Source of the DNA: a virus
Taxonomy: Duplodnaviria; Caudoviricetes
Virus record (IMG/VR): IMGVR_UViG_3300034691_000044
Span: 9,601 to 73,600 of that record
DNA length: 64,000 nt
Strand: one strand, 5' to 3'
The position numbers were made by a program, and so were the translations under genes. Within the stretch, counting starts at the first letter, position 1, and each line of letters opens with the position of its first letter. Shown here in pieces: positions 1 to 64,000 of this stretch. The notes under the pieces are model-generated. The model was given only the letters and a program-made list of their open reading frames with translations. It ran no database searches and was not told the origin of the DNA.

Positions 1-398
1 TTGGTCGGGTTCATGCAGCTGACGCGAACGCGGACCAGCGCCTGAGCTTCACGGCGCAGACGGTTTTTCTTCTGGCCTTCGGTTTCAGCGGCCAGTTCTT
101 CCGGCGCCAAGGCGGCGGCAGTTGCAGCAGCGAGACTTGGCATCAAAGTAGGGGCAACAGGAGATTTGATCTCGCCATCGTCTTCTTCCACTGGTTTAGC
201 TACCGCTACCACAGCAGGTGCGGCAACAGGCGCTGGTGCAGGAGTTACCGCAGGCTTGTCAGCAAGTGCAGCAGCTACGACTTCACGCAGCTTTTCGACG
301 CCCCAACGGCCGTCAATGGTGATGTTCAGGGCAGCTGCACGTTTTTGCAGCAGTTCCAGTTCAGTTGGTGCTTGATCTTGCGAAGTTTGTTCGGACAT
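1..398 (-). CDS. N4 gp55-like virion protein, N-terminal part (runs off window start)
   Basis: ATG at 398 (minus) with AGGAGA RBS; open frame MSEQTSQDQAPTELELLQKRAAALNI...RVRVSCMNPT; directly downstream of major capsid gene as in N4-like phages; not in ORF track because truncated. Confidence 0.75.
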   Translation of the reverse strand, partial: MSEQTSQDQAPTELELLQKRAAALNITIDGRWGVEKLREVVAAALADKPAVTPAPAPVAAPAVVAVAKPVEEDDGEIKSPVAPTLMPSLAAATAAALAPEELAAETEGQKKNRLRREAQALVRVRVSCMNPT

Positions 399-432
399 TG
401 CGTTTCTCCTGGAAACGGTGTGGGTTGTACCC

Positions 433-454
433 AAAAGGGGAGCCGAAGCTCCCC
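433..454 (-). terminator. Rho-independent terminator after major capsid gene
   Basis: Minus strand GGGGAGC-TTCG-GCTCCCC-TTTT. Confidence 0.85.
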
Positions 455-473
455 AAATGGTATTACTTTGCCG

Positions 474-1664
474 TTACAGGCGGGCTACAGTCTTGATCAG
501 ACCGATGCGCTCGGAACGCAGGGTCATGAAGCCGTAGTACCACTTGATGGCCATGAAGCCCATCTCGCCATACGGGTCCAGACGGTCGGCGGTTTCAACG
601 CCAGGCATCTTCTTGATGATCTTGAACTTGGTCGACTGGCCGTCGGTTTGGAAGCCGATGGTAGTGAACGAGCCTTGACCGATGCAGAGCATCGGGAACA
701 CGTCGTACTTCACGCCGTCATCGTGGTTGGAAGCATCACCAACTTCGATGGCCGCGCCAGCGCCAGCCCACTTCAGCATTTCCGGCACGATGATGATGCG
801 GAATTCATCGATCTGGCCGATTTCGCCGATCAGGGTTTCGCCACCGGCAGCATACTTCTCAACAGAGATGAATGCCGGGTTACCGTGCATATCCTTCATG
901 CCTTTCAGCGTCGGGATCAGCTCGGAGCCGCAGTGCAGAGGACGGGCGCCCGGGATGGTGCGGGTGTCGGTCAGACGGGTGCCGTTGATCTGCGTGATAG
1001 TGCGCGGGGTACGGTTGTTGGTCAGCTGAATGCCCAGGCGCAGCAGGTCGTCGTAGGTGACCAAGTCATCTTTGCCGATAGTTGCGGTGCTGGTAGCGTC
1101 ACCGGCGTAACGGATCACGCCAGCGGCGTTGATCAGGTCGATTTGCAGAGCCGCTTCGGACATCTGGTGTGCACCGGTCACCATTTCACGGGTGATGTGC
1201 ATATCCAGTTCGGCATCGCTGTCGAAGTCCATCGATTCCTGGGTGAATTCGTCGTAGAAACCGAATTTTTCCAGGGTGCCTTCCAGCTCGATACGGGTGA
1301 AACCCACACGGTTAACACGACCGCCGTGTTCGGTCAGGGCCGGCAGTTTTCCCGGGATCAGACCGATGTCTTTGCTGGAACCGTACAGGTTACCGTTGGC
1401 GATTACGGCGCCGTTCGCATCAATACCCTGGTCGTTGACGTTGCGGTCGTCGAGCAGTGGGATGTAGTGGAACTTGGTGATCTTTTTACCCATGTTCTTG
1501 GGCATGGCGGTCACATCGGCCAGCTGGGTGAAGAACTGTTCACGACGAGCTTCGATCAGGGCTTGTTTCTGGTGAAACTCTTCGTAAGCCTGTGGACCGA
1601 TGCTCGAAGGGGTGCCCGGTGGGGCGTTGTAAGACATCGGTTTATAGACGTTTGGCGCTGCCAT
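474..1664 (-). CDS. Major capsid protein (N4 gp56 family)
   Basis: 396 aa; motifs YIPLLDDRNVNDQGIDANG, GNLYGSSKDIG, LTEHGGRVNRVGFTR, DPYGEMGF typical of N4-like MCPs. Confidence 0.95.
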   Translation of the reverse strand: MAAPNVYKPMSYNAPPGTPSSIGPQAYEEFHQKQALIEARREQFFTQLADVTAMPKNMGKKITKFHYIPLLDDRNVNDQGIDANGAVIANGNLYGSSKDIGLIPGKLPALTEHGGRVNRVGFTRIELEGTLEKFGFYDEFTQESMDFDSDAELDMHITREMVTGAHQMSEAALQIDLINAAGVIRYAGDATSTATIGKDDLVTYDDLLRLGIQLTNNRTPRTITQINGTRLTDTRTIPGARPLHCGSELIPTLKGMKDMHGNPAFISVEKYAAGGETLIGEIGQIDEFRIIIVPEMLKWAGAGAAIEVGDASNHDDGVKYDVFPMLCIGQGSFTTIGFQTDGQSTKFKIIKKMPGVETADRLDPYGEMGFMAIKWYYGFMTLRSERIGLIKTVARL

Positions 1665-1678
1665 GTCGGCGTATCCTT

Positions 1679-2824
1679 TTATCGTTTAAGGGTCTTCATA
1701 AAATCCTCGTCGCTCATAGCGAGAAACTTCGGATCTTTTGCTTCTTCAGTTGCAGTCGTTACACCCTTCGACGGGGCAGCAGCGCGACGGCGTTCTTCAT
1801 CAGCTTTTGGGGCTGCGGAAGGTTTTTTGCCCGGAGTTACCAGCTTTGTGACTGGACCCTTCGGGGCCGGGGCGTTAAAGGCGCCAGCAGCAGCCATTTC
1901 CTGGCCGATCTGGTTGTACACTTGCATCAGCGGTACACCTTTAAAGTTACCCAAAACTTGTTGGCGATTGACTTCGTCCATGACTTTGTCATAAACGCCG
2001 GATTCGACCTGTTCAGTGAGCTGAGCCAGCGATTGTGGGTGTTGACCCAACAGAGCTTGGGACTGTGTATCCCAATTCTTCATTTCGCCAACCAAACGAC
2101 CGAAGTGTTCGTTACCTTCCAGGTCACTGACAACTTCTTCGATGGCCATAGTTGCTTCAGACGGTGCCCGAGATTCCGAGCGGTAAGCTGCAACTTTGTC
2201 ATCGTCCAGTTCGTGGATGTCAATCTTGCTGTCTTTCAACAACTTGCCGATAGCTTCGGGCTTTCCAGCGAGCAAGTCAACTGCAAACGACAACTTTTCG
2301 TGGTCGAGCATGCCGTGTTGTTCCAAAACCTTCACATAAGACAGGTTTTTCTTATCGGCCGCACGTTTCTGCGAATAGTTGGCACCCATCTGGATAAGAC
2401 GGATAGCTTCGTCGACGTTCTTGACTTGCATGTCCCGGCCATTGGCCCGGATGGTCCCGAAGATACGTTCAACGCCTTCCGGCAAACCAGTAGAAGCAGC
2501 AGGCTCCGCCGCTACTTTGGGCTTTTCAGCTACGAGGCCATCAACCCCAACGTCGGCATCTTCGCCAAGCGGGTCAGAAAGGTCGTTAGCTGCTTGGCTT
2601 TCAGTACCTTTAACGCTTTCGCCCTGCGTTTCGCCTTCTTGCTCAGCTTCGGCGGTCGCATCAACGTCAGCAGAAACTTCTGTGCCTTCGACGGTGGCAG
2701 GTACTTCGGCAACAACGGTGGGTGCATCATCGGCAACAGCCTCGGAAGCGGCTTGCGCTTCTACTAACTTGGCGGGACCGGCAGACAAGAAGTCCGCATC
2801 AGACATAGAGAGGAAGTCGGCCAC
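1679..2824 (-). CDS. N4 gp57-like protein (often labelled tape measure; probable scaffold)
   Basis: 381 aa; MSDADFL/MSDEDF terminal motifs, ANGRDMQV..EAIRLIQMGANY; position between gp58-like and MCP. Confidence 0.8.
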   Translation of the reverse strand: MADFLSMSDADFLSAGPAKLVEAQAASEAVADDAPTVVAEVPATVEGTEVSADVDATAEAEQEGETQGESVKGTESQAANDLSDPLGEDADVGVDGLVAEKPKVAAEPAASTGLPEGVERIFGTIRANGRDMQVKNVDEAIRLIQMGANYSQKRAADKKNLSYVKVLEQHGMLDHEKLSFAVDLLAGKPEAIGKLLKDSKIDIHELDDDKVAAYRSESRAPSEATMAIEEVVSDLEGNEHFGRLVGEMKNWDTQSQALLGQHPQSLAQLTEQVESGVYDKVMDEVNRQQVLGNFKGVPLMQVYNQIGQEMAAAGAFNAPAPKGPVTKLVTPGKKPSAAPKADEERRRAAAPSKGVTTATEEAKDPKFLAMSDEDFMKTLKR

Positions 2825-2827
2825 GGC

Positions 2828-3169
2828 TTATTCCTCCAATTCTTCGATCAGGCGAAGATGAAGCTCTTCTTCGTGATCTTTCTTGGTGCGGCCTGCTACT
2901 TCACCGGCCAGGCGCACTTTGCGGAAGTAGGCGTTGAGCTGAGCAATGGCAGAGAGGTCGCGCACGACGTTGGTCTGACCCTGGGGAGTTTCACATGCGG
3001 GATCTGCAAGCATGAGGGTAAGTCGGTGCGACTCGCGCTCCATGTAGCCGGTCATGATCAGATCGTTGAAGTCGGGGTTGTTCAGCAGACTTTCGAGCTT
3101 ACGCGCCATTTCGATGCGTTCATTACACTGCTCGATGGTTACTTCGATTTCTTTAGTTGCATTGCCCAT
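2828..3169 (-). CDS. N4 gp58-like protein
   Basis: 113 aa, LLNNPDFNDLIMTGY motif; synteny portal-gp58-gp57-MCP. Confidence 0.75.
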   Translation of the reverse strand: MGNATKEIEVTIEQCNERIEMARKLESLLNNPDFNDLIMTGYMERESHRLTLMLADPACETPQGQTNVVRDLSAIAQLNAYFRKVRLAGEVAGRTKKDHEEELHLRLIEELEE

Positions 3170-3192
3170 TTGGGGTGCTCCTGAGTGAATTA

Positions 3193-3216
3193 AAGGGGAC
3201 TTCGTTTGAAGTCCCG
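3193..3216 (-). terminator. Hairpin/terminator between portal and gp58-like gene
   Basis: GGGACTTC-AAAC-GAAGTCCC followed by short T run on minus strand. Confidence 0.5.
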
Positions 3217-3233
3217 CATATTACCGCTTGTCG

Positions 3234-5387
3234 TTACGCAGCGCCAGGTTTATTCATCTGACTTGCTTCTTGTTGCCGGATAGCTGATTGAACTGCCTGC
3301 AACTGTGCCTGCCCTTGGTGCTGTTTGTCCATAAGCTCCTTATCGCGTTCCTGCTTAACACCGGTCTCCTGTTCCAGGAAGTCGAGGTTGGTTTTGTCGG
3401 CGTTTGCGTTGAGTGCGTTGGCCTTCGCAACTTCAGTGCCCTGCTTGACCTGATGCAGTTGGGCATTGGACCCGAACTGCGCGGCGCGGGCTTGTTCAGT
3501 TACAATCTGCGCCTGCAACAAGGCAAGTTCCAGTTGTGCTTTTTGCTGTGCAACGGGATCAGGTTGTGGTTGATAGTCCTCAATCTTCTTGGCCAAGTCC
3601 GGCATTTTACGCAAGCGTGCAATGTCTGCCAGGATGATTGCGGTTACTTCCCAGCCTACGTTAGGGCCGACAGTTTGCAGCATGAAGGACAGCTCTTGCG
3701 CCTTGGCGTTGTCCTCTTCTGCTGTGGAAATGCCCAGGCTGATGTCGAAGTTACCGGCCAGGTCGTCGCGTCGGATATCCACGAACGAATCGTTGGTCAC
3801 CCGGATAACTTCCTTGTCCTCCAAGAACACTGCGTTCATGGCGATCATCTTGCGGCCTGCTTTCACTACACCGGCAGCGAGCCGTCGCAGAATGCCCAGC
3901 TCCCGCTTCGACGCCGCGTCCAAAGCACCACGCACACCAGTGGCAGTATCGCCCAGCGATGAACCACTCAAGCCAGCAGAGAAAGCCTGGACACCGGTCA
4001 TTGCTTCAGCTTGCTGGTTTTGCGCTTGCAACATCTGCCACGCCGACACAGGAATTTCCTGGAAGGTGTGCATGTGGATCGCCGACCGTGGATCATTGCC
4101 CGGGTTGAACTCGTAGTCACCACCTTCGACAAACTTGCGTTTGTTCGGGGCGTCGAGCGCACCCTTTGCAATACCAGTCTGCCCATTGGCCGACTTGGCG
4201 AACACATCAATCATGCCGCGCTGAATTGCCCCAACAGTCTTCTGGTTTTCGATCAGCAACGAGCCATCACTTTCGCCATACACCGATTCGTAAACCGGAA
4301 GGTAGGGGATTGCAACGAAGGGCAGTTTCTCGTCAGGGAAGGGGTTTGCTTCCATACGGATCAGAACATCACCGACCCAGGTGGCAACAAACGGTTTTAC
4401 TTCTCCGGAGCCGTCAATATCACGGAAGCCCCAGTATTCGTAAGCAACCATTTTAGTACGAGCTTTATCCTCGAAGTTGAAGGTTTTATCCTTCACATTC
4501 ACATCGAAATCAGGCTCGGACAGTGGTTGTGCCTTATCAGTGACAATTTTGTCCAGGTTCTTGTAGCGGCCGTCCTTTTGTAGCTCAGACTTGCTTGTCA
4601 GGAACTTGTGTACGATAAAGCCGGCGTTTTCCAGAATACCCTTGCAGGTTGGATCGACGATTATGTTCTTGTGGGAAATCACCTCCAATGTGGGGTGGTT
4701 CTGAATTACATCCTCTTGTTCCTCCTGAATCTCCCCAACTTGCACAGGAGCATAGGCAACCCCGTCGGTTTCATACGTTTCGTGGGCAAGACGATAGCCT
4801 TCATCCACTTCGTAATATTGCGATGGTGATTCGGCCTTGAGCCGGTCCAGTTCCTGCATGATCTGCATGTATTCAGGATTTTGAGTCAGCTCGTACTGAG
4901 GCACCCAGCGTTTGACCTTCTTGACCTCGCGCAACCAGCCGGTCTTGAGGAACGCCACGCCCGTATCAACAGCGCAGCGTACCATCGTATCGATTAGATG
5001 TTGCTTGTCGATACGGGTGTTCATCTGGTTGTTGAGCAGCAGACCGTTCTGCATAGCAGCGTTCCGATCTTCCCAGGTCACTGGCTTCAGTTCAAAGATG
5101 TCCGGAGACGACAGGAAAGGTTCGGACAATGAGGCATATCGCCACTCTGCCTGCTGACGAATCAGCTTAGGTTGTGCCTTGGACTTGTTCGCCGCCTTTG
5201 GTGCTGCGCCTTTACCCTTGGTGTGGAGATAATCCAACCATTCATCAATCAAGGCCACTTGGCCGCGGTGTGCGGTGGCAGAGTTCTCGACATCGAGTTT
5301 CAGTTCTGCCAAGGTTGGTTCGTGTGACCAATCTGTCAGTTTGTGCTGGTTCAGTGTATCCAGCGGTTGTTGTTCATCTTGTGCCAT
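3234..5387 (-). CDS. Portal protein (N4 gp59 family)
   Basis: About 717 aa; PKLIRQQAEWRYASLSEPFL, ATGVRGALDAASKRE, LAGNFDI..STAEEDNAKAQELSFMLQT motifs; ATG at 5387 preferred. Confidence 0.93.
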   Translation of the reverse strand: MAQDEQQPLDTLNQHKLTDWSHEPTLAELKLDVENSATAHRGQVALIDEWLDYLHTKGKGAAPKAANKSKAQPKLIRQQAEWRYASLSEPFLSSPDIFELKPVTWEDRNAAMQNGLLLNNQMNTRIDKQHLIDTMVRCAVDTGVAFLKTGWLREVKKVKRWVPQYELTQNPEYMQIMQELDRLKAESPSQYYEVDEGYRLAHETYETDGVAYAPVQVGEIQEEQEDVIQNHPTLEVISHKNIIVDPTCKGILENAGFIVHKFLTSKSELQKDGRYKNLDKIVTDKAQPLSEPDFDVNVKDKTFNFEDKARTKMVAYEYWGFRDIDGSGEVKPFVATWVGDVLIRMEANPFPDEKLPFVAIPYLPVYESVYGESDGSLLIENQKTVGAIQRGMIDVFAKSANGQTGIAKGALDAPNKRKFVEGGDYEFNPGNDPRSAIHMHTFQEIPVSAWQMLQAQNQQAEAMTGVQAFSAGLSGSSLGDTATGVRGALDAASKRELGILRRLAAGVVKAGRKMIAMNAVFLEDKEVIRVTNDSFVDIRRDDLAGNFDISLGISTAEEDNAKAQELSFMLQTVGPNVGWEVTAIILADIARLRKMPDLAKKIEDYQPQPDPVAQQKAQLELALLQAQIVTEQARAAQFGSNAQLHQVKQGTEVAKANALNANADKTNLDFLEQETGVKQERDKELMDKQHQGQAQLQAVQSAIRQQEASQMNKPGAA

Positions 5388-5423
5388 TTGCACATCCCCT
5401 AAACCAGTAAAGAGAGCATATTA

Positions 5424-5849
5424 ATGGAAATCGTTAGACTTCACTCGGATTTAATCACACCTATGCGTGGGACCGAAGGCGCCGCAGGTTATGACCTGTT
5501 CATGCCCGCAGCCGGTGACAACATGGGTAGCCCTGCCAAACTTGTCGGTCTTGGTTTTGCTGCCAAGGTTCCTGCCGGTTACGTTGCCTTGATTCTGCCA
5601 CGTTCCAGTGCAGGTGTGAAACATGGCATTCACCTGGGCAATACCGCAGGCGTAATCGACAGCGATTACGAAGGTGAATGGAAAGTGAACGTCCGGGGCC
5701 GGCCAGGTGATGTTGTGCAATGGGCCGCAGGCGAGCGCCTGTTTCAGTTCATCGTAGTACCGATCGGCACACCTGAGCTGGTATTCGTAGACAAGTTCAG
5801 CGAAGCGAGTGATCGCGGTATCGGCGGATTCGGCAGCACCAATAGCTAA
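5424..5849 (+). CDS. dut: dUTPase (trimeric)
   Basis: Motifs AAGYDL, PRSSAG, GVIDSDYEGE, GERLFQ, RGIGGFGST. Confidence 0.95.
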   Translation: MEIVRLHSDLITPMRGTEGAAGYDLFMPAAGDNMGSPAKLVGLGFAAKVPAGYVALILPRSSAGVKHGIHLGNTAGVIDSDYEGEWKVNVRGRPGDVVQWAAGERLFQFIVVPIGTPELVFVDKFSEASDRGIGGFGSTNS

Positions 5850-5879
5850 AAGAAAGGGGACCGATTGGTCCCCTTCTTC
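5848..5879. terminator. Bidirectional terminator between dUTPase and adaptor gene
   Basis: AAGGGGACC-GATT-GGTCCCCTT with A-rich and T-rich flanks between convergent genes. Confidence 0.8.
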
Positions 5880-5880
5880 G

Positions 5881-6546
5881 TTATGCCCAGCCGCCTCGAC
5901 TGTGATGGCCCATGTCCTGTTGGTAACTCAGGTCAAAGCCACCTTCTTCCAGGCGGTTGCACTCCGCATTGAACAACCCGAGGAACGCATTCGTGCGGTA
6001 GGTTCCGTCGGTCAGGCCCACTGGGGTGTGCAACCGGCTGGCCACATACAAACAAAGTGCCCACACGTACATCACCGGCAAGTCCACGTCGATCATTTCA
6101 GGATCAATGTCCCCGTAACAATCCCCAATTTTCTTGGGCAGTGAGCGGTACTGCACTGTCACAACCCGTAGTGGATGAACCTGGCGCAGGTAAGCCGGCA
6201 CCTCCATGAGCATGGCCGAGCGGAAGTTTACGCCGCGGTCAGTGAAGGTGTTCACCGGGATCGTATTGCCACATTCATCCGTTACGTCATGCAGTTGCAT
6301 GAAGCGACCGCGTACCTGGGCGTCGAACTTGCTCAGGTCGTACTCGCCAATGGCCGGGTCGATAGGCACTTCGACCTTACCGATCTGGAATTTGAAGCGA
6401 GTGTTCAAGTCGACCAGCCCTTGGTTCATCACGTCGACGATTGCCTGGTATTTATCCGGACTGATCTTCTTCGTGACCTTATCGATGCAGCTCAGTTGAT
6501 TCAGCTCAGTTGTTTCCATCTGGCTGAAGATGGTCGAGAGTTTCAT
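5881..6546 (-). CDS. Head-tail adaptor (N4 gp67-like)
   Basis: 221 aa; NQGLVDLNTRF, LPVMYVWALCLYVASRL, C-terminal RGGW; next to terminase. Confidence 0.75.
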   Translation of the reverse strand: MKLSTIFSQMETTELNQLSCIDKVTKKISPDKYQAIVDVMNQGLVDLNTRFKFQIGKVEVPIDPAIGEYDLSKFDAQVRGRFMQLHDVTDECGNTIPVNTFTDRGVNFRSAMLMEVPAYLRQVHPLRVVTVQYRSLPKKIGDCYGDIDPEMIDVDLPVMYVWALCLYVASRLHTPVGLTDGTYRTNAFLGLFNAECNRLEEGGFDLSYQQDMGHHSRGGWA

Positions 6547-6553
6547 GTTTACC

Positions 6554-8215
6554 TCACACTAAGTAATTGGAAAGCGGGCTTGCTGTGGATACGTCGTCAT
6601 CATCCCACATTCCGCCGCCCGTGCGATGATCAATCTCCTGGGCAGTCGGGGCAATTGGCTTCATCACCGAGAGCATCGAGATGGTGTCGATGAAGTCGTC
6701 TTTCTTCGACCGGAACCCGGAACTGGAAGCAAGACTGATCTCGTTCATCATTTCCATCATGATCGACCCCGTTTTGTGCTCAAGAGGGAAGTAGATCTTG
6801 TGCAGCTTGAACAGTGGGATCACGGTATTAAACCGGACCATCTTGTTCGTGTTCGGACGAATACCCGGCTTACTGCTGTTCCCTTCGCTGGTCAGGTTGA
6901 AATAGATGTTCTTCTGCATCATCTGGTCCTGAATCCAAGGAATGAAACCAGATTGTTGACCAGACACCTCCACACCCACACCAAGAGGACGCCAACGCGA
7001 AACCAAGGTGAAAAGATCAGTGATGTTGGCCGACATGTCCTGCCGTTTGCAGATACCGTCCACCCAATACCAGTCGCCGTTGTAGTTGTATGCCCACACG
7101 CTGATTACGCTGAAGTCCGCCGATTGCTTCTCGGATGTGGCGAAGTCCGTCGTGATGTAGAAGTTGAAGTTGGATTTGAAGTCCAGCACGTTCTTGTGCT
7201 TGTACCAGCCCACCTCCCCGTCTTGAATCAGCCGATCCTCTTCGGACATGATGCGAAGCATCAGTTCCTGGTTGAATGTGTCGACTTTGCCCACCTTCAC
7301 CGCAGTCTCGTACTTCTTCTTCACGAAGCTGAAGGTGAAACGATCAGCCCATGCTCCGCAGAAGTCTTCCTCTGCACAAGGGAACTGATTGCACACAGGA
7401 TACACGTTGACGCGCCAGGCCCCCGACTCGACCGCTTTATACAGCGGATCTTTGGCGTTGAAGGGTGTACCCGACCAAATGATCATGTTTCGCTCAGGAT
7501 GCAGTGCGTGGTCGACCGCCTTGTAGATTGTGTCTTCAACCGCAGCAATTACCGTCGGAGATCGTGCATCATCATCGGACAGCAAGTCATCGAGTACGGC
7601 CAGGCGTGGCCGCTTGCCCATTTCCTTGGAACCCCGGACACCGGTCTTGGCGCCGTAACCTTTGACGATGAAGATGTCCCCATCCAGGTTGCGGAACTTC
7701 CAGCGCATATCCGTGAACTCGGTGCCATTAGGACAGTCAGGCGCCTTCTTCGGCATGTACTTCTGCAAGAAGTCGCTCTCTTCGTAGCGGAACTCCAAGT
7801 TCTTGCGCATGTTCTTCACGCCGTTCTCCATGGAGTCCGAGACGTATAGAGCCAGCTCAATCCGGCCGAAGTTAGGCAGACCGCCGTACATTCCGATGTA
7901 AAGGAATAGATATTCCCCCATCAGTGTGGTCTTTGCCGCACCCCGGAACACCATGTTCGCCAAGCGGGGGAACTTATTCAGTTCGCCCTTTTCGTCATAC
8001 TCAATGTCGTCAATGTTGTCTAACATCTTCAAGTGGAGCACAGGCGTTTCGTTTTCCTCACCTTGCCCACCATTCACCAGCTTAATGAAGGTCACGAACT
8101 CCAAAGCGAACTGACTTGGCACGTAGCGGGGGTCGATGCTGTAATCGACATTATCCAACCAGCTATCCACCGAACGCTGCACTTCATCGACGGGAACTTC
8201 AACAACGGCTGTCAT
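6554..8215 (-). CDS. terL: Terminase large subunit (N4 gp68 family)
   Basis: 553 aa; FRGAAKTT Walker A, LAVLDDLL Walker B, GTPFN, TTDFATSEKQSADFSVISVW and DDFIDTISML nuclease motifs. Confidence 0.95.
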   Translation of the reverse strand: MTAVVEVPVDEVQRSVDSWLDNVDYSIDPRYVPSQFALEFVTFIKLVNGGQGEENETPVLHLKMLDNIDDIEYDEKGELNKFPRLANMVFRGAAKTTLMGEYLFLYIGMYGGLPNFGRIELALYVSDSMENGVKNMRKNLEFRYEESDFLQKYMPKKAPDCPNGTEFTDMRWKFRNLDGDIFIVKGYGAKTGVRGSKEMGKRPRLAVLDDLLSDDDARSPTVIAAVEDTIYKAVDHALHPERNMIIWSGTPFNAKDPLYKAVESGAWRVNVYPVCNQFPCAEEDFCGAWADRFTFSFVKKKYETAVKVGKVDTFNQELMLRIMSEEDRLIQDGEVGWYKHKNVLDFKSNFNFYITTDFATSEKQSADFSVISVWAYNYNGDWYWVDGICKRQDMSANITDLFTLVSRWRPLGVGVEVSGQQSGFIPWIQDQMMQKNIYFNLTSEGNSSKPGIRPNTNKMVRFNTVIPLFKLHKIYFPLEHKTGSIMMEMMNEISLASSSGFRSKKDDFIDTISMLSVMKPIAPTAQEIDHRTGGGMWDDDDVSTASPLSNYLV

Positions 8216-8904
8216 TGGGGGGCCTCGATCTCAAACGGCAAGCGCTGCGCCGCCACATCCTTGGCATTCGCGAACCCGCCTTGGATATGCAACCGCTGCT
8301 GGTCAGCCAGATCCTGCATCTGCTTGCGCACAGCCGCCATGGTGTCGCCCACTTCCTCGGAAACGTCCAGGGTGATCTTGGTCTTCTCCGGCTGCTTAAG
8401 TTGCACCAGCACGCTGTTGAGCGCCTCCACGCGCACCTTCTCGCTGGCAGCATTCATGCCCAGGTCAAATTGAGCGTTCAGCGCCTGCTGATACATGTCA
8501 GCATTGCCGACCCACGCCGGGATCAAAGCCTGCTCCATGATCTTCGTCACGAGCTTCGACTTCTTGAACGCACTCACATAGCTGCTGATATCCTTCTGGC
8601 TTACGCCCCGGTTCACAAAGTCCTGGTACTTCGCCGGGAACGTACCGATATACGCATCAATGTCGCTCTTGTTCATCATCTTCTGCGTGACGAACTTCAC
8701 CGCAGCCAAATAACTCTCCAGCTTGAACTTCCCTTCCCGCAAGACAGACGTGTGCCCAATCATTCGCTCACGATACGCTTCCGCCAGGTTAGGGTCAGCC
8801 AACAGCGCATTGACCCCATCCATGACCTCTTGCGTCACATTGCCCCGGAACTGCGCAGGCAATGCTAGCTTGAAGTCATCGGGGCTCATTACCTCGGTAC
8901 TCAT
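8212..8904 (-). CDS. N4 gp69-like protein (putative terminase small subunit)
   Basis: 230 aa; VLREGKFKLESYLAAVKFV, SEKVRVEALNS; overlaps terL start. Confidence 0.75.
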   Translation of the reverse strand: MSTEVMSPDDFKLALPAQFRGNVTQEVMDGVNALLADPNLAEAYRERMIGHTSVLREGKFKLESYLAAVKFVTQKMMNKSDIDAYIGTFPAKYQDFVNRGVSQKDISSYVSAFKKSKLVTKIMEQALIPAWVGNADMYQQALNAQFDLGMNAASEKVRVEALNSVLVQLKQPEKTKITLDVSEEVGDTMAAVRKQMQDLADQQRLHIQGGFANAKDVAAQRLPFEIEAPQ

Positions 8905-9140
8905 GCAGCACCGCCAGTATGTGCCAAGGCAGAGATCTTCAAGCAGTGCTCAGCACGCTCTACTGCATGCTTTGCCGTATCTCGGCGTGATGTAGCCAAT
9001 GCCAGTGCTTGTTTGGCATGGACCAGCTGTCCTTGTGCCAATGCCTGCGCATCCACAGCATTACGCAGTCCTTGGGCAGCATCTGCCACAGTCAGCGGCA
9101 ACACGTCAGCAAACTCGTTATACGGATCTTTTGTGTTCAT
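8901..9140 (-). CDS. Hypothetical protein
   Basis: Coiled-coil-like ORF coupled to flanking genes by 4-bp overlaps. Confidence 0.6.
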   Translation of the reverse strand: MNTKDPYNEFADVLPLTVADAAQGLRNAVDAQALAQGQLVHAKQALALATSRRDTAKHAVERAEHCLKISALAHTGGAA

Positions 9141-9472
9141 TCTACCCTCTCCCACCCTTTGATGAAGTCTTCGTGCTCAACATGCCAGATGTTGGCCCGC
9201 TCGTAGCCGATTGGCCCATTCACTTCCGCTCGCTGCACGACGACCCAGTCACCTTCCTTCACCTGATCCCAGGCACCGGTAATGAGCTGAACCTCCACAT
9301 TGAACTCCGAATCGAACCTTAGCATACCGGTATTTGCCAAAAGGCGAAACCAATAAGGTAAGGGGTCGAATGCACCGCCGAGTCTTGCCGCGATGTAGGA
9401 ATAGGGCTTGTCTGCCCGCTTGTACTTGTCCGCCATGGGAAAGCCGTCCGTCGATAGAATATAGGGGATCAT
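9137..9472 (-). CDS. Hypothetical phage protein
   Basis: 111 aa; first gene of the terminase operon. Confidence 0.6.
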   Translation of the reverse strand: MIPYILSTDGFPMADKYKRADKPYSYIAARLGGAFDPLPYWFRLLANTGMLRFDSEFNVEVQLITGAWDQVKEGDWVVVQRAEVNGPIGYERANIWHVEHEDFIKGWERVE

Positions 9473-9614
9473 ATACCGTTCGTCGCAGTGGGTGGGAAAT
9501 TTTCATAGACAGGTGAATGCAGGACATATGTAGTGGCCACAGCCACAGCCGACCACCCCCCCGGGGTCCACTTGCTTTCCATTTTCCTCAATGGCTGCGC
9601 TACTGTGTCTGTAC

Positions 9615-9627
9615 GGGCCTTCGGCCC
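9615..9627 (+). promoter_or_regulatory. Putative virion-RNAP hairpin promoter
   Basis: GGGCC-TTC-GGCCC; template strand forms C-GAA-G triloop like N4 early promoters. Confidence 0.65.
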
Positions 9628-9756
9628 TGTAACGGAGTAATCCTGCTCCTACTCATGAGTACACACTATGTTAGTCGAACTTGTATGCATTGCCCTCGTA
9701 TCTCTGTACGTAGCAGATGTATCACGTACTACCTACAAACTGTGTCGTAAGCACTA

Positions 9757-9767
9757 AGCCTTCGGCT
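9757..9767 (+). promoter_or_regulatory. Putative virion-RNAP hairpin promoter upstream of gp1-like gene
   Basis: AGCC-TTC-GGCT; G at the N4-equivalent +1 (9773). Confidence 0.65.
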
Positions 9768-9826
9768 ATGTGGTGGATACCATACCGGTGTTCACCACTT
9801 TCTTATCCCTAGCTAGGAGTTACACC

Positions 9827-10123
9827 ATGTTCAAGCAAATCTTCGCAATGGTCGCCCAACTGGCACTGATGCTCACCAACCTGTTCACTGCTGGCACCAA
9901 GCTGTCCAATGCTGCTGTTCACACTGCATCCTACGTCGAAGGTGCTGCCGAAGGCTTCAATGAAATCGCTGCCCTGGAACGTAACGAGAAACTCGACGCT
10001 CTCCGTGGCAAATTCGACATCAATGCTCGCATCCGTGCCGTTGAACAACAACTCACCGCTTCGGACGCCGAGTCCAAACTCAAACTGCTCCACGCTGAAG
10101 CCAAGAACACTCAAGCTGCTTAA
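9827..10123 (+). CDS. N4 gp1-like first early protein
   Basis: AGGAG RBS; MFKQIFAMVAQLALMLTNLFTAGTKL; first early gene position. Confidence 0.65.
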   Translation: MFKQIFAMVAQLALMLTNLFTAGTKLSNAAVHTASYVEGAAEGFNEIAALERNEKLDALRGKFDINARIRAVEQQLTASDAESKLKLLHAEAKNTQAA

Positions 10124-10166
10124 CTCTCCATCGGGGGCCTTCGGGCCTCCATTCAGGTGACACACC

Positions 10167-10253
10167 ATGACATTCGAAACATCACTCGCTATCACATGCT
10201 TCACCATCACTGCACTGCTAGTCGTAGCACTCTGGTACTCATCCCCTAAATAG
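10167..10253 (+). CDS. Small hydrophobic peptide (28 aa)
   Basis: AGGTGA RBS; MTFETSLAITCFTITALLVVALWYSSPK, single TM segment. Confidence 0.5.
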   Translation: MTFETSLAITCFTITALLVVALWYSSPK

Positions 10254-10594
10254 GGCTGGGTATCAGTTCTTTTTTTAAAGCACACACAACAGCACACAAC
10301 AAGAGCACACATCCACGTCAAGAGCGCCAGCCTTTGAGACAGTAGGCCAGGAAGACACCCTTTCCTGCTACTCTTTCCCCTTTCCCGCCGTTAGGGGGAC
10401 TCTGAGGCAGTATTACCACTCATCGGCCAGCAAAGCTGACCGTTGCTGCGCAATCGATGTATATATGTGGGGGGAGTAGAGGGAATTGGAGTGAAACAGT
10501 GAGTTTGTTGTGCCAACAACATGCAGGTTTCCCCTTTCCTGTATCCTATCAACACCATTCGTCATTCCTATACACACCTGTGGTGTATCCGTAT

Positions 10595-10603
10595 CCCTTC
10601 GGG
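10595..10603 (+). promoter_or_regulatory. Possible virion-RNAP hairpin promoter (short stem)
   Basis: CCC-TTC-GGG followed by TCTGTTG, upstream of 10633 gene. Confidence 0.4.
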
Positions 10604-10632
10604 TCTGTTGCGGAATCAATCGAGGTCTGATT

Positions 10633-10872
10633 ATGGAATACATGCTGCTTCGTGATGGGTCTGTGAAGGTTGTACCTGAACTGTCCAATAGGATCTCTGT
10701 TCGCAATGAACTCATACGTTCTGACGGTATTGAGTACTACTGGAAAGAGAACGCTGTAGATTGGTGTTGCATACTGGCTAGTACACCTGCTCTGTCAATA
10801 GACAATGTCGAAGTAACTGTCGATTATGTAGATGTGCCTGATGTAATCAAACTTGCCGCAATGCTGGAGTAA
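10633..10872 (+). CDS. VPE-tail family paralogue 1
   Basis: GAGG RBS; ends DVPDVIKLAAMLE. Confidence 0.8.
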   Translation: MEYMLLRDGSVKVVPELSNRISVRNELIRSDGIEYYWKENAVDWCCILASTPALSIDNVEVTVDYVDVPDVIKLAAMLE

Positions 10873-10875
10873 TGT

Positions 10876-11127
10876 ATGAATATGCATGAATACATGCTAT
10901 TGGCTGACGGTTCTGTACTCCCATTTCCCAATGGTGTGCCAACTGCGCATCAAATAGCATATTTGCTTATTGAATATCGTGGTATAGCCTACTATTGGCC
11001 AGGGGCTATCCAATATCTCGTTGAAGGTTGGTATGTACTGCTTCCTGTATTTGAACACGAAGGAGGCACTCGCATAGATTATGCTGATGTACCCGATCTG
11101 ATCAAACTTGCAATAATGCTTACATAG
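10876..11127 (+). CDS. VPE-tail family paralogue 2
   Basis: Ends DVPDLIKLAIMLT; shares EYMLLxDGSV start with paralogue 1. Confidence 0.8.
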   Translation: MNMHEYMLLADGSVLPFPNGVPTAHQIAYLLIEYRGIAYYWPGAIQYLVEGWYVLLPVFEHEGGTRIDYADVPDLIKLAIMLT

Positions 11128-11128
11128 T

Positions 11129-11141
11129 TCCCCTTCGGGGA
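11129..11141 (+). promoter_or_regulatory. Putative virion-RNAP hairpin promoter
   Basis: TCCCC-TTC-GGGGA intergenic. Confidence 0.6.
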
Positions 11142-11180
11142 TGAAATAGGCAATTGCCCCTAACTACAGGAGTTATATCC

Positions 11181-11423
11181 ATGCAATGCAATGTATCTAG
11201 CTTGTCTCGTGCTGATGCTACACATCCTATTTGTAAGTACAGCACTGCAACTGAACGTCGTTTACTCAAGCAATTGAGTACTAAGCGTATGCGTCGTATT
11301 GCTGTACCTGACATTGTTGCTGCCATTCATGATGATCATCGTGAGTGTGAGGTAACTGTCATCAAGCCTCGTATGTTTGCACACATTGTCAATTGTGACT
11401 GTGTGCTGTGCTCTCGCCTTTAA
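11181..11423 (+). CDS. Hypothetical early protein (Cys-rich C-terminus)
   Basis: AGGAG RBS; ends HIVNCDCVLC. Confidence 0.65.
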   Translation: MQCNVSSLSRADATHPICKYSTATERRLLKQLSTKRMRRIAVPDIVAAIHDDHRECEVTVIKPRMFAHIVNCDCVLCSRL

Positions 11424-11439
11424 TTTAGGAGTCATATCC

Positions 11440-11769
11440 GTGAACAATCAACAACGTAAAACCAGTGATGTAATTGCCCTCGCGGTAAATGATCCACGCT
11501 ACTTGCGTGGCAATGACGGTGAGATGTTCTTGTGCCGCATGCTTGAATGTATGCGCATAGAGGGTGTTATCGCCCATCTGGAATGTCACGCTGCCCGTCA
11601 AACAATTGACGAGGCTATCAACGGCAGCTGCACGCTGTACTCCCACTTGTGGGCGAATGACGTGAAAGGGTTCCGCCAAGCGTGCTCCACGTACAAACGC
11701 CGCAAGAACGATATTCGTGTCCAATTCTGGGCCATGCTCTGCATGCAACTCAAAGCTAAAGGGGAATAA
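11440..11769 (+). CDS. Hypothetical early protein
   Basis: AGGAG RBS, GTG start. Confidence 0.65.
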   Translation: MNNQQRKTSDVIALAVNDPRYLRGNDGEMFLCRMLECMRIEGVIAHLECHAARQTIDEAINGSCTLYSHLWANDVKGFRQACSTYKRRKNDIRVQFWAMLCMQLKAKGE

Positions 11770-11772
11770 CCC

Positions 11773-11979
11773 ATGAACAAGTTTCAAATTGTCATCGGAG
11801 CTTTCGCCATCTATGGAATGCTGACCATAGGTTTCAGCTTCCTGGCCTGGATGAATTCTGCCAGCTTGCATGCTGAAAACAAACCAGATGTTTACTTAGG
11901 TAACTTCTGGAAGTGGGGTGTGATCATTATCCTGCTTATCGTTGTCTTTGCATTCTTTGCTGGCCCTGCTAAACCTTAA
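11773..11979 (+). CDS. Small two-TM membrane protein
   Basis: 68 aa with two hydrophobic segments, GGGGA RBS. Confidence 0.7.
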   Translation: MNKFQIVIGAFAIYGMLTIGFSFLAWMNSASLHAENKPDVYLGNFWKWGVIIILLIVVFAFFAGPAKP

Positions 11980-11990
11980 GGAGTATTCCT

Positions 11991-12116
11991 ATGCCTTCCA
12001 ACATGAACGATTACAACAGCGGCTATGAAGCATTCATGGACGATGAAGACTTTGACCAGACTCAGTCGCAAGATTGGCAAGATGGTTACCTCGACGCACA
12101 AACTGTAGGAGCTTGA
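11991..12116 (+). CDS. Small acidic protein (41 aa), RMF-like pattern
   Basis: AAGGAG RBS; MPSNMNDYNSGYEAFMDDEDFDQTQSQDWQDGYLDAQTVGA. Confidence 0.65.
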   Translation: MPSNMNDYNSGYEAFMDDEDFDQTQSQDWQDGYLDAQTVGA

Positions 12117-12118
12117 TC

Positions 12119-12415
12119 ATGTTCTCTGCTTACTTCCTTACTTGCATGCTCAGTGCTTCGGGCAACTACGGTTGCAACGTGGCCTTCACTGAAATGACTG
12201 CCGATGTTCAAGAACAAAGCCAGTGTGATGAACTGACTGTGGATATGCATCAGTATGTCCTCGATCAAATCGCATCTGAGTTCCCAAGTATGACTGTGGT
12301 CCGCCAGGAACATGGTTGCTACGCCGGTCCTCTGTCTGCTGGTGAGATTGCCCGCGATGAACATGCAAAGCTCTTGAGTGAGGGCATTGAAGCCTCGCTT
12401 TCAGAAATTCCGTAA
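12119..12415 (+). CDS. Hypothetical protein
   Basis: AGGAG RBS. Confidence 0.65.
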   Translation: MFSAYFLTCMLSASGNYGCNVAFTEMTADVQEQSQCDELTVDMHQYVLDQIASEFPSMTVVRQEHGCYAGPLSAGEIARDEHAKLLSEGIEASLSEIP

Positions 12416-12480
12416 CCTATATTCCTTTCAGTGTTTACCTATATATGTGATAGAATATTAATTCACTAGGAGGAGTTGTT

Positions 12481-13119
12481 ATGTTTATTGAAAAACCTAT
12501 AACCATCGAAAAGCCGCGCAAATTGATTAATGGGATTGGCGTTAATGATGCCCCTTACTCAGTAAGCTATCGTGAAGACGGTAAGTTAATTACCTGTCCT
12601 TACTACAAGGCATGGGTAGCCATGTTCCAGCGTTGTTATAGCGCTGCATGGCATGAGCGTTACCCGTCATACGTAGGATGTTCGGTAGCACCTGTGTGGC
12701 ATAAATTCACGAGTTTCCGCGAATGGATGCAGACACAGGATTGGGAAACCAAGCAACTGGATAAAGATATAAAAGTACCGGGCAATAAGGAGTACGGGCC
12801 TACTGTTTGTTTGTGGGTGTCCTCGCAAATCAATAGTTTGTTCAATACAGGGGCTCTAGCTAAAAGCGGCCTGCCTGTTGGAGTAACCAAACACTGGAGC
12901 GGACGCTTTGAAGTAGGCGTGAGCTTTGGCACGAGTAAACGTAGCTACGTTGGCAGTTTCAAAACTGTACGTGAGGCTGCTGATGCTTATGTGAAAGCAA
13001 AGGCAGAAGCTATCGCGTTAGCTGCGGACAAGGAACCTGATCCTATAATTCAGGAAGCTGTTCGAGCTTTCGGTGTGCATTACCTACAAAAGCTAAAAAA
13101 TGCAAATACTGCATTCTAA
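12481..13119 (+). CDS. Free-standing HNH-type homing endonuclease
   Basis: GIGVND..W..MFQRCY..YVGCSV..W..F..F..W..LDKDI..GNKEYGP..C motif plus AP2-like C-terminus; strong RBS; extended -10 TGATAGAAT upstream. Confidence 0.8.
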   Translation: MFIEKPITIEKPRKLINGIGVNDAPYSVSYREDGKLITCPYYKAWVAMFQRCYSAAWHERYPSYVGCSVAPVWHKFTSFREWMQTQDWETKQLDKDIKVPGNKEYGPTVCLWVSSQINSLFNTGALAKSGLPVGVTKHWSGRFEVGVSFGTSKRSYVGSFKTVREAADAYVKAKAEAIALAADKEPDPIIQEAVRAFGVHYLQKLKNANTAF

Positions 13120-13206
13120 TAATACAGAAAGTGCCATATCCGGCGATGAAAACCATACGCCTGTGTGGCCCTTTTGGGCCTTGGCGGTAAGCTAACTGAG
13201 GTGTCT

Positions 13207-13467
13207 ATGACCACTGCAAAAAAACCTGAATCCTTTGCTTCGCACAACCTGGATCACCTGAAAGTGTTGATTGCGCGTGAGATTCGTAAGCAAATCTCTG
13301 AAAACAACATGAAATACATCGTTGCAACCGAAATCTTCGGATTGAGTGGCGCAGCTGTGTCTCGCATTGTTAATTGCAAGGAACTCAGCATGTCGTTCGA
13401 AACGCTGCACAATGCGGCTGTAACGTCAGGCATGATCGTCAGTATGCAACTGTCTGTGCCCAACTAA
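13207..13467 (+). CDS. XRE-like helix-turn-helix protein
   Basis: ATEIFGLSGAAVSRIVN..MSFETL pattern. Confidence 0.65.
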   Translation: MTTAKKPESFASHNLDHLKVLIAREIRKQISENNMKYIVATEIFGLSGAAVSRIVNCKELSMSFETLHNAAVTSGMIVSMQLSVPN

Positions 13468-13476
13468 GGAGCAATC

Positions 13477-13755
13477 ATGCACCGTTTACGACAAGAACTA
13501 GATTTAACCGATGATTCGTTCAGTTACACCATTTTAGGTGGGCGTGAGCCTCTTTATCGTGTCGATAGCGATGGCTATCTGCATAAAGCAGGTGAAATCA
13601 TCGGTAAATTCAAACTGGGCAACAATCAGTGGCATCTGTACATCGGTGACACTTTGTTCATGGATGGGCCTGAAAATGGCCTATTCATGCTCCCCGAGTT
13701 TGAATTGAAGGCTTTGACTGCGCTGGTAAATCAAAAGCGGCCTTCGGCCCTTTAA
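13477..13755 (+). CDS. Hypothetical protein
   Basis: AAGGAG RBS, 92 aa. Confidence 0.65.
   Translation: MHRLRQELDLTDDSFSYTILGGREPLYRVDSDGYLHKAGEIIGKFKLGNNQWHLYIGDTLFMDGPENGLFMLPEFELKALTALVNQKRPSAL
13739..13749 (+). promoter_or_regulatory. Putative virion-RNAP hairpin promoter upstream of drc
   Basis: GGCC-TTC-GGCC. Confidence 0.6.
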
Positions 13756-13807
13756 AGGCAATTGTGCCAATAAACCTCATCTTTTCCGTTATTCTGGAGT
13801 ATTTCCC

Positions 13808-14140
13808 ATGGCTGTTGAACGTAATGCATCCCGTACTGCCCCTGCTACCTCCACTGCTGCTGATCGTACCGCGAAGAAAACCCTCGGGTTCTTCAACGTG
13901 AACATCGAGACCAAAGCCGGCGCACCTGTGCGTCTGGAAGGTATCCGCTTCATCGAAGGCAACAAGCAGCATGAGCAACTGGCTGCGTACCTCTCGGTGT
14001 CCCAGGCCGTCGACAAAGACTACACGCCTGAACAGGTCGTGGAAGAGAAGGCACGTCGCCTCGGTGTCGTGGCTTCCAAGCTGACCTTCAGCTTCAACGC
14101 TACCCGTACCGACGAAGAGTCGATGCTGGACCTGGTGTAA
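13808..14140 (+). CDS. drc: ssDNA-binding RNAP II cofactor (Drc / N4 gp2 analogue)
   Basis: FFNVNIETKAGAPVRL..HEQLAAYL..TRTDEESMLDL resembles my recollection of LUZ7 Drc; highly expressed codon usage. Confidence 0.75.
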   Translation: MAVERNASRTAPATSTAADRTAKKTLGFFNVNIETKAGAPVRLEGIRFIEGNKQHEQLAAYLSVSQAVDKDYTPEQVVEEKARRLGVVASKLTFSFNATRTDEESMLDLV

Positions 14141-14145
14141 TCCTC

Positions 14146-14182
14146 TGGCCATCATCCCATTGGGGTGGTGGCCATCATTTTT
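14146..14182 (+). terminator. Terminator after drc
   Basis: TGGCCATCATCCC-ATT-GGGGTGGTGGCCA then T run. Confidence 0.7.
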
Positions 14183-14194
14183 AGGAGCAAATTC

Positions 14195-14479
14195 ATGAGC
14201 AATACCCCTAAGCTGGCCCCTGGCCTGCACGAGTGCCGCATCGTCTCCATTGACTATGCCAAGCATGAGGATTTCATGACTGGTTGTCTTGCTGCTTTGA
14301 GCAAAGATGGCACTGTCATGATTGAGCATGTGTGGTCGTTGCCCGGTATGGTCGAGCTGAAGCCTCACAGCTACGCTGACATCATCAATATGCCTTATGC
14401 ATTGCCTCGTAAGGGTGATCGTCACCATAAACGCAAACCTCAGCCCAATCGTGGGCCAGTGGGGCGAAACCAGTGGTAA
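14195..14479 (+). CDS. Hypothetical protein
   Basis: AGGAG RBS. Confidence 0.6.
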   Translation: MSNTPKLAPGLHECRIVSIDYAKHEDFMTGCLAALSKDGTVMIEHVWSLPGMVELKPHSYADIINMPYALPRKGDRHHKRKPQPNRGPVGRNQW

Positions 14480-14570
14480 AAGACATAGGTAGTATCATGT
14501 GGCGCATTCTTGCGTCTATCCTCGTATTTACCCTCATTGCATTGCAATTTATCCCAAAAGGAGTAACACC

Positions 14571-15290
14571 ATGAACCTGAACGACTTTCTGATGATTCTC
14601 GGCGCAGCTGTGTTCATCTTGCCTATCACTTACATGATTGGCTGGGCTCGCCACCAAAAACAACACGAAGGCTGGGTAGCAGACGCTCGTGAGGGCTACT
14701 TCCAAGAGCGTAATGCTCTACGCAATAGCTACGAGAACGCACTGGCGCAGGAACGTAAGACTGTGCGTGTATTGGAGATTCAACTGCTGAAAGCAAACGA
14801 ATCCATCGAAGTGTTAGATCGTGAGGTAGGTAAGTACCGCAGTCAGTGGAAATACGCTGATAATTACCGTAAAGCTATCGTTGAGTACCTCGTAGTCAAT
14901 CATCTGTGGAAGTTTACTGAACATGGAGATGATCCTATGGCCATGATGGCTGAGATTATCAAATGGGAAACCAAGATGGCGCTGGACCCTGCAATCAGCA
15001 AGCCTGCGAAGAATCTGATCACTCGTGGTGTCCGTAAGGGCGCCAAGGCTGGCCGTGAGCAGATGCGTAAGCTGATGCAGAAGTGCATCGACAACCAGGC
15101 AGCAACCATTCGTCATTATGACCAAGAGTTGACTGCTGCCAATCTTCGCCGTATGCGCTTCACCGAAGCAGTGACCAACGTGCTTGACGACAAGATCGCG
15201 CTTAAAAGCGTCCGTAAGTCTATCAAGCAGGGCATCATTGCGGAACACGGGCGTCTGCACGCTGCTGCCGCGAAGAAGGCTGCACAATGA
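14571..15290 (+). CDS. Membrane-anchored coiled-coil protein
   Basis: AAGGAG RBS; N-terminal TM then coiled coil; ALDPAIS motif. Confidence 0.7.
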   Translation: MNLNDFLMILGAAVFILPITYMIGWARHQKQHEGWVADAREGYFQERNALRNSYENALAQERKTVRVLEIQLLKANESIEVLDREVGKYRSQWKYADNYRKAIVEYLVVNHLWKFTEHGDDPMAMMAEIIKWETKMALDPAISKPAKNLITRGVRKGAKAGREQMRKLMQKCIDNQAATIRHYDQELTAANLRRMRFTEAVTNVLDDKIALKSVRKSIKQGIIAEHGRLHAAAAKKAAQ

Positions 15291-15694
15291 ACATGCGTGG
15301 CTCTGCTAAATGGCAGAGTTACGCTGCATATCAAGGCTATCACGCCAACATACAGGTCTTTGACGACGAGGAGGACGATCCGATGGCTATCGGCAACAAC
15401 ACTGTAAAACGTGCATTCATCAAGCAGGAAGTACTGTGTGCTGTCCTGCAAAATGGCGAATCCGTACACTTTGAGTCCCGTTTGGGGTTCAATGGTGCGG
15501 ACTATGCCAAACAGGCTCATAAGAAGTTCGGCCCGTGTCGGGTGATCTTCTATCAAGCCAATGAAGCACAAATGTGGCGTGAAATCCGTTGGAAGAACGT
15601 CAACGTTGGTGCTTTATACAAACGCCCTTCGTTTATCACATTAGGGCCTGATAAGGTGCCTGAAAACCTGCGGCTTGCCGCAATGTTGTTGTGA
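15287..15694 (+). CDS. VPE-tail family paralogue 3
   Basis: Ends KVPENLRLAAMLL; ATGA overlap. Confidence 0.75.
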   Translation: MNMRGSAKWQSYAAYQGYHANIQVFDDEEDDPMAIGNNTVKRAFIKQEVLCAVLQNGESVHFESRLGFNGADYAKQAHKKFGPCRVIFYQANEAQMWREIRWKNVNVGALYKRPSFITLGPDKVPENLRLAAMLL

Positions 15695-16029
15695 TCATCA
15701 CACTGCCCGACGGTACGATACATATTTACGATGCAAAAGGTACTTTGTGCGTTCGTATGGGCAATTTGGATGCGGAGAGCTTTATGTCAAAGATGGCGCA
15801 TTTAACGCTTGATGGTGTGTACATTACCAGCTATGTCATGGACCAAAACTGGTATTTGCCCACCAAAATGCAGAAATTAGCTGCAACTTACGAGCAGCAC
15901 CAGGCTTGGTGTCTGTCAGCAGGGCAATGGTACACAATACCCGTTGCAGGGCTAAGATTCTCTCGTTGGGATACCACAAGAACTGAGGATGTACCTGAAA
16001 TGGTACGAACTGCGGAGATTTTACGATGA
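15691..16029 (+). CDS. VPE-tail family paralogue 4
   Basis: Ends DVPEMVRTAEILR; GTGA overlap. Confidence 0.75.
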   Translation: MIITLPDGTIHIYDAKGTLCVRMGNLDAESFMSKMAHLTLDGVYITSYVMDQNWYLPTKMQKLAATYEQHQAWCLSAGQWYTIPVAGLRFSRWDTTRTEDVPEMVRTAEILR

Positions 16030-16463
16030 AACAGGTAATTCGTGGTGACATGATGAGTATCTTCGACAAAGTCGATCATTTCATCATATCTGTCGGCAGT
16101 AAGCTCAGAAGTGAGAACAATGAGCTAATAATGTTAAATGGTCTGGCCGGGGCGTTGGGTCTTAAATACCCTACCCTAAAGGTGAAGATGGGAGCGTGGA
16201 TCGCGGGAGAGTGTGGCAGTGAAGGTGAGTTCTACCTTCGTGTCTCGGGGAAGGTTGGCATGCTACAGCATAGCCAGGCTCCTCGGCAAGGGGTGAGCAT
16301 CTCCATTCTGTCTACTGGCCTGCGCCTGCTGGCAGACGAGGCAGAGGCCAACCCAGAAAAGCAATATGCCCTGGAGTGGCCTGGCACCCAGCAGATCGAG
16401 ACCCTGGTAAACCAGATGCTTGATAGGTTGCCGGCCAACGTCCAGGTGTGGCGCCCAGAGTGA
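16026..16463 (+). CDS. Macrodomain-like protein (degenerate)
   Basis: IRGDM...D.FIIS...LIM.NGLAG....KYP.L pattern of phage Appr-1-p/macro proteins. Confidence 0.55.
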   Translation: MKQVIRGDMMSIFDKVDHFIISVGSKLRSENNELIMLNGLAGALGLKYPTLKVKMGAWIAGECGSEGEFYLRVSGKVGMLQHSQAPRQGVSISILSTGLRLLADEAEANPEKQYALEWPGTQQIETLVNQMLDRLPANVQVWRPE

Positions 16464-16702
16464 GCACCATGATCATGTCAGCCCGCTATAACATGGTCTC
16501 CCGGGGGCTGGTGGAAGCGGCCACCTCTTGGGTAGGCCGTCCTGCTCATGATAAGGAACAGACCTTCGCCTTGTTCCACGCGGTCAGCGGTGACCTCAAG
16601 GACACGCGGTGGTACGTCTATGGCATTGCCCATGACGCGATCGCTGTCGAGTACAGCAAACTACCGGAGGCAGTGCGCATGGCGTATCTGTTAATTCAAT
16701 GA
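16460..16702 (+). CDS. VPE-tail family paralogue 5
   Basis: Ends KLPEAVRMAYLLIQ. Confidence 0.75.
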   Translation: MSTMIMSARYNMVSRGLVEAATSWVGRPAHDKEQTFALFHAVSGDLKDTRWYVYGIAHDAIAVEYSKLPEAVRMAYLLIQ

Positions 16703-16965
16703 GCAAGTCACTGTTTGATCCTTTCGGGGGGGATGTCAACCCACGTATGCCACCGGCACCTGTACGGGTGAAGTGGGACTATGAAAAGCAGGAGGTGGTC
16801 AGTGATGGTCAGGCCAACCTGTTCGACAACTGCTGGTCCTACTTCTTCTATGGTGCCGATGAGGCATTGCAGTGGGGCTTGTCCCGCTACGAAGGTGATC
16901 ACCTGTTTATTGTAGAGGGCGCTGTCCCAGAAGTAGTACGGCTTGCCGTAATGGTGATGGAATGA
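16699..16965 (+). CDS. VPE-tail family paralogue 6
   Basis: Ends AVPEVVRLAVMVME. Confidence 0.75.
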   Translation: MSKSLFDPFGGDVNPRMPPAPVRVKWDYEKQEVVSDGQANLFDNCWSYFFYGADEALQWGLSRYEGDHLFIVEGAVPEVVRLAVMVME

Positions 16966-17177
16966 GCACAAAACGTTTAGGTTGGTGCCGGCTGACAGGG
17001 GAACTCGTGCTTGATGCGCAAATCTTAAACATTCCATATCTTCGTGATGATATGGATGTTTACTCCCACAATGGGGCTATGTGGCTAGTATGGACACCTG
17101 AAAGTCAATGCTATTCATATATAACACTTCTGAATGTCCCCGAACTAATTAAATTAGCAATGGTGATGCTCGAATGA
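16962..17177 (+). CDS. VPE-tail family paralogue 7
   Basis: Ends NVPELIKLAMVMLE. Confidence 0.75.
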   Translation: MSTKRLGWCRLTGELVLDAQILNIPYLRDDMDVYSHNGAMWLVWTPESQCYSYITLLNVPELIKLAMVMLE

Positions 17178-17464
17178 GGACTTTCGAACGCGCTGCTCCC
17201 TTCGGGGAGTTCAGCATGGGAACTTTGTTCCTTGTGGTGAACGATATACCGGAAGTATGTCATTGCACATACTATAAGACAAACCTGAAGATTGCCCGTG
17301 AGGCTAAGGATGAAGATCCATTTGCTATTGTGTTTCTGCTTACTGAGCAGGGAACTTGGTTCAAAGGTGACTATTGCTACACAGACGGCAGGCATAAATT
17401 CACTCCTGTGGGTAAGTCAGCTGTACCTCAACTAATCCTGATGATGAACGTGGTGAAACCATGA
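17174..17464 (+). CDS. VPE-tail family paralogue 8
   Basis: Ends AVPQLILMMNVVKP. Confidence 0.7.
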   Translation: MRTFERAAPFGEFSMGTLFLVVNDIPEVCHCTYYKTNLKIAREAKDEDPFAIVFLLTEQGTWFKGDYCYTDGRHKFTPVGKSAVPQLILMMNVVKP

Positions 17465-17766
17465 GCGTATTATGGATCGTGCTAAACGACGACAAATCCG
17501 CAGTTATTGAGGTGTTTGAAACTATTGAGGCAGATTCTAAGCCTCACTGGGATAAGTTCTTTGAACACAGGGCCGGTAACGTCTTCTGTCGCAGAATTCA
17601 GGATTTAGCATGGGTAAAGCCAGCGCAGTCAAAAGTAACGTGGTTCGTCAACTATTTCTACTGGGAAGACATGTCCCGTTGGGGATATGGTGACCCAACT
17701 GGAATGGGTTGGTCTGCCTGCATGGCCATACCTGAAATTCTCAAAATGGTGGAATTCCTGGAATGA
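17461..17766 (+). CDS. VPE-tail family paralogue 9
   Basis: Ends AIPEILKMVEFLE. Confidence 0.75.
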   Translation: MSVLWIVLNDDKSAVIEVFETIEADSKPHWDKFFEHRAGNVFCRRIQDLAWVKPAQSKVTWFVNYFYWEDMSRWGYGDPTGMGWSACMAIPEILKMVEFLE

Positions 17767-18026
17767 GTAAACAAATAACAGTTGGTTTTCTTGATGGAGA
17801 GATAACTGATGTAACTTCTCAATGGATGACAAGTCAAACGGTGGAAGGTCACTTTAGCGTTGGTGATGTGTATGTTTACACTCAAGAGCCTCATGGTATG
17901 CAATGGCGTGTTCTGCAACGTAGTACACGAATAAATGCTACAACTGGCACTTATGCCGCTTTACTACCCTGCAAAGCTGAGCAAGTTCCTGAAATTGTAC
18001 GAATGGTTGCGCTGATGCGCGAGTGA
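17763..18026 (+). CDS. VPE-tail family paralogue 10
   Basis: Ends QVPEIVRMVALMRE. Confidence 0.75.
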   Translation: MSKQITVGFLDGEITDVTSQWMTSQTVEGHFSVGDVYVYTQEPHGMQWRVLQRSTRINATTGTYAALLPCKAEQVPEIVRMVALMRE

Positions 18027-18032
18027 GGAATT

Positions 18033-18266
18033 ATGGGCATTGACGATAGGGTGATAGCTTATATCTTTCGAGGTAAGCTGGAAACCGAGGTAGTAAACCG
18101 CTGGAAAGCCCGGGAACGTATGACTCAGCTGAATAACTGCACACTTGCAGAGATTTACTTCTTTGACCCTGATGGGGAGATTTATGTAATGCATCACAGC
18201 AGGGAATATCGAAAAAAGGCCAAAAGTGTACCAGAAGAGATCAAACTAGCGGCAATGCTGCTATAG
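18033..18266 (+). CDS. VPE-tail family paralogue 11
   Basis: Ends SVPEEIKLAAMLL. Confidence 0.75.
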   Translation: MGIDDRVIAYIFRGKLETEVVNRWKARERMTQLNNCTLAEIYFFDPDGEIYVMHHSREYRKKAKSVPEEIKLAAMLL

Positions 18267-18273
18267 GGGACGT

Positions 18274-18510
18274 ATGCGTATATTCATTCTGAAGTTCGAC
18301 AATACCGTCGAGGTTACGGAGTCTTTTTCCGACCACCCGTACTACACCCACAAGAACTACCAGAAAGGTCAGGTATTCTGCGAGAGGCTTGTAGGCAAGA
18401 GTGATTATTGGTGCGTACTGCACCGAGACCACAAAGGTAATGGCCCCTCGTGGGTTCATTCTGTAAAAGTACCAAAAGAAGTGCTATTCGCACGAATGCT
18501 CGTAGATTAG
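18274..18510 (+). CDS. VPE-tail family paralogue 12
   Basis: Ends KVPKEVLFARMLVD. Confidence 0.75.
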   Translation: MRIFILKFDNTVEVTESFSDHPYYTHKNYQKGQVFCERLVGKSDYWCVLHRDHKGNGPSWVHSVKVPKEVLFARMLVD

Positions 18511-18520
18511 GAGAAGATCC

Positions 18521-19450
18521 ATGAAACTGACACACATGCTCACTGACGACATGCAAAAGGCAAACGAGTATCGATTTGCCAAACAGCATATCGACAAGTA
18601 CATGCGTGACTACGTGCTGAACGACCCTGAAGTCCTGCCCCTGCTGGACAAAGGCGTGGACTTGCTCACCGCCTGGGTCAATACCGAGTTCAGCTACGCA
18701 TCGAAGAACCTCCGGGTCAGTGCCCTACGGGGTATGGACCTGCGTCAGCTCGTTACTGATCTGATTGTGGCCTCGGCCTTCTGCCAGGTGGAAGAACTGT
18801 TCACCAGCTTCACAGCGCGCATGGCCGGCATCCTCGGCTGGGACGATAAGAAGGCCAGCATCACTACCATCGCGGAAATCACCGCGGTGCTATGCGACAC
18901 CGATCTGTATGACCTGACCCAGGCCAACCGGTTCGGCAGCTGGAACATCATCAGCAACATCACGCTGTCCTTGCAATTGCAGGAGTACATCAGCAACTGC
19001 GCATATCTGCCTCCGCTGGTGCATCCACCGAAGAAGCTGCGCCACAACAAGGACACGCCGTATCTGACCATTGGTCAAGACTCGGTGATCCTGAATAAGG
19101 GTCACCATAACGACGATGTGTGCCTTGATGTACTGGATTCAAAGAATTCCGTGGCATTGAGCCTGGACCTGGACTTCCTCTGCAAAGTAGAGGAAGAATC
19201 AAACAGTGAGTTGGATACTCCCGAAAAGCAAACCATGTGGTTGAACATGAAGCGCCAGTCGCACGAGTTCTACTTGCTCATGGCTGGCCAAGGCAATAAG
19301 TTCTACTTGCATCACAAATACGATAAACGTGGGCGTATCTACGCCAATGGTTATCACATCTCGACTCAGGGTGCGCCCTTCAAAAAGGCATGCTTAGAGT
19401 TCGCCAATAAAGAAGTCGTATCCGACATCCCACAGGAGTTTCAATTATGA
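18521..19450 (+). CDS. RNA polymerase II subunit 1 (N4 gp15-like)
   Basis: FYLHHKYDKRGRIYANGYHISTQG (DxRGRxY motif of T7-like RNAPs). Confidence 0.92.
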   Translation: MKLTHMLTDDMQKANEYRFAKQHIDKYMRDYVLNDPEVLPLLDKGVDLLTAWVNTEFSYASKNLRVSALRGMDLRQLVTDLIVASAFCQVEELFTSFTARMAGILGWDDKKASITTIAEITAVLCDTDLYDLTQANRFGSWNIISNITLSLQLQEYISNCAYLPPLVHPPKKLRHNKDTPYLTIGQDSVILNKGHHNDDVCLDVLDSKNSVALSLDLDFLCKVEEESNSELDTPEKQTMWLNMKRQSHEFYLLMAGQGNKFYLHHKYDKRGRIYANGYHISTQGAPFKKACLEFANKEVVSDIPQEFQL

Positions 19451-19887
19451 GCACTGAAAAGCAGCTGTACCTTGCACTGAAGAACATTCTGGAGCCATAC
19501 CGTTCAGGTATGGAATCGGGAGACTGGTGCGGTGAGCCAAATGCCCAGACAAAAAAGGAAATTGCTGACGCTGAGGAAGCATTAGCGTGCTTTGAACTGG
19601 ACCTTGGCCCGTTGCCTGATTGGGCATCTGCCCACAACATTGCACAAGAACCTGTGACATATGCACAGCTTTTCACCCGGAACCCTCGCCGTAATGGCAA
19701 TGCCATGATCTTCTACGTAGGTACTTCCCATTTCGGTGTTATCACCGACATGGGTAACGCTATGACACTGAGTCTTGTGGAGTTGCATCAATTGTACGAG
19801 ATTGGTGACTACATCATGGACGAACGTGGTTATGAGAAGCGTAAGCGCCAACGTGACGATTATATGGTTCCGTTGGAGGCTGACTGA
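19447..19887 (+). CDS. Hypothetical protein
   Basis: 146 aa, coupled to RNAP1; AQLFTRNPRRNGNA motif. Confidence 0.7.
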   Translation: MSTEKQLYLALKNILEPYRSGMESGDWCGEPNAQTKKEIADAEEALACFELDLGPLPDWASAHNIAQEPVTYAQLFTRNPRRNGNAMIFYVGTSHFGVITDMGNAMTLSLVELHQLYEIGDYIMDERGYEKRKRQRDDYMVPLEAD

Positions 19888-20177
19888 TGGCAAGACTGTT
19901 CATTCGGCATAAACCGGTGGATTGCAACGTACAGATGGGCAAGTCCAGCGAAAATATGTTCTTAATGCGTCGTGATGTACTAACTGCGCATGGAATTAGC
20001 CTGGATGCTTACTCAATCGACTGTGCATACGTCTGTGTTGCGCATGAAGGTAAGATATGGGCAGTAAGGAGCTTCGGGGCACACCCTGAAAGCTCCATTG
20101 TCCGTGTGCAGTGCGTTCCTCTAGACGATCAGCCATGTGTGCAACAGATGCTGCTGACTGGCATGATTCTCAATTAA
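19887..20177 (+). CDS. Hypothetical protein, possible divergent VPE-tail member
   Basis: 96 aa, coupled; ends QPCVQQMLLTGMILN. Confidence 0.65.
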   Translation: MARLFIRHKPVDCNVQMGKSSENMFLMRRDVLTAHGISLDAYSIDCAYVCVAHEGKIWAVRSFGAHPESSIVRVQCVPLDDQPCVQQMLLTGMILN

Positions 20178-20192
20178 TTAAGGTGAATAACC

Positions 20193-21446
20193 ATGCGTAC
20201 ATACACTGCTTTTGAATTTCTGTGCATCGACATAGCGAACCAGAACGACTTAGATAAGAAGCTGTTCGAAGAACGAATCCAGTGGGTGAAAGAGAATTTC
20301 AACCGCCTGCTGTTCCTTCAAACCAGCAAGAAAGAACGTCCGCTGTACCTCAAGGCTGTGAACGCCCTGTACCGCGCCTGCAAGGGCGAGGCTATCGGCC
20401 ACATGGTTGGCCTAGATGCAACCTGCTCGGGCATGAGCATCATGTCCGTAGTCACCAAGTGCTATAAAGGATGCCTGGCCACAAACCTGATCGACCCGGA
20501 CTCCCGGAACGATGCCTACACCATGGTCACCAACGCCGCTGGCGATATGCTGGATGGCGACTTGATCGTCACCCGGCAAGATGCCAAAGACGCAACCATG
20601 ACCACTCTGTACGGTTCCCAAGCCAAGCCGCGTGAGATCTTCGGTACTGATACCGAGGAACTGGATGCTTTCTATGCTGGCTTGGTGGCGACTGCACCAA
20701 AGGCTGTGGAACTGCTGGGTGACCTGCGCATGGCGTGGCAACCCTTTGCCCTGGAACACCGTTGGGTATGCCCGGACAACTTCAACGTCCGCATCAAGGT
20801 GATGCAGAAGGTGGAAGGTGAGCGTGTGGAAGTCGACGAACTCGACGGTGCATCGTTCACCTACGAGTATTACGTCAACGAAGGCACCAAAACTGACCTG
20901 AAGCTAGTGGCCAATGTGACTCACTCACTGGACGCCTACCTGCTCCGTTCTATGGAGCGCCGCTGCAACTACGATCAATCCAAAGTGCAAACTGCCCTAT
21001 ATATCTTGGGCGGGATGCAAGATGGTCGCCGTATGGGCGAGGAAGTCGAACAAGACTTGGGCGAAGCCTCCAACCTTGCACAACAGCTCATTGCTGTGTG
21101 GGGTGGCTGTGAAATGCCTGATGCTCGCTTGCTCAACGAGCTTACTCGTACTGACGTGCAGTTCATGAGTGATAAGCACATTGAGCAGATGATTGCATTG
21201 GCAAACCAGTTGCTGGAACGTGAACCATTCGAAATCGTGACGGTGCATGATGAATTTAAATGCCACGCCAACAATTGCAACTGGATGCGTCTCACTTACG
21301 CACAAATCATGGCCGACCTGGCCCGTGCGCGCGTACTTGAGGACATCTACGAGCAGATCACCGGCATGACGCCGACTTACAAAGACCAAATGGATGGAGA
21401 CGAGCTTGCAGCTCTGATCCTGAACTCAAACTACGCCTTGTCGTAA
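20193..21446 (+). CDS. RNA polymerase II subunit 2 (N4 gp16-like)
   Basis: Motif A LDATCSG, motif B RQDAKDATMTTLYGS, ANVTHSLDA, motif C TVHDEF. Confidence 0.95.
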   Translation: MRTYTAFEFLCIDIANQNDLDKKLFEERIQWVKENFNRLLFLQTSKKERPLYLKAVNALYRACKGEAIGHMVGLDATCSGMSIMSVVTKCYKGCLATNLIDPDSRNDAYTMVTNAAGDMLDGDLIVTRQDAKDATMTTLYGSQAKPREIFGTDTEELDAFYAGLVATAPKAVELLGDLRMAWQPFALEHRWVCPDNFNVRIKVMQKVEGERVEVDELDGASFTYEYYVNEGTKTDLKLVANVTHSLDAYLLRSMERRCNYDQSKVQTALYILGGMQDGRRMGEEVEQDLGEASNLAQQLIAVWGGCEMPDARLLNELTRTDVQFMSDKHIEQMIALANQLLEREPFEIVTVHDEFKCHANNCNWMRLTYAQIMADLARARVLEDIYEQITGMTPTYKDQMDGDELAALILNSNYALS

Positions 21447-21454
21447 GAAGAAGC

Positions 21455-21484
21455 GTGCGGTCCCCGCACTTGGATGATCCTTCC
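21455..21484 (+). repeat. Conserved hairpin element copy 1
   Basis: GTGCGG-TCC-CCGCAC-TTGGATGATCCTTCC; second copy at 25726. Confidence 0.7.
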
Positions 21485-21512
21485 CCTCACGGGGGAGGAG
21501 ATTCTTTTTTTC
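21478..21512 (+). terminator. Terminator after RNAP2
   Basis: TCCTTCCCC-TCAC-GGGGGAGGA then T run. Confidence 0.7.
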
Positions 21513-21541
21513 TTGAGAAGACGCCCTAGAAGAGGGCTGAG

Positions 21542-22306
21542 GTGAGTAAACCAATGATTAAAGACAAATTCGCAGCTGAGCTTGCTCAAGCTGCCGAGAA
21601 CGTGGCCAACCACACAGTCGAACTGGTTTCGGGTGTTGGCAAGTATGGCACCAATGAAATCTGGCGCTGCACCAACAATGGCAGTTCCTGCTACGGCTTT
21701 GACCTTGTCATCAGCCGCTTCGGCATTGCCATGTATGGCGACGTTGATTCGCTGGTGTTTGGGGTTGGTTCCAGTTATGGAATCGAGTTCCTGGCCCGCC
21801 AGTCAGTCTGTGGGTACATGATCAGCAAACTGGAACCGGAATATCGTGAGAAACGCGAGCTTGACGAAGACAAACTGCGCCAAGTACTAGTTGAGCAAGG
21901 ATGCCAGCTATTGGAAGCGGAGTTTGTGCCTTATGTGGAAGAAGGTCAGGACGACTACAATGGCTTGCCTGAATGGCTCCACAGTGCCGACTACCGTGAC
22001 CAGGATCTGAATAAGGTTCTGGAAGAGCTTAAAAAGCACGCGCCTGAACATCCCCATTGCAAATTCGAGGAATTCTGCGACTGCGTAGAAGAACTGCTAG
22101 AAGATCGTGCCCCTAACGGCCTTCAGGCAGTCGAAGCATTCCTTGCTGAGAACTGCACCGAGTTGTATCTCGGGCCAGAGTGGTATGAGTACGCAATCTC
22201 TAAGCACGACAGTCGTTTGATTCAAAGACTGGAAATGCTGCGCTTGTGTGCATTGAAGATCGCAGAAGTAAAAAAGGCTGGTGATAGCACCGAGGAACAC
22301 GCATAA
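21542..22306 (+). CDS. Hypothetical protein
   Basis: 254 aa, GTG start with AGAGG RBS. Confidence 0.75.
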   Translation: MSKPMIKDKFAAELAQAAENVANHTVELVSGVGKYGTNEIWRCTNNGSSCYGFDLVISRFGIAMYGDVDSLVFGVGSSYGIEFLARQSVCGYMISKLEPEYREKRELDEDKLRQVLVEQGCQLLEAEFVPYVEEGQDDYNGLPEWLHSADYRDQDLNKVLEELKKHAPEHPHCKFEEFCDCVEELLEDRAPNGLQAVEAFLAENCTELYLGPEWYEYAISKHDSRLIQRLEMLRLCALKIAEVKKAGDSTEEHA

Positions 22307-22334
22307 AAAACAAAGCCAGCAATTAAGCTGGCCT
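22304..22334 (-). terminator. Terminator for minus-strand glycine-zipper gene
   Basis: GCCAGC-AATTAA-GCTGGC with A-rich flank on plus strand. Confidence 0.6.
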
Positions 22335-22353
22335 TGCCCACCTGCGGGAGCTT

Positions 22354-23235
22354 TTAGCTCACACGAGTGTTGGCCGCGGTCTGAGTACCAGATGCTGCCA
22401 TGGTGCCGCTGTTGAAGATGGTCTGACCTTGACGCACGACTTGAATGTCGTTGGCCAGGTTGCTGACCAGCGCATTCAGCTGAATGATGGCCTGAGTTTG
22501 TTGCTGGGACTGGTTTTGCGCCTGCATTTGCTGCGCAGTAGCAGTGTTGGTGTTCGTGATATTGATTTCAGTCTCACGAATGCGCCCGGTAGAACGTTGC
22601 TCTGCCAGGGCGGCTTCAGCCACAGTCAGCTGACGTTGCAGGTTGGCAGTGTTCTGATCATTCAGCGCTGCCAAGATTTCCTTGGTGCTCGAAGAAATAG
22701 CCACTTGAGTAGCGAACTGCGCGTCTTTAGTAGCGGTGAGGTTGGCAACGCCGTATGCGGCGACAGACTCACGAGTAGCAGCCGCCGAAGACAGGATGTT
22801 GGTGTTGAGGTTGTTTTGACTAGCCAGGGAAGTGGCAATCGCGTCAGAAACGTTTTTGTTGATGGTCGATTGACCCGTCAAGGTAGCCAACAGGTTGGTG
22901 TTCAGCTGGCCAGTAATGGCAGCTTGAGAGCCGGCCAATGCCAGTTGTACCTGACCTTCCGCCAGAGGGATCGACGCTTTAATGTCGCCCAGGCTCTGCA
23001 AGACAGTCGTGCTTTGCAGCGCATCCGTCACACCGGCCAGCCCAGCAGTCAGTTGGGTTGGTGTAACAAAACCTTCACCGGCTGCACGGGCTACTTCAGC
23101 ACCGTTGCCACCCAGGAGACCACGGTTGCCCAGTAGGGCACCGCCCAGAATACCACCCAGAAGCCCGCCGCCCAGGCCAGCGCCGAGACCCGCACCAGCG
23201 CCGCCACCACCTGCCAATTCGATTACGTCAGTCAT
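22354..23235 (-). CDS. Glycine-zipper, Ala/Gln/Thr-rich coiled-coil protein (possible virion protein)
   Basis: About 293 aa; N-terminal GAGLGAGLGGGLLGGILGGALLG; lone minus-strand gene in middle region; AAGGTGA RBS. Confidence 0.8.
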   Translation of the reverse strand: MTDVIELAGGGGAGAGLGAGLGGGLLGGILGGALLGNRGLLGGNGAEVARAAGEGFVTPTQLTAGLAGVTDALQSTTVLQSLGDIKASIPLAEGQVQLALAGSQAAITGQLNTNLLATLTGQSTINKNVSDAIATSLASQNNLNTNILSSAAATRESVAAYGVANLTATKDAQFATQVAISSSTKEILAALNDQNTANLQRQLTVAEAALAEQRSTGRIRETEINITNTNTATAQQMQAQNQSQQQTQAIIQLNALVSNLANDIQVVRQGQTIFNSGTMAASGTQTAANTRVS

Positions 23236-23407
23236 TATGTTCACCTTTTCAAACGGTTTTAGATGTACCGCTCAAAAAGCATGAACCATTTTTAGGTGTC
23301 GTAGTTCACACCTCTTTGAATGTAACAGCAGAGTGTTTCCTGCACTGTTTACTCCATTTGGCAATAGGGATATAAGTATTCCGCCAAATGTCACAATGGA
23401 GTGTTAC

Positions 23408-23584
23408 ATGAAAAAATGTGTTATGTGCGGAAGCAAATTGCAGGCATGCTTAGAGTGTGGTGAGTTTTTTCACTCCACGAACGAGAAGCATGTTTATTGC
23501 CGCAGTCGGTGTCGCACACGCAAACATCGGCGGCTGGCAGCAGACAATTTTAAAACCAGTGAAATAGGTGAGCTAAATGGCTGA
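23408..23584 (+). CDS. Small zinc-finger protein
   Basis: CVMC..CLECGEFF..YCRSRCR; GGAG RBS. Confidence 0.6.
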   Translation: MKKCVMCGSKLQACLECGEFFHSTNEKHVYCRSRCRTRKHRRLAADNFKTSEIGELNG

Positions 23585-24017
23585 TTTAATGGGACTTGTT
23601 GGGCAATACGGTGATGTAGCTGCACAGGTTATCGGCAAAGTATCCGCGCTTAAAAAGCGGCTGGATAATAGCCATTCGACGTACTCCGCTGAGCATGCAG
23701 CCATCTTTGAAGAGATGGGTATTCTGCAAGCAGAAATCAACGAAGTTGCTTCGGTACTCCGCAACCACATCAATATTGATGAAATGGCGCGGGTAGCTGA
23801 GGCGCAAGAATTTGCGTTAGTAGAAGACGCAGTAGTTGAAGAAGCCGGCGAACTCGCCGCAATTCAAACCGAACTGCATGCTGCTGCTTGTGCAGTTTGC
23901 GAAGATGCCCGAGCAACTGTATTACAGATGACGAATACCCAAACGGGTGTTAAACGTCCTCTGATGTTGGTCGATGGCAACTTGATTGAAAAGTTGAGAA
24001 AACACACCTCTTATTAA
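23577..24017 (+). CDS. Hypothetical protein
   Basis: 146 aa, AGGTGAG RBS. Confidence 0.7.
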   Translation: MADLMGLVGQYGDVAAQVIGKVSALKKRLDNSHSTYSAEHAAIFEEMGILQAEINEVASVLRNHINIDEMARVAEAQEFALVEDAVVEEAGELAAIQTELHAAACAVCEDARATVLQMTNTQTGVKRPLMLVDGNLIEKLRKHTSY

Positions 24018-24032
24018 CAGCACTTTGTGCAA

Positions 24033-24062
24033 AGGCGTACTTTTTAGTACGCCTATTTTTTT
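24033..24062 (+). terminator. Rho-independent terminator
   Basis: AGGCGTACT-TTTT-AGTACGCCT then T7. Confidence 0.8.
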
Positions 24063-24082
24063 ACCTAAATTAAGGCATTCAA

Positions 24083-24307
24083 ATGATCGCAGATGGCATA
24101 GAAGTTTCCCAAGAAGCAGTAGACAAGGCCACTGTGTGGGCTTGTACCCAATTGCACTTCACCTATGGTGAATTGCAGCACCAGTTGCGGCTGTATCGCG
24201 TACATGATGATGCAATTCATCGTGCCGCTGATCGTCTGCTGCAAAAGTGGAAGAAAGACGGCAAAGTCGTATTCCGTAAGAGCCAGTGGCATTGGCAAGG
24301 TGCGTAA
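24083..24307 (+). CDS. Hypothetical protein (winged-helix-like)
   Basis: 74 aa; RAADRLLQKWKKDGKV..W. Confidence 0.65.
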   Translation: MIADGIEVSQEAVDKATVWACTQLHFTYGELQHQLRLYRVHDDAIHRAADRLLQKWKKDGKVVFRKSQWHWQGA

Positions 24308-24582
24308 TGCACGCGACAAAGATCATTGAGCAGTACGAATCTATCACAGGGGAATCTTTCCAGGCCGCGTTGAATCGCATGGCCAAAGAGAACCGGACTG
24401 GTACTGAAGCTGCTGAATTTCTTGGTTTCTGCGACAAGCAACGCCTTGACATTGTAATCAAACGTCTTGGCTACGAGCCTGTCGCATTCCGCGGCCGGCG
24501 TATGCCTGGTATGTCCAAATCGGCACAACGTGCCCGGAGAGCAAGACAACGTGAAAAAGATCGGGGAACCCCGTCGGCATGA
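24307..24582 (+). CDS. Hypothetical HTH-like protein
   Basis: TGTEAAEFLGF; coupled start. Confidence 0.6.
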   Translation: MHATKIIEQYESITGESFQAALNRMAKENRTGTEAAEFLGFCDKQRLDIVIKRLGYEPVAFRGRRMPGMSKSAQRARRARQREKDRGTPSA

Positions 24583-24832
24583 GGTCGACGCAGTAGAAGT
24601 TCAACGCATCGCATTCCTCGTTGAGGAGTCGGATGTGGGTAAGACCCAAAAGATGTACTTGGGGCAAACGCCCTACACCTTCCTGCCCGACGACGTAGGT
24701 CGTCTGTTGGAAGTGGTCAAAAACAAATCCCCGGGCTTTATGTCTTGGGGTTTCGGTTCCATCTTCGCGGATCTGCGTGAGCAGTTCCCGAATCCTAAAC
24801 CTTACATGGGGGCGCCCAGCGCCAAGGACTAA
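24551..24832 (+). CDS. Hypothetical protein
   Basis: GTG start after GGAG. Confidence 0.6.
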   Translation: MKKIGEPRRHEVDAVEVQRIAFLVEESDVGKTQKMYLGQTPYTFLPDDVGRLLEVVKNKSPGFMSWGFGSIFADLREQFPNPKPYMGAPSAKD

Positions 24833-24834
24833 AT

Positions 24835-25023
24835 ATGCCTGTCATTAAGCATTCGTTCGCCGGTTTGACTGGCGACCCGTTCTCCAATCTGACCGTAGAA
24901 GTGACGGACGATAAAGTTCTGATTTCTTCAGGCAGTTACGAGAAAGAAGTTACTGTTGCTTTAACGCATACGGAAACACAACGTTTGATCCGAACCCTGA
25001 ATAAGGAGTTGGATCGTGCCTAA
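24835..25023 (+). CDS. Hypothetical protein
   Basis: AAGGA RBS, 62 aa. Confidence 0.6.
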   Translation: MPVIKHSFAGLTGDPFSNLTVEVTDDKVLISSGSYEKEVTVALTHTETQRLIRTLNKELDRA

Positions 25024-25198
25024 AATGAAGATATTCAGTGTGGTCTGGATCGACCAAGGCAATTGTGAAATTGCCGAGGTGCGTATCGAGGCTTGCACCA
25101 TCCCCGGGGCATTTGCACCTGCATATAACGGCCTGTCCCGTAAACAATTCGCGGCTGTCCAAAAGGAAGCCGTTTCCGTCGTAGTTAAGGAGCTGTAA
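25016..25198 (+). CDS. Hypothetical protein
   Basis: AAGGAG RBS, 60 aa. Confidence 0.6.
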   Translation: MPKMKIFSVVWIDQGNCEIAEVRIEACTIPGAFAPAYNGLSRKQFAAVQKEAVSVVVKEL

Positions 25199-25497
25199 TG
25201 ATCCGACAGTACAAACTGTTAAGCGACAGCAAAATTGAACCGCAAGCGGTCAAAGGCTCTGTTGTCTACAAATCTGCGAAGCATGACTACGGTTGTGCTT
25301 CTGATGACACCCGCCATACGGGTATTCAGCATATCAGCGTGACTTTCAAAGCTGATGGCGATTATCCGTTTTTCACCCACCCATTGAACCAACTTGAGGA
25401 AATTCTCAGTGAGCAAGAACAACCAACGCAACCAATCCGAAATCAACCTGGGCAACGAGACCTACAATCGTGGGTATTCCGACGGTTTGGTGGGTAA
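25198..25497 (+). CDS. Hypothetical protein
   Basis: AAGGAG RBS; DYGCASDDT..G..HISVT..GDYPFFT. Confidence 0.7.
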   Translation: MIRQYKLLSDSKIEPQAVKGSVVYKSAKHDYGCASDDTRHTGIQHISVTFKADGDYPFFTHPLNQLEEILSEQEQPTQPIRNQPGQRDLQSWVFRRFGG

Positions 25498-25717
25498 CCC
25501 CAAAACCATCAAGAAAACTCACCGGCATGCCCATCGTTACCACATCGGCTACCGTCACGGCCAGGATCAAACCAAACGCGCAACCGGTGCCCCGCTGACC
25601 CTGATCAGTGAGAACGTGGCCCATGTTCACCACAAGCTGCCATCTTCTTCGGCGCCGTTGCCTACTGGCAAACCTGCTGGCTTCTGGGCGCGCTTTACTC
25701 GCTGGATGAAATCCTGA
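25409..25717 (+). CDS. Hypothetical protein
   Basis: GAGG RBS, GTG start; YNRGYSDG..YHIGYRHG. Confidence 0.6.
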   Translation: MSKNNQRNQSEINLGNETYNRGYSDGLVGNPKTIKKTHRHAHRYHIGYRHGQDQTKRATGAPLTLISENVAHVHHKLPSSSAPLPTGKPAGFWARFTRWMKS

Positions 25718-25725
25718 GTTGAGTT

Positions 25726-25755
25726 CTGCGGTCCCCGCAGTCTGGTGACCCTTCC
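25726..25755 (+). repeat. Conserved hairpin element copy 2
   Basis: CTGCGG-TCC-CCGCAG-TCTGGTGACCCTTCC. Confidence 0.7.
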
Positions 25756-25801
25756 ATAATTAAACGCCTGGGTACGCCCAGGCAACAGGAGCATATCCAA
25801 C

Positions 25802-26221
25802 ATGTCCAAAGCACAAAATCTGGCCATCCCCAAGAAGGCCGTGGATGCGTTCATCGCTTCCATGAATGGGAAGATGTCGCCGGCTGAACAAGCCGCTGCG
25901 GCCCGCACTTTGATCGACGCACTGAAGAAGGCATCCGCCCTGGTAGATAAAGGCTACCACCGGAAAGAGCTGACCGTCTGTGACGTGAAGCTGGGCTATG
26001 CCAGCCCGAAAGATGTCGATCGATTCCTGCGTGATGAAATTCCTCGACTAACGGTGTATCGTAGCAAGAAACCCGCCCGAAATATGGGCGTATTCTCGCA
26101 ACGACCGCCAAAGGTCTACAAGGAACGCCAGTCATGCACGACCGAGAAAAAGAGTACCGTCAATACTACTACGGGGACTCGCAAAAGGGCTGCAAAGCCG
26201 AAAGAATCGTCTACGCAGTAG
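25802..26221 (+). CDS. Hypothetical basic protein
   Basis: AGGAG RBS. Confidence 0.7.
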   Translation: MSKAQNLAIPKKAVDAFIASMNGKMSPAEQAAAARTLIDALKKASALVDKGYHRKELTVCDVKLGYASPKDVDRFLRDEIPRLTVYRSKKPARNMGVFSQRPPKVYKERQSCTTEKKSTVNTTTGTRKRAAKPKESSTQ

Positions 26222-26499
26222 CCGACGAAAAGCAAGTCCATATTCACTACATGCGCCATGACAACGTCATGGACGTGGTATCCACCAACGAAACGTCGTT
26301 GTTGCAGATGTTAGCCGCCCATCCGGGCAGTTTCGTCCACAGTAACCGACATATCATCATCCGTAAGCGATTCCTGCTCGGGTACGGACCTCAAGACCAC
26401 AACCCGAAGCAATTCGAGGCACATGTGCGCTTTGTACCACAACCGCTGGAAATTTCCCGGCGCCGTATCCGTTTGGCCAGGGACGCCCTAGTCAAATAG
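26134..26499 (+). CDS. LytTR-like DNA-binding domain protein
   Basis: ADEKQVHI...SL.Q...GSFVHSNRHIII...LEISRRR pattern. Confidence 0.6.
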   Translation: MHDREKEYRQYYYGDSQKGCKAERIVYAVADEKQVHIHYMRHDNVMDVVSTNETSLLQMLAAHPGSFVHSNRHIIIRKRFLLGYGPQDHNPKQFEAHVRFVPQPLEISRRRIRLARDALVK

Positions 26500-26507
26500 A
26501 GAACTGA

Positions 26508-26717
26508 ATGCTTCGTCCGAAATACATCCGCCATCTGAAAATTCGTTCCGAAAAGCTGCGTGCCATCATGCATGACATGTGGCTTCTCGGGAACGACTCC
26601 ATCGCTTACCCCCATGAGCCTGAAGGTATCGCTGAACGCCGCCAGGTGATCACCGACCGCCTGGTGCTCGAAGGGTACGCAACCCTCGAAGAAATCCCTG
26701 ATCCTCAACCGGAGTAA
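26508..26717 (+). CDS. Hypothetical protein
   Basis: 69 aa in operon. Confidence 0.6.
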   Translation: MLRPKYIRHLKIRSEKLRAIMHDMWLLGNDSIAYPHEPEGIAERRQVITDRLVLEGYATLEEIPDPQPE

Positions 26718-26721
26718 CGCC

Positions 26722-27054
26722 ATGTGGACTGTCCGTGATTCCGACGGTGCTGAAACGCTGCATTCGATTTACCCGAGCTGGGCAGACAGTCTGGAATACC
26801 TCACGGTGATTCCGTATGTCACCCAGGCCCGCTTTGACGCGGTATCGGCAGAGTTGGTTGAAACCAAAAAGCTGCTGAAAGATGCACAGAAATTCAGCCG
26901 GCGCCATGTGGCCGTGCTGCGAAACAACGCTGAGCGTATGCGAGAAGTCGAAGCGTGCAACAACCGCTACTACTCGGTGCTCCAGCGTTACAACCTCCTG
27001 GGCGCCCTGCCAGAAACTCTGGATGACACCCCAATCATTAGTGTAAAGGTGTGA
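26722..27054 (+). CDS. Hypothetical protein
   Basis: GGAG RBS, 110 aa. Confidence 0.65.
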   Translation: MWTVRDSDGAETLHSIYPSWADSLEYLTVIPYVTQARFDAVSAELVETKKLLKDAQKFSRRHVAVLRNNAERMREVEACNNRYYSVLQRYNLLGALPETLDDTPIISVKV

Positions 27055-27055
27055 T

Positions 27056-27529
27056 ATGTCCTACATTAAAGGTTTGATCCCGGCCGACAAAGTGCCTGAA
27101 TTCCTGCAATTTATCTCCGCTGATGGTTACGACACCCGTCCCGGCGGTTCCACCTGGGAACTGGGTCAAGTGCTCCTTGATGGGCGCTGGACAGCAATTA
27201 CCACCAGCTCCAAAGGGGTAGTAGGTCTTCCTGCCGGCTTGGCCGGTTATGTCAAAGGTTTCATGCGAAATCGGCAAGAACCTGAAGGCATCACCGACAC
27301 CGAACGCCTGAACTTCATGCTGGATAAATGCCGCAAGGTGGTTGTCGAAATTGAAGGCTGGGGCAGTGAAGGTCGTCATTTTGCGGTCTACGTTGAAGAG
27401 GGCTTTATGTCCGATAAAACGTACCAGGCTGTGCGGCTTACCCAAGAAGAACTCGACGGCGCTAGCGAGCAAGGTCGGCAAATCAAACGTGAGGCAATCG
27501 ACCTCGCAATCAACGAAACCAAGGTATAA
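27056..27529 (+). CDS. Hypothetical protein
   Basis: 157 aa; DTERLNFM and REAIDLAI motifs common in phage accessory genes. Confidence 0.7.
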   Translation: MSYIKGLIPADKVPEFLQFISADGYDTRPGGSTWELGQVLLDGRWTAITTSSKGVVGLPAGLAGYVKGFMRNRQEPEGITDTERLNFMLDKCRKVVVEIEGWGSEGRHFAVYVEEGFMSDKTYQAVRLTQEELDGASEQGRQIKREAIDLAINETKV

Positions 27530-27533
27530 ACCA

Positions 27534-28334
27534 GTGAAAAAAGCAATCAATAAGCAAGAACGTCACGAGATCCTGCTTGCCGTCGTAGTTGCCTCGGCGG
27601 TCCCCGCTGCACAAAAGATCATCGACAGCCTTACCCAATTGCGCTTACAAGTGCATGGGGTGCTGTTGAACAACTGGGAAGACCAGTACCCTGGCATTTC
27701 CAAAGCTGATCAACTGTCACTGCTCCAAAGCCGCGGGGCTAACAGCCTCAGCTTCCGTCCAAGCATTTATGCGCTCGGTGAGCCGAATTTGGACGGTACA
27801 GAAAGTAAAAAGTGCATCGGGGAGTTCGGCAAAGTGGCCTGGCAAAACAGTGGCACCGATGCTGAAAAACAACGCTTGGCCACCCTGGCTTCACGCCTCA
27901 TGCAAAATTGCACAGGGGCTGCGGGTATCGTAAGCGAAAGCGTGACAAGCGGCTGGAATTCCAGTGTGCAGATCAACCACAGCTACGCCGACATCATTCA
28001 AGGGCACCAACCGGGCTACTTGTATGAAGCCGGCCTGGGAGTGCCTGATGATCTGGACGCAGTAGCAAACGAAGCCTTTGTGTTCCTTAACGAAAAAATT
28101 GCAGGTTTACTGCATGAACTCAAGGATTTGTTCTTTTCCTGCGAAACTGCCTACCAGGCATTGAGTTCGGCCATCGCTCCGGTGAAAACTGCGGCCCGAC
28201 TGGCAGAACTGATGCCAGAAGCTGTGAAGCACTTCCCTGCGTCGTTGATGTATGTCAAACCGACCAAACAACTCGCCGATCCAAAGGCGATCAACGAAAT
28301 CCGCGCCAAGCTCAAGAAGGGCTTGCCGATTTAA
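27534..28334 (+). CDS. Nmad5-like (nucleotide-modification-associated domain 5) protein
   Basis: C-terminal VKTAARLAELMPEAVKHFP resembles Nmad5 TxxxLxExWPEAxxxLP. Confidence 0.55.
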   Translation: MKKAINKQERHEILLAVVVASAVPAAQKIIDSLTQLRLQVHGVLLNNWEDQYPGISKADQLSLLQSRGANSLSFRPSIYALGEPNLDGTESKKCIGEFGKVAWQNSGTDAEKQRLATLASRLMQNCTGAAGIVSESVTSGWNSSVQINHSYADIIQGHQPGYLYEAGLGVPDDLDAVANEAFVFLNEKIAGLLHELKDLFFSCETAYQALSSAIAPVKTAARLAELMPEAVKHFPASLMYVKPTKQLADPKAINEIRAKLKKGLPI

Positions 28335-28348
28335 AACAAGAAGCGATT

Positions 28349-28525
28349 ATGCATCAGGAAATCCCACCTGTGCCAAATCCCGTCTTTCCAACAGCAGATA
28401 GCCTCCATGATGTAGTAATGGAGGCTATTTATGCTTTGGATGACGGGGAACTGTCCACGAACCGTCTACGTCAACTGTTTGGCAGCTATCACAACACGCT
28501 GCTGGCAAAACTCACTATTCAGTAG
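28349..28525 (+). CDS. Small conserved N4-like phage protein (58 aa)
   Basis: MHQEIPPVPNPVFPTADSL...YHNTLL; not in ORF track. Confidence 0.65.
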   Translation: MHQEIPPVPNPVFPTADSLHDVVMEAIYALDDGELSTNRLRQLFGSYHNTLLAKLTIQ

Positions 28526-28533
28526 GATCTATC

Positions 28534-29361
28534 ATGTCCATCAAAACCATCGCGCAAGTCCGTCGCATCCTCGATATCCACTACACCTCCCAGGGCATCA
28601 TTCGCCCACACTTCTTCCTGACCGGTCCATCCGGTTCGGGCAAGACGTACAACGTCGAAGGTCTTTGCGACGAGCTGATGATGCCGATGTACGAAATCAA
28701 CTGCGCCCAGCTGACCAAAGAAGGTCTGTCGGGCAACTCGTTGTCCAAAGCCTTGGCGCCAATCGCCAATAGCGCGATGGCACCGGCTGTCGTGTTCTTC
28801 GACGAATTCGACAAGCTGTTCATCCGTGGTAACTCCAACTCTGATCTGGCGGACGATTCGACCACCAGCATCCAGAATGAGTTGCTGAAGATCCTGGAAG
28901 GTCGCACCACCAGCGTGTACACCGGTAAGTACGGCCAGTACGAAGAAATCACCATCAACCATTGCCTGTTCATTTTCGGTGGCGCCTGGAACGGCGAAGC
29001 TGATATCGATCTGGATCGTCTGCGTGCTTTCGGCGTGAAGACCGAATTGCTGGGCCGTGTTGGCCTGGTCTACTCCATGGAGAAGGTGCAGCTCGACGCA
29101 CTGCTGAAGGCAGTTGAAACCAGTGAATTACTGGATAACTACCTGAAAATCTACACCGACGTGGTGCGTGAAGACGTGGTGACCATGGTGCAAGACGTGG
29201 TGCGTGAGAACTACGAACTGAACACCCTGGGCTATCGCCAGATCTCGGCATTGCTCCACCAGTACTTCATCAACGGCACGTTGAAATCGGAGAAGAAGCA
29301 GCCTGTGTTCAAAAAGGCGCTGTCTCTCCCGAAAGCGGACAACCTGTTCGCCGACGCTTAA
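28534..29361 (+). CDS. ClpX/HslU-like AAA+ ATPase
   Basis: GPSGSGKT, LTKEGLSG, FFDEFDKL, IQNELLKILEG, LFIFGGAW, ELLGR. Confidence 0.85.
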   Translation: MSIKTIAQVRRILDIHYTSQGIIRPHFFLTGPSGSGKTYNVEGLCDELMMPMYEINCAQLTKEGLSGNSLSKALAPIANSAMAPAVVFFDEFDKLFIRGNSNSDLADDSTTSIQNELLKILEGRTTSVYTGKYGQYEEITINHCLFIFGGAWNGEADIDLDRLRAFGVKTELLGRVGLVYSMEKVQLDALLKAVETSELLDNYLKIYTDVVREDVVTMVQDVVRENYELNTLGYRQISALLHQYFINGTLKSEKKQPVFKKALSLPKADNLFADA

Positions 29362-29397
29362 CCCTCAAACCAAATTTTAGAAAAGGTGCAATAAACC

Positions 29398-30465
29398 ATG
29401 GCAACTATGCTCGAAGACTTCCAAATCCCAATGGGCGAAGCAACCACCTACGTCCGTGACATCCTGGCCGCTGGCCTGGTCCCAATGCTGCGGGGTAGCC
29501 CGGGCATCTCCAAATCGGCGGTGATCGCGGAGATCGCTGACGAAATGAACCTGTTGCTGGTCGATAACCGCTTTGCCGGTTTCGACCCTACCGACATGAA
29601 CGGCTTTCCTGGCCTGGACATGGTGGCCGGTGTCGCTCGTTACTACCCGCTGGAAAACTTCCCGCTGGAAGGTGCAGAACTCCCAATCAACCCGAAAACT
29701 GGTCAACAGTATGCAGGTTGGCTGTTGTTCTGCGACGAGCTGACTTCGGCGCCGGAAATGGTCCAAGCGGCCAGTTATAAGTTCTTCCTCGACCGAATGG
29801 TAGGTCAGCGCAAACTTCACCCTCTGGCGCACATTGCTGCGGCCGGTAACCATGACGATGACCAAGCTGTGACAGTTGCAATGTCCACAGCGCTGATCTC
29901 CCGCCTGGTAAACCTGTCGGTCACCGAAGACATGGAACACTGGCTGAAGTGGGCACAGAAAGGCAACATCCGCTCGCTGATCACTTCGTACCTGGAATGG
30001 CGCCCGAACGCCTTCTACACGTTCGACAACAAGAACCCGGACCAGCCTTTCGCTTGCCCACGTTCGTGGGAATTCGTCCACAAGCTGCTGAACGTCTGGA
30101 ACGGCAACCCAGCAGGCAAACTGCCGGTCATTGCTGGCTGTGTGAACGCCATTGCACATGAGTTCGTCGCTTTCGCAATGATGCGTAAGGATCTGCCGAA
30201 AAAGGCCGATGTATTGGCCAATCCAAAAACTGCACCTGTGCCATCGGCTGGTAACCCAGGCCCGTTGTACGCACTGACCGGCGCCTTGGGTGACTGGTTT
30301 GAAGCAGGTAACGCGGCAGCAATGATGGAGTACATCGAGCGCATCCCGGCCGAGTTCCAAATCGTGACCATGCGCAACATCACCCGCCGTCAAGGCATGG
30401 CTGTGTTGGGCAACCCGGCCGTGTCGGCTTGGATGAAAGCCAATGCCGCAGACTTCACTAGCTAA
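29398..30465 (+). CDS. AAA+ ATPase (N4 gp24-like, MoxR-type)
   Basis: GSPGISKS, LLFCDEL, AAGN, STALISR, CPRSWEF. Confidence 0.88.
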   Translation: MATMLEDFQIPMGEATTYVRDILAAGLVPMLRGSPGISKSAVIAEIADEMNLLLVDNRFAGFDPTDMNGFPGLDMVAGVARYYPLENFPLEGAELPINPKTGQQYAGWLLFCDELTSAPEMVQAASYKFFLDRMVGQRKLHPLAHIAAAGNHDDDQAVTVAMSTALISRLVNLSVTEDMEHWLKWAQKGNIRSLITSYLEWRPNAFYTFDNKNPDQPFACPRSWEFVHKLLNVWNGNPAGKLPVIAGCVNAIAHEFVAFAMMRKDLPKKADVLANPKTAPVPSAGNPGPLYALTGALGDWFEAGNAAAMMEYIERIPAEFQIVTMRNITRRQGMAVLGNPAVSAWMKANAADFTS

Positions 30466-30478
30466 ACGGTATCAGGCT

Positions 30479-30952
30479 ATGGCTGCAAAGCACTTCACTG
30501 ACACACGGGGAATTGGCATGGCCACGACAGCAATAGCTTTTAAACCCGAAGACTGCGTTGCAGTACTGGAAGCCCTCAACGTCAAACAAATGCCCCGAAT
30601 TTGGAGTTTGGGCGACATGATGGTAATGCTTCGCTCCGGGCAGGCTGGCCCTATCAGGCGAACTCTGCAAGCACAGGGAATATCGTTCAACTATGCCAGT
30701 TATGGCAATAGTACGGCGATGTCCCCTGGACAAGCAGGACAAGTTCGCTATGGCCATGATGGCACTGAAATGCACCTAAATTTGGTGCCTGACCCACAAC
30801 TTGCAGCAATATACTCTCGACAGTTGCCTGGAGAGAATGCTTTAGACGATGTGAACCGCATGCGGATCTGTTTCGTCTGTTGCGGCCAGGATTCCTGGGA
30901 TGACCGTGAAGCAAACGGGCAGATGCATAAAATGCGCCTGCTACTTACCTAA
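30479..30952 (+). CDS. Hypothetical protein
   Basis: ORF inserted between gp24-like and gp25-like genes; start uncertain. Confidence 0.55.
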   Translation: MAAKHFTDTRGIGMATTAIAFKPEDCVAVLEALNVKQMPRIWSLGDMMVMLRSGQAGPIRRTLQAQGISFNYASYGNSTAMSPGQAGQVRYGHDGTEMHLNLVPDPQLAAIYSRQLPGENALDDVNRMRICFVCCGQDSWDDREANGQMHKMRLLLT

Positions 30953-30975
30953 TCAACTGCCTTGGAGGCAAACCA

Positions 30976-32142
30976 ATGACACAAATTGAAGAGTTCTGGA
31001 AAGCCATTACCAAGGCACGATTGGATCTCATGCAGATGCCAAAAGCGACGTTTCTGACGACGCTGGCCCTGATGATGAAGCAGAAGGTCGACGATGTGCG
31101 CTGTCAAACAGCGGCCACCGACGGTCTCTGTATCTTTTATAACACCGGCTTCTTCCTGGCTTTGCCTCGGAAGCAGCGGCCGACTGTGATTGCCCACGAG
31201 GCTATGCATGCGGCGCTAGACCACCTGTTCCTGGCCAAGGCACACAATGTGACGCCGGAGCAGCACCTGCGCTTCAACAAAGCAGCGGACTTCGTGATCA
31301 ACGACTTCCTAGTGCAAGCCGGCTTCGAACCGATCCCGGGCTGGTGCCACGACGTGAAGTATCGCGGTATGACAACCATGGCTGTTTATCGGCTATTGGA
31401 GGAAGACGAAGCCAACGGTGGTGGCGGAGGTGCTGGTGATCCTATGGATGACCTCATGGAGCCGGGTTCCTCCGAACCTGGCCTGTCCGAGTCCGAGGTG
31501 AAACAGCAAGTGCAGTCCAACGTGACGGCCGCTGCTGTGGCCACCAAGATGAAAGGCGGCGACATGGCGGGCAATATACCCGCTGACGTGCAAGTCTTCT
31601 TGGACGGCCTCCTGAAGCCCAAGCTGCCTATGGCTGCACACCTGCGTAAGTTCTTCAAGGCTGTAGACAAATCAGACTACAGCTGGAAAAAGCTCAATCG
31701 CCGGTTCCAGCCGCAACTGATGCCCGGGCTCCAGGGTAAAAAACTGGGGCACATCGCTTTCGCGTTCGACATGTCGAGCTCGGTAAGCGATAAGGACATC
31801 AAACGCTACGTCAGTGAGCTGTATGCTGTGGTGCGCAACCTCAAACCAGACCGTATAAGCCTGGTTCAGTTCACTTGTGAGCTGAAGTCGGTGCATCGTA
31901 TCAAGTCTGTCCGCGAGCTGGCTGAAGTGGAACTGCGCGGCCGCGGGGGCACCGATATCGAGCCTCTCATGCAGTGGGCCAAGGAAAACAAACCGACAGC
32001 ACTCTGCGTGTTCACGGATGGCGAATATTCGCATCCTTCCTTCAACCCCGGGTGCCCAATCATGTGGCTCATTCACGGTTATTCGAAAGAACACTTCCAC
32101 TGTGACTTCGGTACAACCATCCTGTTCGATGTGGGGGAATAA
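30976..32142 (+). CDS. Metallopeptidase-vWA protein (N4 gp25-like, DUF2201)
   Basis: TAATDG, AHEAMH (HExxH), FDMSSSV MIDAS-like, GRGGTD, FTDG. Confidence 0.88.
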   Translation: MTQIEEFWKAITKARLDLMQMPKATFLTTLALMMKQKVDDVRCQTAATDGLCIFYNTGFFLALPRKQRPTVIAHEAMHAALDHLFLAKAHNVTPEQHLRFNKAADFVINDFLVQAGFEPIPGWCHDVKYRGMTTMAVYRLLEEDEANGGGGGAGDPMDDLMEPGSSEPGLSESEVKQQVQSNVTAAAVATKMKGGDMAGNIPADVQVFLDGLLKPKLPMAAHLRKFFKAVDKSDYSWKKLNRRFQPQLMPGLQGKKLGHIAFAFDMSSSVSDKDIKRYVSELYAVVRNLKPDRISLVQFTCELKSVHRIKSVRELAEVELRGRGGTDIEPLMQWAKENKPTALCVFTDGEYSHPSFNPGCPIMWLIHGYSKEHFHCDFGTTILFDVGE

Positions 32143-32717
32143 TGCCAAGAACTGTATACGGGGTAGGGATTAATGACGCGAATTACGAAGTTACCAATCC
32201 ACGTTGTCTGCTGTACGCAATGTGGGCAAACATGCTCAAACGATGTTATTACGTACCATACCTTGCAGCCAACCCTACATACCATGGGTGCTCAGTTGTG
32301 GGGGAGTGGCATTCATTCAATAACTTCCGTGAATGGGCAAAACAACATGCATGGATGGGTAAGTGTTTAGACAAGGATATAAAGACGGAAAACTGCAAAG
32401 TCTACTCGCCTGATACGTGTCTGTTTGTTACACAAGAAGTAAATAAACTTTTGAATAAACAGGAGAAAAAACGAGGCAGTTACCCCATTGGTGTAAGTTT
32501 TCACCGACGTGATCAGGTGTTTCACGCTTATATCCGAAAAGATGGCAAGCGTGTTCACTTAGGTTCGTTCAATACACCAGAAGAAGCATCACGTAAGTAT
32601 CTTGCTCATAAAGGGGAGTATGTGATGAAACTGGCTTTGCGTTCCTTAAACCCTGATGAGAAAACCGGCTTGCTTCGTATTTCTCAGCAGATACTCAAAG
32701 GCACTTTTTATGAGTAA
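32142..32717 (+). CDS. Free-standing HNH-type homing endonuclease
   Basis: YGVGIND..WANMLKRCY..YHGCSV..LDKDI..YSPDTCLFV; AP2-like C-terminus; AT-rich. Confidence 0.82.
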   Translation: MPRTVYGVGINDANYEVTNPRCLLYAMWANMLKRCYYVPYLAANPTYHGCSVVGEWHSFNNFREWAKQHAWMGKCLDKDIKTENCKVYSPDTCLFVTQEVNKLLNKQEKKRGSYPIGVSFHRRDQVFHAYIRKDGKRVHLGSFNTPEEASRKYLAHKGEYVMKLALRSLNPDEKTGLLRISQQILKGTFYE

Positions 32718-33957
32718 ATTTAACCTCACCCCGAGCCAAGAACGGGGGTATGACACATTCCTTCCGTTCTATCTCGACCCAAATCAGACGGTAATGGTGC
32801 TCAAGGGGTATTCCGGCACCGGTAAGACCACCTTGGTCAAATACCTAATAGAACAGCTACCGATGATGGATGAAATGGCGAAGTTGGTGGCCCCTGGCTA
32901 CATTCCACCTGAAATTGTTCTGACGGCAACAACAAACCAGGCAGCTGAAGCATTCTCGCTGGCCGTCGGCTATAAGCCGATAGCTTCAACGATTTACTCG
33001 GCTTGCCAACTGCGTGTGGTCCGGGACTATAAGACACGAGAGTCACATCTCGTTCCATACGGGGACGGCTTGGAAAACAAGCTGGTATTCCTCGACGAAG
33101 CGTCTTTCCTCGACCAAGAGGCATTAGCCAAGATTTTGGCCCAGTGCCGCAAGTGCAAGATCGTCTTTATCGGCGACCCTGCGCAATTGACACCCGTTGG
33201 CTCAGAAAAGATGCCAGTGTTCGAAATGAACGCTTGCGAGATTGAACTGACCGACTTGGTGCGTTTTAACGGTGGCGTGCTGGAAGCCTTTATGGGTTCC
33301 CTGCGTGCTGCCGTTATGGAAGGCAATTGGTCCAGATTCCCGCTCACCCCTGGTGTTATCGACCGCCTTGATCGGCCGGCGTTTAATGCTGAGGCTGTTC
33401 GGTTATTTACCGAGGAAAAAGACAAACATGTCAAAATCCTGGCCTACACCAATGACCGAGTAACCGCGTTCAACAACTACCTGTCAAAGAAGATCCTCGG
33501 GTCTACTGTTCCCCAGGTAGGGCAAAAAATGCTTGTCAACGAGGCGGTGCAAAGCAATGCCTGCCGTTGCACAACAAATGAAGAGGTCACCATCGAGACA
33601 ATCGAGCCAACTGTGGAGTATTCCGTAGAAGGCTACACGATTCGCTTCCTTGGTAAGGGTGGCTACTTCTTCATGCCAAAGGCCCGCGGCGACAAGGACA
33701 AAGCGCACAAGCAAGCTGTGTACGATGACGACTTCCAAGCCATGAAGATAATCCTGGATACCTGGATCGAACTTCGTCCGGCATTCGCCCAAACAATCAA
33801 CAAGTCGCAAGGTTCTACCTACGACATCATCATGATCGACCTGGACGACGTGTGTTCGATGACTCGGACGCTGGAACAGCTCGCACGCCTGCTTTATGTG
33901 GGCTTGAGCCGTGCTCGTTTCAGAATCGTCATGACCGGAGATCTTCGGAGGAATTAA
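32710..33957 (+). CDS. SF1 DNA helicase (Dda/RecD-like, N4 gp37)
   Basis: GYSGTGKT, LDEAS, IGDPAQL, TINKSQGSTYD, LYVGLSRA. Confidence 0.92.
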   Translation: MSKFNLTPSQERGYDTFLPFYLDPNQTVMVLKGYSGTGKTTLVKYLIEQLPMMDEMAKLVAPGYIPPEIVLTATTNQAAEAFSLAVGYKPIASTIYSACQLRVVRDYKTRESHLVPYGDGLENKLVFLDEASFLDQEALAKILAQCRKCKIVFIGDPAQLTPVGSEKMPVFEMNACEIELTDLVRFNGGVLEAFMGSLRAAVMEGNWSRFPLTPGVIDRLDRPAFNAEAVRLFTEEKDKHVKILAYTNDRVTAFNNYLSKKILGSTVPQVGQKMLVNEAVQSNACRCTTNEEVTIETIEPTVEYSVEGYTIRFLGKGGYFFMPKARGDKDKAHKQAVYDDDFQAMKIILDTWIELRPAFAQTINKSQGSTYDIIMIDLDDVCSMTRTLEQLARLLYVGLSRARFRIVMTGDLRRN

Positions 33958-34481
33958 TGGATCGCCGCACCAAGGCACACTTCAAATTGAAGGTCCGCGA
34001 GGCACTGCTCGATTTTATCTACAGCCCTGTGCTGAAGAGGAATGAATTGCGCCTAAAGGAACTGATTGACGAAAATGACGCCTTGGTTGGCGTTCAGTAC
34101 TTCGGTTTCGTTTACCGCAACAAGTTTCACACGCAGTCGCGTTACGCAAGACCGCCACAAAACATACCCCGCTTGTTTAGCAGTCTTCATGCTCGAATGG
34201 ACGAGATTCTCGACGAAGAGCGCCTCATTGAGCGTGAAGAACGCCCTCTGATCGCGGGCTACTTGCAAAAGTGGCTCAACTCGTCAGACGACGCAGAAGT
34301 TCTCTTTCAGCGATTACCGACGGCACTACGTGCGCCGTTCCAAACGGTTCTGGACACTGAGGGCATGAAATTGGCCGATGTGGACATGGACGACGCTGCC
34401 CATGAAATGGGTATCGGAGAACGGTCATTGGACGCTTTGAAAATTCGTTTAATGACCAACATCATCAGAGGGGACAGCTAA
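33957..34481 (+). CDS. N4 gp38-like protein
   Basis: 174 aa between helicase and polymerase, coupled on both sides. Confidence 0.7.
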   Translation: MDRRTKAHFKLKVREALLDFIYSPVLKRNELRLKELIDENDALVGVQYFGFVYRNKFHTQSRYARPPQNIPRLFSSLHARMDEILDEERLIEREERPLIAGYLQKWLNSSDDAEVLFQRLPTALRAPFQTVLDTEGMKLADVDMDDAAHEMGIGERSLDALKIRLMTNIIRGDS

Positions 34482-37129
34482 TGCGTCACCACCTGTTTTT
34501 CGATAAAAATGAGTCAGGCAAATACCCAGTTGCCGTGCTCATGAAGCAGTACACATTCGATCAGAACTTGATCTACAAAAACTACATCGCCCCGCTGGAA
34601 ACCAGAGGGATAAAGAAGGAGGACTGCATTGCCTTTACCCTATCGTATGAAAATGCGAAGAAGGTATCCGCCCAGCAGGTGAAAGAGTATTCCGCACGCT
34701 TGCTGAACGTGCTGGAGCGCACAGGGACCAAGTTCATCTACTGTACCGATGGCACGTACTTCAAGTACCTCACCGGCCAGAAGAAGTCCGAGGTTCACCT
34801 GGGCTACGCACTGCCTTGTGCCGTGAAAGGCTACGAGCACATGCAAGTGGTCCTGGGCGTGAACTATCAGGTGCTGATCTATGCACCGGATAAGCAAGCA
34901 CACATGGATCAAGGTCTGGACGCGTTGTGTGGCAAAGTGCTGGGTAATTACGTCCCGCCTGGCGACAAGATCATCCATTCGGAGTTCTACCCCAAGACCC
35001 CGAACGAAATCCGCAACGCGCTAATGGAACTGCACAAGTTCCCGTACCTGGCCATGGACATTGAGGGCTACAGCCTTCGGTTGGACGAATGTGGTATTGC
35101 CACCTTTGCCTTGGCCTGGACCCATCATGACTTCATTGCATTCCCGGTCGATTTGAACGACCTGGGCGCAAAGGACGAAGATGGGAACTATCACTACCGC
35201 AAGGACAACGCCGAGGTTCGTGAAATACTCAAGGACTTCCTCAAGAAGTACATCGGCGCCAAGCGGTTCCACAGTGCCACGTTTGACGTGAAGCACCTGA
35301 TTTACAACCTCTGGATGCGTGATCCTCTGGATTACGTGAGCTGCCTGGAAGGTCTGGACATCATGTGCAGCAATCTGGATTGCACCAAGATCCTCAGCTA
35401 CCTTTCGGTCAATTCATGCTCGGGTAACACCCTCGGCTTGAAATACCAGTCCCAAGAGTTCACCGGCAACTATGCCGAGGACGACATCAAGGACATCCGT
35501 AAAATTCCGCTGCCAAACCTACTCCGCTACAACGGAGTGGACTGTATGGCCACGAACTTCACCTATGACAAGCATATGCCTGTCGTGGTGCAGGATCAGC
35601 AGCTGGAATTGTACAACGGCCTGATGAAGGATTCCATGAAGCTGATCATCAACGTCGAGTTGGTGGGCTTGCCGATGGACCCGAAGAAGGTCACCGAAAC
35701 CAAGGAAAAACTGGAGAAGATGCAGGAGGAATACCTGCTCGTTATCCAAAGTGATCCGATGGTAGCCAAGCTGAACTATCTGTTGCAGGTCTCTGCAATG
35801 GAAGCGGCCAACGCCAAGTTGAAGACGAAACAGCATCCGCTGGAGAAATTCAGCGATACCGTGTTCAATCCAGGCTCGCCACTGCAATTGGCCCGTTTGC
35901 TATATGAGCTGATGGACTTGCCTGTGCTTGCACGGACACCCACCAAGGCGCCAGCCACCGGTGGCAAGATCATCAAGCAGTTGCTCGATCACGCAGCAGC
36001 AGCCCCTTATAAGGCATTGCTGCAAGCATTGATCGACTATTCGGCGGTGACCAAGATTCTGCAGGCGTTTATGCCCGCGTTTGAAAACGGAATCTTAAAA
36101 GCCGACGGCATGCGCTATATTCACGGTGTCTTTAACATAGGCGGTACAGTATCAGGTCGTTTGTCGTCTTCTGACCCTAATCTCCAGAATTTGCCTGCGG
36201 GCAGTGCTTATGGCCAGTTAATTAAAGAATTGGTTATGGGACCACCTGGCTGGCTGTTCTGTGGAGCAGATTTTAACAGTTTGGAAGATTACATCTCAGC
36301 ACTAACAACAAGAGACCCAAACAAGTTAAAAGTTTACATTGATGGCTATGACGGCCATTGTTTGCGTGCTTACGCATATTTTGGTGATCAGATGCCGGAC
36401 ATCGACCCAACTTCGGTTGATTCTATCAACAGCATTGCTAAAAAGTACAAACATCTTCGCCAAGAGTCAAAAGCCCCTACATTTGCCTTAACTTACCAGG
36501 GTACGTTCGCAACCTTGATGAAAAACCTCGGTTGGTCAGAAGACAAGGCAAAACGGATCGAAGCTAACTTTCACTCCCTATACAAAGCATCAACTGAGTA
36601 TATTCATGACCGTTTGGTACAAGCGACCAAAGATGGCTACGTTACTGTAGCTTTTGGCCTTCGTTTGCGTACTCCGATGCTTGGGCGATCATATGTTGGT
36701 CTTGACTGCACACCCAAAGAAGTTGCGGCAGAGGGTCGCACCGCGGGTAATGCAATGGGTCAATCTTACGGCTTGTTGAATAACCGTGCGGCGGCGGCAT
36801 TCATGAAATTGGTTTGGGCAAGTCCGTTTCGCTACGACATCAAGCCAGTATGTTTAATTCATGACTCAATCTACTTGATTGTGCGTAATGATCCTGTCAT
36901 TGTGGCCTGGGTCAACAAGCACCTGACGGAAGAAATGGCATGGCAAGATTTACCCGAGTTGGAGCATCCAACTGTGAAGATCGGAGCCGAAATGGATGTG
37001 CATTACCAGAACTGGGCACAGCCAGTCACTTTGCCTGTCGATGCTGACGTTGAAACTATTAAACGCCTATGTCGTGAAGGTAAAGCAAAGTATGACGAGC
37101 AAAACCTGCAAAAGCTGTCAGCTGCATAA
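34481..37129 (+). CDS. DNA polymerase, family A (N4 gp39)
   Basis: Exo MDIEG, YNGVD; GTVSGRLSSSDPNLQNLP, ADFNSLE, RQESKAPTFALTYQG, IHDS. Confidence 0.96.
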   Translation: MRHHLFFDKNESGKYPVAVLMKQYTFDQNLIYKNYIAPLETRGIKKEDCIAFTLSYENAKKVSAQQVKEYSARLLNVLERTGTKFIYCTDGTYFKYLTGQKKSEVHLGYALPCAVKGYEHMQVVLGVNYQVLIYAPDKQAHMDQGLDALCGKVLGNYVPPGDKIIHSEFYPKTPNEIRNALMELHKFPYLAMDIEGYSLRLDECGIATFALAWTHHDFIAFPVDLNDLGAKDEDGNYHYRKDNAEVREILKDFLKKYIGAKRFHSATFDVKHLIYNLWMRDPLDYVSCLEGLDIMCSNLDCTKILSYLSVNSCSGNTLGLKYQSQEFTGNYAEDDIKDIRKIPLPNLLRYNGVDCMATNFTYDKHMPVVVQDQQLELYNGLMKDSMKLIINVELVGLPMDPKKVTETKEKLEKMQEEYLLVIQSDPMVAKLNYLLQVSAMEAANAKLKTKQHPLEKFSDTVFNPGSPLQLARLLYELMDLPVLARTPTKAPATGGKIIKQLLDHAAAAPYKALLQALIDYSAVTKILQAFMPAFENGILKADGMRYIHGVFNIGGTVSGRLSSSDPNLQNLPAGSAYGQLIKELVMGPPGWLFCGADFNSLEDYISALTTRDPNKLKVYIDGYDGHCLRAYAYFGDQMPDIDPTSVDSINSIAKKYKHLRQESKAPTFALTYQGTFATLMKNLGWSEDKAKRIEANFHSLYKASTEYIHDRLVQATKDGYVTVAFGLRLRTPMLGRSYVGLDCTPKEVAAEGRTAGNAMGQSYGLLNNRAAAAFMKLVWASPFRYDIKPVCLIHDSIYLIVRNDPVIVAWVNKHLTEEMAWQDLPELEHPTVKIGAEMDVHYQNWAQPVTLPVDADVETIKRLCREGKAKYDEQNLQKLSAA

Positions 37130-37748
37130 ACCAGTAACTGAGTTTTCACTCTCCGTGCGGAATCGCGGAGGGTACGCCACGCTATGCAAATCTTGTGTGG
37201 TTATAAAGAATACTCTGTACTGGCAAACGCCCTATGGCCGTATCAGTTACATACGAAACAGCCAAAAAACTTCATCTAAAACGCGGGGGCATGCATTACC
37301 CACGTACAGCCAAAATGAACTGTTCGACTGGGCCATCGACAACAACTTATTTGCTTTATGTGCTGCATGGGAGGCTTCCGGGTTCAATAAGGACTTGGCG
37401 CCTTCAATCGACCGCAAAGACGTAACTCTCGGATATTCCTTCGAGAATATCCGTCTGGTTACGTGGAAAGAGAACAATGACGCACAGTATGCAGACCGTA
37501 AGACTTGTAAAGTAATTACACGTCAAAACCGTTCTGTTGAACAGCTCAGTATGGATGGTGAGTTAATCGAAGTGCATAAGTCCATTGCGGCTGCTGCCCG
37601 TGCAACGGGGGCGGTACGTACCAACATCAATTGTATGTGTACAGGCACCAACCCTGCCATTAAATCTGTCGGCGGTTTCCTTTGGAGATACGCTGAAAAG
37701 GAGCAAACCAATGCAAGTAATTCTTCAAGTAATACTGAATGTTCCTGA
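37092..37748 (+). CDS. HNH homing endonuclease with Zn finger and NUMOD1-like domain
   Basis: KTCKSC..CKSC, PSIDRKD..GYSFENIRLVTWKENN, SIAAAARATG..NI...C..GGFLWRY. Confidence 0.8.
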   Translation: MTSKTCKSCQLHKPVTEFSLSVRNRGGYATLCKSCVVIKNTLYWQTPYGRISYIRNSQKTSSKTRGHALPTYSQNELFDWAIDNNLFALCAAWEASGFNKDLAPSIDRKDVTLGYSFENIRLVTWKENNDAQYADRKTCKVITRQNRSVEQLSMDGELIEVHKSIAAAARATGAVRTNINCMCTGTNPAIKSVGGFLWRYAEKEQTNASNSSSNTECS

Positions 37749-37878
37749 AGGCTCCGGTAAAGAGCTGACGGGTGACCGGTACGAAGAGCTGATCGATAAT
37801 ATACTGAACAGCGAAGTTGAAGCCGGTAACCTGCCTGGGGTAGCTTTTGCCTCCGTCACATTCGAGGATTGCGTATGA
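37711..37878 (+). CDS. Hypothetical protein
   Basis: AAGGAG RBS, 55 aa. Confidence 0.6.
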   Translation: MQVILQVILNVPEGSGKELTGDRYEELIDNILNSEVEAGNLPGVAFASVTFEDCV

Positions 37879-38330
37879 CTCCGCTGCGTGACAAGTATCT
37901 TCAGATGTTCATGTCCCAGGCTTATGCAGCTGAAGCCCAGACTGAAGCCCTACGTGAGCGCGTTGGCTGTGTCATCGTGTCCCCTTCCGGGGCTATGGTC
38001 ACCGGTTGGAATGGACAGCCTGCTGGTCACCACACCAACTGCTGCGAAAACACACCTGTGGCGGAAGATGGCAGAGAGCGGATGAAGACCGATCGTTCTG
38101 TGCTTCACGCAGAAAATAACGCTATGGGCTGGGCTATGCGCAGCGGTACATCACTCAATGGTGCCTGGCTGTTCTCCACTGTAGCACCCTGCGACGTATG
38201 TGCCCGTGCAATCATCCCATCAGGGATTAAGCGGGTTTATTTCCACCGCGTTCACGACGACATGACTGGTATTGAGCTTATAGCTCAAGCTGGTCTGGGC
38301 GTTTTCCAATTGAACTATCCATCGGAGTAA
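37875..38330 (+). CDS. dCMP deaminase
   Basis: VGCVIV, GWNG, HAENNA, PCDVCA. Confidence 0.92.
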   Translation: MTPLRDKYLQMFMSQAYAAEAQTEALRERVGCVIVSPSGAMVTGWNGQPAGHHTNCCENTPVAEDGRERMKTDRSVLHAENNAMGWAMRSGTSLNGAWLFSTVAPCDVCARAIIPSGIKRVYFHRVHDDMTGIELIAQAGLGVFQLNYPSE

Positions 38331-38332
38331 AA

Positions 38333-38788
38333 ATGTCCAAGTCTCTGCACTCACCCGGCCGATTCGGTAACGCACCGGTCAATGGCCGGTATTTCTTCGT
38401 TCATCGTTCCAGCCGCTGCGTGCGGAGCTGGGACATGGACAGCCTGCCGGTCCCCGGCAACTGGGAGCAGGTATCTCTTGAGGAATGGGTTCAATTCCGC
38501 AAAGAGACCCTACTCATTCCACTGAAAAAGCGCAAAGCGCTTCACGCCACCCTCTACGGAGAATTGCCATGCAAGTCCGACTCACAACCATCGTCGAAAC
38601 CATCATCGACATCGATCCCGAAAACACAGAAAACTTCAGCACAGCCAAGGGCGAGATCTACGTCAACAACTACCTCGAAAACGAAGAACTCGACAACATC
38701 GCGGACGACATCAAAAGCGCCCACCAAGACGCGGTCATCTACGACACCGTCCGCGCCCAAAGCGTTACACACTCGTTCGAAGAAGTGA
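38333..38788 (+). CDS. Hypothetical protein (3' half overlaps next gene)
   Basis: GGAG RBS; S/T/K-rich tail arises from overlap. Confidence 0.55.
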   Translation: MSKSLHSPGRFGNAPVNGRYFFVHRSSRCVRSWDMDSLPVPGNWEQVSLEEWVQFRKETLLIPLKKRKALHATLYGELPCKSDSQPSSKPSSTSIPKTQKTSAQPRARSTSTTTSKTKNSTTSRTTSKAPTKTRSSTTPSAPKALHTRSKK

Positions 38789-38793
38789 AATGA
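38569..38793 (+). CDS. Hypothetical acidic protein
   Basis: GGAGA RBS, 74 aa, typical codon usage. Confidence 0.65.
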   Translation: MQVRLTTIVETIIDIDPENTENFSTAKGEIYVNNYLENEELDNIADDIKSAHQDAVIYDTVRAQSVTHSFEEVK

Positions 38794-38951
38794 GCGAGGC
38801 TGACGAAGTAGCTGCTTCTATCAAAGAGCAGCACCCCGAATACTTCCCGCTCACTTCCCGGGCGCAGGCTGTTAGCATTGCTACCGGCCAGATGCCCGAA
38901 GAGAGCATCTCAATCATCCAGGCGGTGGCCGACGCCCTTATGGAGCTGTAA
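38790..38951 (+). CDS. Hypothetical protein (53 aa)
   Basis: ATGA-coupled; fills operon gap. Confidence 0.6.
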   Translation: MSEADEVAASIKEQHPEYFPLTSRAQAVSIATGQMPEESISIIQAVADALMEL

Positions 38952-38954
38952 ACC

Positions 38955-39476
38955 ATGCAAGTAACCACCCGTAGTACGCAAGAATATACCATCACTGACG
39001 ACGACGGTTCCCGTGTCGCCACGGTCAGCATGACGGACGAAGCACCCGGTAAAGGCCGATTCTCCGTGGTGTGCAACGGCATGAGCTATTCATGCTATTG
39101 GAACGCCATGGGCGACCGGACTGTACGCGAATTCTTCGCCCTCGCCACTGACGCTTATGTCGTTGGCTGTCTCGACCCTTTCGGCACCTTGTTCCGTAAG
39201 ATCGACCCACAGATCCTGAAAGGGATCATCGCAATGGACATCAGCAAGTCGGAGCAACTGGACGATAATCAAAAACTGGATTTGACCAGTCGTTTGGTGG
39301 AGTTGTCACCGATCTCCGACGTGAACGGTCTTGTTGCCTTGAATGGCCCGCTCATGGCCGAGATCTACGGCCCTATGTGGTCCAATCAGGTGAACGAACG
39401 CTTCCTGGGCCAGCACCCAAGTTACACCGAACTGTTCAAGCGAATTTCCAAAATTCGCAGTGCCCTGGTCGGTTAA
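38955..39476 (+). CDS. Hypothetical protein
   Basis: 173 aa; YWNAMGDRTVREFF. Confidence 0.7.
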   Translation: MQVTTRSTQEYTITDDDGSRVATVSMTDEAPGKGRFSVVCNGMSYSCYWNAMGDRTVREFFALATDAYVVGCLDPFGTLFRKIDPQILKGIIAMDISKSEQLDDNQKLDLTSRLVELSPISDVNGLVALNGPLMAEIYGPMWSNQVNERFLGQHPSYTELFKRISKIRSALVG

Positions 39477-39550
39477 ATGTTCCGCTCCAGTCAAATTGCC
39501 ACTATTATGTGAGCTGTTTCATATTAGGCTAATCTTGACTGGAGAGCTGT

Positions 39551-39877
39551 ATGCCTTGGAAAGACGATCCCACCATCACCGGTGCGGTCCTTGCACTACT
39601 TATCAGCCTGGGCACTGGCATTCTGTCAGTAGCGCAGGCACTGGCTACCGGTCACAAATTCTCCATCTTCTGGTTGATTGCACAGCTCCTCGGGGCTGTT
39701 ATTGCAGGATGGCTTGTTTGGGACATGTACCCGGCAATTAATGAAACTGTTCCGGCTTGGCTGACACAGCCAATCGCAACGTCGATTGCCGCGCACTTTG
39801 GTGGCAAGTTGTTCAACATCGCCGAGTTTGTTCTCGGTAAACGGATCGGGTATACGCCTCCCCCATCTGCCAATTAA
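39551..39877 (+). CDS. Putative holin
   Basis: 108 aa, 2-3 TM segments, SIAAHFGGK motif like LydA-type holins; near endolysin and spanins. Confidence 0.65.
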   Translation: MPWKDDPTITGAVLALLISLGTGILSVAQALATGHKFSIFWLIAQLLGAVIAGWLVWDMYPAINETVPAWLTQPIATSIAAHFGGKLFNIAEFVLGKRIGYTPPPSAN

Positions 39878-39881
39878 CCAG

Positions 39882-39902
39882 AGCCCCGAAAGGGGCTTTT
39901 TT
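39882..39902 (+). terminator. Terminator after holin
   Basis: AGCCCC-GAAA-GGGGCT then T run. Confidence 0.85.
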
Positions 39903-39917
39903 ACGCCTGGAGTTTCT

Positions 39918-40301
39918 ATGAAACGAGAGCGCCGCGGGCCTATGAACCTGCTGCATGGTGACATCGTGATTGCCACGGACATTGCCTTCTACACCCATAA
40001 AGGTGCCGAGGGTAAACAGTCCCAGGCGGTAGGCGACATGCTTATCGTCAACAACCCGCATCTCGATGGGGATGTGCAAGGATGCAGCCTTATGCCAGGC
40101 TCTGTGGGGCTCTGCACCGGCCTTGACGCGGGCACTTATCGCATGGCGAAACCAAGTGATAAACACTACGTCATGACCCTTCAAGAATGGGACCGTTATC
40201 AACCGGAGCGGGCCTTGCGAGCGCTGTGGAATATCCCTTTTGCAGTTCAACTTTGGCTGACCGCATTGTCGGCACCATTCATCATCGAGATATTCAAATG
40301 A
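39918..40301 (+). CDS. Hypothetical protein
   Basis: GGAG RBS. Confidence 0.6.
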   Translation: MKRERRGPMNLLHGDIVIATDIAFYTHKGAEGKQSQAVGDMLIVNNPHLDGDVQGCSLMPGSVGLCTGLDAGTYRMAKPSDKHYVMTLQEWDRYQPERALRALWNIPFAVQLWLTALSAPFIIEIFK

Positions 40302-40573
40302 GCAATCGTAACGAATTTTTCAGCATTGAGCTGAAAGTGGCAAACCGGGAAAAGTGCGGGGCGTTCCTGGCTCAATTTACCAAGGCCATGGCCGAGGACA
40401 CTGAAGTAGGCGACGGAGCCTTCGAAGTCATCGCCTGCGGTTGGGATGACAAGTGCGGCTCAATGACTGCGTGCGACGCTTACGAACAAGAGCTTGAAGC
40501 CCAAGGCATCAGCGCAAGTCGTGTAATCGACGAATTCTTGGATGCTGAAGAAGAAGACGATCACGATCGGTAA
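40298..40573 (+). CDS. Hypothetical acidic protein
   Basis: ATGA-coupled. Confidence 0.65.
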   Translation: MSNRNEFFSIELKVANREKCGAFLAQFTKAMAEDTEVGDGAFEVIACGWDDKCGSMTACDAYEQELEAQGISASRVIDEFLDAEEEDDHDR

Positions 40574-40600
40574 TAAAAAGCCCCCAATCAGGGGGCTTTG
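40574..40600. terminator. Bidirectional terminator
   Basis: AAAAAGCCCCC-AATCA-GGGGGCTTT between convergent genes. Confidence 0.75.
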
Positions 40601-41100
40601 TTCAGCGAATTGAGCAGTGAATCATACTGCTTTTCCAGCCCTATTCCACGGGCGTGAGAGTCATCAAAAGCTCTTGCGAGTTCCGATCTTTCAGCGCTAC
40701 AGCTGTCGAGCAATCCGGAGAGCACCATTGCGGCTTTGGTTGCTGCCGGTAGCTGGAATCCAGCGCCGGTACTGCTAGTTGACTGGTTTCGCAGTCGGCT
40801 TTGGAGTGCGGCGAGTTCACCCCGCATGCCGTCAGAAGAAGCGCGGCTGTCAGCAGCAATGCGTTGCAGATCGCCCATTTCTTGATTATGTACATCGGTC
40901 ATCTCTTTGGCTTGCGCGTCAAGCTGACGCTGGTGTTCATTCAATGCAGTTTGGGCATCGGCCCTGGCCGTTGCCAACTGCTCCCGTAAATCTGTGACTT
41001 CCAGCTTCCCTTTCAGTTCCCCGCGGGATACACCGTCAAAGTGTATCCAAGCCAGGAGTGAAAGGGTGGCGACCACAGCCGCCAGCACCTTCCAATTCAT
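40588..41100 (-). CDS. Rz: Inner-membrane spanin (Rz-like)
   Basis: N-terminal TM, coiled coil, ELARAFDDSHARG..EKQYDSL; downstream of endolysin. Confidence 0.85.
   Translation of the reverse strand: MNWKVLAAVVATLSLLAWIHFDGVSRGELKGKLEVTDLREQLATARADAQTALNEHQRQLDAQAKEMTDVHNQEMGDLQRIAADSRASSDGMRGELAALQSRLRNQSTSSTGAGFQLPAATKAAMVLSGLLDSCSAERSELARAFDDSHARGIGLEKQYDSLLNSLNKAP
40641..40895 (-). CDS. Rz1: Outer-membrane spanin lipoprotein (Rz1-like), embedded in Rz
   Basis: Signal peptide with lipobox LLTAC, Pro/Cys-containing, nested in alternative frame of Rz. Confidence 0.8.
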   Translation of the reverse strand: MYIIKKWAICNALLLTAALLLTACGVNSPHSKADCETSQLAVPALDSSYRQQPKPQWCSPDCSTAVALKDRNSQELLMTLTPVE

Positions 41101-41630
41101 TAAACCCCCAATTCCTTACGTGCCTGAGCATAAAAGCCATCCCAAGTTTCGCGGTGAGGCTTGCCCGGGCGCCAAGTGCGTTCAGCGTAGCATTTCCATG
41201 CAGCCTCTTCATCACCGATCTTTGGCAGCGCCTGGGCATCGCACATGAGCAGCAAGCGAGCGAAGCCAGCGGCCAGCACATCGTTGGTCTGAAAGGCCAA
41301 CCAGACAGTCTTTGGATCAGCAGCGATACCCATCTGGCGACAGAACTGCTTGGCGATTGGTCCGACCCGAAAGTGATTGAGGACACCCCAAACACCGCCG
41401 CGACTGGCCTCGTTACCGAGTTCAAACTGCCAGAAGCCGATTGCCGGCCCCTCAGGCACAAGTACCTTCTTGCCATCGACAACCTTGCTGATCAACTGGC
41501 GACGCGAGGTGAAACGCGATTCCTGCAAACCAATGGTAAGAAGGAGTACCCGCACAGCCAAACTGTCATAGTTCGTCGGGAAGTAGCTGAACATCCGATT
41601 AAGGACTTGATTAACTTCTTTGAGTGTCAT
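41100..41630 (-). CDS. Endolysin (lysozyme-like fold)
   Basis: IGLQESRF..RRQ..GPAIGFWQFE..GGVWGVLNH..WRPGKPH; upstream of spanins. Confidence 0.8.
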   Translation of the reverse strand: MTLKEVNQVLNRMFSYFPTNYDSLAVRVLLLTIGLQESRFTSRRQLISKVVDGKKVLVPEGPAIGFWQFELGNEASRGGVWGVLNHFRVGPIAKQFCRQMGIAADPKTVWLAFQTNDVLAAGFARLLLMCDAQALPKIGDEEAAWKCYAERTWRPGKPHRETWDGFYAQARKELGV

Positions 41631-41632
41631 AA

Positions 41633-41980
41633 TTACTCCGGTGCCTGCGGGCGTTTAGTTGCATCGGGGAAATCGACGCTCGATCCTTCAACCCACTTGC
41701 GCAGTGCAATGCGGTAATCCATCCACTGCCGCTTAGTGCCCGGTTCAACATCTGGGTCTTCATCCTCAATCATCAAAAGTTGATTAGCAATACGGGCCAT
41801 CTGCGACTCTCGCCACTGATTTTCGATAAAAGAAAGCTGCTCAAAGGTAGGTGGAGGATTCAAATGAAGATAAACCTCTTCTTCAGTCATAGCAACCATT
41901 GTCTCAGTTATAGCTGAGTCTTGACTACCATCTATTAGAAATGCCCAAACAGCCCCATCAAATTCTCTAAAGTATTTCAT
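41633..41980 (-). CDS. Tail fibre assembly protein
   Basis: YRIALRKW..FPD..RPQAP motif; ATGA-coupled to tail fibre. Confidence 0.75.
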   Translation of the reverse strand: MKYFREFDGAVWAFLIDGSQDSAITETMVAMTEEEVYLHLNPPPTFEQLSFIENQWRESQMARIANQLLMIEDEDPDVEPGTKRQWMDYRIALRKWVEGSSVDFPDATKRPQAPE

Positions 41981-44196
41981 GTCCATGCTAGTAACTCCAC
42001 CTGAATTGTACACTGAGAAATAGCCAGTCCTGTAGCCGAGCCTGTAGTACCGAGGATAGTAATACCAGCAGTCCCTACTAAACACTGAAAAGATGAGGAT
42101 GTTATGTTATTAACTTGTACACCATAGTGACCACCTGAACCCCCATAATCCACCACACCTACAAATCGAAATATAGTGCCAATTGGCCAACCTGCAACGG
42201 CTGAGGTCAAAGTTACATATACGTTAACAGCATCTGCTATTACCCCAAGAGTGTGTGTGTAAGTTGTTGGAGTGCTTGGCAAAGATAGATTAACAGAACG
42301 CCACCGATCTACCTTAATGGCATTTAAGGCAGTCTGTAAGTCTGCTTGTGCCGATAGTGTACCGGTGATATTTCCCCACACTGCACTCGAAGATGTTGGC
42401 AGGGACACCCACGTCCCTGCACCACTAAGAACCTTTAACCGGTCAGCTACAGTCGGTGCCGGAACCAATCCCTTAGTCCCATCCACACTAGCCGTAGCAC
42501 CAGTCATTACAGCCGGGGGGGCATAGAAGCTAGCAGGTTGCCCATTAAGCAACGCAGAATCCGCAGCTTTAGCGGTAGAGCCCAGTTTGTTATTGAGCTG
42601 GGCTTGCAGCTTGCCAAGAGCAACAATCAATTTATCCGCTGCGGTTACAGCAGTCGCATCGGTGAGGACAAAGCCAGCTAAGACAACATCACGAATGGCA
42701 GCAGCCAAACCAGTAAGTGAAGAGACATCCTGAGTGCCTGTGTGATTGGCCCGGTTGAGCAGATACGCATCGGTGTTATTGGCAGTAGCATTTGCAGCAA
42801 TGCCGTCAAGTTTGTCCTTGAGCGTATTGGTAAAATCGTTGCTCGACAAATCTTTGCCCGCGACCTTGCTGACCTTGGAAGCCAAGGAATCAGGAAGGCC
42901 GTCTAACTGACTTTTGTAAGAAGCGTCAAAATCATTGGTGGACAGCCCTTTATTGGCAACTTTGTCGACTTTGGTGTTAAGTGCAACTAACTGCAACGAC
43001 GATACAGGTTTGTTGGCATCTGCTGTGTTATCAACGTTGCCGAGCCCTACATCACCTTTTTGTAGGGTAACGTCACCGTCACGCCCATTTACGGTAAGTA
43101 CGCCGGCACCTGTACTACCTTCAGACGAGCCCAAACGATAAAAAATATCATCCACTTTGGAGTAAACCAAAGCGTTGCCGACGGCAAAAATGACACCATC
43201 TACTGTACCGCCCTCGGAAATACGCCAAATAGCACCAGTCAGGGGCTTAGGTGGATAAACACCAGATGCCAGGGAAAGGTTACCCATCTCTGCCATCTGA
43301 GGCTCAAGACTGGCCAACGCTGCTTCAGCAGCCAGGCGCGCCGTCTCTGAGGCTAGGGCACTTGCAGCACTTGCAGCTTCGCTACCCTCCGCGGCAGTTG
43401 CATGTTCAAGAGCCTGGGCAGCAGAGTTATCACTAGCCAATTTGGAAGTTTCAGCAAGCTGAGCAGAGTTTTGCGAGGCCGTAGCATGTTCACTTGCGCT
43501 TTGCGCAGACTGTGCAGCAGCGTCTTTGTGGCCTAACGCTGCAACTGCGCTCTGACCGGCAGCAGTAGCACTGGCTTCAGCTTGAGATGCGTTAAGTGTT
43601 GAGTTTTGCTCACTGAGCCCAGCAGCCTCAGCCGACAGCCCTGCCGCAACTTCACTGGCAGCGGCGCGACTAGCAGCCGCCTCAACTGCTTCTTGTGAAC
43701 CCTCGGACGCAACAGCCGCGGCCTCAGAACGTACAGCCGAGGCTTCGGACGCTTCAGCGGAACTAGCAGAAGCCTCGGCCGACAGTTTAGCATCTACCGC
43801 CGCGTTCAGTGTGGCTACCTTAGCATCTGTGATAACAGATAACGCCACTTCATCCCACGGCCGGGAGAAGACAGGGGTCGTGAAGATCAAGTCTTCTGCA
43901 CGAACAGCAGTAGCACTCTCGGGCACAATAAATTTGTAGCGCAGACCTGCAATACAGCCCTCGCTATCTTCCACCACCCCAGCAGCTGCCATGGTGAGAT
44001 AATAAATGCCATAACCTGGGGCAAGCTCCAGTGTGCATTTACCCTCGGCGTCTGTCAGCCCTTGAACAACCCCAGGCATCAGAATGCCATTAGAAAGCGC
44101 CTCATCGAAGGACGATTTACGCAGAGACACCGTAAAAGGTGTGGCCGCTACCGGCGTGCCATCCGGGTTTTGGAACTTGAAAATAACGGCAGTCAT
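41977..44196 (-). CDS. Long tail fibre protein
   Basis: 739 aa; Ala/Ser-rich Stf-like repeats, VNGRDGDVTL..DVGLGNVDNT.D.NKPVS, KxLSxNDF repeats, WGNITGTLSAQADL. Confidence 0.9.
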   Translation of the reverse strand: MTAVIFKFQNPDGTPVAATPFTVSLRKSSFDEALSNGILMPGVVQGLTDAEGKCTLELAPGYGIYYLTMAAAGVVEDSEGCIAGLRYKFIVPESATAVRAEDLIFTTPVFSRPWDEVALSVITDAKVATLNAAVDAKLSAEASASSAEASEASAVRSEAAAVASEGSQEAVEAAASRAAASEVAAGLSAEAAGLSEQNSTLNASQAEASATAAGQSAVAALGHKDAAAQSAQSASEHATASQNSAQLAETSKLASDNSAAQALEHATAAEGSEAASAASALASETARLAAEAALASLEPQMAEMGNLSLASGVYPPKPLTGAIWRISEGGTVDGVIFAVGNALVYSKVDDIFYRLGSSEGSTGAGVLTVNGRDGDVTLQKGDVGLGNVDNTADANKPVSSLQLVALNTKVDKVANKGLSTNDFDASYKSQLDGLPDSLASKVSKVAGKDLSSNDFTNTLKDKLDGIAANATANNTDAYLLNRANHTGTQDVSSLTGLAAAIRDVVLAGFVLTDATAVTAADKLIVALGKLQAQLNNKLGSTAKAADSALLNGQPASFYAPPAVMTGATASVDGTKGLVPAPTVADRLKVLSGAGTWVSLPTSSSAVWGNITGTLSAQADLQTALNAIKVDRWRSVNLSLPSTPTTYTHTLGVIADAVNVYVTLTSAVAGWPIGTIFRFVGVVDYGGSGGHYGVQVNNITSSSFQCLVGTAGITILGTTGSATGLAISQCTIQVELLAWT

Positions 44197-44211
44197 TGAC
44201 TGTCTCCTATG

Positions 44212-44233
44212 AAAAACCGCCCTTATGGGCGGT
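44212..44233 (-). terminator. Terminator upstream of tail fibre gene
   Basis: ACCGCCC-ATAA-GGGCGGT-TTTT on minus strand. Confidence 0.75.
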
Positions 44234-44250
44234 ATGGTACAACTTTACCA

Positions 44251-44910
44251 TCAATAGCGTGTAACGTCCGCAAAGAACAAATCTCCGGGAGGGGGCTGAG
44301 GCGAATTTGCGTCACCCAAAGGGCCTTGTCTAACAACAACACGTTGCGCAGCCAAACCAGTAGAAACTCGTAAGCCATAAGACATAATCATGAAAGAGCG
44401 GTATAGACCTTGCATATTAGGCTGCAACCACTGCCCATGTTGGGACATGCCAACAGCTATGGTAGGCACACCTGTGGGCCATGGGTAGTCCTGGTTGTAC
44501 ACCGGATTACGAACACGTCCAGCAAGACGTAACCATTTACCCTGTGCATCAAACGTCACATTACCTGCGGTATCTAAAAATTGAAGACCACAGTTGGAAT
44601 TAGTGATGTTTTTGGCCCCAAAACAATAAAACCACATCCCAGCACGATCAGTAGCAGTAAGATAAAGGGTCTTTACCCCACTACCTTGCACCATTCGCTG
44701 AATAGCTACAACTTGCCCATCCGTAGTGCCCATCATTACAAAAGAAGTATCATTGTGTACATCCAATTGCGCATCATACGACGAGTACGGCGGTGTGTTG
44801 TAATACGTCCAATTAGTGCGATCTATCCAGTAAGCACCAAGAAAGCTGCTTACTTGAGAGTTTTCATCAAGACGTACACGACTTTGGTCTTCTTTCCATA
44901 ATTCAAACAT
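44251..44910 (-). CDS. Tail-tip accessory / receptor-binding protein
   Basis: 219 aa beta-rich; GLQFLDTAGNVTFD repeat motif. Confidence 0.7.
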   Translation of the reverse strand: MFELWKEDQSRVRLDENSQVSSFLGAYWIDRTNWTYYNTPPYSSYDAQLDVHNDTSFVMMGTTDGQVVAIQRMVQGSGVKTLYLTATDRAGMWFYCFGAKNITNSNCGLQFLDTAGNVTFDAQGKWLRLAGRVRNPVYNQDYPWPTGVPTIAVGMSQHGQWLQPNMQGLYRSFMIMSYGLRVSTGLAAQRVVVRQGPLGDANSPQPPPGDLFFADVTRY

Positions 44911-45230
44911 TAATCAGTTCCTAGAATAATATTGCTACTTACTCGTGGGGCCAAGTTACCATTTGAACTAATAGCGTAATCCACGAAAGTCCAGGTAACT
45001 GTGTCATTTGCAATGGAGATACGGGGAATGCAGACTAAATTATTGCCGGGCAACCCAGATATACTAGACATGTACCAATGTTCTGCCCCTGACGTGGTTA
45101 AACCAGGGAAATATGCAGAGCCGTTGGCCGTGCCTGTAGATAGACTACCAAGTACCCGACCGAACAGCGTTGCCGCTGTCAGGGTCACGTTACCATTTTC
45201 ATCGTAGCATTCAAGGTCAGCCTGGGCCAT
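44910..45230 (-). CDS. Small tail-tip accessory protein
   Basis: LECYDENGNVTL motif, coupled to neighbours. Confidence 0.7.
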   Translation of the reverse strand: MAQADLECYDENGNVTLTAATLFGRVLGSLSTGTANGSAYFPGLTTSGAEHWYMSSISGLPGNNLVCIPRISIANDTVTWTFVDYAISSNGNLAPRVSSNIILGTD

Positions 45231-46513
45231 TACCAAATCCCCATGCGAATACGCAGGCGGTTATACTGGTCAAAGATTCGAATCAGCGTACTGGTGATAA
45301 CCATGCGCCCTGCACCGCCTGCGCCGTTGATATATACATTACCATCAGCAGCCAACGACCAACCAGAGGTTTCAGCCACATAGTTAGTGGATTGCGCCTG
45401 GCGAGCAACAAGTGTGTCCACCGCCAAGTATTGAGCCTGAATCTTGCCATTGGCAACAACAAAGCTACCGGATTCATCACGGAGCTTGCTGAATACCAAT
45501 TTGTTGATAGCCGCATCATCGATATAGACGACATTGTTATCAATGATAAAAGGTTTTCGCTTGTTGGCACCAGTGCGGCCAATCCAGAACTGATCAACAT
45601 CGAAGCCGGCTTCTACTGTAGTGCCATCGTTATAAACAGCAAAGCCGCCGATCAGCCCATTTACGTTCACTTGTGCTGTGTACAGGGCACCAATAGCGAC
45701 AACTTTGCCGTCGACCACATCAATCTTGGTCTGCATTGTTTGCAGCACCTGGGCCAAGTCCTCACCTACCTGAGACTCCAAGGTGGTCAACTGCTGTGCC
45801 AAAGTCTGCACTTGGTTGGACAGGGCCGTTTGTTGTATTTGAATAGAGGCAATGTTGCCATTCACCTCAGACCACAGGGTGTTAACTGTGGATACGAAGG
45901 CGCTGCCTTGTTCGGTACGTGCCAGCACCTCTTGTTGCAGCAGTGCCCGCGTTTCGCCTGAATAGGCACCTACTGTGGTGATTTCTGCCGCGAGGGCTTC
46001 ATCTTCAACTGCGCGATCAAGAACCTCTTGTGTAATACCCAAGGCGTTCATTTCAATACGCGCAATCTCATTCTTGAGGGCCGGAGCCAAAACACCATTA
46101 TCGATCTGACCTGTCAAATCTTCAATCATTTGTTCGATGCGAGGCTTCGCAACTGCCCAGGTAGGGCCGATCAATTGAGATTTGGTGCCATAAATAGACG
46201 TGAGCATGATCCAGTAGTAGTACCGGGTTGCTACAGCATCTTCGACAGCATCGTAAAAGAAATTGCCGGAGGCAGCTGCAATACGCACAGTAGACGCATT
46301 AAAGTCATCGCCAGTGCCACGATAAATAGTCGTGTACGCGACAGCCTCCGGATAGGTGTCTGGCCATGTCCAGTTCACATCGATACCGCCAAAGGCAGGT
46401 ACTGCCGTCAGCAGAATGTCAGATGTGTTTGGATCGCCAGGCTTCGGGCCAGTCCACTGACCCGTACCACAAACATAGCTACCATCTGCGGTGATTACAC
46501 AAACTTGGCTCAT
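45230..46513 (-). CDS. Short tail fibre / J-like tail tip protein (FN3 + coiled coil + DUF1983-like)
   Basis: RYYYWI FN3 strand; KPFIIDNNVVYIDDAAI, QSTNYV..GWSL, LRIRMGIW resembling lambda J C-terminus. Confidence 0.8.
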   Translation of the reverse strand: MSQVCVITADGSYVCGTGQWTGPKPGDPNTSDILLTAVPAFGGIDVNWTWPDTYPEAVAYTTIYRGTGDDFNASTVRIAAASGNFFYDAVEDAVATRYYYWIMLTSIYGTKSQLIGPTWAVAKPRIEQMIEDLTGQIDNGVLAPALKNEIARIEMNALGITQEVLDRAVEDEALAAEITTVGAYSGETRALLQQEVLARTEQGSAFVSTVNTLWSEVNGNIASIQIQQTALSNQVQTLAQQLTTLESQVGEDLAQVLQTMQTKIDVVDGKVVAIGALYTAQVNVNGLIGGFAVYNDGTTVEAGFDVDQFWIGRTGANKRKPFIIDNNVVYIDDAAINKLVFSKLRDESGSFVVANGKIQAQYLAVDTLVARQAQSTNYVAETSGWSLAADGNVYINGAGGAGRMVITSTLIRIFDQYNRLRIRMGIW

Positions 46514-46561
46514 AAAGCCCCCTTAACATAATTGACCGAGATTCTACACCCCTTTTCCCTA

Positions 46562-46641
46562 GCAAACACCATCCGTCGTCCCGCCCAATCGAGTGAGCGT
46601 AGCGAACGAGTGCCGGGATGGGTAAGACGGTGGGGGTTTGC
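46562..46641. other. Long imperfect hairpin with ssi/pas-like apex
   Basis: GCAAAC..CCGTC..TCCCG / CGGGA..GACGG..GTTTGC arms; apex GAGTGAGCGTAGCGAACGAG. Confidence 0.5.
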
Positions 46642-46645
46642 GTGC

Positions 46646-46674
46646 TTGACGCAGCTCTATTCCCGTAATACTCT
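46646..46674 (+). promoter_or_regulatory. Sigma70-type promoter
   Basis: TTGACG-17 nt-TACTCT. Confidence 0.6.
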
Positions 46675-46680
46675 GCATCC

Positions 46681-46762
46681 ACGGTCAGCAGCAAAATCCT
46701 ATCTTTCTTCTTGAAAATCAGTGCTCTAGACCGAAACCCGCCACTACTCTGGCGGGTTTTTT
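46681..46762 (+). ncRNA. Candidate small RNA (~80 nt)
   Basis: Short stretch without an obvious RBS/ORF between sigma70 promoter and strong terminator. Confidence 0.45.
46734..46762 (+). terminator. Rho-independent terminator
   Basis: AAACCCGCCA-CTACTC-TGGCGGGTTT-TTT. Confidence 0.85.
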
Positions 46763-46951
46763 GTTGTCTATTTTTTATCTTTTTGGCCTCTCCCTCACCC
46801 GGCTCTCGTGCTCGCGTCGGGTCCGCTGCGCGGCCCTAGCGGCACTTCGCCGGCTCGGTCGAGTCCGTGGGTGGGTGTGGGGGATGAGGGGAGTCGCTCC
46901 CTCCGGGAGCCTTCATGATCGCATAGCGAATCGGGGAGGAGAGTCCCCTCT

Positions 46952-46966
46952 TATATATATATATAT
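46952..46966. repeat. (TA)n tract after GC-rich hairpins
   Basis: TATATATATATATAT. Confidence 0.9.
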
Positions 46967-47007
46967 GGGTCCGTTTCGATTGACCAAAAATTAACCACAG
47001 GTGATCC

Positions 47008-47478
47008 ATGAATTTGCAGGATAGCTACCCATCGCTGGCCGCATCATTGGGCCAATCTGGAACGGATCGAGTGAACATGCATTTGCAGCGTGACTACAAG
47101 CCAAGCACCAACCGCGTGCGGTTTCTGCACAACCCACATCACCAGCGATTTGCCTTCTTCCGCTACGTGAACGACAACCCGCTGATCGACAATATCGTGA
47201 CCGGTGTCTGCACCTTGGATCATGGTTCCGGTGGCAACTTGTCACCAACGCGCCTGTTCGCAGTGCTCTCCTATATGGAGAACATCTCAAGCGAGCATCT
47301 GGCCAGCGTACTACGCCTATCTGACCGACAAGCACGCCGGTACATGGCAGCAGCAAAGCTGGTCATCCTCCGTATGACAAAGCACCTAGAGCCGCGCTCA
47401 CTGGTACGTCATGAACCATCGTTGGCTGAACTACGCCAGCGCCACCAACTGAAGAAGGAAATCGCATGCCCAATATGA
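47008..47478 (+). CDS. Putative HTH DNA-binding protein
   Basis: ISSEHLASVLRLSDRQARRYM helix-turn-helix pattern; AGGTGA RBS. Confidence 0.7.
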   Translation: MNLQDSYPSLAASLGQSGTDRVNMHLQRDYKPSTNRVRFLHNPHHQRFAFFRYVNDNPLIDNIVTGVCTLDHGSGGNLSPTRLFAVLSYMENISSEHLASVLRLSDRQARRYMAAAKLVILRMTKHLEPRSLVRHEPSLAELRQRHQLKKEIACPI

Positions 47479-47855
47479 TGCAAATTGCAGTACAAGAAGT
47501 GGATACCGTTTCCCGGCGCCTGTTTGAACTAGGTGCCGACGATTTAGCTGAAATGCTTAACGACCGTATGTTGACGCACCGAAATACCCCAGAACCTCCA
47601 AACGACAACGAGGCTCTGCGCTTGGCCGCAGATTACCCGGCGTACTGGAAAGCCCTTCCAGCTCATTGGGCAGCTATCGATACCTACCGTATCGACGACC
47701 TGTTCCCACTGTCTTCGTCCCGCCTATACCACACACGCAAGAAATTGCTGGTGCCCGGGTGCCGCACGGGAGGCAAAACTGTCTACCAAGACCTCAAAGA
47801 AGCCCATCGCACCCTTGGGGCGTGGCTGGCTGAACAACCGGAGCACAACGCATGA
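47466..47855 (+). CDS. Conserved phage protein
   Basis: IDTYRI..LF..HTRKKLL.PG.R.GGK...QDLKEA motif. Confidence 0.7.
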   Translation: MPNMMQIAVQEVDTVSRRLFELGADDLAEMLNDRMLTHRNTPEPPNDNEALRLAADYPAYWKALPAHWAAIDTYRIDDLFPLSSSRLYHTRKKLLVPGCRTGGKTVYQDLKEAHRTLGAWLAEQPEHNA

Positions 47856-48835
47856 AGTACACCAATAACACTGGTTTGTCGCTGTTCGCCCAGGTTTACC
47901 TGGCACATGAAACGTATGACCGGGAAGAGGCCGGCTTGTCGGTAACAGCACTGCTGAAACCAGTAAAGCAAATCATCCTGGCCCGTCGAGTGCCCGAGGG
48001 CATGGCGTCCACCGATGTGGCTGATCTAGCTGCGTCCAGCAATGGCACCGCGATCCACGACGCTTTCGAGGCGGCATGGAAATCGCCCAAGCTGGTAGAC
48101 ACACTTATTCGCCTGGGTTACCCGAAGGGTGTGGCCAGCAAGGTGCGTGTGAACCCCTCTGCCGAGGAAGTAGCCGCAGGCGGGATCATTGCCGTCTACA
48201 CGGAGATCCGCAGCGCTAAGACGGTCCTGGGCGTCCGCGTGACCGGCAAGTTCGACTTCATCGGCGACGGTGCCGTCGAGGACTTGAAGAACACCTCGGT
48301 GTGGAAATTCCTGAACGCCGACTTCGAGCATTACATCTTGCAGGGCAGCATGTATCGGTGGTTGAATCCGACCTTGGTCACCAAGGACTGGATGAACCTG
48401 ACGTTCCAGTTCACCGACTGGAATGGCCGGGACCGCAACATGAATCCTGACAACTACCCACCGGCCCGCATGCATACTCGCAAGCTCCAGCTTATGAGCT
48501 ATGAAGAGACGGATAAGTGGGTGGAACGCAAGGTTCAGCAGCTGATCGACCTTGAACATGCAGATGAGGAGCAAATGCCTCAATGCACCGACAAGGAGCT
48601 GTGGCGCAAGGAAGACACGTACCGGTGGTTCGCCAAACCAGAAAAAGCACATGAGCCTGGTGCTCGTTCCTCCAAAAACTTCACCGACAAAGCTGAAGCT
48701 GACCTGCACGTTGCTACCAAAGGCGGCGTCCTCGTTACCAAGCGAGGCGGTGTAACTGGCTGCAAATATTGCAATGCATTCCTCGCTTGCAAGCAAAAGG
48801 ATTCGCTGATTGCAGCCGGCGACTTAATCCTGTAA
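47852..48835 (+). CDS. PD-(D/E)xK (Cas4-like) nuclease, N4 gp42-like
   Basis: LSVTALLKP, GTAIHD, E..TGKFD..EDLK, LQGSMYRWL, C-terminal CKYC..C. Confidence 0.85.
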   Translation: MKYTNNTGLSLFAQVYLAHETYDREEAGLSVTALLKPVKQIILARRVPEGMASTDVADLAASSNGTAIHDAFEAAWKSPKLVDTLIRLGYPKGVASKVRVNPSAEEVAAGGIIAVYTEIRSAKTVLGVRVTGKFDFIGDGAVEDLKNTSVWKFLNADFEHYILQGSMYRWLNPTLVTKDWMNLTFQFTDWNGRDRNMNPDNYPPARMHTRKLQLMSYEETDKWVERKVQQLIDLEHADEEQMPQCTDKELWRKEDTYRWFAKPEKAHEPGARSSKNFTDKAEADLHVATKGGVLVTKRGGVTGCKYCNAFLACKQKDSLIAAGDLIL

Positions 48836-48853
48836 CAGAACCCGGAGAATACG

Positions 48854-51010
48854 ATGATTGCTGTAGAAGACATGCCCTATAACCCTGACGTTGAAGACGT
48901 TGTACGAATTCTGTGTGAAAAGACACAGAGTTCGAACCATCTGTTCTTCCGGGTACTGACCACGTTCCATCTGTGCATGATTGCTTCGCAGATGCGAGTG
49001 CTGATCCGCACACACGACCGCGGTGACATCCCGGTCAACATGTACGCCCTGAACCTGGCAACATCTGGCGCCGGTAAGGGTTTCTCCACGAACATTCTGG
49101 AAAAGGAAATCACCAACCGATTCCGCGAACAGTTCCTGGAAAACTTCCCGTACATCGCCGAACCAAACCTGGAGAAGCTGGCGCTCAAGCGTTCCAGCCG
49201 TGACCAGACGGATTACGACTTTGAACTGGAAAAGACCAAGAAGGAATTCGCTTCCCTTGGTCCTCTGGTGTACAGCTTCGACTCTGGCACCCCAGCAGCC
49301 GTAAAGCAGATGCGCCACAAGCTACTGCTTGCAGACTCAGGTGCATTGAACCTGATCATCGACGAAATCGGGTCTAACCTGACTTCGGCAAGCGAAGTGC
49401 TGACCACGTTCTTGGAGTTGTACGACATTGGTGGCATTCGTCAGAAAATCACCAAAGTCACTGCCGAGAACGTCCGCCACGAGGAAATCAATGGCAACAC
49501 GCCAACGAACCTCATGATGTTCGGCACACCGTCCAAGCTGCTTGACGGTGGCAAGATCGAAGAAGAACTGATGTCGTTGCTGGATACCGGCTATGCACGT
49601 CGTTCATTCTTCAGCTTTGGCAAAGAAAGCACACGCGATCTCTCGTTGTCTGCCAATGAGATCTACGACCGTATGACGAATAAAACTTCGTCCGTGTTTG
49701 TCGATGATTTCAGCGAACGCCTGGGTTACCTGGCTGACGCACACAACATGAACACAGTCTTGACTATGTCCAAGGAAACCAGCTTGCTGGTGATCCAGTA
49801 CAAGATTGACTGTGAGCGCATTGCCGAAGCACTGCCGGAACATGAAGAACAACGCAAAGCGGAAATTTCTCATCGCTACTTCAAGGCTTTGAAAGCAGCC
49901 GGTGCATATGCATTCATCAGCGGTTCCCCGGAACTGTTGCCAGAGCATTTCTACCAAGCTGTGAAGCTGGCTGAAGAAAGCGGTAAGGCTTTCGAGCTTC
50001 TGCTGTCTCGTGAGCGGCCATATGTCAAATTGGCCCGATACCTCGGTAACTGCGGAGCAGAAGTCACCGAGCCCGACCTGATGCAGGATTTGCCTTATTA
50101 CAAGGGAAGTCAGGCTATCCGGGCGGATATGGTCAAGATGGCAATTGCCTGGGGCTACAAGAACAACATCGTCATCAAAAAGGCGTTCACCGACGGGATC
50201 GAATTTATCCGTGGCGAATGCTTGCAGGTCACTGACCTGACGAAGATGATTGTGTCGTATGCCCGCGGCAACCCCGGCGAACACCCGGCACAGGGCTACC
50301 TCAACAAAACTGTGCCGTGGCTCATGCTGGAACGTCTGGTAACAGGAGGCGATCTGCATTGGCTCAACCACCATGTACATGGTGGCCATCGCACCGAAGA
50401 TACGTGCATCCCTGCGTTCAACATGATCGTGTTGGACATCGACGGGACCATGAATCTGGCTACGGCGAAGATGCTGCTGAAAGATTACGCAGCCATCTAC
50501 TACACGACCAAACGTCACACGGAAGCGGAAAACCGCTACCGTATCCTGCTTCCGACGAACTACGTCCTGAAAATGGATGCGAAGGAATACAAGGAGTTCA
50601 TGAAGAACGTGCTGGAGTCTCTGCCGTTCCAAGTGGACGAATCGTGTACGCACCGCAGCAAGAAGTGGATGTCCAACCCGGGTGATTTTGAGCAAACCGA
50701 AGGTGAACTGTTTGACGTACTCCCGTTCATCCCGAAAACCAGCAAAAACCAGGAACGTCAGGATCGCCTGGGCACCCAGCAACAAATGGACAACCTGGAA
50801 CGCTGGATCATCAACAATACTGGCGATGGCAACCGCAACGTTATGTTGCACCGCTATGCCCGTCTGCTGATCGAAGCCGGCAAGAACTGGGCGGAAATCA
50901 AAGACCTCGTGTCGTCTCTCAACGATAAGTTGGCAGACAAACTCACCGAGGGCGAGATTCTTGGCTCAATCATGGTCACTGTTGGCAAAGAGCTGGCAGC
51001 ACGTCCTTAA
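48854..51010 (+). CDS. DNA primase (N4 gp43-like, ATPase + primase + PriCT)
   Basis: SGAGKG, IDEIGSNL, VLDIDG, YTTKRH, GNRNVML. Confidence 0.9.
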   Translation: MIAVEDMPYNPDVEDVVRILCEKTQSSNHLFFRVLTTFHLCMIASQMRVLIRTHDRGDIPVNMYALNLATSGAGKGFSTNILEKEITNRFREQFLENFPYIAEPNLEKLALKRSSRDQTDYDFELEKTKKEFASLGPLVYSFDSGTPAAVKQMRHKLLLADSGALNLIIDEIGSNLTSASEVLTTFLELYDIGGIRQKITKVTAENVRHEEINGNTPTNLMMFGTPSKLLDGGKIEEELMSLLDTGYARRSFFSFGKESTRDLSLSANEIYDRMTNKTSSVFVDDFSERLGYLADAHNMNTVLTMSKETSLLVIQYKIDCERIAEALPEHEEQRKAEISHRYFKALKAAGAYAFISGSPELLPEHFYQAVKLAEESGKAFELLLSRERPYVKLARYLGNCGAEVTEPDLMQDLPYYKGSQAIRADMVKMAIAWGYKNNIVIKKAFTDGIEFIRGECLQVTDLTKMIVSYARGNPGEHPAQGYLNKTVPWLMLERLVTGGDLHWLNHHVHGGHRTEDTCIPAFNMIVLDIDGTMNLATAKMLLKDYAAIYYTTKRHTEAENRYRILLPTNYVLKMDAKEYKEFMKNVLESLPFQVDESCTHRSKKWMSNPGDFEQTEGELFDVLPFIPKTSKNQERQDRLGTQQQMDNLERWIINNTGDGNRNVMLHRYARLLIEAGKNWAEIKDLVSSLNDKLADKLTEGEILGSIMVTVGKELAARP

Positions 51011-51021
51011 CTCTCACACTG

Positions 51022-51040
51022 GCCCCGTCCCGGGGCTTTT
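51022..51040 (+). terminator. Terminator after primase
   Basis: GCCCCG-TCC-CGGGGC-TTTT. Confidence 0.7.
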
Positions 51041-51064
51041 GTGATCTTACACCTGGAGTTTTTC

Positions 51065-51533
51065 ATGAATGAACATTTGGCACTTATTTGTGGCAAATCC
51101 GGCAGCGGCAAATCAGCTTCTCTGCGGAATCTGCGTGATCCTGAGTCAGTTCTCTATCTGAACTGCGAAGCCGGCAAACGCCTGCCGTTCCCCGCCAAGT
51201 TCGTGCAGCGAACGGTGACCAACCCGCTTCAAGTCCGCGATGCTTTCGCCTGGGCTGAAAAGCAAGACCACATCAAAGTCATCGTCGTCGATACCTTGAC
51301 TTTCTGGCTTGATATGTACATCAGCCAGTTCGTTAAACCGGCAACTGACGGGCGCGCAGCCTGGGGCAACTTTGCTGAGTTTTTCAAGGCAACCATGCAG
51401 GTTGACGTTGCGAAGTCCACGAAGAAGGTGATCTTCCTCGCGCACACGCTCGACGTGTACAACGAAACCGCCATGGTCATGGAAACGGCAATCCCTGTCG
51501 CCGGTTCGCTCAAGAACCAAGGCATCGAAGCGT
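51065..51533 (+). CDS. N4 gp44-like AAA ATPase (Sak4-like), exon 1
   Basis: GKSGSGKSASL, YLNCEAGK, VVDTLT, FLAH; protein similarity stops at SLKNQGIEA. Confidence 0.9.
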
Positions 51534-52319
51534 TGAGAATTGGCGCCCTCTGTCAGTAATGACAGTTGAATAACTTCTCTAATTGCTGGAATCTCTGCCA
51601 AGGTGTGCTAGCATACTTAAACAGACAATCAGCAGCGAAGCAAAAATGGATAAGCGATTAGTGACACAAGCTGAGTTGGCGGAACGCCTCTCTTACAACC
51701 CTGAGACAGGGCATTTAACCTGGATAGCTAAAGGGACTTCACGCAAAGTTGTTGTAGGTAGTAGGGCAGGTTCCGTTTCTAAACGGGGTCATCGCGTTAT
51801 TAACTTAAACGGCTTTCTTTATGCGGAGCACCACATAATCTGGCGTTTACACACAGGGCATTGGCCTATAGGCAACATTGATCACATCGATCACGATGAA
51901 CAGAACAATTGTTTTGTAAATCTGCGAGATGTATCAAAGGCCGTAAACAACAGGAATCAATCCAAGCGCATCGACAATACAACCGGGCATCCGGGAGTTT
52001 GGGTCAGTAAGCGCAACGGGGCGAAGCAATTCATGGCAGATGTGTTCCACGACGGGATTCGTGTTCATCGCTCATCTCATTATTCACTTGACGAGGCTAT
52101 TGCCGCAAGGCAAGCCAAGTTAATTGAGTTCGGTTTCCATTCCAATCATGGGATAGATAAACCGGTTTGAACGTTCAACGACTAGCCTTCGGGCGTAGGG
52201 CCAAGTGGCTCGAAACGGGAAGCACCCTAAAGGGGTGATGATATAGTCTGCTCTGCATGGTGACATGCAGCTGGATTAACTATCCGGGCTACGCTTAACG
52301 ACCGTAGCTGAACATTAGG
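51534..52319 (+). mobile_element. Group I self-splicing intron (786 nt) containing HNH ORF
   Basis: 5' exon ends in U, intron ends in G; P AATTGCTGGAA, Q AATCAGCAG, R GTTCAACGACTA, S GATATAGTC; splicing restores GIEA-Y-FSLV frame. Confidence 0.92.
51646..52170 (+). CDS. Intron-encoded HNH homing endonuclease
   Basis: LSYNPETG, HHIIW, IDHIDHDEQNNCFVNLR..NNRN, AP2-like C-terminus. Confidence 0.9.
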   Translation: MDKRLVTQAELAERLSYNPETGHLTWIAKGTSRKVVVGSRAGSVSKRGHRVINLNGFLYAEHHIIWRLHTGHWPIGNIDHIDHDEQNNCFVNLRDVSKAVNNRNQSKRIDNTTGHPGVWVSKRNGAKQFMADVFHDGIRVHRSSHYSLDEAIAARQAKLIEFGFHSNHGIDKPV

Positions 52320-52564
52320 ATTTCTCCCTGGTGCTCATGTGCCAGAAGGTGAAGATCGACGACTTGGTTGAAGGCAGCGATTTGCTGAAAATCACCGACA
52401 AAGAACGTAACGTCGGGTTCAAACACGTCTATCAGACGGAAGTCACGAAGGACACGCTCAATACGCGCATCCGTGGCCCAATGATGATGTGGGCGGACAA
52501 CGAAGTCTTCATCGACAACGACATCCAGCTGGTTCTCGACCGGATGGATCAATACTATAACTGA
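52320..52564 (+). CDS. N4 gp44-like ATPase, exon 2
   Basis: GFKHVYQT..TK.T...RIRGPM..FIDND, recalled as gp44-like C-terminus; spliced CDS is 714 nt (237 aa). Confidence 0.9.
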
Positions 52565-52566
52565 GC

Positions 52567-52595
52567 TTGACTGTGTAGACTGCGGGCACTAGTCT
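52567..52595 (+). promoter_or_regulatory. Sigma70-type promoter for HNH gene
   Basis: TTGACT-17 nt-TAGTCT overlapping a TAGACT/AGTCTA inverted repeat. Confidence 0.55.
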
Positions 52596-52619
52596 AACCG
52601 CTTACTTAACGGAGGCACT

Positions 52620-53222
52620 ATGACTTTTGTACGTAAACCCGCAGGCGCCATGAGCATCTCCAGGAGAACAGCCGTTTACGGAGTAGGCATCAATGATGCC
52701 TATTACGTGAACCGGGACTGTCCTCTATACGCCCAGTGGAAAGCTGCCTTACAACGCGCTTGCTGTCCCAAGTGGCGGGCCAAGTACCCATGCTACGAAG
52801 GTGTGACTATTGACAATCGCTGGTTAAAATTCTCAGCTTTCCAGCAATGGGCAGACCTGCACAACTGGCAAGATAAGGCTTTGGATAAAGACCTGAAAGT
52901 GCCAGGCAATAAAGTGTATGGCCCTGACTTCTGTCTGTGGGTGCCACAACGTGTCAACTGCATGGTTTCACGGCCTTCTGTAAAGAAAACAGGATTACCC
53001 GTGGGGGTGGACGCCATAAAGAATCGCTTTATGGCCCGCACGCGCATTGACGGCAAAAACATCTACATAGGTTTATACGACACACCCGCTGAAGCGGCCA
53101 TTGCATTCAATGTGTTCAAAGCAAACTTAGTGCGAGAAGTTGCTCAGAAACAAGACACTGATGTAATGACTGCATTGTTGAATGTCGCAAACCTGATCGA
53201 AGCAGGCATCTTCTACACATAA
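52620..53222 (+). CDS. Free-standing HNH-type homing endonuclease
   Basis: YGVGIND..W...LQR..YEGVTI..LDKDLKVPGNKVYGP; paralogue of 12481 and 32142. Confidence 0.82.
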   Translation: MTFVRKPAGAMSISRRTAVYGVGINDAYYVNRDCPLYAQWKAALQRACCPKWRAKYPCYEGVTIDNRWLKFSAFQQWADLHNWQDKALDKDLKVPGNKVYGPDFCLWVPQRVNCMVSRPSVKKTGLPVGVDAIKNRFMARTRIDGKNIYIGLYDTPAEAAIAFNVFKANLVREVAQKQDTDVMTALLNVANLIEAGIFYT

Positions 53223-53283
53223 GGGCCACCTCCGGTGGCATTTGTGATTTTTAAACACTTCCCTTCCATACTGGAGCAACATC

Positions 53284-54072
53284 ATGAGTCTGAACCCTTT
53301 TGCCAACACCGTTAATACCACGAACGAACAGATCGAAACGGACAGTGACCGTCTCGGTGGTGGTTTCGTCTGGGACGGCGGTGCTTACCCTGTAACCATC
53401 CTGGCTGCATACGCTGGCAAGTCCAAAGGCGGCGCCGGTAGCATGTCTTTCGAAGTCCAAGGCGACGACGGCCGCAAGTTCAAGTTCACCGAGTGGGTAA
53501 CCTCCGGCGATGCCAAAGGCAACAAGCCGTACTACGAACGCGACGGTAAGAAGTCCTACCTGCCTGGTTTCAACAACGTCAACGCGATCTCGATGTTCTG
53601 CGCGAAGAAAGAGCTGAACGCTCTGGCTTTCGAAACGAAAATCCTGAAACTGCGCGACTACGAGCAGAAGAAAGACGTTCCGACCGAAGTGCCAATGGCG
53701 GTCGAGCTGATCGGCAAAAAGTTCATCTTGGGCCTGGAAAAGCACGAAGTGAACAAGACCATCAAGGTCGGCAACGAATACCTGCCAGTTCACAAAGCTG
53801 GCGAGCCTGGCGTACCGGACACCAAGTTCGAAAACCAGATTGGCAAGATCTTCTTCGCCGACAACAATGCGACCATCGCCGAGCTGCGCGAAGCCAAGCA
53901 GAAAGGCCAGCCTGTCGCTGCTGACTTCTACCCGAAATGGGTCGAAGCCAACACCGGTAAAGTCGTGAACAAAGTCAAGGCTGACAAGCTGGTTGCGCCT
54001 GCTGGTGCCGGTGGGCCTGCTGGCACGCCTACCACTGCTGGTGGCGAAGCTGTCGACTCCCTGTTCGACTGA
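53284..54072 (+). CDS. ssb: Single-stranded DNA-binding protein (N4 gp45-like)
   Basis: DRLGGG, SKGGA, WVTSG..KGNK.YY..DGKK.YLPGF, C-terminal SLFD. Confidence 0.9.
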   Translation: MSLNPFANTVNTTNEQIETDSDRLGGGFVWDGGAYPVTILAAYAGKSKGGAGSMSFEVQGDDGRKFKFTEWVTSGDAKGNKPYYERDGKKSYLPGFNNVNAISMFCAKKELNALAFETKILKLRDYEQKKDVPTEVPMAVELIGKKFILGLEKHEVNKTIKVGNEYLPVHKAGEPGVPDTKFENQIGKIFFADNNATIAELREAKQKGQPVAADFYPKWVEANTGKVVNKVKADKLVAPAGAGGPAGTPTTAGGEAVDSLFD

Positions 54073-54116
54073 ACACCCCCATGGGTCGGGTAACCGACCC
54101 TTCTCAGGAGCTGTAC

Positions 54117-54668
54117 ATGTCTACCAAAGACGAAGCTGTCACCGAAGCACAGATCCAGGCCCTCGGCCTTACCAAGGCGCCACGGGTCACCCCTGCCGCT
54201 CTGGACGCCATGATCAAAGAGCAGTCCCTGCTCAAGATCGATGGCCTGGGCATGCTGTGCCAAATCACCCTGCACAACGGCTTCTCTGTCCTGGGCAAAA
54301 ACCTGGGCGCGGTCTCGGCCGAGAACTACAGTGAAGAGCTGGCGAAGAAATTCGCCTACGAGGACGCCCGCAACCAACTGTGGCCGTTCGCCGGTTTCCT
54401 GTTGGCCGAAGACATCCATCGTGGCAACCGCCCACTGACCCAGGAACAGCGTGAGCTGCCTGATCATGTGCAGAAGGTGTTGACTGAAATGTTCCAGTAC
54501 GCTTCCCGCTTGCAAGGCATCACCGAATTTTTCGATGAAGTCGACAGCGGAAAACTGGACGTTTCGGACATGGCCGCCGATGAACTGCAAGACCTTCGCC
54601 AAACCGGTGTGTTGCTGGCCAAACTGGTCAATGTGACCCAGGGTCGCCTCAACCGCGCTGGCGTGTAA
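54117..54668 (+). CDS. N4 gp49/Sf6 gp66-family domain fused to helical-hairpin domain (possible nucleotide-signal sponge)
   Basis: APRVT..L.NGFSV.G..VSAENY.EE..K.A..A..LWP..GFLL then LPDHVQKV..RL...FFD..Q....L..RL. Confidence 0.75.
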   Translation: MSTKDEAVTEAQIQALGLTKAPRVTPAALDAMIKEQSLLKIDGLGMLCQITLHNGFSVLGKNLGAVSAENYSEELAKKFAYEDARNQLWPFAGFLLAEDIHRGNRPLTQEQRELPDHVQKVLTEMFQYASRLQGITEFFDEVDSGKLDVSDMAADELQDLRQTGVLLAKLVNVTQGRLNRAGV

Positions 54669-55231
54669 TGGCACGCCTCAGTGTCGCGGGACACGATCCA
54701 AGTTCCCGTAACTGGGGCATAGCCGGTGGAACGATTGACACCGACACCGGGCAACTGACCGTCAAAACCCTCCGGGTTGTGCGGGCTGAACCGCTCGAAG
54801 GAAAGCAGGTACGGCAGAACTCACAAGATCTGCGCACGGCAAACCAGTTATATGAGGGCGTAGCTCCCTTCACAGCAGCGAGTCTTACCTTCGCCGAAAT
54901 TCCCGTTGGGAGTCAAAGCGCCCGCGCCTCGCTATGTTCTGGTATCTGCATTGGGGTTTTGGGCAGTCTCCGCGCCAAATCTCAATTCGTCGAAGTAACG
55001 CCCAACGAAGTCAAACTTGCGGCTGTAGGTGACCGAAAGGCTACCAAGAAGCAAATGATCGAGTGGGCGATAAAGAAACACCCCGAGGCCCCCTGGCCAC
55101 GGAAGTCCAACGGAGAAATCCTGTTGGGCGATGCGGAACACATGGCTGACGCACTGGGCGCCATCTATGCCGGTCTCCAGACCGAAATTTACAAACAAAT
55201 CATCCAATTTTACCGAGGAACGAAACAATGA
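54668..55231 (+). CDS. RuvC-like Holliday junction resolvase (N4 gp46-like)
   Basis: GHDPSSRNWG, AEIPVGSQSARA, ATKKQMI, EHMADA. Confidence 0.85.
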   Translation: MARLSVAGHDPSSRNWGIAGGTIDTDTGQLTVKTLRVVRAEPLEGKQVRQNSQDLRTANQLYEGVAPFTAASLTFAEIPVGSQSARASLCSGICIGVLGSLRAKSQFVEVTPNEVKLAAVGDRKATKKQMIEWAIKKHPEAPWPRKSNGEILLGDAEHMADALGAIYAGLQTEIYKQIIQFYRGTKQ

Positions 55232-55563
55232 AACTGACTCTCTCCCACGCTGACGTAACCCTGGCTCTGTGCGAATTCCTGGCCGCTCGTGGCATGACTG
55301 CGTTCGATCCGTCCAAGGTCACCGCTGACTTCGCCTTCAAGCGCGGTTCGAAAGAACTGCTGTGCGAACTGGACACCGAGCCGAAGGCACCGGTCGAAGT
55401 AGCACCTGTTGCAGCGAAAGCGGCAGCAGTTGCCAAAGAAGTCCCGGTTGAAACTGTGGCTGATGCCGTCGCCGATGCTGGCGTTGCTGTTGCCGCCGAA
55501 GAAGCCGGTGTTGCCGTAGCTGGCACCGAAGCCGTAGCTGGCGACGACAACCTGTTCGACTGA
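55228..55563 (+). CDS. N4 gp47-like protein
   Basis: Coupled; Ala/Val/Glu-rich tail ending NLFD. Confidence 0.7.
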   Translation: MKLTLSHADVTLALCEFLAARGMTAFDPSKVTADFAFKRGSKELLCELDTEPKAPVEVAPVAAKAAAVAKEVPVETVADAVADAGVAVAAEEAGVAVAGTEAVAGDDNLFD

Positions 55564-55565
55564 TC

Positions 55566-56036
55566 ATGACCCAGGCCGATGAACGCAGTAAAAAGCGTCA
55601 TTGGTTCCTGGCAGTCTGGTCGGTGCCTCAGCCGGGGGCGTATGTCCCCCTGAGTGCATTTGTCTGGTCGAAGTCCCGTGCTGTCACGATCCCCATTTTA
55701 AATGGCGCCCGTGAGAGCCGTAAGATTCCTGAAGGCTCGACCTTGATCAACGTGGCCTATGTTGGCTACATGACCGAGTTCGAGCTGACAGGCACTTCGC
55801 AGGCGCCAGTAGCGTCAGTCACCTCTGCCGCTTACAACCTTGGTTTAGAGCAAACCTTTACGGTGCCCGACCCAAGCCAGTTGGTGAATGCCTTCCCTGA
55901 AGACGACACCTTCAATCATCAAGAGTGGGCATTAGGCGCGGCCGTTGGCCGTGACATGCGTACCAAAATTGTCGCAGCGTCAACCCGGCCTCCGGGCAAT
56001 GACCTGCCAATCCAGGAAAATGATCATGTTCAGTAA
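55566..56036 (+). CDS. Hypothetical protein (N4 gp48-like)
   Basis: NVAYVGYMTEFE motif; synteny. Confidence 0.65.
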   Translation: MTQADERSKKRHWFLAVWSVPQPGAYVPLSAFVWSKSRAVTIPILNGARESRKIPEGSTLINVAYVGYMTEFELTGTSQAPVASVTSAAYNLGLEQTFTVPDPSQLVNAFPEDDTFNHQEWALGAAVGRDMRTKIVAASTRPPGNDLPIQENDHVQ

Positions 56037-56469
56037 ACTCGCTGGCAAGCTGTTCCGCGGCGCCAAGAAAGTCGAAAACCGCGACCTGATGGAAGCAATC
56101 GTCGGTGGTGGCCTGTTGGTCGCCGCAGCCGATGGCGAAATCGAGAAAGACGAGCTGAATAAGCTCGAAAAGCTGATTGCCGGTAACGAAAACCTCAAGC
56201 ACTTCGGCGCGGACATCGGTAAGACGATCCGTCGTTTCTCCGATCTGCTGGAAGGCGACTTCCTGGTCGGCCGCAGCAAGATCCTGCGCGAAATCCGCGA
56301 TATCGCCGGTAACGATGATCACGTCGAAGACGTGGTACTGAACGTTCTGGCAATCGCCAAGGCCGACGGTGAAGTCGAACCGGAAGAGCGCAAAGTGATC
56401 GAAGAGATCGCACGTGAGCTGGGCTACCGCCTCAGCGAAGAACACTTCGAAATCCGCAAGGGTGCCTAA
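56026..56469 (+). CDS. terB: TerB-family tellurite-resistance-like protein
   Basis: VENRDLMEAIVGG.LLVAAADGEIEKDE..IAKADGEVEPEE. Confidence 0.85.
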   Translation: MFSKLAGKLFRGAKKVENRDLMEAIVGGGLLVAAADGEIEKDELNKLEKLIAGNENLKHFGADIGKTIRRFSDLLEGDFLVGRSKILREIRDIAGNDDHVEDVVLNVLAIAKADGEVEPEERKVIEEIARELGYRLSEEHFEIRKGA

Positions 56470-56673
56470 GTGGCTCACCTGAAAGCTGCACTGATTGTGC
56501 TTGCCTTCTTCATTGTCGTGATCGGTATCGGTTGGGGCTTTGGATGGAGCAAGTGCAGTTGGTACGGCTACCAGACAGAGCGTGATGTGAAGTTCAGCGG
56601 TACTATCGGTTGCATGGTGAAAGCCAGCGGCGGATGGGTGCCTCGTACTGAGATTCGCACCACGCTCGACTGA
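56470..56673 (+). CDS. Small membrane protein
   Basis: N-terminal TM, Cys pair. Confidence 0.65.
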   Translation: MAHLKAALIVLAFFIVVIGIGWGFGWSKCSWYGYQTERDVKFSGTIGCMVKASGGWVPRTEIRTTLD

Positions 56674-56835
56674 GCAACACGGAGGGGACTGTGTCATTCG
56701 TACTCCGGGAATAAAAAGAACGAATAATGGTGTGATCGGTACTGAACACCAAAACCAACTGAAGTTGGCAAACAGTACGCCGTTTGTTACCGCGAAAACT
56801 GTTTGGAAAACAACGAGCCGGAATTTTGAAGTTTT

Positions 56836-56970
56836 GGTGCATGCACACAACTGCCGTCACTGATAAACATGGTAGCTCCATGAATTGACGTGACATCAGC
56901 AGGACTGGTTGTTTATGTGTGAATACTGGGTCGCTCCCGGTATCCAAGTTCGATTCTTGGGTGTACCGCC
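56836..56970 (+). ncRNA. tRNA-like RNA (~135 nt) with acceptor stem and T-arm but no D/anticodon arms
   Basis: GGTGCAT pairs with GTGTACC; CCAAG-TTCGATT-CTTGG T-arm; long internal helix. Confidence 0.65.
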
Positions 56971-57071
56971 GAATTGGGGCCGGTTTAGTCCGGATAAAAG
57001 CTAAGATCTTGCATCTACTGCGAGGCACCCGATCCTATCCTTGAGCCAGGATATAACGGCCCGTCTACACC

Positions 57072-57358
57072 AGAACGATTCTGGTTATGTCTGTTCGAAC
57101 ATAAAATCGTACCCAATATCGAGTTCAGAATCGGTATTGGAAAGCATCTGGGATGGACTACAGAAACGCCCGCACTTAGAGGGCAGATACGGAAACAATG
57201 CCCAGATGCTCTCCAATACTCATTCGTGAGTATGTTGTACCGAAATACTGTTTGTTGGTGATATAAGTCCACGCGCAGCGAGTGAGCTGCACTATGCGTC
57301 CCCTGGCTTTGCAGGCCCACAGTGGGGTTACCGATTCAAAGACATAAAGTATCGTTCT
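57072..57358 (+). ncRNA. Large structured RNA domain
   Basis: Nested long-range helices AGAACGAT/ATCGTTCT, TTATGTCT/AGACATAA, GAATCGGTA/TACCGATTC, AGCATCTGGG/CCCAGATGCT. Confidence 0.6.
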
Positions 57359-57479
57359 CCGAAGTCCGGTGCTTGCGAGCCCGTAACGCTCGCGTAATAA
57401 CCTATAACCTTGTGAGTTGGTAACTCACCCGAAACATCAACCGCCGTAAGCTGACTCTTCGGAGAGGTTTACACATGGA

Positions 57480-57562
57480 GGGTGTTTTGGTCGTGCAACT
57501 GCCACTCAGCGATGAGTGTTGCCATGGGAAGCTCGGCAGTTGCACTACCAATACACCCACCA
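57480..57562 (+). ncRNA. Rod-like RNA ending in ACCA
   Basis: GGGTGT/ACACCC, TTGGT/ACCAA, GTGCAACTGCC/GGCAGTTGCAC helices, GCGA tetraloop. Confidence 0.55.
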
Positions 57563-57578
57563 ACAGAAGGAACGCAGT

Positions 57579-57920
57579 ATGTGCCGAAAATGTAATGAAG
57601 CTCTGCTTGCAGCCGCAACCGCTGCCAATTTGCTAGCAGAGGCATCAGCAACCCTGTACAACATCAATCAGCAGGAAGCAGCCAATACCCTGGCTAATGC
57701 CGCAGCTGACCTGTTCAAACCGGCTGAAGAAACGCAGGCTCCAGGTGCCCCGGGCACGGCCAGCAAAAACGAAGGTTCGGTCGACCCTATGGCCGCGGCC
57801 CGTGCTGAAATCAACGCCCAGTTGCCAGAAGGTATGACTATCGGCGACGACGATTTGGTTTACCTGAACGGTAAGGCAATCGGCGAAGCTATGATCATCC
57901 GTCGCCCGACCAAGCATTGA
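57579..57920 (+). CDS. Hypothetical protein
   Basis: AAGGA RBS, 113 aa. Confidence 0.7.
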   Translation: MCRKCNEALLAAATAANLLAEASATLYNINQQEAANTLANAAADLFKPAEETQAPGAPGTASKNEGSVDPMAAARAEINAQLPEGMTIGDDDLVYLNGKAIGEAMIIRRPTKH

Positions 57921-58126
57921 TCCGGGGGATCAAGCGCCTTTTCTCAGTCTGTATCGGATTAGGTGCCTTGATCGCCTTTCTCACCACAGTTGTCGTGTTA
58001 GGCTACGCATTCAAGATCATTGCCTTTGTCCTGGCAGTGGTGTTGGTGCTTGCCTTCATACTCTTCCTGGTTTGGGCAGCGATCAAGGAATTCGTGATTG
58101 ACGCAATGAAAAAACCCCCTAAGTAA
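57917..58126 (+). CDS. Small membrane protein
   Basis: Two hydrophobic segments, coupled TTGA. Confidence 0.65.
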   Translation: MIRGIKRLFSVCIGLGALIAFLTTVVVLGYAFKIIAFVLAVVLVLAFILFLVWAAIKEFVIDAMKKPPK

Positions 58127-58137
58127 GGGGGTTTTTT
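58109..58137. terminator. Bidirectional terminator between middle genes and vRNAP
   Basis: AAAAAACCCCCT-AAGTA-AGGGGGTTTTTT. Confidence 0.9.
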
Positions 58138-58140
58138 GTT

Positions 58141-61100
58141 TTACAGCAACTTGATTGCTGGAAGCTCTTTAAGAGAGCCTAAGTAGCCAAGTGCCCCATC
58201 TTGCAGCGGGTTATTGCCAATCTTGTTGAGCCAGCTGGAATCCATGATGGAATCCAAGCCGGACCACATATGGCCAACTGCCGCCAACATCAGACCGCGT
58301 GCAGGCTTCTCACGCACAAGACGCATGATCACCTTCTGAATACGCAAGTAGTACTTGGTAAACATCACAATGCCCATATCGTTCAGATATTGCAGTGTAC
58401 GATGCGAAGGTAGGTCGTAGTTTACGAAACTGTCCTCAGCTTGGCGCAAAGCGTCAGCAGTACTCAGTGGATCTTTCGTGCGGGTAGTCAGGTGCTCAAA
58501 GAGCGCATAACGTGCCACCAAGTCAGACAACTGAGTTGTTTGGCTCAAGAATTTATACGTGGCGGTGTCATGGGTCATATAGACCTGCTTACCGACAGTA
58601 CGCATCCAAGCTGGAACCTTATCAGTGAACTTCTCTACCTTACGGGCCAAGTGAGCTTTGTAGGTGTAGCGGTCGTCGTCAACTTCAACGTCTTCCACGA
58701 TAGTAGGCATCAAGCCTGCATCCACCAACGGTTTGATCGGGTTACGTGCCAAACGATCCTGAATTTCCAGAATCTCTGCTTCAGCAGCAGTGTTATCAGC
58801 GAAGTACCCAATTTCTACAGCTTGTTGCAATTGCAGCAGGCGTTTCGAATCCTTACGGAAATCGAGAGCACCTTTGATCGCAATGGCGTGCGAAGCAGCA
58901 GCCTTGCGCAAAGGAACACCTTCCCAAGCCAGTAATGTCATGTTCGACGTGATGTTGCCCGCCAGAGTGAATATGTTCTTAACAACAAGAATGTCTTTCA
59001 TCTCTTTAACGAGGGTTTGCATGATGTCTTCAGCTTGACCTACGCGAAGCGCAGCTTTCTCGCCGTAGATCGCAGAAGTAGCAGCAACTAGCACCTTTTC
59101 AAACATGTTGCGGTCACCTGGCAATTCGTCAAACGAATTGGTCAGGCTGAACTTGCGATAACCAAAGATCAGGTCGAGTTGGTCAGCCGGCACATACATT
59201 GCGTCGTCTTTCCATACCTTACGGATCTCTTGCTTGGTGCTTTCTGGCAACAGGCGGTAGGACTCAGCCAAACCTTTATCTTTGCTGTCCGCAGACACAC
59301 GAATGTACGAAGAAGGACGCGAAGTGTAATCAGCGCGGTATTGATCATACATCGAGCGAACAACGTCAGTGTTCTGTTGAACAGTGGACACTTTGTCAGC
59401 AATTTGACCAGCCATGACTCCCAGCACTTGATCCATCGAATTATCGCGGTCCAAAAGGACATCGCGGTTTTGTTCGGTCATCATGTGACGGTAGTCAGCT
59501 ATTCGGCCGTCAGGCGCCAGGGTGGGGACCATGTGCCCAGCTTGTGCCTTGCGTGGGTCGTAAGACAATGGGCGGTGGAACAAATCAGCCACTGCCTGGG
59601 CCTTCTGCTGTGCAATCTGCTGACGTACAGCGGCAGAGGTCTGGTTGCCGGCCATCATGTTGACAGCTTCGGTGACCGGGCTAGAACCCTTGGCATTGTT
59701 GCCGGTGAAAGACATGGCACCAGTAAGCAGCGCAGTTTGACCGGCACTACGGCGAGTCATCAGTACGCGGCCTGTGGTTTTCAGACCTTTCACATTCGGG
59801 TCCATTTGCAGGGCAGTGCCCACGGTGTAGCCGGCGCGCTCGTGTGCAGCTACGTCGCTCTTGGCTACCAGCAAGACTTCGATCTTGTTGTCGTGGATCT
59901 CAGCCACATAGCCGGTCTGTTGCAGCGCTTCGGTGCCTTTGAACAAGTCAGCAGTTGCTTTGGCTTGGAGACCGGTGTGCAGCTTCAGCATGTAGTCCAC
60001 GCCGTTGCCGTCGGTGCGATTCATCTCAGTGCGCAGAACTTCACGAGCATTGCGCAGATCGACATCACCGCTGTAATCCAGGGCATATACACCCACGAGT
60101 TGCTCAAGCAGAGGAATGACAGCTGCATTGGCAGCGACTTTCTTCTTGGTGCCGAACATGGCCGCAATGTTGCCGGTCGACAGCATCAGGTTGGCCGAAG
60201 TCGAACCGCCCACCACCTTGTGGTGCGCCAAGTCTTTGGCCTGGCTGATCATGTACAGATAGTTCGGGGTCATCGCAGTTACCTGTGCTTCCAGGTCCGA
60301 ACGGTATGCAGCCATTGCAGAAGGGTCTTCCATGAGGTCGCGCAGACCATCTACACCACGAGCCGCGGCGATTGCCTGGGCGTTGGTCCGCAGGAACACA
60401 CGAGTCAGCGCATCACGTTGCACCTGGGTCAAATCTTGGCCCTGGTTTGCAAATGCTTCGTTTACCGATGCAGCAGTGGTCTCGATAACCGATTTGCGTT
60501 GTTGCTCGTTGGCCTTGGCACCTTTGAACAATTCAGCAGCCAAACGGCGAGAATCGTACACACCACGCCATTCGGTCAGCATGCCCATCACCACACCGTG
60601 TCGGCTCTTTTGGGACTGGTCACGCATCATTGTGATGGCGTTCAGTACGGCATCCAGCCGGTTACCGGCAGCAGTGGATACCGCAGCGCCGAGACCGGCA
60701 ACAAACGGGATCTTCGACTTGCGAATGAAACCGGCGCGGCCCAGTGCATCAGCTTTTTCCAGAATCGAGTCACCTACACCGGCCAGCGCAGTTTCGAGCT
60801 GGTCAAAGTGGTTCACCTTCTCCTGATCCATGCGTGCTTTACGCTTGGCCTCAATATCCACCAGCTGCTCTACCAGAGTGCTCAGTGCGACGTTACCAGA
60901 GGTGCCCGGGACGACTTTAGTTGCCAGGCGGGCAAAGACTGTCATTGCACGACGGAACAGCTCAGTCAGCTTGCTGGTGATCGGCAGACCCTTCAACGGG
61001 GTCTCGAAGTTGTTGGTCGAGAAACCAAGTGCATTACGGACTTCAGCCGAGGCCAGGCCCAGGGCTGCAAAGCGTGCCAGGTAATTGTTACGACCAGTTG

Positions 61101-64000
61101 CGCTAGCTTGTGGGCGGAACAGGAAGTCCCACTTCGCTTTAGCGACATCCTTCTCATTCTGGCTTGCGGTTGCCCAGTCACCCGCGTGTAAGTTGCGACC
61201 ATCCGAGTTCAGCTTCGAACGTGCTTCCTTGAACAGGTTTTCCAGACCCTGGCGAACGAACAGAGTTTCTTTCGTTTCCATGGCGTGGGAAATGGTCGCT
61301 TCTACCGATTCCAGCACAAATGCTTCTTGCTGGGACAGGATGAACTGGCCAGTTATTGCCTGGGAGCTGAACGGAGTTTTGCCGGTGCTCACCGCTTTCA
61401 GGAACACATCCAACGGGGTCAGCGCACGGTTTGCCGATGCTGCCTCTTTGAATGCACCGTATGGGCCGTAGACCGGGTTAACAGTCTGCGCCAGCAGGTC
61501 ACGCAGGTACTCAGCATGGGCCGCATCAGTCTTGTGGTTGCCTACGGTAGCTAGTGCGTCAAACACCTGCTCAGCAGTCATAGCGTTGATGTGGTCGATG
61601 GCGTCTTCGTACTTGTGAGTTGCAGTCGCACGCTTCTCTTGTGCCTGGGCCGCTTCACGGAACAGAACAGCAGAGTTGGCGATTAAGTTGGCCATGCCGT
61701 TGTTTGCCGACGGAGTGTTGGCACCAAACAGCATTTCAGTCAGCGACTTGATGAAACCCTTCAGGCCGTCGAGGATCGATCGGTCTTTCTGTGGCACCGA
61801 TACCTGGCCCAGCACTTCACGTTGGAAGTCTTGGTTGGACAGGCCCCAGGAGACCAGCTCATGCACGTTCGACGTAGCGTTGCGGTACTTAGCAGACAGC
61901 ACTCCATTGTTGGCGAGGAAGTCTTCAGCTTGGGTACGCAGCACTTCCAGATCCGCTACAGCGCGGCCGGCCAGGGTGTTCTTACCTTGGTTTGCGTCGA
62001 TCAGGTTTGCCAGAGCAGCATGTACCAGTTCATGGGTCAGCAACTCAGGAGTGATACCCGATTCAACGAAGTCCGGGGATTTAATGAACAACCCGGCTTG
62101 GTCGTTACGCTGTGCGTACCAACCGCGGGATTTATCCACGCCTTCACCAAATGCGCCTTCTGGTCCGGTCTCGGCAGTGATGTAGGTCACCGGCATACGA
62201 GCAGAGATGCCTTTCTTGGCCATCTTGAGCACAGTCTTCTGGAACGGGTTCTGCACGTACTCAACCAGCGAATCAACGAGGTTGTGAGCAGTCATACCTG
62301 TGGTGTCCAGCAGTTGCACCAAGTTCACGTCGGACTGTACGACAGGGGTGCCCAAGCGGCCCCATACAGACAATTTCGCTTCACTTGCACCGTTTACCGC
62401 TTCAACTACTTCGGCAGCTTGATGCTCAGGCAGCACTTGCAGGGCATCGGCCAGAGTCCGGTTACCCGAAACCATGGAATCAATTACCTGCACAACAGCC
62501 GGGGTCTGCTCAAGCGAAGCCAGAGTGTTGAGGGAAGTGGCTGGCGCCAGAGTCGTTACCGACGTGTTGGACAGCTCAGCTTGCTTGCCTGCAACATACA
62601 CAGCGGAGACGATGCTTGCTTCGGCGTCCAGTTGCTCAGCCACAGATTCAGCCGCAGCATTGAAGGTGGAGCCCACTTCGTCCAGCTTGGCCTGTGCTTT
62701 TGCACGGTCAGCGTCGGTCACGATGTAAGAACCGCCATCGGTAGCGTATTGGCCAATTGCCTGCATGTTGCTCAGCATATTCAGCTTATCGGTGTCCGCC
62801 TGGGTCGTAGTCTCACGAATAGCGGTCAGTTGCTCAGCAATAGAGCCACGCTTCTTCTCAGCCCGGGCAACCATCTTCTCGCGCAGCTTAGGCTGAATGC
62901 GTGCAGCCAGCTCAGGGTTCTGCATCACTTTGGATACGCCGGCCAGGACTTCATCGAGCATGTTGCTCATTGCGGTCGCGGAGGAGTATTCCAGCATGGT
63001 GTTGAACGTCGCCTTGTTCAGCTCCTGGCCAACCTTGGCTACATTGTTCAGGTCTACGCCCAAGGCGTCGTGGACGTTCAGTGCTTCCATCTTTCCGTAC
63101 ACAGCCGAAGCAATAGCCGAGTCGCTGGAGTGGATGGAGGTAATGAAAGGCATTACACCTGGGTCGATGTCCTGAGTGCGCGAAGACGACAGGCGAGTCG
63201 AACCAATACCCTGCATGGAGCCGTCCGGGGCAATGGTGTTAACCATTTCACCGAAAGCGACTTCTTGCTCGTAGGCAGCAGACGAATCGAGCGAACGCTT
63301 CGACTTGGCCATGTACATACCAGCTTCACGTTGCTTCGATGCCTGAGACATAGCAGTTTGCAGGATCGGGGCCATGTCGCCCATCAGTGCATCTACTTGT
63401 GCCTGTTGCTCTTTAGTTAGCGTGCGAATGGCGGCGCCAGCATTGTTACGTGGCACATCCTGGCTGGTCGACTCAACGAACTCAGTCACGCCATCACGCA
63501 CCGCGTTGAACAGATCAAACGACAGTTGTGCTGTCTGGTTGATCACGTTCCGGCGAGAAATGAAGGTGGCGTAGTTATCGGCCAGTGCTTTCTCGGTTGG
63601 CTCACCCAGCAGCTCATAGAACGAGCGTTTCAGCGCGTCTTGCTGTTGAGTAGTCAGCTTGGTTTCCAGGGCACGCTCATAACCCATCTTCACATCCAAA
63701 GCGAACTTCGGTGAGCGAGTCAGGGTATTCACAGCACCAAACAGAGCAGCAATGTCAGCCTGCTTTTGTTCCAGAGTACGCAGACGACCTTCTGCGTCGT
63801 GAGTTTTGGCTGCATCTTCGATACGGCTGTAGATCGCTTCAATGAAGCCGTCGGCCATGCCTTGTACCGCGGTAGTCGGGTTGGACCCGAACATCAGGGC
63901 GGTCAGCGGCTTCTTGATGATGTTACGGCCTTTAGAGGTCACGCTGCCTTCGGCAGTTTGCAGTTGGCCAGTAATGACCGACATAGCGTCGAGCTGGCCT
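58141..64000 (-). CDS. Virion-encapsidated RNA polymerase (N4 gp50-like), C-terminal part; start lies outside window
   Basis: More than 1947 aa with no cysteine seen; motif B RNIIKKPLTALMFGS, motif C LNVHDA; C-terminal FVNYD..LQYLNDMG..FTKY.LRIQK. Confidence 0.95.
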   Translation of the reverse strand, partial: GQLDAMSVITGQLQTAEGSVTSKGRNIIKKPLTALMFGSNPTTAVQGMADGFIEAIYSRIEDAAKTHDAEGRLRTLEQKQADIAALFGAVNTLTRSPKFALDVKMGYERALETKLTTQQQDALKRSFYELLGEPTEKALADNYATFISRRNVINQTAQLSFDLFNAVRDGVTEFVESTSQDVPRNNAGAAIRTLTKEQQAQVDALMGDMAPILQTAMSQASKQREAGMYMAKSKRSLDSSAAYEQEVAFGEMVNTIAPDGSMQGIGSTRLSSSRTQDIDPGVMPFITSIHSSDSAIASAVYGKMEALNVHDALGVDLNNVAKVGQELNKATFNTMLEYSSATAMSNMLDEVLAGVSKVMQNPELAARIQPKLREKMVARAEKKRGSIAEQLTAIRETTTQADTDKLNMLSNMQAIGQYATDGGSYIVTDADRAKAQAKLDEVGSTFNAAAESVAEQLDAEASIVSAVYVAGKQAELSNTSVTTLAPATSLNTLASLEQTPAVVQVIDSMVSGNRTLADALQVLPEHQAAEVVEAVNGASEAKLSVWGRLGTPVVQSDVNLVQLLDTTGMTAHNLVDSLVEYVQNPFQKTVLKMAKKGISARMPVTYITAETGPEGAFGEGVDKSRGWYAQRNDQAGLFIKSPDFVESGITPELLTHELVHAALANLIDANQGKNTLAGRAVADLEVLRTQAEDFLANNGVLSAKYRNATSNVHELVSWGLSNQDFQREVLGQVSVPQKDRSILDGLKGFIKSLTEMLFGANTPSANNGMANLIANSAVLFREAAQAQEKRATATHKYEDAIDHINAMTAEQVFDALATVGNHKTDAAHAEYLRDLLAQTVNPVYGPYGAFKEAASANRALTPLDVFLKAVSTGKTPFSSQAITGQFILSQQEAFVLESVEATISHAMETKETLFVRQGLENLFKEARSKLNSDGRNLHAGDWATASQNEKDVAKAKWDFLFRPQASATGRNNYLARFAALGLASAEVRNALGFSTNNFETPLKGLPITSKLTELFRRAMTVFARLATKVVPGTSGNVALSTLVEQLVDIEAKRKARMDQEKVNHFDQLETALAGVGDSILEKADALGRAGFIRKSKIPFVAGLGAAVSTAAGNRLDAVLNAITMMRDQSQKSRHGVVMGMLTEWRGVYDSRRLAAELFKGAKANEQQRKSVIETTAASVNEAFANQGQDLTQVQRDALTRVFLRTNAQAIAAARGVDGLRDLMEDPSAMAAYRSDLEAQVTAMTPNYLYMISQAKDLAHHKVVGGSTSANLMLSTGNIAAMFGTKKKVAANAAVIPLLEQLVGVYALDYSGDVDLRNAREVLRTEMNRTDGNGVDYMLKLHTGLQAKATADLFKGTEALQQTGYVAEIHDNKIEVLLVAKSDVAAHERAGYTVGTALQMDPNVKGLKTTGRVLMTRRSAGQTALLTGAMSFTGNNAKGSSPVTEAVNMMAGNQTSAAVRQQIAQQKAQAVADLFHRPLSYDPRKAQAGHMVPTLAPDGRIADYRHMMTEQNRDVLLDRDNSMDQVLGVMAGQIADKVSTVQQNTDVVRSMYDQYRADYTSRPSSYIRVSADSKDKGLAESYRLLPESTKQEIRKVWKDDAMYVPADQLDLIFGYRKFSLTNSFDELPGDRNMFEKVLVAATSAIYGEKAALRVGQAEDIMQTLVKEMKDILVVKNIFTLAGNITSNMTLLAWEGVPLRKAAASHAIAIKGALDFRKDSKRLLQLQQAVEIGYFADNTAAEAEILEIQDRLARNPIKPLVDAGLMPTIVEDVEVDDDRYTYKAHLARKVEKFTDKVPAWMRTVGKQVYMTHDTATYKFLSQTTQLSDLVARYALFEHLTTRTKDPLSTADALRQAEDSFVNYDLPSHRTLQYLNDMGIVMFTKYYLRIQKVIMRLVREKPARGLMLAAVGHMWSGLDSIMDSSWLNKIGNNPLQDGALGYLGSLKELPAIKLL

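Follow-up and report, generated by a model that had tools for sequence, protein, structure and literature searches.

The window analysed here, 64,000 nucleotides of a 73.6 kb genome (window position equals genome position minus 9600), belongs to an N4-like, Shizishanvirus-like phage of Pseudomonas in the Schitoviridae and carries twelve related ORFs of 71–135 aa, all on the plus strand. Two of them, p01 (10633..10872, 79 aa, tail DVPDVIKLAAMLE) and p02 (10876..11127, 83 aa, tail DVPDLIKLAIMLT), are 40% identical and represent the 'MEYMLL' subtype, which p02 carries with an MNMH extension. The other ten lie between 15287 and 18510: p03 (15287..15694, tail KVPENLRLAAMLL), whose 135 aa are counted from the first ATG and whose profile match begins at about residue 33; p04 (15691..16029, 112 aa, tail DVPEMVRTAEILR), with a GTG start that overlaps the stop of p03; p05 (16448..16702, tail KLPEAVRMAYLLIQ), of 84 aa from a GTG or 77 aa from the ATG at 16469; p06 (16699..16965, 88 aa, tail AVPEVVRLAVMVME); p07 (16962..17177, 71 aa, tail NVPELIKLAMVMLE); p08 (17174..17464, 96 aa), with the deviant tail AVPQLILMMNVVKP; p09 (17461..17766, 101 aa, tail AIPEILKMVEFLE); p10 (17763..18026, 87 aa, tail QVPEIVRMVALMRE), the top-scoring copy of the whole-genome profile search (E 2.7e-24); p11 (18033..18266, 77 aa, tail SVPEEIKLAAMLL); and p12 (18274..18510, 78 aa, tail KVPKEVLFARMLVD). 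An earlier note had described this array as near-consecutive. All ten ORFs are indeed present, but an unrelated plus-strand gene of 145 aa (16026..16463), ending in NVQVWRPE, interrupts them. This interloper lacks the family motif, matches phrog_335 'phosphatase' (E 5.6e-6) and has orthologues adjoining RNAP1 in Littlefix, PEV2 and KPP21. Downstream of the array end lies the gene for the N4 gp15-like small subunit of RNA polymerase II (18521..19450, +), whose product matches the 'RNA polymerase small subunit' of phCDa at 90.9% and finds matches in 402 phage records (both by tblastn).

The ten C-termini quoted in the earlier note were correctly read, the two further copies that it reported at 10633-11127 are present, and its observation overall is confirmed. 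A regular expression derived from the quoted tails, [VIL]P[EDQK]x[VIL][KRIL][LMTF][AVM], matches twelve times when the window is translated in all six frames, always on the plus strand and, in 12 of 12 ORFs, 12–13 residues ahead of the stop, with no thirteenth match in any frame of the 64 kb. That these are twelve follows by construction, because the expression was written after the tails had been seen; the controls, namely 200 codon-shuffled windows (mean 0.34 matches, maximum 2) and stop-to-stop ORFs from 60 aa upwards (motif within the last 16 residues in 12 of 439), measure only the chance rarity of such a pattern. One profile picks out exactly these twelve ORFs in the whole genome. In an alignment of 66 members out of 7 genomes the proline of the motif is invariant (66/66), and the upstream tryptophan that the earlier note had pointed out recurs in 63 members, 9–31 residues before it.

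The bodies, said earlier to look unrelated except at their ends, are not so: 12 of 12 fit one profile, and they have in common a hydrophobic strand at the N-terminus with a D-G-like turn behind it, then an aromatic strand and the tryptophan. Two copies were modelled with AF2, p01 (pLDDT 85.9, pTM 0.75) and p08, the most deviant copy (pLDDT 82.6, pTM 0.73). Both models have the element order strand-strand-helix-strand-strand-strand-helix, and they are not mutually independent, because their alignments share paralogue rows. BFVD models of phCDa proteins, which were produced independently of this analysis, match p01 in eight rows (TM 0.53–0.79) and p08 in six, including its orthologue at TM 0.96. 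Together with isoelectric points of 4.3–8.9 and net charges of -7 to +3 among the paralogues, this supports the earlier suggestion that the paralogues have a single small fold whose surface has been diversified.

The conserved VPExh[KR]hAxMh tail is predicted to be the last, amphipathic helix of this domain (pLDDT 93–95 in p01, 80–91 in p08). Its proline stands at the start, followed by an acidic residue and by hydrophobic residues at +3, +5, +6, +8 and +9, a pattern that could pack on the sheet, as judged from pLDDT, pTM and the residue pattern. We therefore read the tail as a structural keystone of the predicted fold and not as a detachable tag.

The family is absent from the libraries searched. 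No match was found in Pfam, PHROGs, NCBIfam, PADLOC or PDB, nor to known host-takeover, anti-defence or other families in them, in line with the earlier remark that it was not recognised as a described system. The profile matches only 39 of 1.84 billion cluster representatives, the majority of the p01 subtype, and no fused form that might hint at a partner occurs among the credible matches, which are all of 72–94 aa. Array gene order is kept in phCDa and in 72–75 kb metagenomic N4-like contigs, with 8–13 copies per locus among phages, and Littlefixvirus carries a variant form.

Each paralogue represents an old lineage under purifying selection. Apart from the p01/p02 pair, paralogues within the window detect each other by BLAST only at E 0.009 or above; each has a positional orthologue in 4–6 of 6 related loci at E 1e-5 or better, in most cases far stronger. 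These observations do not fit a gene accordion in current flux. Nor do they suggest the fast protein evolution implied by the term hypervariable: dN/dS was 0.11–0.54 in 20 of 21 computable comparisons, dS was as heterogeneous as dN, and no sign of a codon-level arms race (dN/dS below 1) was seen. The copies are, given such old and constrained lineages, probably not redundant.

What does occur is that related phages exchange, lose and gain whole cassettes. The case comes mainly from one close pair, the window and the locus L003, and from metagenome contigs. In this pair RNAP1 (98.7%) and the interloper (98.6%) are nearly identical, RNAP1 and RNAP2 ranging over 96–99%, whereas the paralogues are 98, 98, 83, 77, 72, 64, 62, 51, 42 and 28% identical. 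Cassettes of about 98% thus stand beside others of 28–64%, dS jumps between adjacent genes from 0.055–0.084 up to 0.85–1.44 or saturation, and at three points (16709, 17154 and 17454) identity steps, over no more than 30 nt, from about 100% to under 50%. This mosaic indicates that old alleles have been swapped, lost and gained at cassette borders; breakpoints at the tails are in part to be expected in any case, since it is at these conserved ends that diverged alleles can be aligned once more. p02 is 97.6% identical to its L003 orthologue. For p06, p07 and p11, more distantly related phages carry closer alleles than L003 does: p06 shares 42% with the L003 allele at saturated dS, p07 shares 62% with it versus 71% with the allele of locus L005, and p11 shares 28% versus 45% with that of phCDa. 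p03 is absent from L003 and from an RNA-library contig of run X3, and only the last 28 or so codons of p04 remain in L003. Among contigs from other samples, the stretch between 16703/16704 and 17151 is seen replaced, and in those of runs X4 and X12 precisely the p12 cassette is missing (joint 18262 to 18506/18507).

The array occupies the same, early-gene strand as RNAP1 and RNAP2 and directly precedes them, which bears out the early-region position proposed before. Eight junctions are stop/start overlaps of 4 nt; they link p03 to p10, with one exception of 16 nt if p05 begins at its GTG. The syntenic genes gp16–gp18 of the PEV2 record are annotated 'Transcribed in early infection (RNA-Seq data)', and a 3473-nt RNA-library contig spans an L003-like array, a weak hint of expression because such libraries can contain DNA. 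The array genes are probably made together, early in infection.

Our preferred reading, which we judge about evenly balanced between right and wrong, is that the twelve ORFs constitute one multigene family of small (~70–110 aa), soluble, single-domain proteins with an early role in host interaction. The diversified surface of each paralogue would bind a different host component, in the service of host takeover or counter-defence, and by exchanging cassettes phage lineages would re-assort the repertoire as their hosts vary; such swapping is probably a way to cope with differing hosts. The analysis establishes the family, its predicted fold, synteny, distribution and mosaic evolution, while early expression, binding and biological role are inferred. 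From the earlier interpretation this retains the fold with its surfaces, the absence from libraries and the early location, but not the docking tag, the degron, the accordion or the hypervariability.

A variable body with a constant tail, the idea of the earlier note, is unlikely. Here all paralogues would dock on one shared partner by the C-terminal helix, or by the face that it exposes (E/D at +1, K/R at +4, M at +8), and each body would bind a target of its own. The tail is the best-conserved segment of proteins that are otherwise 9–23% identical, and a variant of it persists in Littlefixvirus. The residues at +1 (E/D in 57/66) and +4 (K/R in 51/66) are conserved though predicted to face the solvent. 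Since conservation is higher in the tail than in the core strands and every protein stops right after it (10–11 residues past the proline in 65/66), there is room for an added shared function. Still, AF2 gives the helix as an integral, high-confidence element, so that a separate docking tag lacks support, and a proline, an acidic residue and a basic residue three positions on are an ordinary helix-start and salt-bridge pattern. That a non-polar C-terminus acts as a degron or decoy for ClpXP, Tsp or Lon is extremely improbable: several tails do end hydrophobic (e.g. LAAMLL), but 14 kinds of last residue occur among the 66 members, glutamate being the commonest (19) and R, D, P, G and T occurring as well, conservation resides in the helix and not at the terminus, and the terminal residues are modelled within or directly after the confident helix. 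Equally improbable is a conservation of the 3' ends as DNA or RNA, to provide the next gene with a ribosome binding site or to serve as a recombination site. Stops and starts overlap, some last codons contain GGAG or GGTG, and cassette borders coincide with breakpoints; however, the codons for V, P, E, L and A vary freely among synonyms, the motif begins about 36 nt ahead of the next start, further off than a ribosome binding site would lie, and paralogue tails share 55% of nucleotides versus 41% of residues, the longest exact match between any two 3' ends being 12 nt. By these comparisons it is the protein that is conserved, and the nucleic-acid explanation is largely refuted.

Two further proposals concern the array as a set. 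A role as accessory or specificity factors of phage RNA polymerase II, which we consider very unlikely, would explain the fixed site directly before the genes of its two subunits: RNAP1 is the array's immediate neighbour in phCDa, Littlefixvirus and the metagenomic loci as well as in the window, and translation of the array genes is coupled, as in stoichiometric sets. But adjacency by itself is weak evidence, the early regions of N4, PEV2, KPP21, Zuri and FBKp27, phages with the same polymerase, contain no family member at E <0.05, and paralogue alleles that differ by up to 72% between the window and L003, where the polymerase subunits are 96–99% identical, make a poor fit as partners of so conserved an enzyme. 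A hetero-oligomer in which the paralogues join by the N-terminal strand and the C-terminal helix that they share is likewise very unlikely. Co-expression through coupled translation is probable, the shared elements sit at the termini, and the helix has a more hydrophobic make-up than one lying wholly at the surface, but a fixed assembly is hard to reconcile with the varying copy number and with single cassettes missing in some phages.

Among structural neighbours, the GYF_2 domain (PF14237) is similarly a small strand-strand-helix-strand unit with aromatic and tryptophan motifs. It is a weak neighbour of Atlas's own p01 model (TM 0.40–0.42, at a poor Atlas pLDDT of 0.42), and the Pfam scan of 10 array paralogues and 30 A2 members gave no match to it. 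Chain E of PDB 5t87, a CDI complex of Cupriavidus taiwanensis, headed the list for p01 and came second for p08 (Z 4.5 in both cases; rmsd 2.5–2.7 Å over 54–62 of 69 residues). We take it as evidence of neither kinship nor function: the Z score is far under the tool's stated background (typical best Z 7–8 for models without a true match) and identity is 4–8%.

Tandem small genes without an assigned function are also known from Pseudomonas Schitoviridae, and in KPP21 about 12 neighbours share a motif (..LLSDKYxKE..W..), but they form a different family with another motif, another genome position and no profile match at E <0.05. ASFV MGF and poxvirus Bcl-2-like proteins are multigene families of eukaryotic viruses with experimentally known roles in immune evasion. 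They resemble the array in being tandem paralogues in which a single small fold has diverged at its surface, with strain-variable copy number, and presumably meet varying host factors, whereas the phage proteins have 70–110 aa, a shared C-terminal helix and a putative function. T4-type hyperplastic regions are likewise strings of small early ORFs annotated without function and re-assorted between related lytic phages. Their modular shuffling proceeds through repeated promoter stem-loop cassettes, the repeated unit being intergenic regulatory DNA, whereas here no repeated DNA above 12 nt connects the cassettes, the ORFs are mutually homologous and most junctions are 4-nt overlaps.

We demonstrate that twelve small ORFs on the + strand of the window (p01-p12) belong to one protein family. 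The window covers bases 9601-73600 of a viral contig of 73.6 kb that bears direct terminal repeats, and phCDa (Schitoviridae, Shizishanvirus) is the nearest named relative, with 75% nucleotide identity across 80% of a 4 kb query. As the earlier note had pointed out, a C-terminal motif of the form VPExh[KR]hAxMh, here called the tail, closes ten + strand ORFs within 15287-18510 (p03-p12) and two more at 10633-11127 (p01 and p02). A regular expression for the tail returned 12 matches over all six frames of the window, a count that follows by construction because the expression was derived from those tails; each match lies 12-13 residues ahead of a stop, and the mean in codon-shuffled windows was 0.34 matches. 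One unrelated 145-aa gene at 16026-16463, hereafter the interloper, breaks the array. The junctions from p03 to p10 are 4-nt stop/start overlaps, the exception being a 16-nt overlap before p05 if the GTG start is used. In total, the twelve family genes amount to ~3.7 kb or 5% of the 73.6 kb genome.

The tails had been read correctly, but the impression of bodies unrelated except for their ends did not hold, as they share elements and align as one family. Common to all twelve in the alignment are an N-terminal hydrophobic strand, a D-G-like turn, an aromatic strand, a Trp and the tail. A full-length profile built from these same ORFs matched 12/12 of them (E 2.7e-24 to 8.9e-10) and, searched against the whole genome, listed exactly p01-p12 at E up to 10. 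Twelve profile matches in phCDa and 8-12 in each long metagenomic locus give support that does not depend on this construction. Among 66 members from seven genomes, the Pro of the tail is invariant (66/66) and sits 10-11 residues from the C-terminus in 65, and the Trp is present in 63, 9-31 residues upstream of the Pro. The Pro is followed by an acidic residue, by hydrophobic residues at positions +3, +5, +6, +8 and +9 counted from the Pro, and by K/R at +4, a pattern that we read as a probable amphipathic helix with a capped start. Two further ORFs with vaguely similar ends, one of 96 aa (19887-20177) and one of 92 aa (13477-13755), were unmatched by the family profile in the whole-genome search and were therefore excluded.

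Structure prediction suggests that the family shares one fold with the element order strand-strand-helix-strand-strand-strand-helix. The AlphaFold2 model of p01, based on the paralogue alignment, reached a pLDDT of 85.9 and a pTM of 0.75, and p08, whose tail deviates most, showed an identical element order (pLDDT 82.6, pTM 0.73); these two of the twelve window copies were modelled, and their models are not independent of each other since alignment rows are in common. In both models the tail forms the last helix, with a pLDDT of 93-95 in p01 and 80-91 in p08. BFVD models of phCDa proteins, which come from other authors, agree with this prediction: eight phCDa rows match p01 at TM 0.53-0.79 and six match p08, whose orthologue reaches TM 0.96, giving an overall range of TM 0.45-0.96 for the phCDa paralogues against the p01 and p08 models.

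The earlier note had not recognised the family as a described system, and no Pfam match above cut-off was found. Three of the ten array paralogues had one weak Pfam match each (E 0.017-0.17, all below the cut-offs), and a scan of 30 members of the MEYMLL subfamily (p01/p02 type) hit eight different families with one member each (best E 0.031). PHROGs matched none of the ten array paralogues and neither of the other two, and NCBIfam and PADLOC each matched 0/12. Against the PDB, the sequence profile gave a best E of 1.3 and Foldseek of p01 no match at E ≤0.001; VIA-align against 48,161 chains gave best Z values of 4.5 (p01) and 5.3 (p08), below the tool's stated background. The ESM Atlas held no match ≥0.9, and its nearest structural rows (GYF_2, DUF4314 and others) had TM 0.40-0.49 to an Atlas model of poor quality. 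Among 1.84 billion cluster representatives, the profile retrieved 39 proteins at E ≤0.001, of which 38 are 72-94 aa long and matched end to end. The other, P0027, is a 468-aa repeat protein in which 7 stretches matched (E 1.1e-4); we attribute this to chance similarity of a low-complexity repeat and kept the protein out of all alignments. Hence there are no fused forms among these matches. Of ten clusters looked up, none carried an informative protein name; five have a member on a 72-75 kb contig and the other five are so far known only on contigs ≤8.5 kb. In a tblastn search of 50,697 phage records, p02 found only the two phCDa records (E 3e-3). The family is undescribed in the literature searched on N4-like/Schitoviridae early genes and phCDa; ORFs of LUZ7, LIT1 or PEV2 that are related to it may appear in Suppl. 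Table 1 of PMC3715699. The predicted fold and the cassette-wise allele exchange described below are likewise absent from the libraries and literature searched.

Relatives are encoded by ten IMG/VR loci and the family ranges over N4-like phages of the Pseudomonas fluorescens group. Loci with enough flank hold 8-13 copies in a constant layout: 1-4 MEYMLL-type copies lie ~4-5 kb upstream, followed by the main array with the interloper and then by RNAP1, an RNA polymerase II subunit gene. In Littlefixvirus (Littlefix gp49-52 and gp54-56; 98PfluR60PP gp81-83 and gp85-86), a similar array adjoins RNAP1 and surrounds the interloper orthologue, with the tail variant [IL]Pxxh[KQR]MxxL[VI]GA[IL]. Homology beyond the tail is weakly supported by sequence and better by fold matches (TM 0.66/0.73 and 0.57/0.63): in a search of a small database, the window profile gave E values of 1e-5 to 4e-7 for Littlefix gp55 and the 98PfluR60PP orthologue of gp55, along with three matches of lower significance, and hhalign of the two alignments covered 19 tail columns only (E 0.0019, probability 14%). 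An open frame of Littlefix (L012, 7244-7492), absent from the CDS features listed for that part of the record, ends in ..TEVPQLILMAHLIGV, like a p08-type tail, and is also found in 98PfluR60PP (L015, 2-175). The early regions of N4, PEV2, KPP21, Zuri and FBKp27 yielded no family profile match at E <0.05. It is doubtful that PEV2 gp18 is a single-copy Litunavirus relative: the gp18-type protein (115 aa, ..VPPEIRAQSLLFD) gave an hhalign probability of 5.5% (E 0.007, 32 columns) and an hmmsearch E of 0.21, and the 115-aa protein of phage MAG4 reached TM 0.45/0.38 in structure comparison.

The paralogues of the window are nearly invisible to each other by BLAST (9-23% identity; p01/p02 40%), and for each of them 4-6 of six related loci contain an orthologue at the corresponding position. 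The duplications are thus older than the phage group. The gene accordion proposed earlier, that is recent tandem amplification, is contradicted by these old orthologue lines and by the lack of near-identical copies. Copy number varies modestly, with 1-4 copies in the MEYMLL cluster and single cassettes missing in some phages. In 20 of 21 computable comparisons dN/dS was 0.11-0.54; the exception, p11 against the related locus L003 (0.86), involves near-saturated distances.

What does change between close relatives is the combination of alleles. At the protein level, the interloper and both polymerase subunit genes (RNAP1 and RNAP2) share 96-99% identity with their L003 counterparts, whereas the paralogues range from 98% (p02, p08) down to 28-64% (p01, p06, p07, p10, p11). 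The dS values against L003 are 0.055-0.084 for p02 and p08 and from 0.85 to saturation for p01, p06, p07, p10 and p11, which rules out mere fast protein evolution and indicates old alleles brought together by recombination. For p06, p07 and p11, the L003 allele is less similar than alleles from more distant phages. Stretches of ~100% identity border on stretches of <50% in a 30-nt identity profile at 16709 (p05/p06 junction), 17154 (inside the p07 tail) and 17454 (p08/p09 junction). That breakpoints fall at tails is partly expected because diverged alleles become alignable again there. Contigs from public sequencing runs agree, subject to the tool's warning that joints with short sides and <95% likeness may be misleading: the segment from 16703/16704 to 17151 is replaced by 447 other letters in an RNA-library contig and by 440 in one from wastewater, and two runs join 18262 to 18506/18507, the exact removal of the p12 cassette. 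Megablast of all locus pairs found blocks of ≥93% identity only in window/L003 and L005/L006, a screen that missed blocks visible in the 30-nt profile. At 15122-15945, both L003 and an RNA-library contig (run X3) carry 171 letters instead of 822 nt; p03 is missing, as is most of p04, and the p04 tail alone remains, fused upstream of the interloper. The excluded 96-aa ORF between RNAP1 and RNAP2 is mosaic as well (45% to L003, 71% to the more distant phCDa).

The conserved 3' ends could reflect a nucleic-acid element, an explanation that is close to excluded. Synonymous sites vary among the tail codons, the paralogue tails have a mean nucleotide identity of 0.55 and exact matches between pairs of 3' ends reach at most 12 nt, which together argue that the ends serve neither for ribosome binding nor as a promoter or repeated recombination element. 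In this respect the cassettes differ from T4-type modular shuffling, where an identical DNA element is repeated at the junctions. A sigma-70 promoter scan, whose models leave N4-type promoters outside, found 7 sites against a shuffle mean of 14, i.e. fewer. A C-terminal degron, suggested earlier, is likewise close to excluded: there is no conserved terminal tripeptide of the ssrA kind, the last residue is of 14 kinds among the 66 members and position +10 is variable. The earlier idea of a common tail docking on a shared partner draws on a conservation that exceeds what a core helix needs, exposed charged positions included; still, we consider it unlikely.

The twelve genes lie in the early region on the same strand as the polymerase genes, and their products, with pI values from 4.3 to 8.9, appear from sequence to be translationally coupled, small soluble domains. 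Position, coupling, pI spread, lineage retention and allele re-assortment taken together make it plausible, with belief and doubt evenly balanced, that each early protein would bind a host component of its own, to serve takeover or counter-defence, and that the repertoire would be shuffled among phages meeting different hosts. A reading that we find less likely than docking by itself takes the tail helix as keystone of a small novel fold and also as a common handle for one hub, either a host protein or RNA polymerase II of the phage; each of the twelve bodies would capture its own host target, and whole cassettes would be swapped between related phages at the tail borders. If true, this would be a phage counterpart of the multigene families in large eukaryotic viruses. 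A link of the paralogues to RNA polymerase II as such is very improbable, since the other phages searched that have this enzyme lack the family and the enzyme is conserved while the paralogue alleles are very diverse. That the paralogues assemble with one another into a hetero-oligomer seems less probable still.

A great many unknown functions in host takeover and counter-defence reside in the early genes of lytic phages. Here, twelve versions of one predicted fold have no match in the family or structure libraries searched, and long-kept versions are re-assorted between otherwise near-identical phages, so that these genes mark where phages differ in handling hosts. As a general kind, small early phage genes that form tandem families and are reshuffled between relatives are already known; the p01-p12 family is in neither the libraries nor the literature searched. 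Its narrow range limits generality. Bench testing should be easy for a family of small, soluble proteins with confident models. If the paralogues do bind different host factors, they would supply a natural set of inhibitors against Pseudomonas proteins and clearly exemplify cassette-wise evolution in a phage.

The interloper itself is conserved: it shares 98.6% identity with its L003 counterpart amid mosaic neighbours, and orthologues of 32-37% identity adjoin RNAP1 in other phages (Littlefix gp53, PEV2 gp17, KPP21 ORF060). It matched phrog_335 ('phosphatase') weakly (E 5.6e-6), had no Pfam match and reached a best E of 1.7 in a PDB sequence search. In KPP21 (L014, 199-2618), a separate tandem family comprises ~12 neighbouring ORFs of 61-83 aa with ..[LY]xxLLSDKYxKE.. 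and a later Trp. It is probably of the same kind as the 'extra cluster of small genes' that PMC3715699 reports for LUZ7. The early region of the window further contains a free-standing HNH endonuclease gene (12481-13119; phrog_953, E 1.9e-70) and a 110-aa protein (13808-14140) matching phrog_6271 (E 1.5e-12), whose label 'toxin' looks like an annotation habit; the counterpart in PEV2, gp13, is annotated as strongly transcribed early. The gene at 28534-29361, previously called ClpX-like, encodes a 275-aa AAA+ ATPase (PF00004, E 9.7e-15).

What the first reader, a model, noticed from the sequence alone, without database searches (positions are those of the whole stretch)
56674..57578. About 900 nt without convincing ORFs, packed with helices: a cluster of unrecognised structured RNAs
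Seen: the longest stretch without a credible gene in an otherwise dense genome, made almost entirely of pairable segments. It has a multi-stem module at 56704-56822 (TGGTGT/ACACCA, CCAAC-TGAA-GTTGG, CAAACAGT/ACTGTTTG, possible loop-loop CGGTA/TACCG), a tRNA-like unit, a cloverleaf-like unit, a 290-nt nested domain, further hairpins (GCGAGC/GCTCGC, GTGAGTT/AACTCAC, CTCT-TCGG-AGAG) and a rod ending in ACCA. No canonical tRNA is evident. Inference: a polycistronic precursor processed like a phage tRNA cluster into several stable RNAs (compare T4 species I/II RNAs), or one large ornate RNA. Decoys against anticodon nucleases or other RNA-sensing defences are one possible role.
Basis: partly seen in the sequence, partly recalled or inferred. 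Interest (0 to 1): 0.75.

Follow-up and report, generated by a model that had tools for sequence, protein, structure and literature searches.

The report
Folded RNA island in N4-like phage
A 0.9-kb gene-free stretch of a Pseudomonas N4-like phage, at the spot where related phages keep tRNA or small-RNA genes, holds a conserved 530-base folded RNA of an uncatalogued family whose job is unknown.

Summary
Window 56674-57578 is non-coding: its mechanical ORFs are broken in relatives. It folds far better than shuffles (z -5.7). It is read from the + strand (112 G-U cells against 13 A-C).

The window is an N4-like (Schitoviridae) Pseudomonas phage close to phCDa. The gap lies at the family's tRNA/small-RNA island. 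N4 has four tRNA genes there. LUZ7 makes late sRNA1-3 there. Some relatives carry tRNA-Arg or tRNA-Met there. This phage has no detectable tRNA.

The island has four parts:
- Module A, 56676-56822.
- A lineage-specific tRNA-like element, 56836-56972.
- A weak linker.
- Domain D, 57036-57565, conserved in full in 9 related contigs, with 40 of 119 pairs changed on both sides.

D ends in a pseudoknot-plus-rod module that is also found in Littlefix-like phages. No Rfam family matches.

The function is unknown. I favour a processed stand-alone RNA over a giant leader for gene 57579. The scan found this same RNA earlier on other DNA (e1-6035562, e1-6035574), and my results agree with those findings.

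The parts
56676..56822 (+). Module A: a five-helix element of about 145 nt directly after the stop of the upstream gene. Helices: 56678-56684/56703-56709, 56728-56733/56746-56751, 56755-56759/56764-56768, 56769-56775/56799-56805, plus small inner ones.
   Evidence: Alignment A4 of 7 sequences (window, L017, L004, L005, L007, L008, L012) gives 38 predicted pairs, 9 with changes on both sides. Homologues were found by blastn. On its own the fold is not unusual: z -1.33, 23 of 200 shuffles as good.
56836..56972 (+). Element B: a tRNA-like fold. It has a 7-bp acceptor-like stem (56836-56842/56963-56969), a T-arm-like hairpin with a TTCGATT loop, an 8-bp extra hairpin, and one long arm in place of the D and anticodon arms.
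   Evidence: The MFE fold gives this layout, z -2.25, 6 of 200 shuffles as good. It was not called by ARAGORN or Rfam, even at E up to 10. It occurs only in the window and L017. The 3' tail is not kept between these two. The lead came from scan note e1-6257176.
56973..57035 (+). Linker with two small hairpins.
   Evidence: The fold is not better than shuffles: z -0.50, 57 of 200 as good. It is not conserved outside L017.
57036..57565 (+). Domain D: a collinear array of at least 17 helices and the conserved core of the island.
   Evidence: nhmmer finds it in full length in 9 related contigs, E 1e-130 or better. RNAalifold predicts 119 pairs. 96.9% of cells are paired against 37-44% when partners are slid. 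40 pairs change on both sides against 3-8 when slid, and 0 of 500 shuffles reach this. There is no conserved ORF.
57113..57140 (+). Hairpin H1 inside D (CCAATATC ... GGTATTGG). Its 3' strand could instead pair with 57214-57220.
   Evidence: All 10 sequences fold it, with four different distal stems and a 31-nt insertion in three of them. The alternative partner is part of the RNAalifold helix 57130-57148/57205-57223.
57400..57428 (+). Pseudoknot module: hairpin 57412-57417/57423-57428, whose loop GGU (57419-57421) pairs with ACC (57400-57402).
   Evidence: 12 of 13 sequences keep the three pairs once L015 is shifted by one column. The first pair is A-U in 8 and G-C in 4, and the middle pair is U-A in L015. 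The tool count on the unshifted alignment gives AU 7, GC 3, other 2 among 12 distinct rows.
57446..57472 (+). Helix GTAAGCT/GGTTTAC enclosing the CTC-TTCG-GAG hairpin. It carries the invariant GCTGAC.
   Evidence: 10 pairs, 100% of cells paired, 6 pairs with changes on both sides in 12 distinct sequences.
57476..57562 (+). 87-nt rod with a forked apex (hairpins 57504-57517 and 57518-57532). Its foot ends in ACCA. The 5' strand of the foot (57482-57490) can alternatively pair with 57429-57437.
   Evidence: The main rod helix has 23 pairs, 99.6% of cells paired, 4 with changes on both sides; with the two apex hairpins that makes 32 pairs. The alternative 9-bp helix is kept in 9 of 11 sequences, with one mismatch in each of the other two. 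The same column covaries with both partners.
57566..57581 (+). Shine-Dalgarno GAAGGA and the start codon of the downstream 113-aa gene (57579-57920), at a fixed distance from the rod.
   Evidence: The spacing and the sequence AACAGAAGGA are kept in 9 of 10 sequences. Predicted unpaired probability of the SD is 0.55-0.79, against 0.34-0.40 for the whole RNA. The downstream proteins are homologous in all 10 at about 40% identity.

Best explanation
Shown. The gap is the phage's tRNA/small-RNA island. It is a non-coding stretch whose helices are conserved and whose G-U pairs fit the + strand, the strand of the neighbouring genes. It sits between the gp46-like/TerB gene block and the two small genes that precede the convergent virion RNA polymerase gene. 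Here it has lost all functional tRNA genes and holds four parts:
- Module A, about 145 nt.
- A lineage-specific tRNA-like element B.
- A weak linker.
- Domain D, about 530 nt. D is a collinear array of at least 17 helices with an H-type pseudoknot module and a forked rod, and it stops 13 nt before the next start codon.

Inferred.
- The island is transcribed with, or between, the rightward genes. In LUZ7 the syntenic place is transcribed late, from a start site of its own.
- It is then cut by host tRNA-processing and RNase E-type enzymes at the tRNA-like element and at the foot of the rod.
- D persists as a stand-alone folded RNA that acts in trans, for example by binding a protein or tRNA, or by self-assembling.
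- The pseudoknot-rod end also sets the 5' edge of the downstream mRNA.

The molecular target is unknown.
For: Non-coding status:
- No ORF is kept in relatives.

Structure:
- The whole gap folds at z -5.68.
- D has 119 pairs with 96.9% of cells paired, against 37-44% in slid controls. 40 pairs change on both sides, against 3-8 in slid controls, and 0 of 500 shuffles reach this.
- Module A has 9 of 38 pairs changed on both sides.
- The core module has 12 of 19 pairs changed on both sides.

Strand:
- 112 G-U cells against 13 A-C cells.

Selection on the RNA:
- The 3' 158 nt of D have 86% mean column identity.
- The protein encoded next to it is only about 40% identical.

Place:
- N4 has 4 tRNA genes in its gp47-gp48 gap.
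- tRNA-Arg or tRNA-Met lies in the equivalent gap of L009, L010, L012 and L015.
- The LUZ7 orf69-orf70 gap has the same gene order and gives late sRNA1-3, one of them processed (passages read).
- The PEV2 record marks an ORF there as 'very strongly transcriptionally expressed'.

Argument for a trans role:
- The size and number of conserved loops exceed known leaders.
- The SD is predicted to be open.
Against: - There is no expression evidence for this phage or its clade.
- LUZ7 and PEV2 share the place but not the sequence or the fold. Models R1 and R2 find nothing in them.
- D is always followed by the same gene family at a fixed distance, and it has two competing pairings. Both fit a cis-acting leader.
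- No well-supported long-range helix ties D into one body. The only one predicted has 3 pairs, so 'one RNA' is inferred from block conservation alone.
- The 10 sequences represent only about 5 lineages, so cell counts overstate the number of independent events.
- The structure was predicted on the + strand, which biases the strand count.
Confidence: 0.5

Rival explanations
1. D is a giant cis-acting leader (riboregulator) of the downstream 113-aa gene. The rod and its competing upstream strand would form an expression platform that sets translation or processing of that mRNA in response to an unknown signal.
For: - The rod foot, SD and ATG keep the same spacing in all 10 sequences.
- Conservation is highest next to the gene and runs into its first ~140 nt.
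- The downstream gene is homologous in all 10.
- The 9-bp alternative helix 57429-57437/57482-57490 shares a covarying column with the rod.
- In L012 and L013 the core module lies 6 and about 60 nt before the next ORF.
Against: - The SD is predicted to be mostly unpaired in all 10 sequences, 0.55-0.79.
- 530 nt and at least 17 helices are far more than any leader that I can recall.
- In Littlefix the core module lies about 190 nt from the next annotated gene.
- No riboswitch family matches.
Confidence: 0.27
2. The island is a cluster of several independent small RNAs, as the first reader proposed and as in LUZ7. In this view D is merely a row of unrelated modules kept together by descent.
For: - Modules occur separately. 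Module A is in L012 without D.
- L009 and L010 keep only the last ~170 nt of D.
- Littlefix-like phages keep only the ~90-nt core.
- The islands of more distant relatives share only short blocks.
- All supported helices in D are local.
- LUZ7 reads are mostly under 250 nt.
Against: In 10 sequences at 54-75% identity, D keeps every unit in the same order. No unit is lost or swapped; there are only insertions within helices.
Confidence: 0.17
3. The island is a DNA-level element, such as a replication origin, hairpin promoters for the phage RNA polymerases, or a recombination site, and not an RNA.
For: - G+C is lower than in the flanks.
- Both strands fold equally well.
- N4-like polymerases use DNA hairpins as promoters (LUZ7 paper, passages read).
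Against: - G-U pairs are kept only on the + strand, four of them invariant.
- Helices of 5-28 pairs with loops of many sizes do not resemble the short 3-4-nt-loop promoter hairpins described for LUZ7.
- No direct repeats or iterons were seen in the alignments.
Confidence: 0.04
4. The island is a decaying, functionless remnant of a tRNA gene cluster, or it encodes small proteins.
For: - Element B and the 3' tRNA-half-like piece in phCDa look like tRNA relics.
- The 5' half of the phCDa gap is not unusually folded, z -1.05.
- Mechanical ORFs exist.
Against: D and the core module are conserved more strongly than the neighbouring coding sequence and show compensatory changes. The ORFs are not kept.
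Confidence: 0.02

Closest known systems
LUZ7 intergenic small-RNA hotspot (sRNA1-3, between orf69 and orf70; Putzeys et al. 2022, PMC9163698; passages read)
   Same: - The place is the same in an N4-like Pseudomonas phage: gp46-like gene, two or three small genes, gap, small genes ending in a ~66-aa membrane protein, then the convergent vRNAP.
- It is non-coding.
- It also ends in a long hairpin with a forked apex just before the next RBS.
- It is transcribed on the same strand as the neighbours.
   Different: - The LUZ7 gap is 398 nt against 905 nt here.
- There is no sequence or model similarity.
- The LUZ7 RNAs are under 250 nt and come from a start site inside the gap. No sigma-70-like site was found on the + strand here.
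tRNA gene clusters of N4-like phages (N4 gp47-gp48 gap; tRNA-Arg(TCT) or tRNA-Met in metagenomic relatives)
   Same: The genomic place and strand are the same. Element B has an acceptor-like stem and a T-arm-like hairpin. In L009 a real tRNA-Arg lies about 430 nt upstream of the shared 3' module.
   Different: No tRNA is detectable here by ARAGORN or by the Rfam tRNA model, even at E up to 10. D has no cloverleaf unit.
GOLLD and ROOL, large ornate phage/prophage RNAs (Kretsch et al., bioRxiv 10.1101/2024.12.08.627333; passages read)
   Same: - It is phage-encoded and lies at a tRNA island.
- It is hundreds of nucleotides long with many helices and no known protein partner.
- Like GOLLD, it has a well conserved 3' region and a variable 5' region that can hold a tRNA.
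   Different: - No match to any Rfam model, these two included, at E up to 10.
- The host and phage type differ: a lytic podovirus of Pseudomonas.
- It is known from only about 11 contigs.
- No multimer, abundance or expression data exist.
Candidate structured RNAs mined from IMG/VR (PMC10690425; passages read)
   Same: The source collection and method are the same: covariation in viral intergenic regions.
   Different: Those candidates are 29-151 nt long. Whether pieces of this island are among the 8495 cannot be told, because the supplementary tables were not available.

Membership tests
tRNA | Cloverleaf with D, anticodon and T arms, recognised by ARAGORN or the Rfam tRNA model | tested here: not met
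   The window has 0 ARAGORN genes. There is no Rfam tRNA match at the gathering score or at E up to 10 in 56400-57800. The same tools find tRNAs in relatives and in N4.
tRNA-like element (element B only) | Acceptor stem stacked on a T-arm with a T-loop-like sequence | tested here: met
   The MFE fold of 56836-56975 gives a 7-bp closing stem next to a 5-bp hairpin with a 7-nt TTCGATT loop, z -2.25. It is present only in the window and L017. One hairpin keeps pairing through two one-sided changes. A CCA end is absent.
tmRNA | tRNA-like domain plus tag reading frame and pseudoknots, recognised by ARAGORN or the Rfam tmRNA models | tested here: not met
   ARAGORN finds none. No tmRNA-clan match at E up to 10 in the window region.
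GOLLD / ROOL | Match to the family covariance model | tested here: not met
   No such match in the window, in 11 related loci at the gathering score, or in L006 and L009 at E up to 10.
GOLLD / ROOL | Phage-encoded, beside or around tRNA genes | tested here: met
   It lies at the tRNA island of N4-like phages.
GOLLD / ROOL | Homo-oligomeric assembly; high abundance late in infection | not testable with these tools
   This needs in vitro transcripts (native gel, cryo-EM) and infection RNA.
LUZ7 sRNA1-3 locus | Same gene neighbourhood | tested here: met
   Gene order in NC_013691 compared with the window.
LUZ7 sRNA1-3 locus | Sequence or structure homology | tested here: not met
   R1 and R2 find nothing in L039 or in the whole LUZ7 and PEV2 records.
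Riboswitch / cis-regulatory leader | Fixed position before one gene family | tested here: met
Riboswitch / cis-regulatory leader | Mutually exclusive pairings that hide or free the RBS or a terminator | tested here: inconclusive
   Two competing pairings exist. Neither involves the SD, which is predicted to be open. No terminator follows the rod.
Group I/II intron, RNase P RNA, 6S RNA and other known large RNAs | Match to the Rfam model | tested here: not met
   Only microRNA-type hairpin matches far below their gathering scores.
   No sequence or model of them was on hand. The comparison rests on recall.

The most novel reading that the evidence does not exclude
Domain D, perhaps together with modules A and B, may be a new class of giant ornate phage RNA. 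It would be the Pseudomonas/N4-like counterpart of GOLLD and ROOL: tied to the tRNA island, with a conserved 3' body and a variable tRNA-bearing 5' part. It would act as an RNA-only machine, either self-assembling through its conserved, partly self-complementary loops or docking tRNA through its T-loop-like and UGG-containing loops. It would occur in a lytic phage whose isolate (phCDa) and host can be grown.
Probability: 0.15. Interest if true: 0.85.

Novelty: new member of a known kind. Interest (0 to 1): 0.6.

Why it matters
Large RNAs with many conserved helices and no protein-coding role are rare, and most of the known ones turned out to be ribozymes, riboswitches or RNA assemblies. This one sits in a lytic phage family with a well-studied transcription programme. 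It is at a locus that is already known to be a transcription hotspot in LUZ7. It also has a cultivable member, phCDa on Pseudomonas fluorescens, so its expression, processing, structure and deletion phenotype can be tested directly. It would also help explain what N4-like phages use this variable tRNA/small-RNA island for. The small pseudoknot module shared with Littlefix-like phages is a compact target for structure work.

Tried and rejected
Known RNA families
- Rfam at gathering scores on the window and on 11 loci gave only tRNAs in relatives.
- Rfam at E up to 10 on the window region, L006 and L009 gave only microRNA-type hairpin matches far below threshold, plus the L009 tRNA.

More members
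- Exact or degenerate pattern scans of viral contigs returned mostly the contigs already held.
- L030-L032 share only a 17-mer.
- L036 is an unrelated high-G+C coding stretch.
- Of the 26 stretches, 22 were new. 0 of these 22 matched R1 and none has the hairpin.
- blastn of two versions of D against GenBank phages found only phCDa.

Model R2
- R2 matches L009 and L012-L015 by construction. Only the R1 hits to L012-L015 are independent.
- R2 gave no significant new hit: L031 at E 0.06, L011 at E 0.62, and none in LUZ7, PEV2, L019 or L020.

RNase P-like or T-box-like reading
- The motifs CCGAAGTC and UGG loops were considered. The expected long-range pairing partners do not covary (by eye), so this reading was dropped.

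Other structural leads
- Long-range helices were sought by exhaustive column-pair search. Only 4-bp candidates turned up, which may be chance.
- A closing helix between the 5' end of D and the SD has 3 pairs and is weak.
- No promoter was found inside the island: there is no + strand sigma-70-like site in 54000-58400.
- The downstream protein has no Pfam or PHROG family and only 4 database relatives.

Sequencing runs
- All four runs laid are contigs.
- In the one run on record as RNA (X14), one contig covers 54707-55422 and 55545-56817. Another covers 57566-58105.
- The ends at 56817, 57566 and 58105 carry adapter letters, and no listed piece bridges the island.
- By the tool's own rules this is no evidence of transcript ends, of absence of D RNA, or of expression. 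It is one study, it has loose ends, and contig depth cannot rank parts. I give it no weight.
- Contigs of run X2 (DNA?) cover 57106-57525 with 12 other letters. This only shows that D exists in other samples.

Supplementary files
Either could bear on novelty.

Not in print
- Searches found no paper describing this RNA or phCDa's gap.
Full report
What the window is. The window is 64 kb of a 73.6-kb virus record. Its nearest named relative is Pseudomonas phage phCDa (Schitoviridae, Shizishanvirus). The C-terminal 500 aa of the large - strand ORF at 58141-63999 are 85% identical to phCDa's virion RNA polymerase. Upstream of the finding, on the + strand, lie these genes:
- a Gp49/66-family gene;
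- a RuvC-like gp46 homologue (54668-55231);
- two small genes;
- a TerB-domain gene (about 56026-56469);
- a 67-aa membrane-protein gene (56470-56673).

Downstream lie a 113-aa gene (57579-57920), a 69-aa membrane-protein gene (57917-58126) and then the convergent polymerase gene.

The observation. The 905 nt between 56673 and 57579 contain mechanical ORFs of 141 and 101 aa on the - strand and 62 aa on the + strand. None is kept as a frame in relatives. The 141-aa frame is already interrupted in the 95%-identical contig L017, and the 101-aa frame is split into three pieces in phCDa. Within the conserved 3' part, most indels against every relative are not multiples of three. G+C falls to 0.44-0.52. 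The + strand RNA folds at -313.6 kcal/mol, z -5.68, with 0 of 20 shuffles as good. The - strand gives z -5.26. ARAGORN finds no tRNA or tmRNA in the window. Rfam finds nothing at gathering scores, and at E up to 10 it finds only hairpin-like microRNA matches far below threshold.

Relatives. A search with the polymerase C-terminus gave 21 viral loci. Comparison of the DNA between the gp46-like gene and the polymerase gene shows the following:
- The 3' part of the gap, 57036-57565 (domain D), is present in full length in 9 loci: L017, L003 (= phCDa), L004, L005, L006, L007, L008, L016 and L018. nhmmer E-values are 1e-130 or better.
- L009 and L010 keep only its last ~170 nt (E 6e-14).
- Module A (56676-56822) is found in L017, L004, L005, L007, L008 and the more distant L012.
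- The piece between them, including the tRNA-like element B, is shared only with L017.

The 10 copies of D fall into about five lineages: window/L017; phCDa; L004; L005/L007; L006/L008/L018/L016. Further pattern scans of viral contigs and metagenomes, and blastn against GenBank phages, added no member. The family is narrow.

Structure and selection. On the 10-sequence alignment A2, RNAalifold predicts 119 pairs in 17 helices. Controls on this structure:

| Measure | Observed | Partners slid by 1-3 columns | Shuffles reaching it |
|---|---|---|---|
| Cells forming standard pairs | 96.9% | 37-44% | 0 of 500 |
| Pairs changed on both sides | 40 | 3-8 | 0 of 500 |

These counts are of cells, not of independent events. 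The structure was derived from these same sequences, so the margin is somewhat flattering, but it is large. Two more helices are real though absent from that consensus:
- Hairpin H1 (57113-57140) is folded by all 10 sequences, with four different distal stems.
- The GCGAGC/GCTCGC hairpin covaries by eye.

G-U cells number 112 against 13 A-C cells, and four G-U pairs are invariant. The + strand is therefore the RNA. Module A has 38 predicted pairs, 9 changed on both sides. The 3' 158 nt of D have 86% mean column identity. The protein encoded directly downstream is only about 40% identical among the same phages. Selection therefore acts on the RNA itself.

A shared core module. Model R1 was built from the last 157 positions of D in the ten phages plus L009. 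It finds its first ~70 positions in Littlefix-like phages that were not used to build it: L013 at E 3e-6, L014 (= Littlefix) at 1.6e-4, L015 at 5e-4, and weakly L012 at 0.039. The 13-sequence alignment A5 shows:
- a hairpin whose loop GG(U/C) pairs with an upstream (A/G)CC. This H-type pseudoknot is kept in 12 of 13 sequences, with A-U in 8 and G-C in 4 at the first pair, and a U-A replacement at the middle pair in L015;
- then CCC, a spacer, and a helix carrying the invariant GCTGAC.

In all, 12 of 19 pairs change on both sides, and 94.7% of cells are paired against 29-47% in slid controls. Model R2, built from this alignment, found no further member. It found none in LUZ7, PEV2 or three other N4-like records.

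Competing pairings. The 5' strand of the rod's foot (57482-57490) can also form a 9-bp helix with 57429-57437. This alternative is kept in 9 of 11 sequences and has one mismatch in each of the other two. The one variable column covaries with both partners. Likewise GGTATTGG (57133-57140) can pair with CCAATATC upstream (H1) or with CCAATAC downstream. These pairings may reflect a switch, a folding pathway or three-strand junctions. I cannot tell which.

The place in the family. The gap lies at a conserved island.
- In N4 itself, the 1.5-kb unannotated gap between gp47 and gp48, after gp46, holds four tRNA genes on the same strand. I took this lead from scan note e1-5911473 and checked it.
- In relatives of this phage, tRNA-Arg(TCT) or tRNA-Met lies inside the equivalent gap (L009, L010, L012, L015). 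Other tRNAs lie just before the polymerase gene.
- In LUZ7, the gap between orf69 and orf70 has the same neighbours. It is described as a late transcription hotspot giving sRNA1-3 of under 250 nt, one of which appears to be processed (PMC9163698, passages read).
- The PEV2 record marks a small ORF there as very strongly expressed.
- Littlefix has an 885-nt gap there with one doubtful 38-aa ORF.

LUZ7's gap also ends in a long hairpin with a forked apex just before the next RBS. It shows no sequence or model similarity to D.

Element B. Positions 56836-56972 fold into a 7-bp closing stem, a T-arm-like hairpin with a TTCGATT loop, an 8-bp extra hairpin and one long arm. The fold has z -2.25, with 6 of 200 shuffles as good. 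It is tRNA-like only in its acceptor/T half. No tool calls it a tRNA, it has no CCA, and its 3' tail differs in L017. phCDa has what looks like the 3' half of a tRNA abutting D, but the 5' half of its gap is not unusually folded, z -1.05. I read B as a relic or mimic peculiar to this lineage.

How it most likely works.

Shown: a non-coding island on the + strand, made of conserved folded modules, at the family's tRNA/small-RNA locus.

Inferred, with about even odds:
- It is transcribed with or among the rightward genes.
- It is cut at the tRNA-like element and at the foot of the rod by host tRNA-processing and RNase E-type enzymes.
- D persists as a stand-alone RNA acting in trans.

The main rival (about 0.27) is that D is a giant leader for gene 57579.
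- For it: fixed spacing, a constant downstream gene family, the highest conservation next to the gene, and the competing pairings.
- Against it: the SD is predicted to be open in all 10 sequences (0.55-0.79 unpaired), the size is large, and in Littlefix the core lies about 190 nt from the next gene.

A third reading (about 0.17) is a row of independent small RNAs.
- For it: the modules occur separately in distant relatives and no long-range helix is supported.
- Against it: D is kept as one collinear block in 10 sequences.

DNA-level, relic and coding readings are unlikely.

Sequencing runs. The island or a part of it is held by 20 listed runs from 11 studies. The four runs laid are contigs only. 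In the one run on record as RNA, contigs end with adapter letters at 56817, 57566 and 58105, and none bridges the island. It does point to where RACE should look.

Comparison with what is known. The closest functional parallel is the LUZ7 hotspot: same place, no homology. The closest kind is the large ornate phage RNAs GOLLD and ROOL. They are phage-encoded, lie at tRNA islands, and in GOLLD the 3' part is conserved and the 5' part is variable and can hold a tRNA (bioRxiv 10.1101/2024.12.08.627333, passages read). D matches no Rfam model, so it is not a member of either family. No paper found by searches describes it. A large screen of IMG/VR reported only candidates of 29-151 nt. Whether pieces of this island are among them cannot be told without its supplement.

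Earlier scan findings. The scan had already met this RNA on other DNA. Note e1-6035562 describes a ~0.55-kb fold of about 19 helices in ten phages. Note e1-6035574 reads it from the strand of the neighbouring genes. Note e1-5902165 describes a mosaic island with a pseudoknotted module in a related phage. My independent analysis agrees. It adds four things:
- the defined pseudoknot with its covariation;
- the extension of the core module to Littlefix-like phages;
- the two competing pairings;

Verdict. This is a real, conserved, structured RNA locus of an uncatalogued family. Its function is unknown and its distribution is narrow. I class it as a new member of the known kind 'large structured phage RNAs at tRNA islands', with interest 0.6.

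Noticed in passing
L067 8114-9632 (N4, NC_008720 32113-33631): The RefSeq record of phage N4 lists no feature in the 1.5 kb between gp47 and gp48. ARAGORN and Rfam find four tRNA genes there (Asn, Ser, Thr, Pro).
   Followed up: yes
L041 3578-3739 (PEV2, NC_031063 43577-43738): A 53-aa 'gp67.1' at the syntenic spot is annotated as 'very strongly transcriptionally expressed'. It may be a non-coding RNA like those of LUZ7.
   Followed up: no
window 51531-52322: Contigs of four runs join 51531/51533 to 52320/52322, skipping about 790 nt. One of these runs is the RNA library and the others are probably DNA. This is the stretch that another scan note calls a group I intron with an HNH gene. Because the joined form also stands in runs that are probably DNA, it shows insertion-free relatives and not splicing.
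   Followed up: no
window 56026-56673: The TerB-domain gene and the 67-aa membrane-protein gene are absent from phCDa, L005, L007 and L016. A contig of run X2 joins 56459 to 56670, so the membrane-protein gene alone can also be missing.
   Followed up: partly
L017 7207-7290; window 58127-58140: The 95%-identical relative L017 has an 84-nt tRNA-Leu(AAG)-like gene between the last small gene and the polymerase gene. The window has only 14 nt there.
   Followed up: no
window 56817, 57566, 58105: In the one RNA-library run laid, contigs end at these three places with sequencing-adapter letters. 57566 is the first base after the rod.
   Followed up: no
L005 8665-8735 and L007 8743-8808 (- strand): A weak second copy of the H1/H2 region of domain D lies upstream of D in these two relatives (nhmmer E 0.008 and 0.15). 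This hints at an internal duplication.
   Followed up: no
L004-L009, inside their copies of the island: Several hairpins in relatives carry near-identical loops of the form (C/G/U)(A/G)AGTAAG closed by G-C pairs. The window has one related loop (GCAGC GAGTGA GCTGC, 57275-57290). Repeated loops suggest a common ligand or loop-loop contacts.
   Followed up: no
window 57088-57112: The most conserved 35 nt of domain D contain an 8-nt palindrome (GTTCGAAC) and two TCGAAC repeats with T-loop-like sequence. The apex loop of the rod holds CCATGG, which stays self-complementary (with wobble pairs) in its two variants. No test could tell intramolecular from intermolecular pairing.
   Followed up: partly
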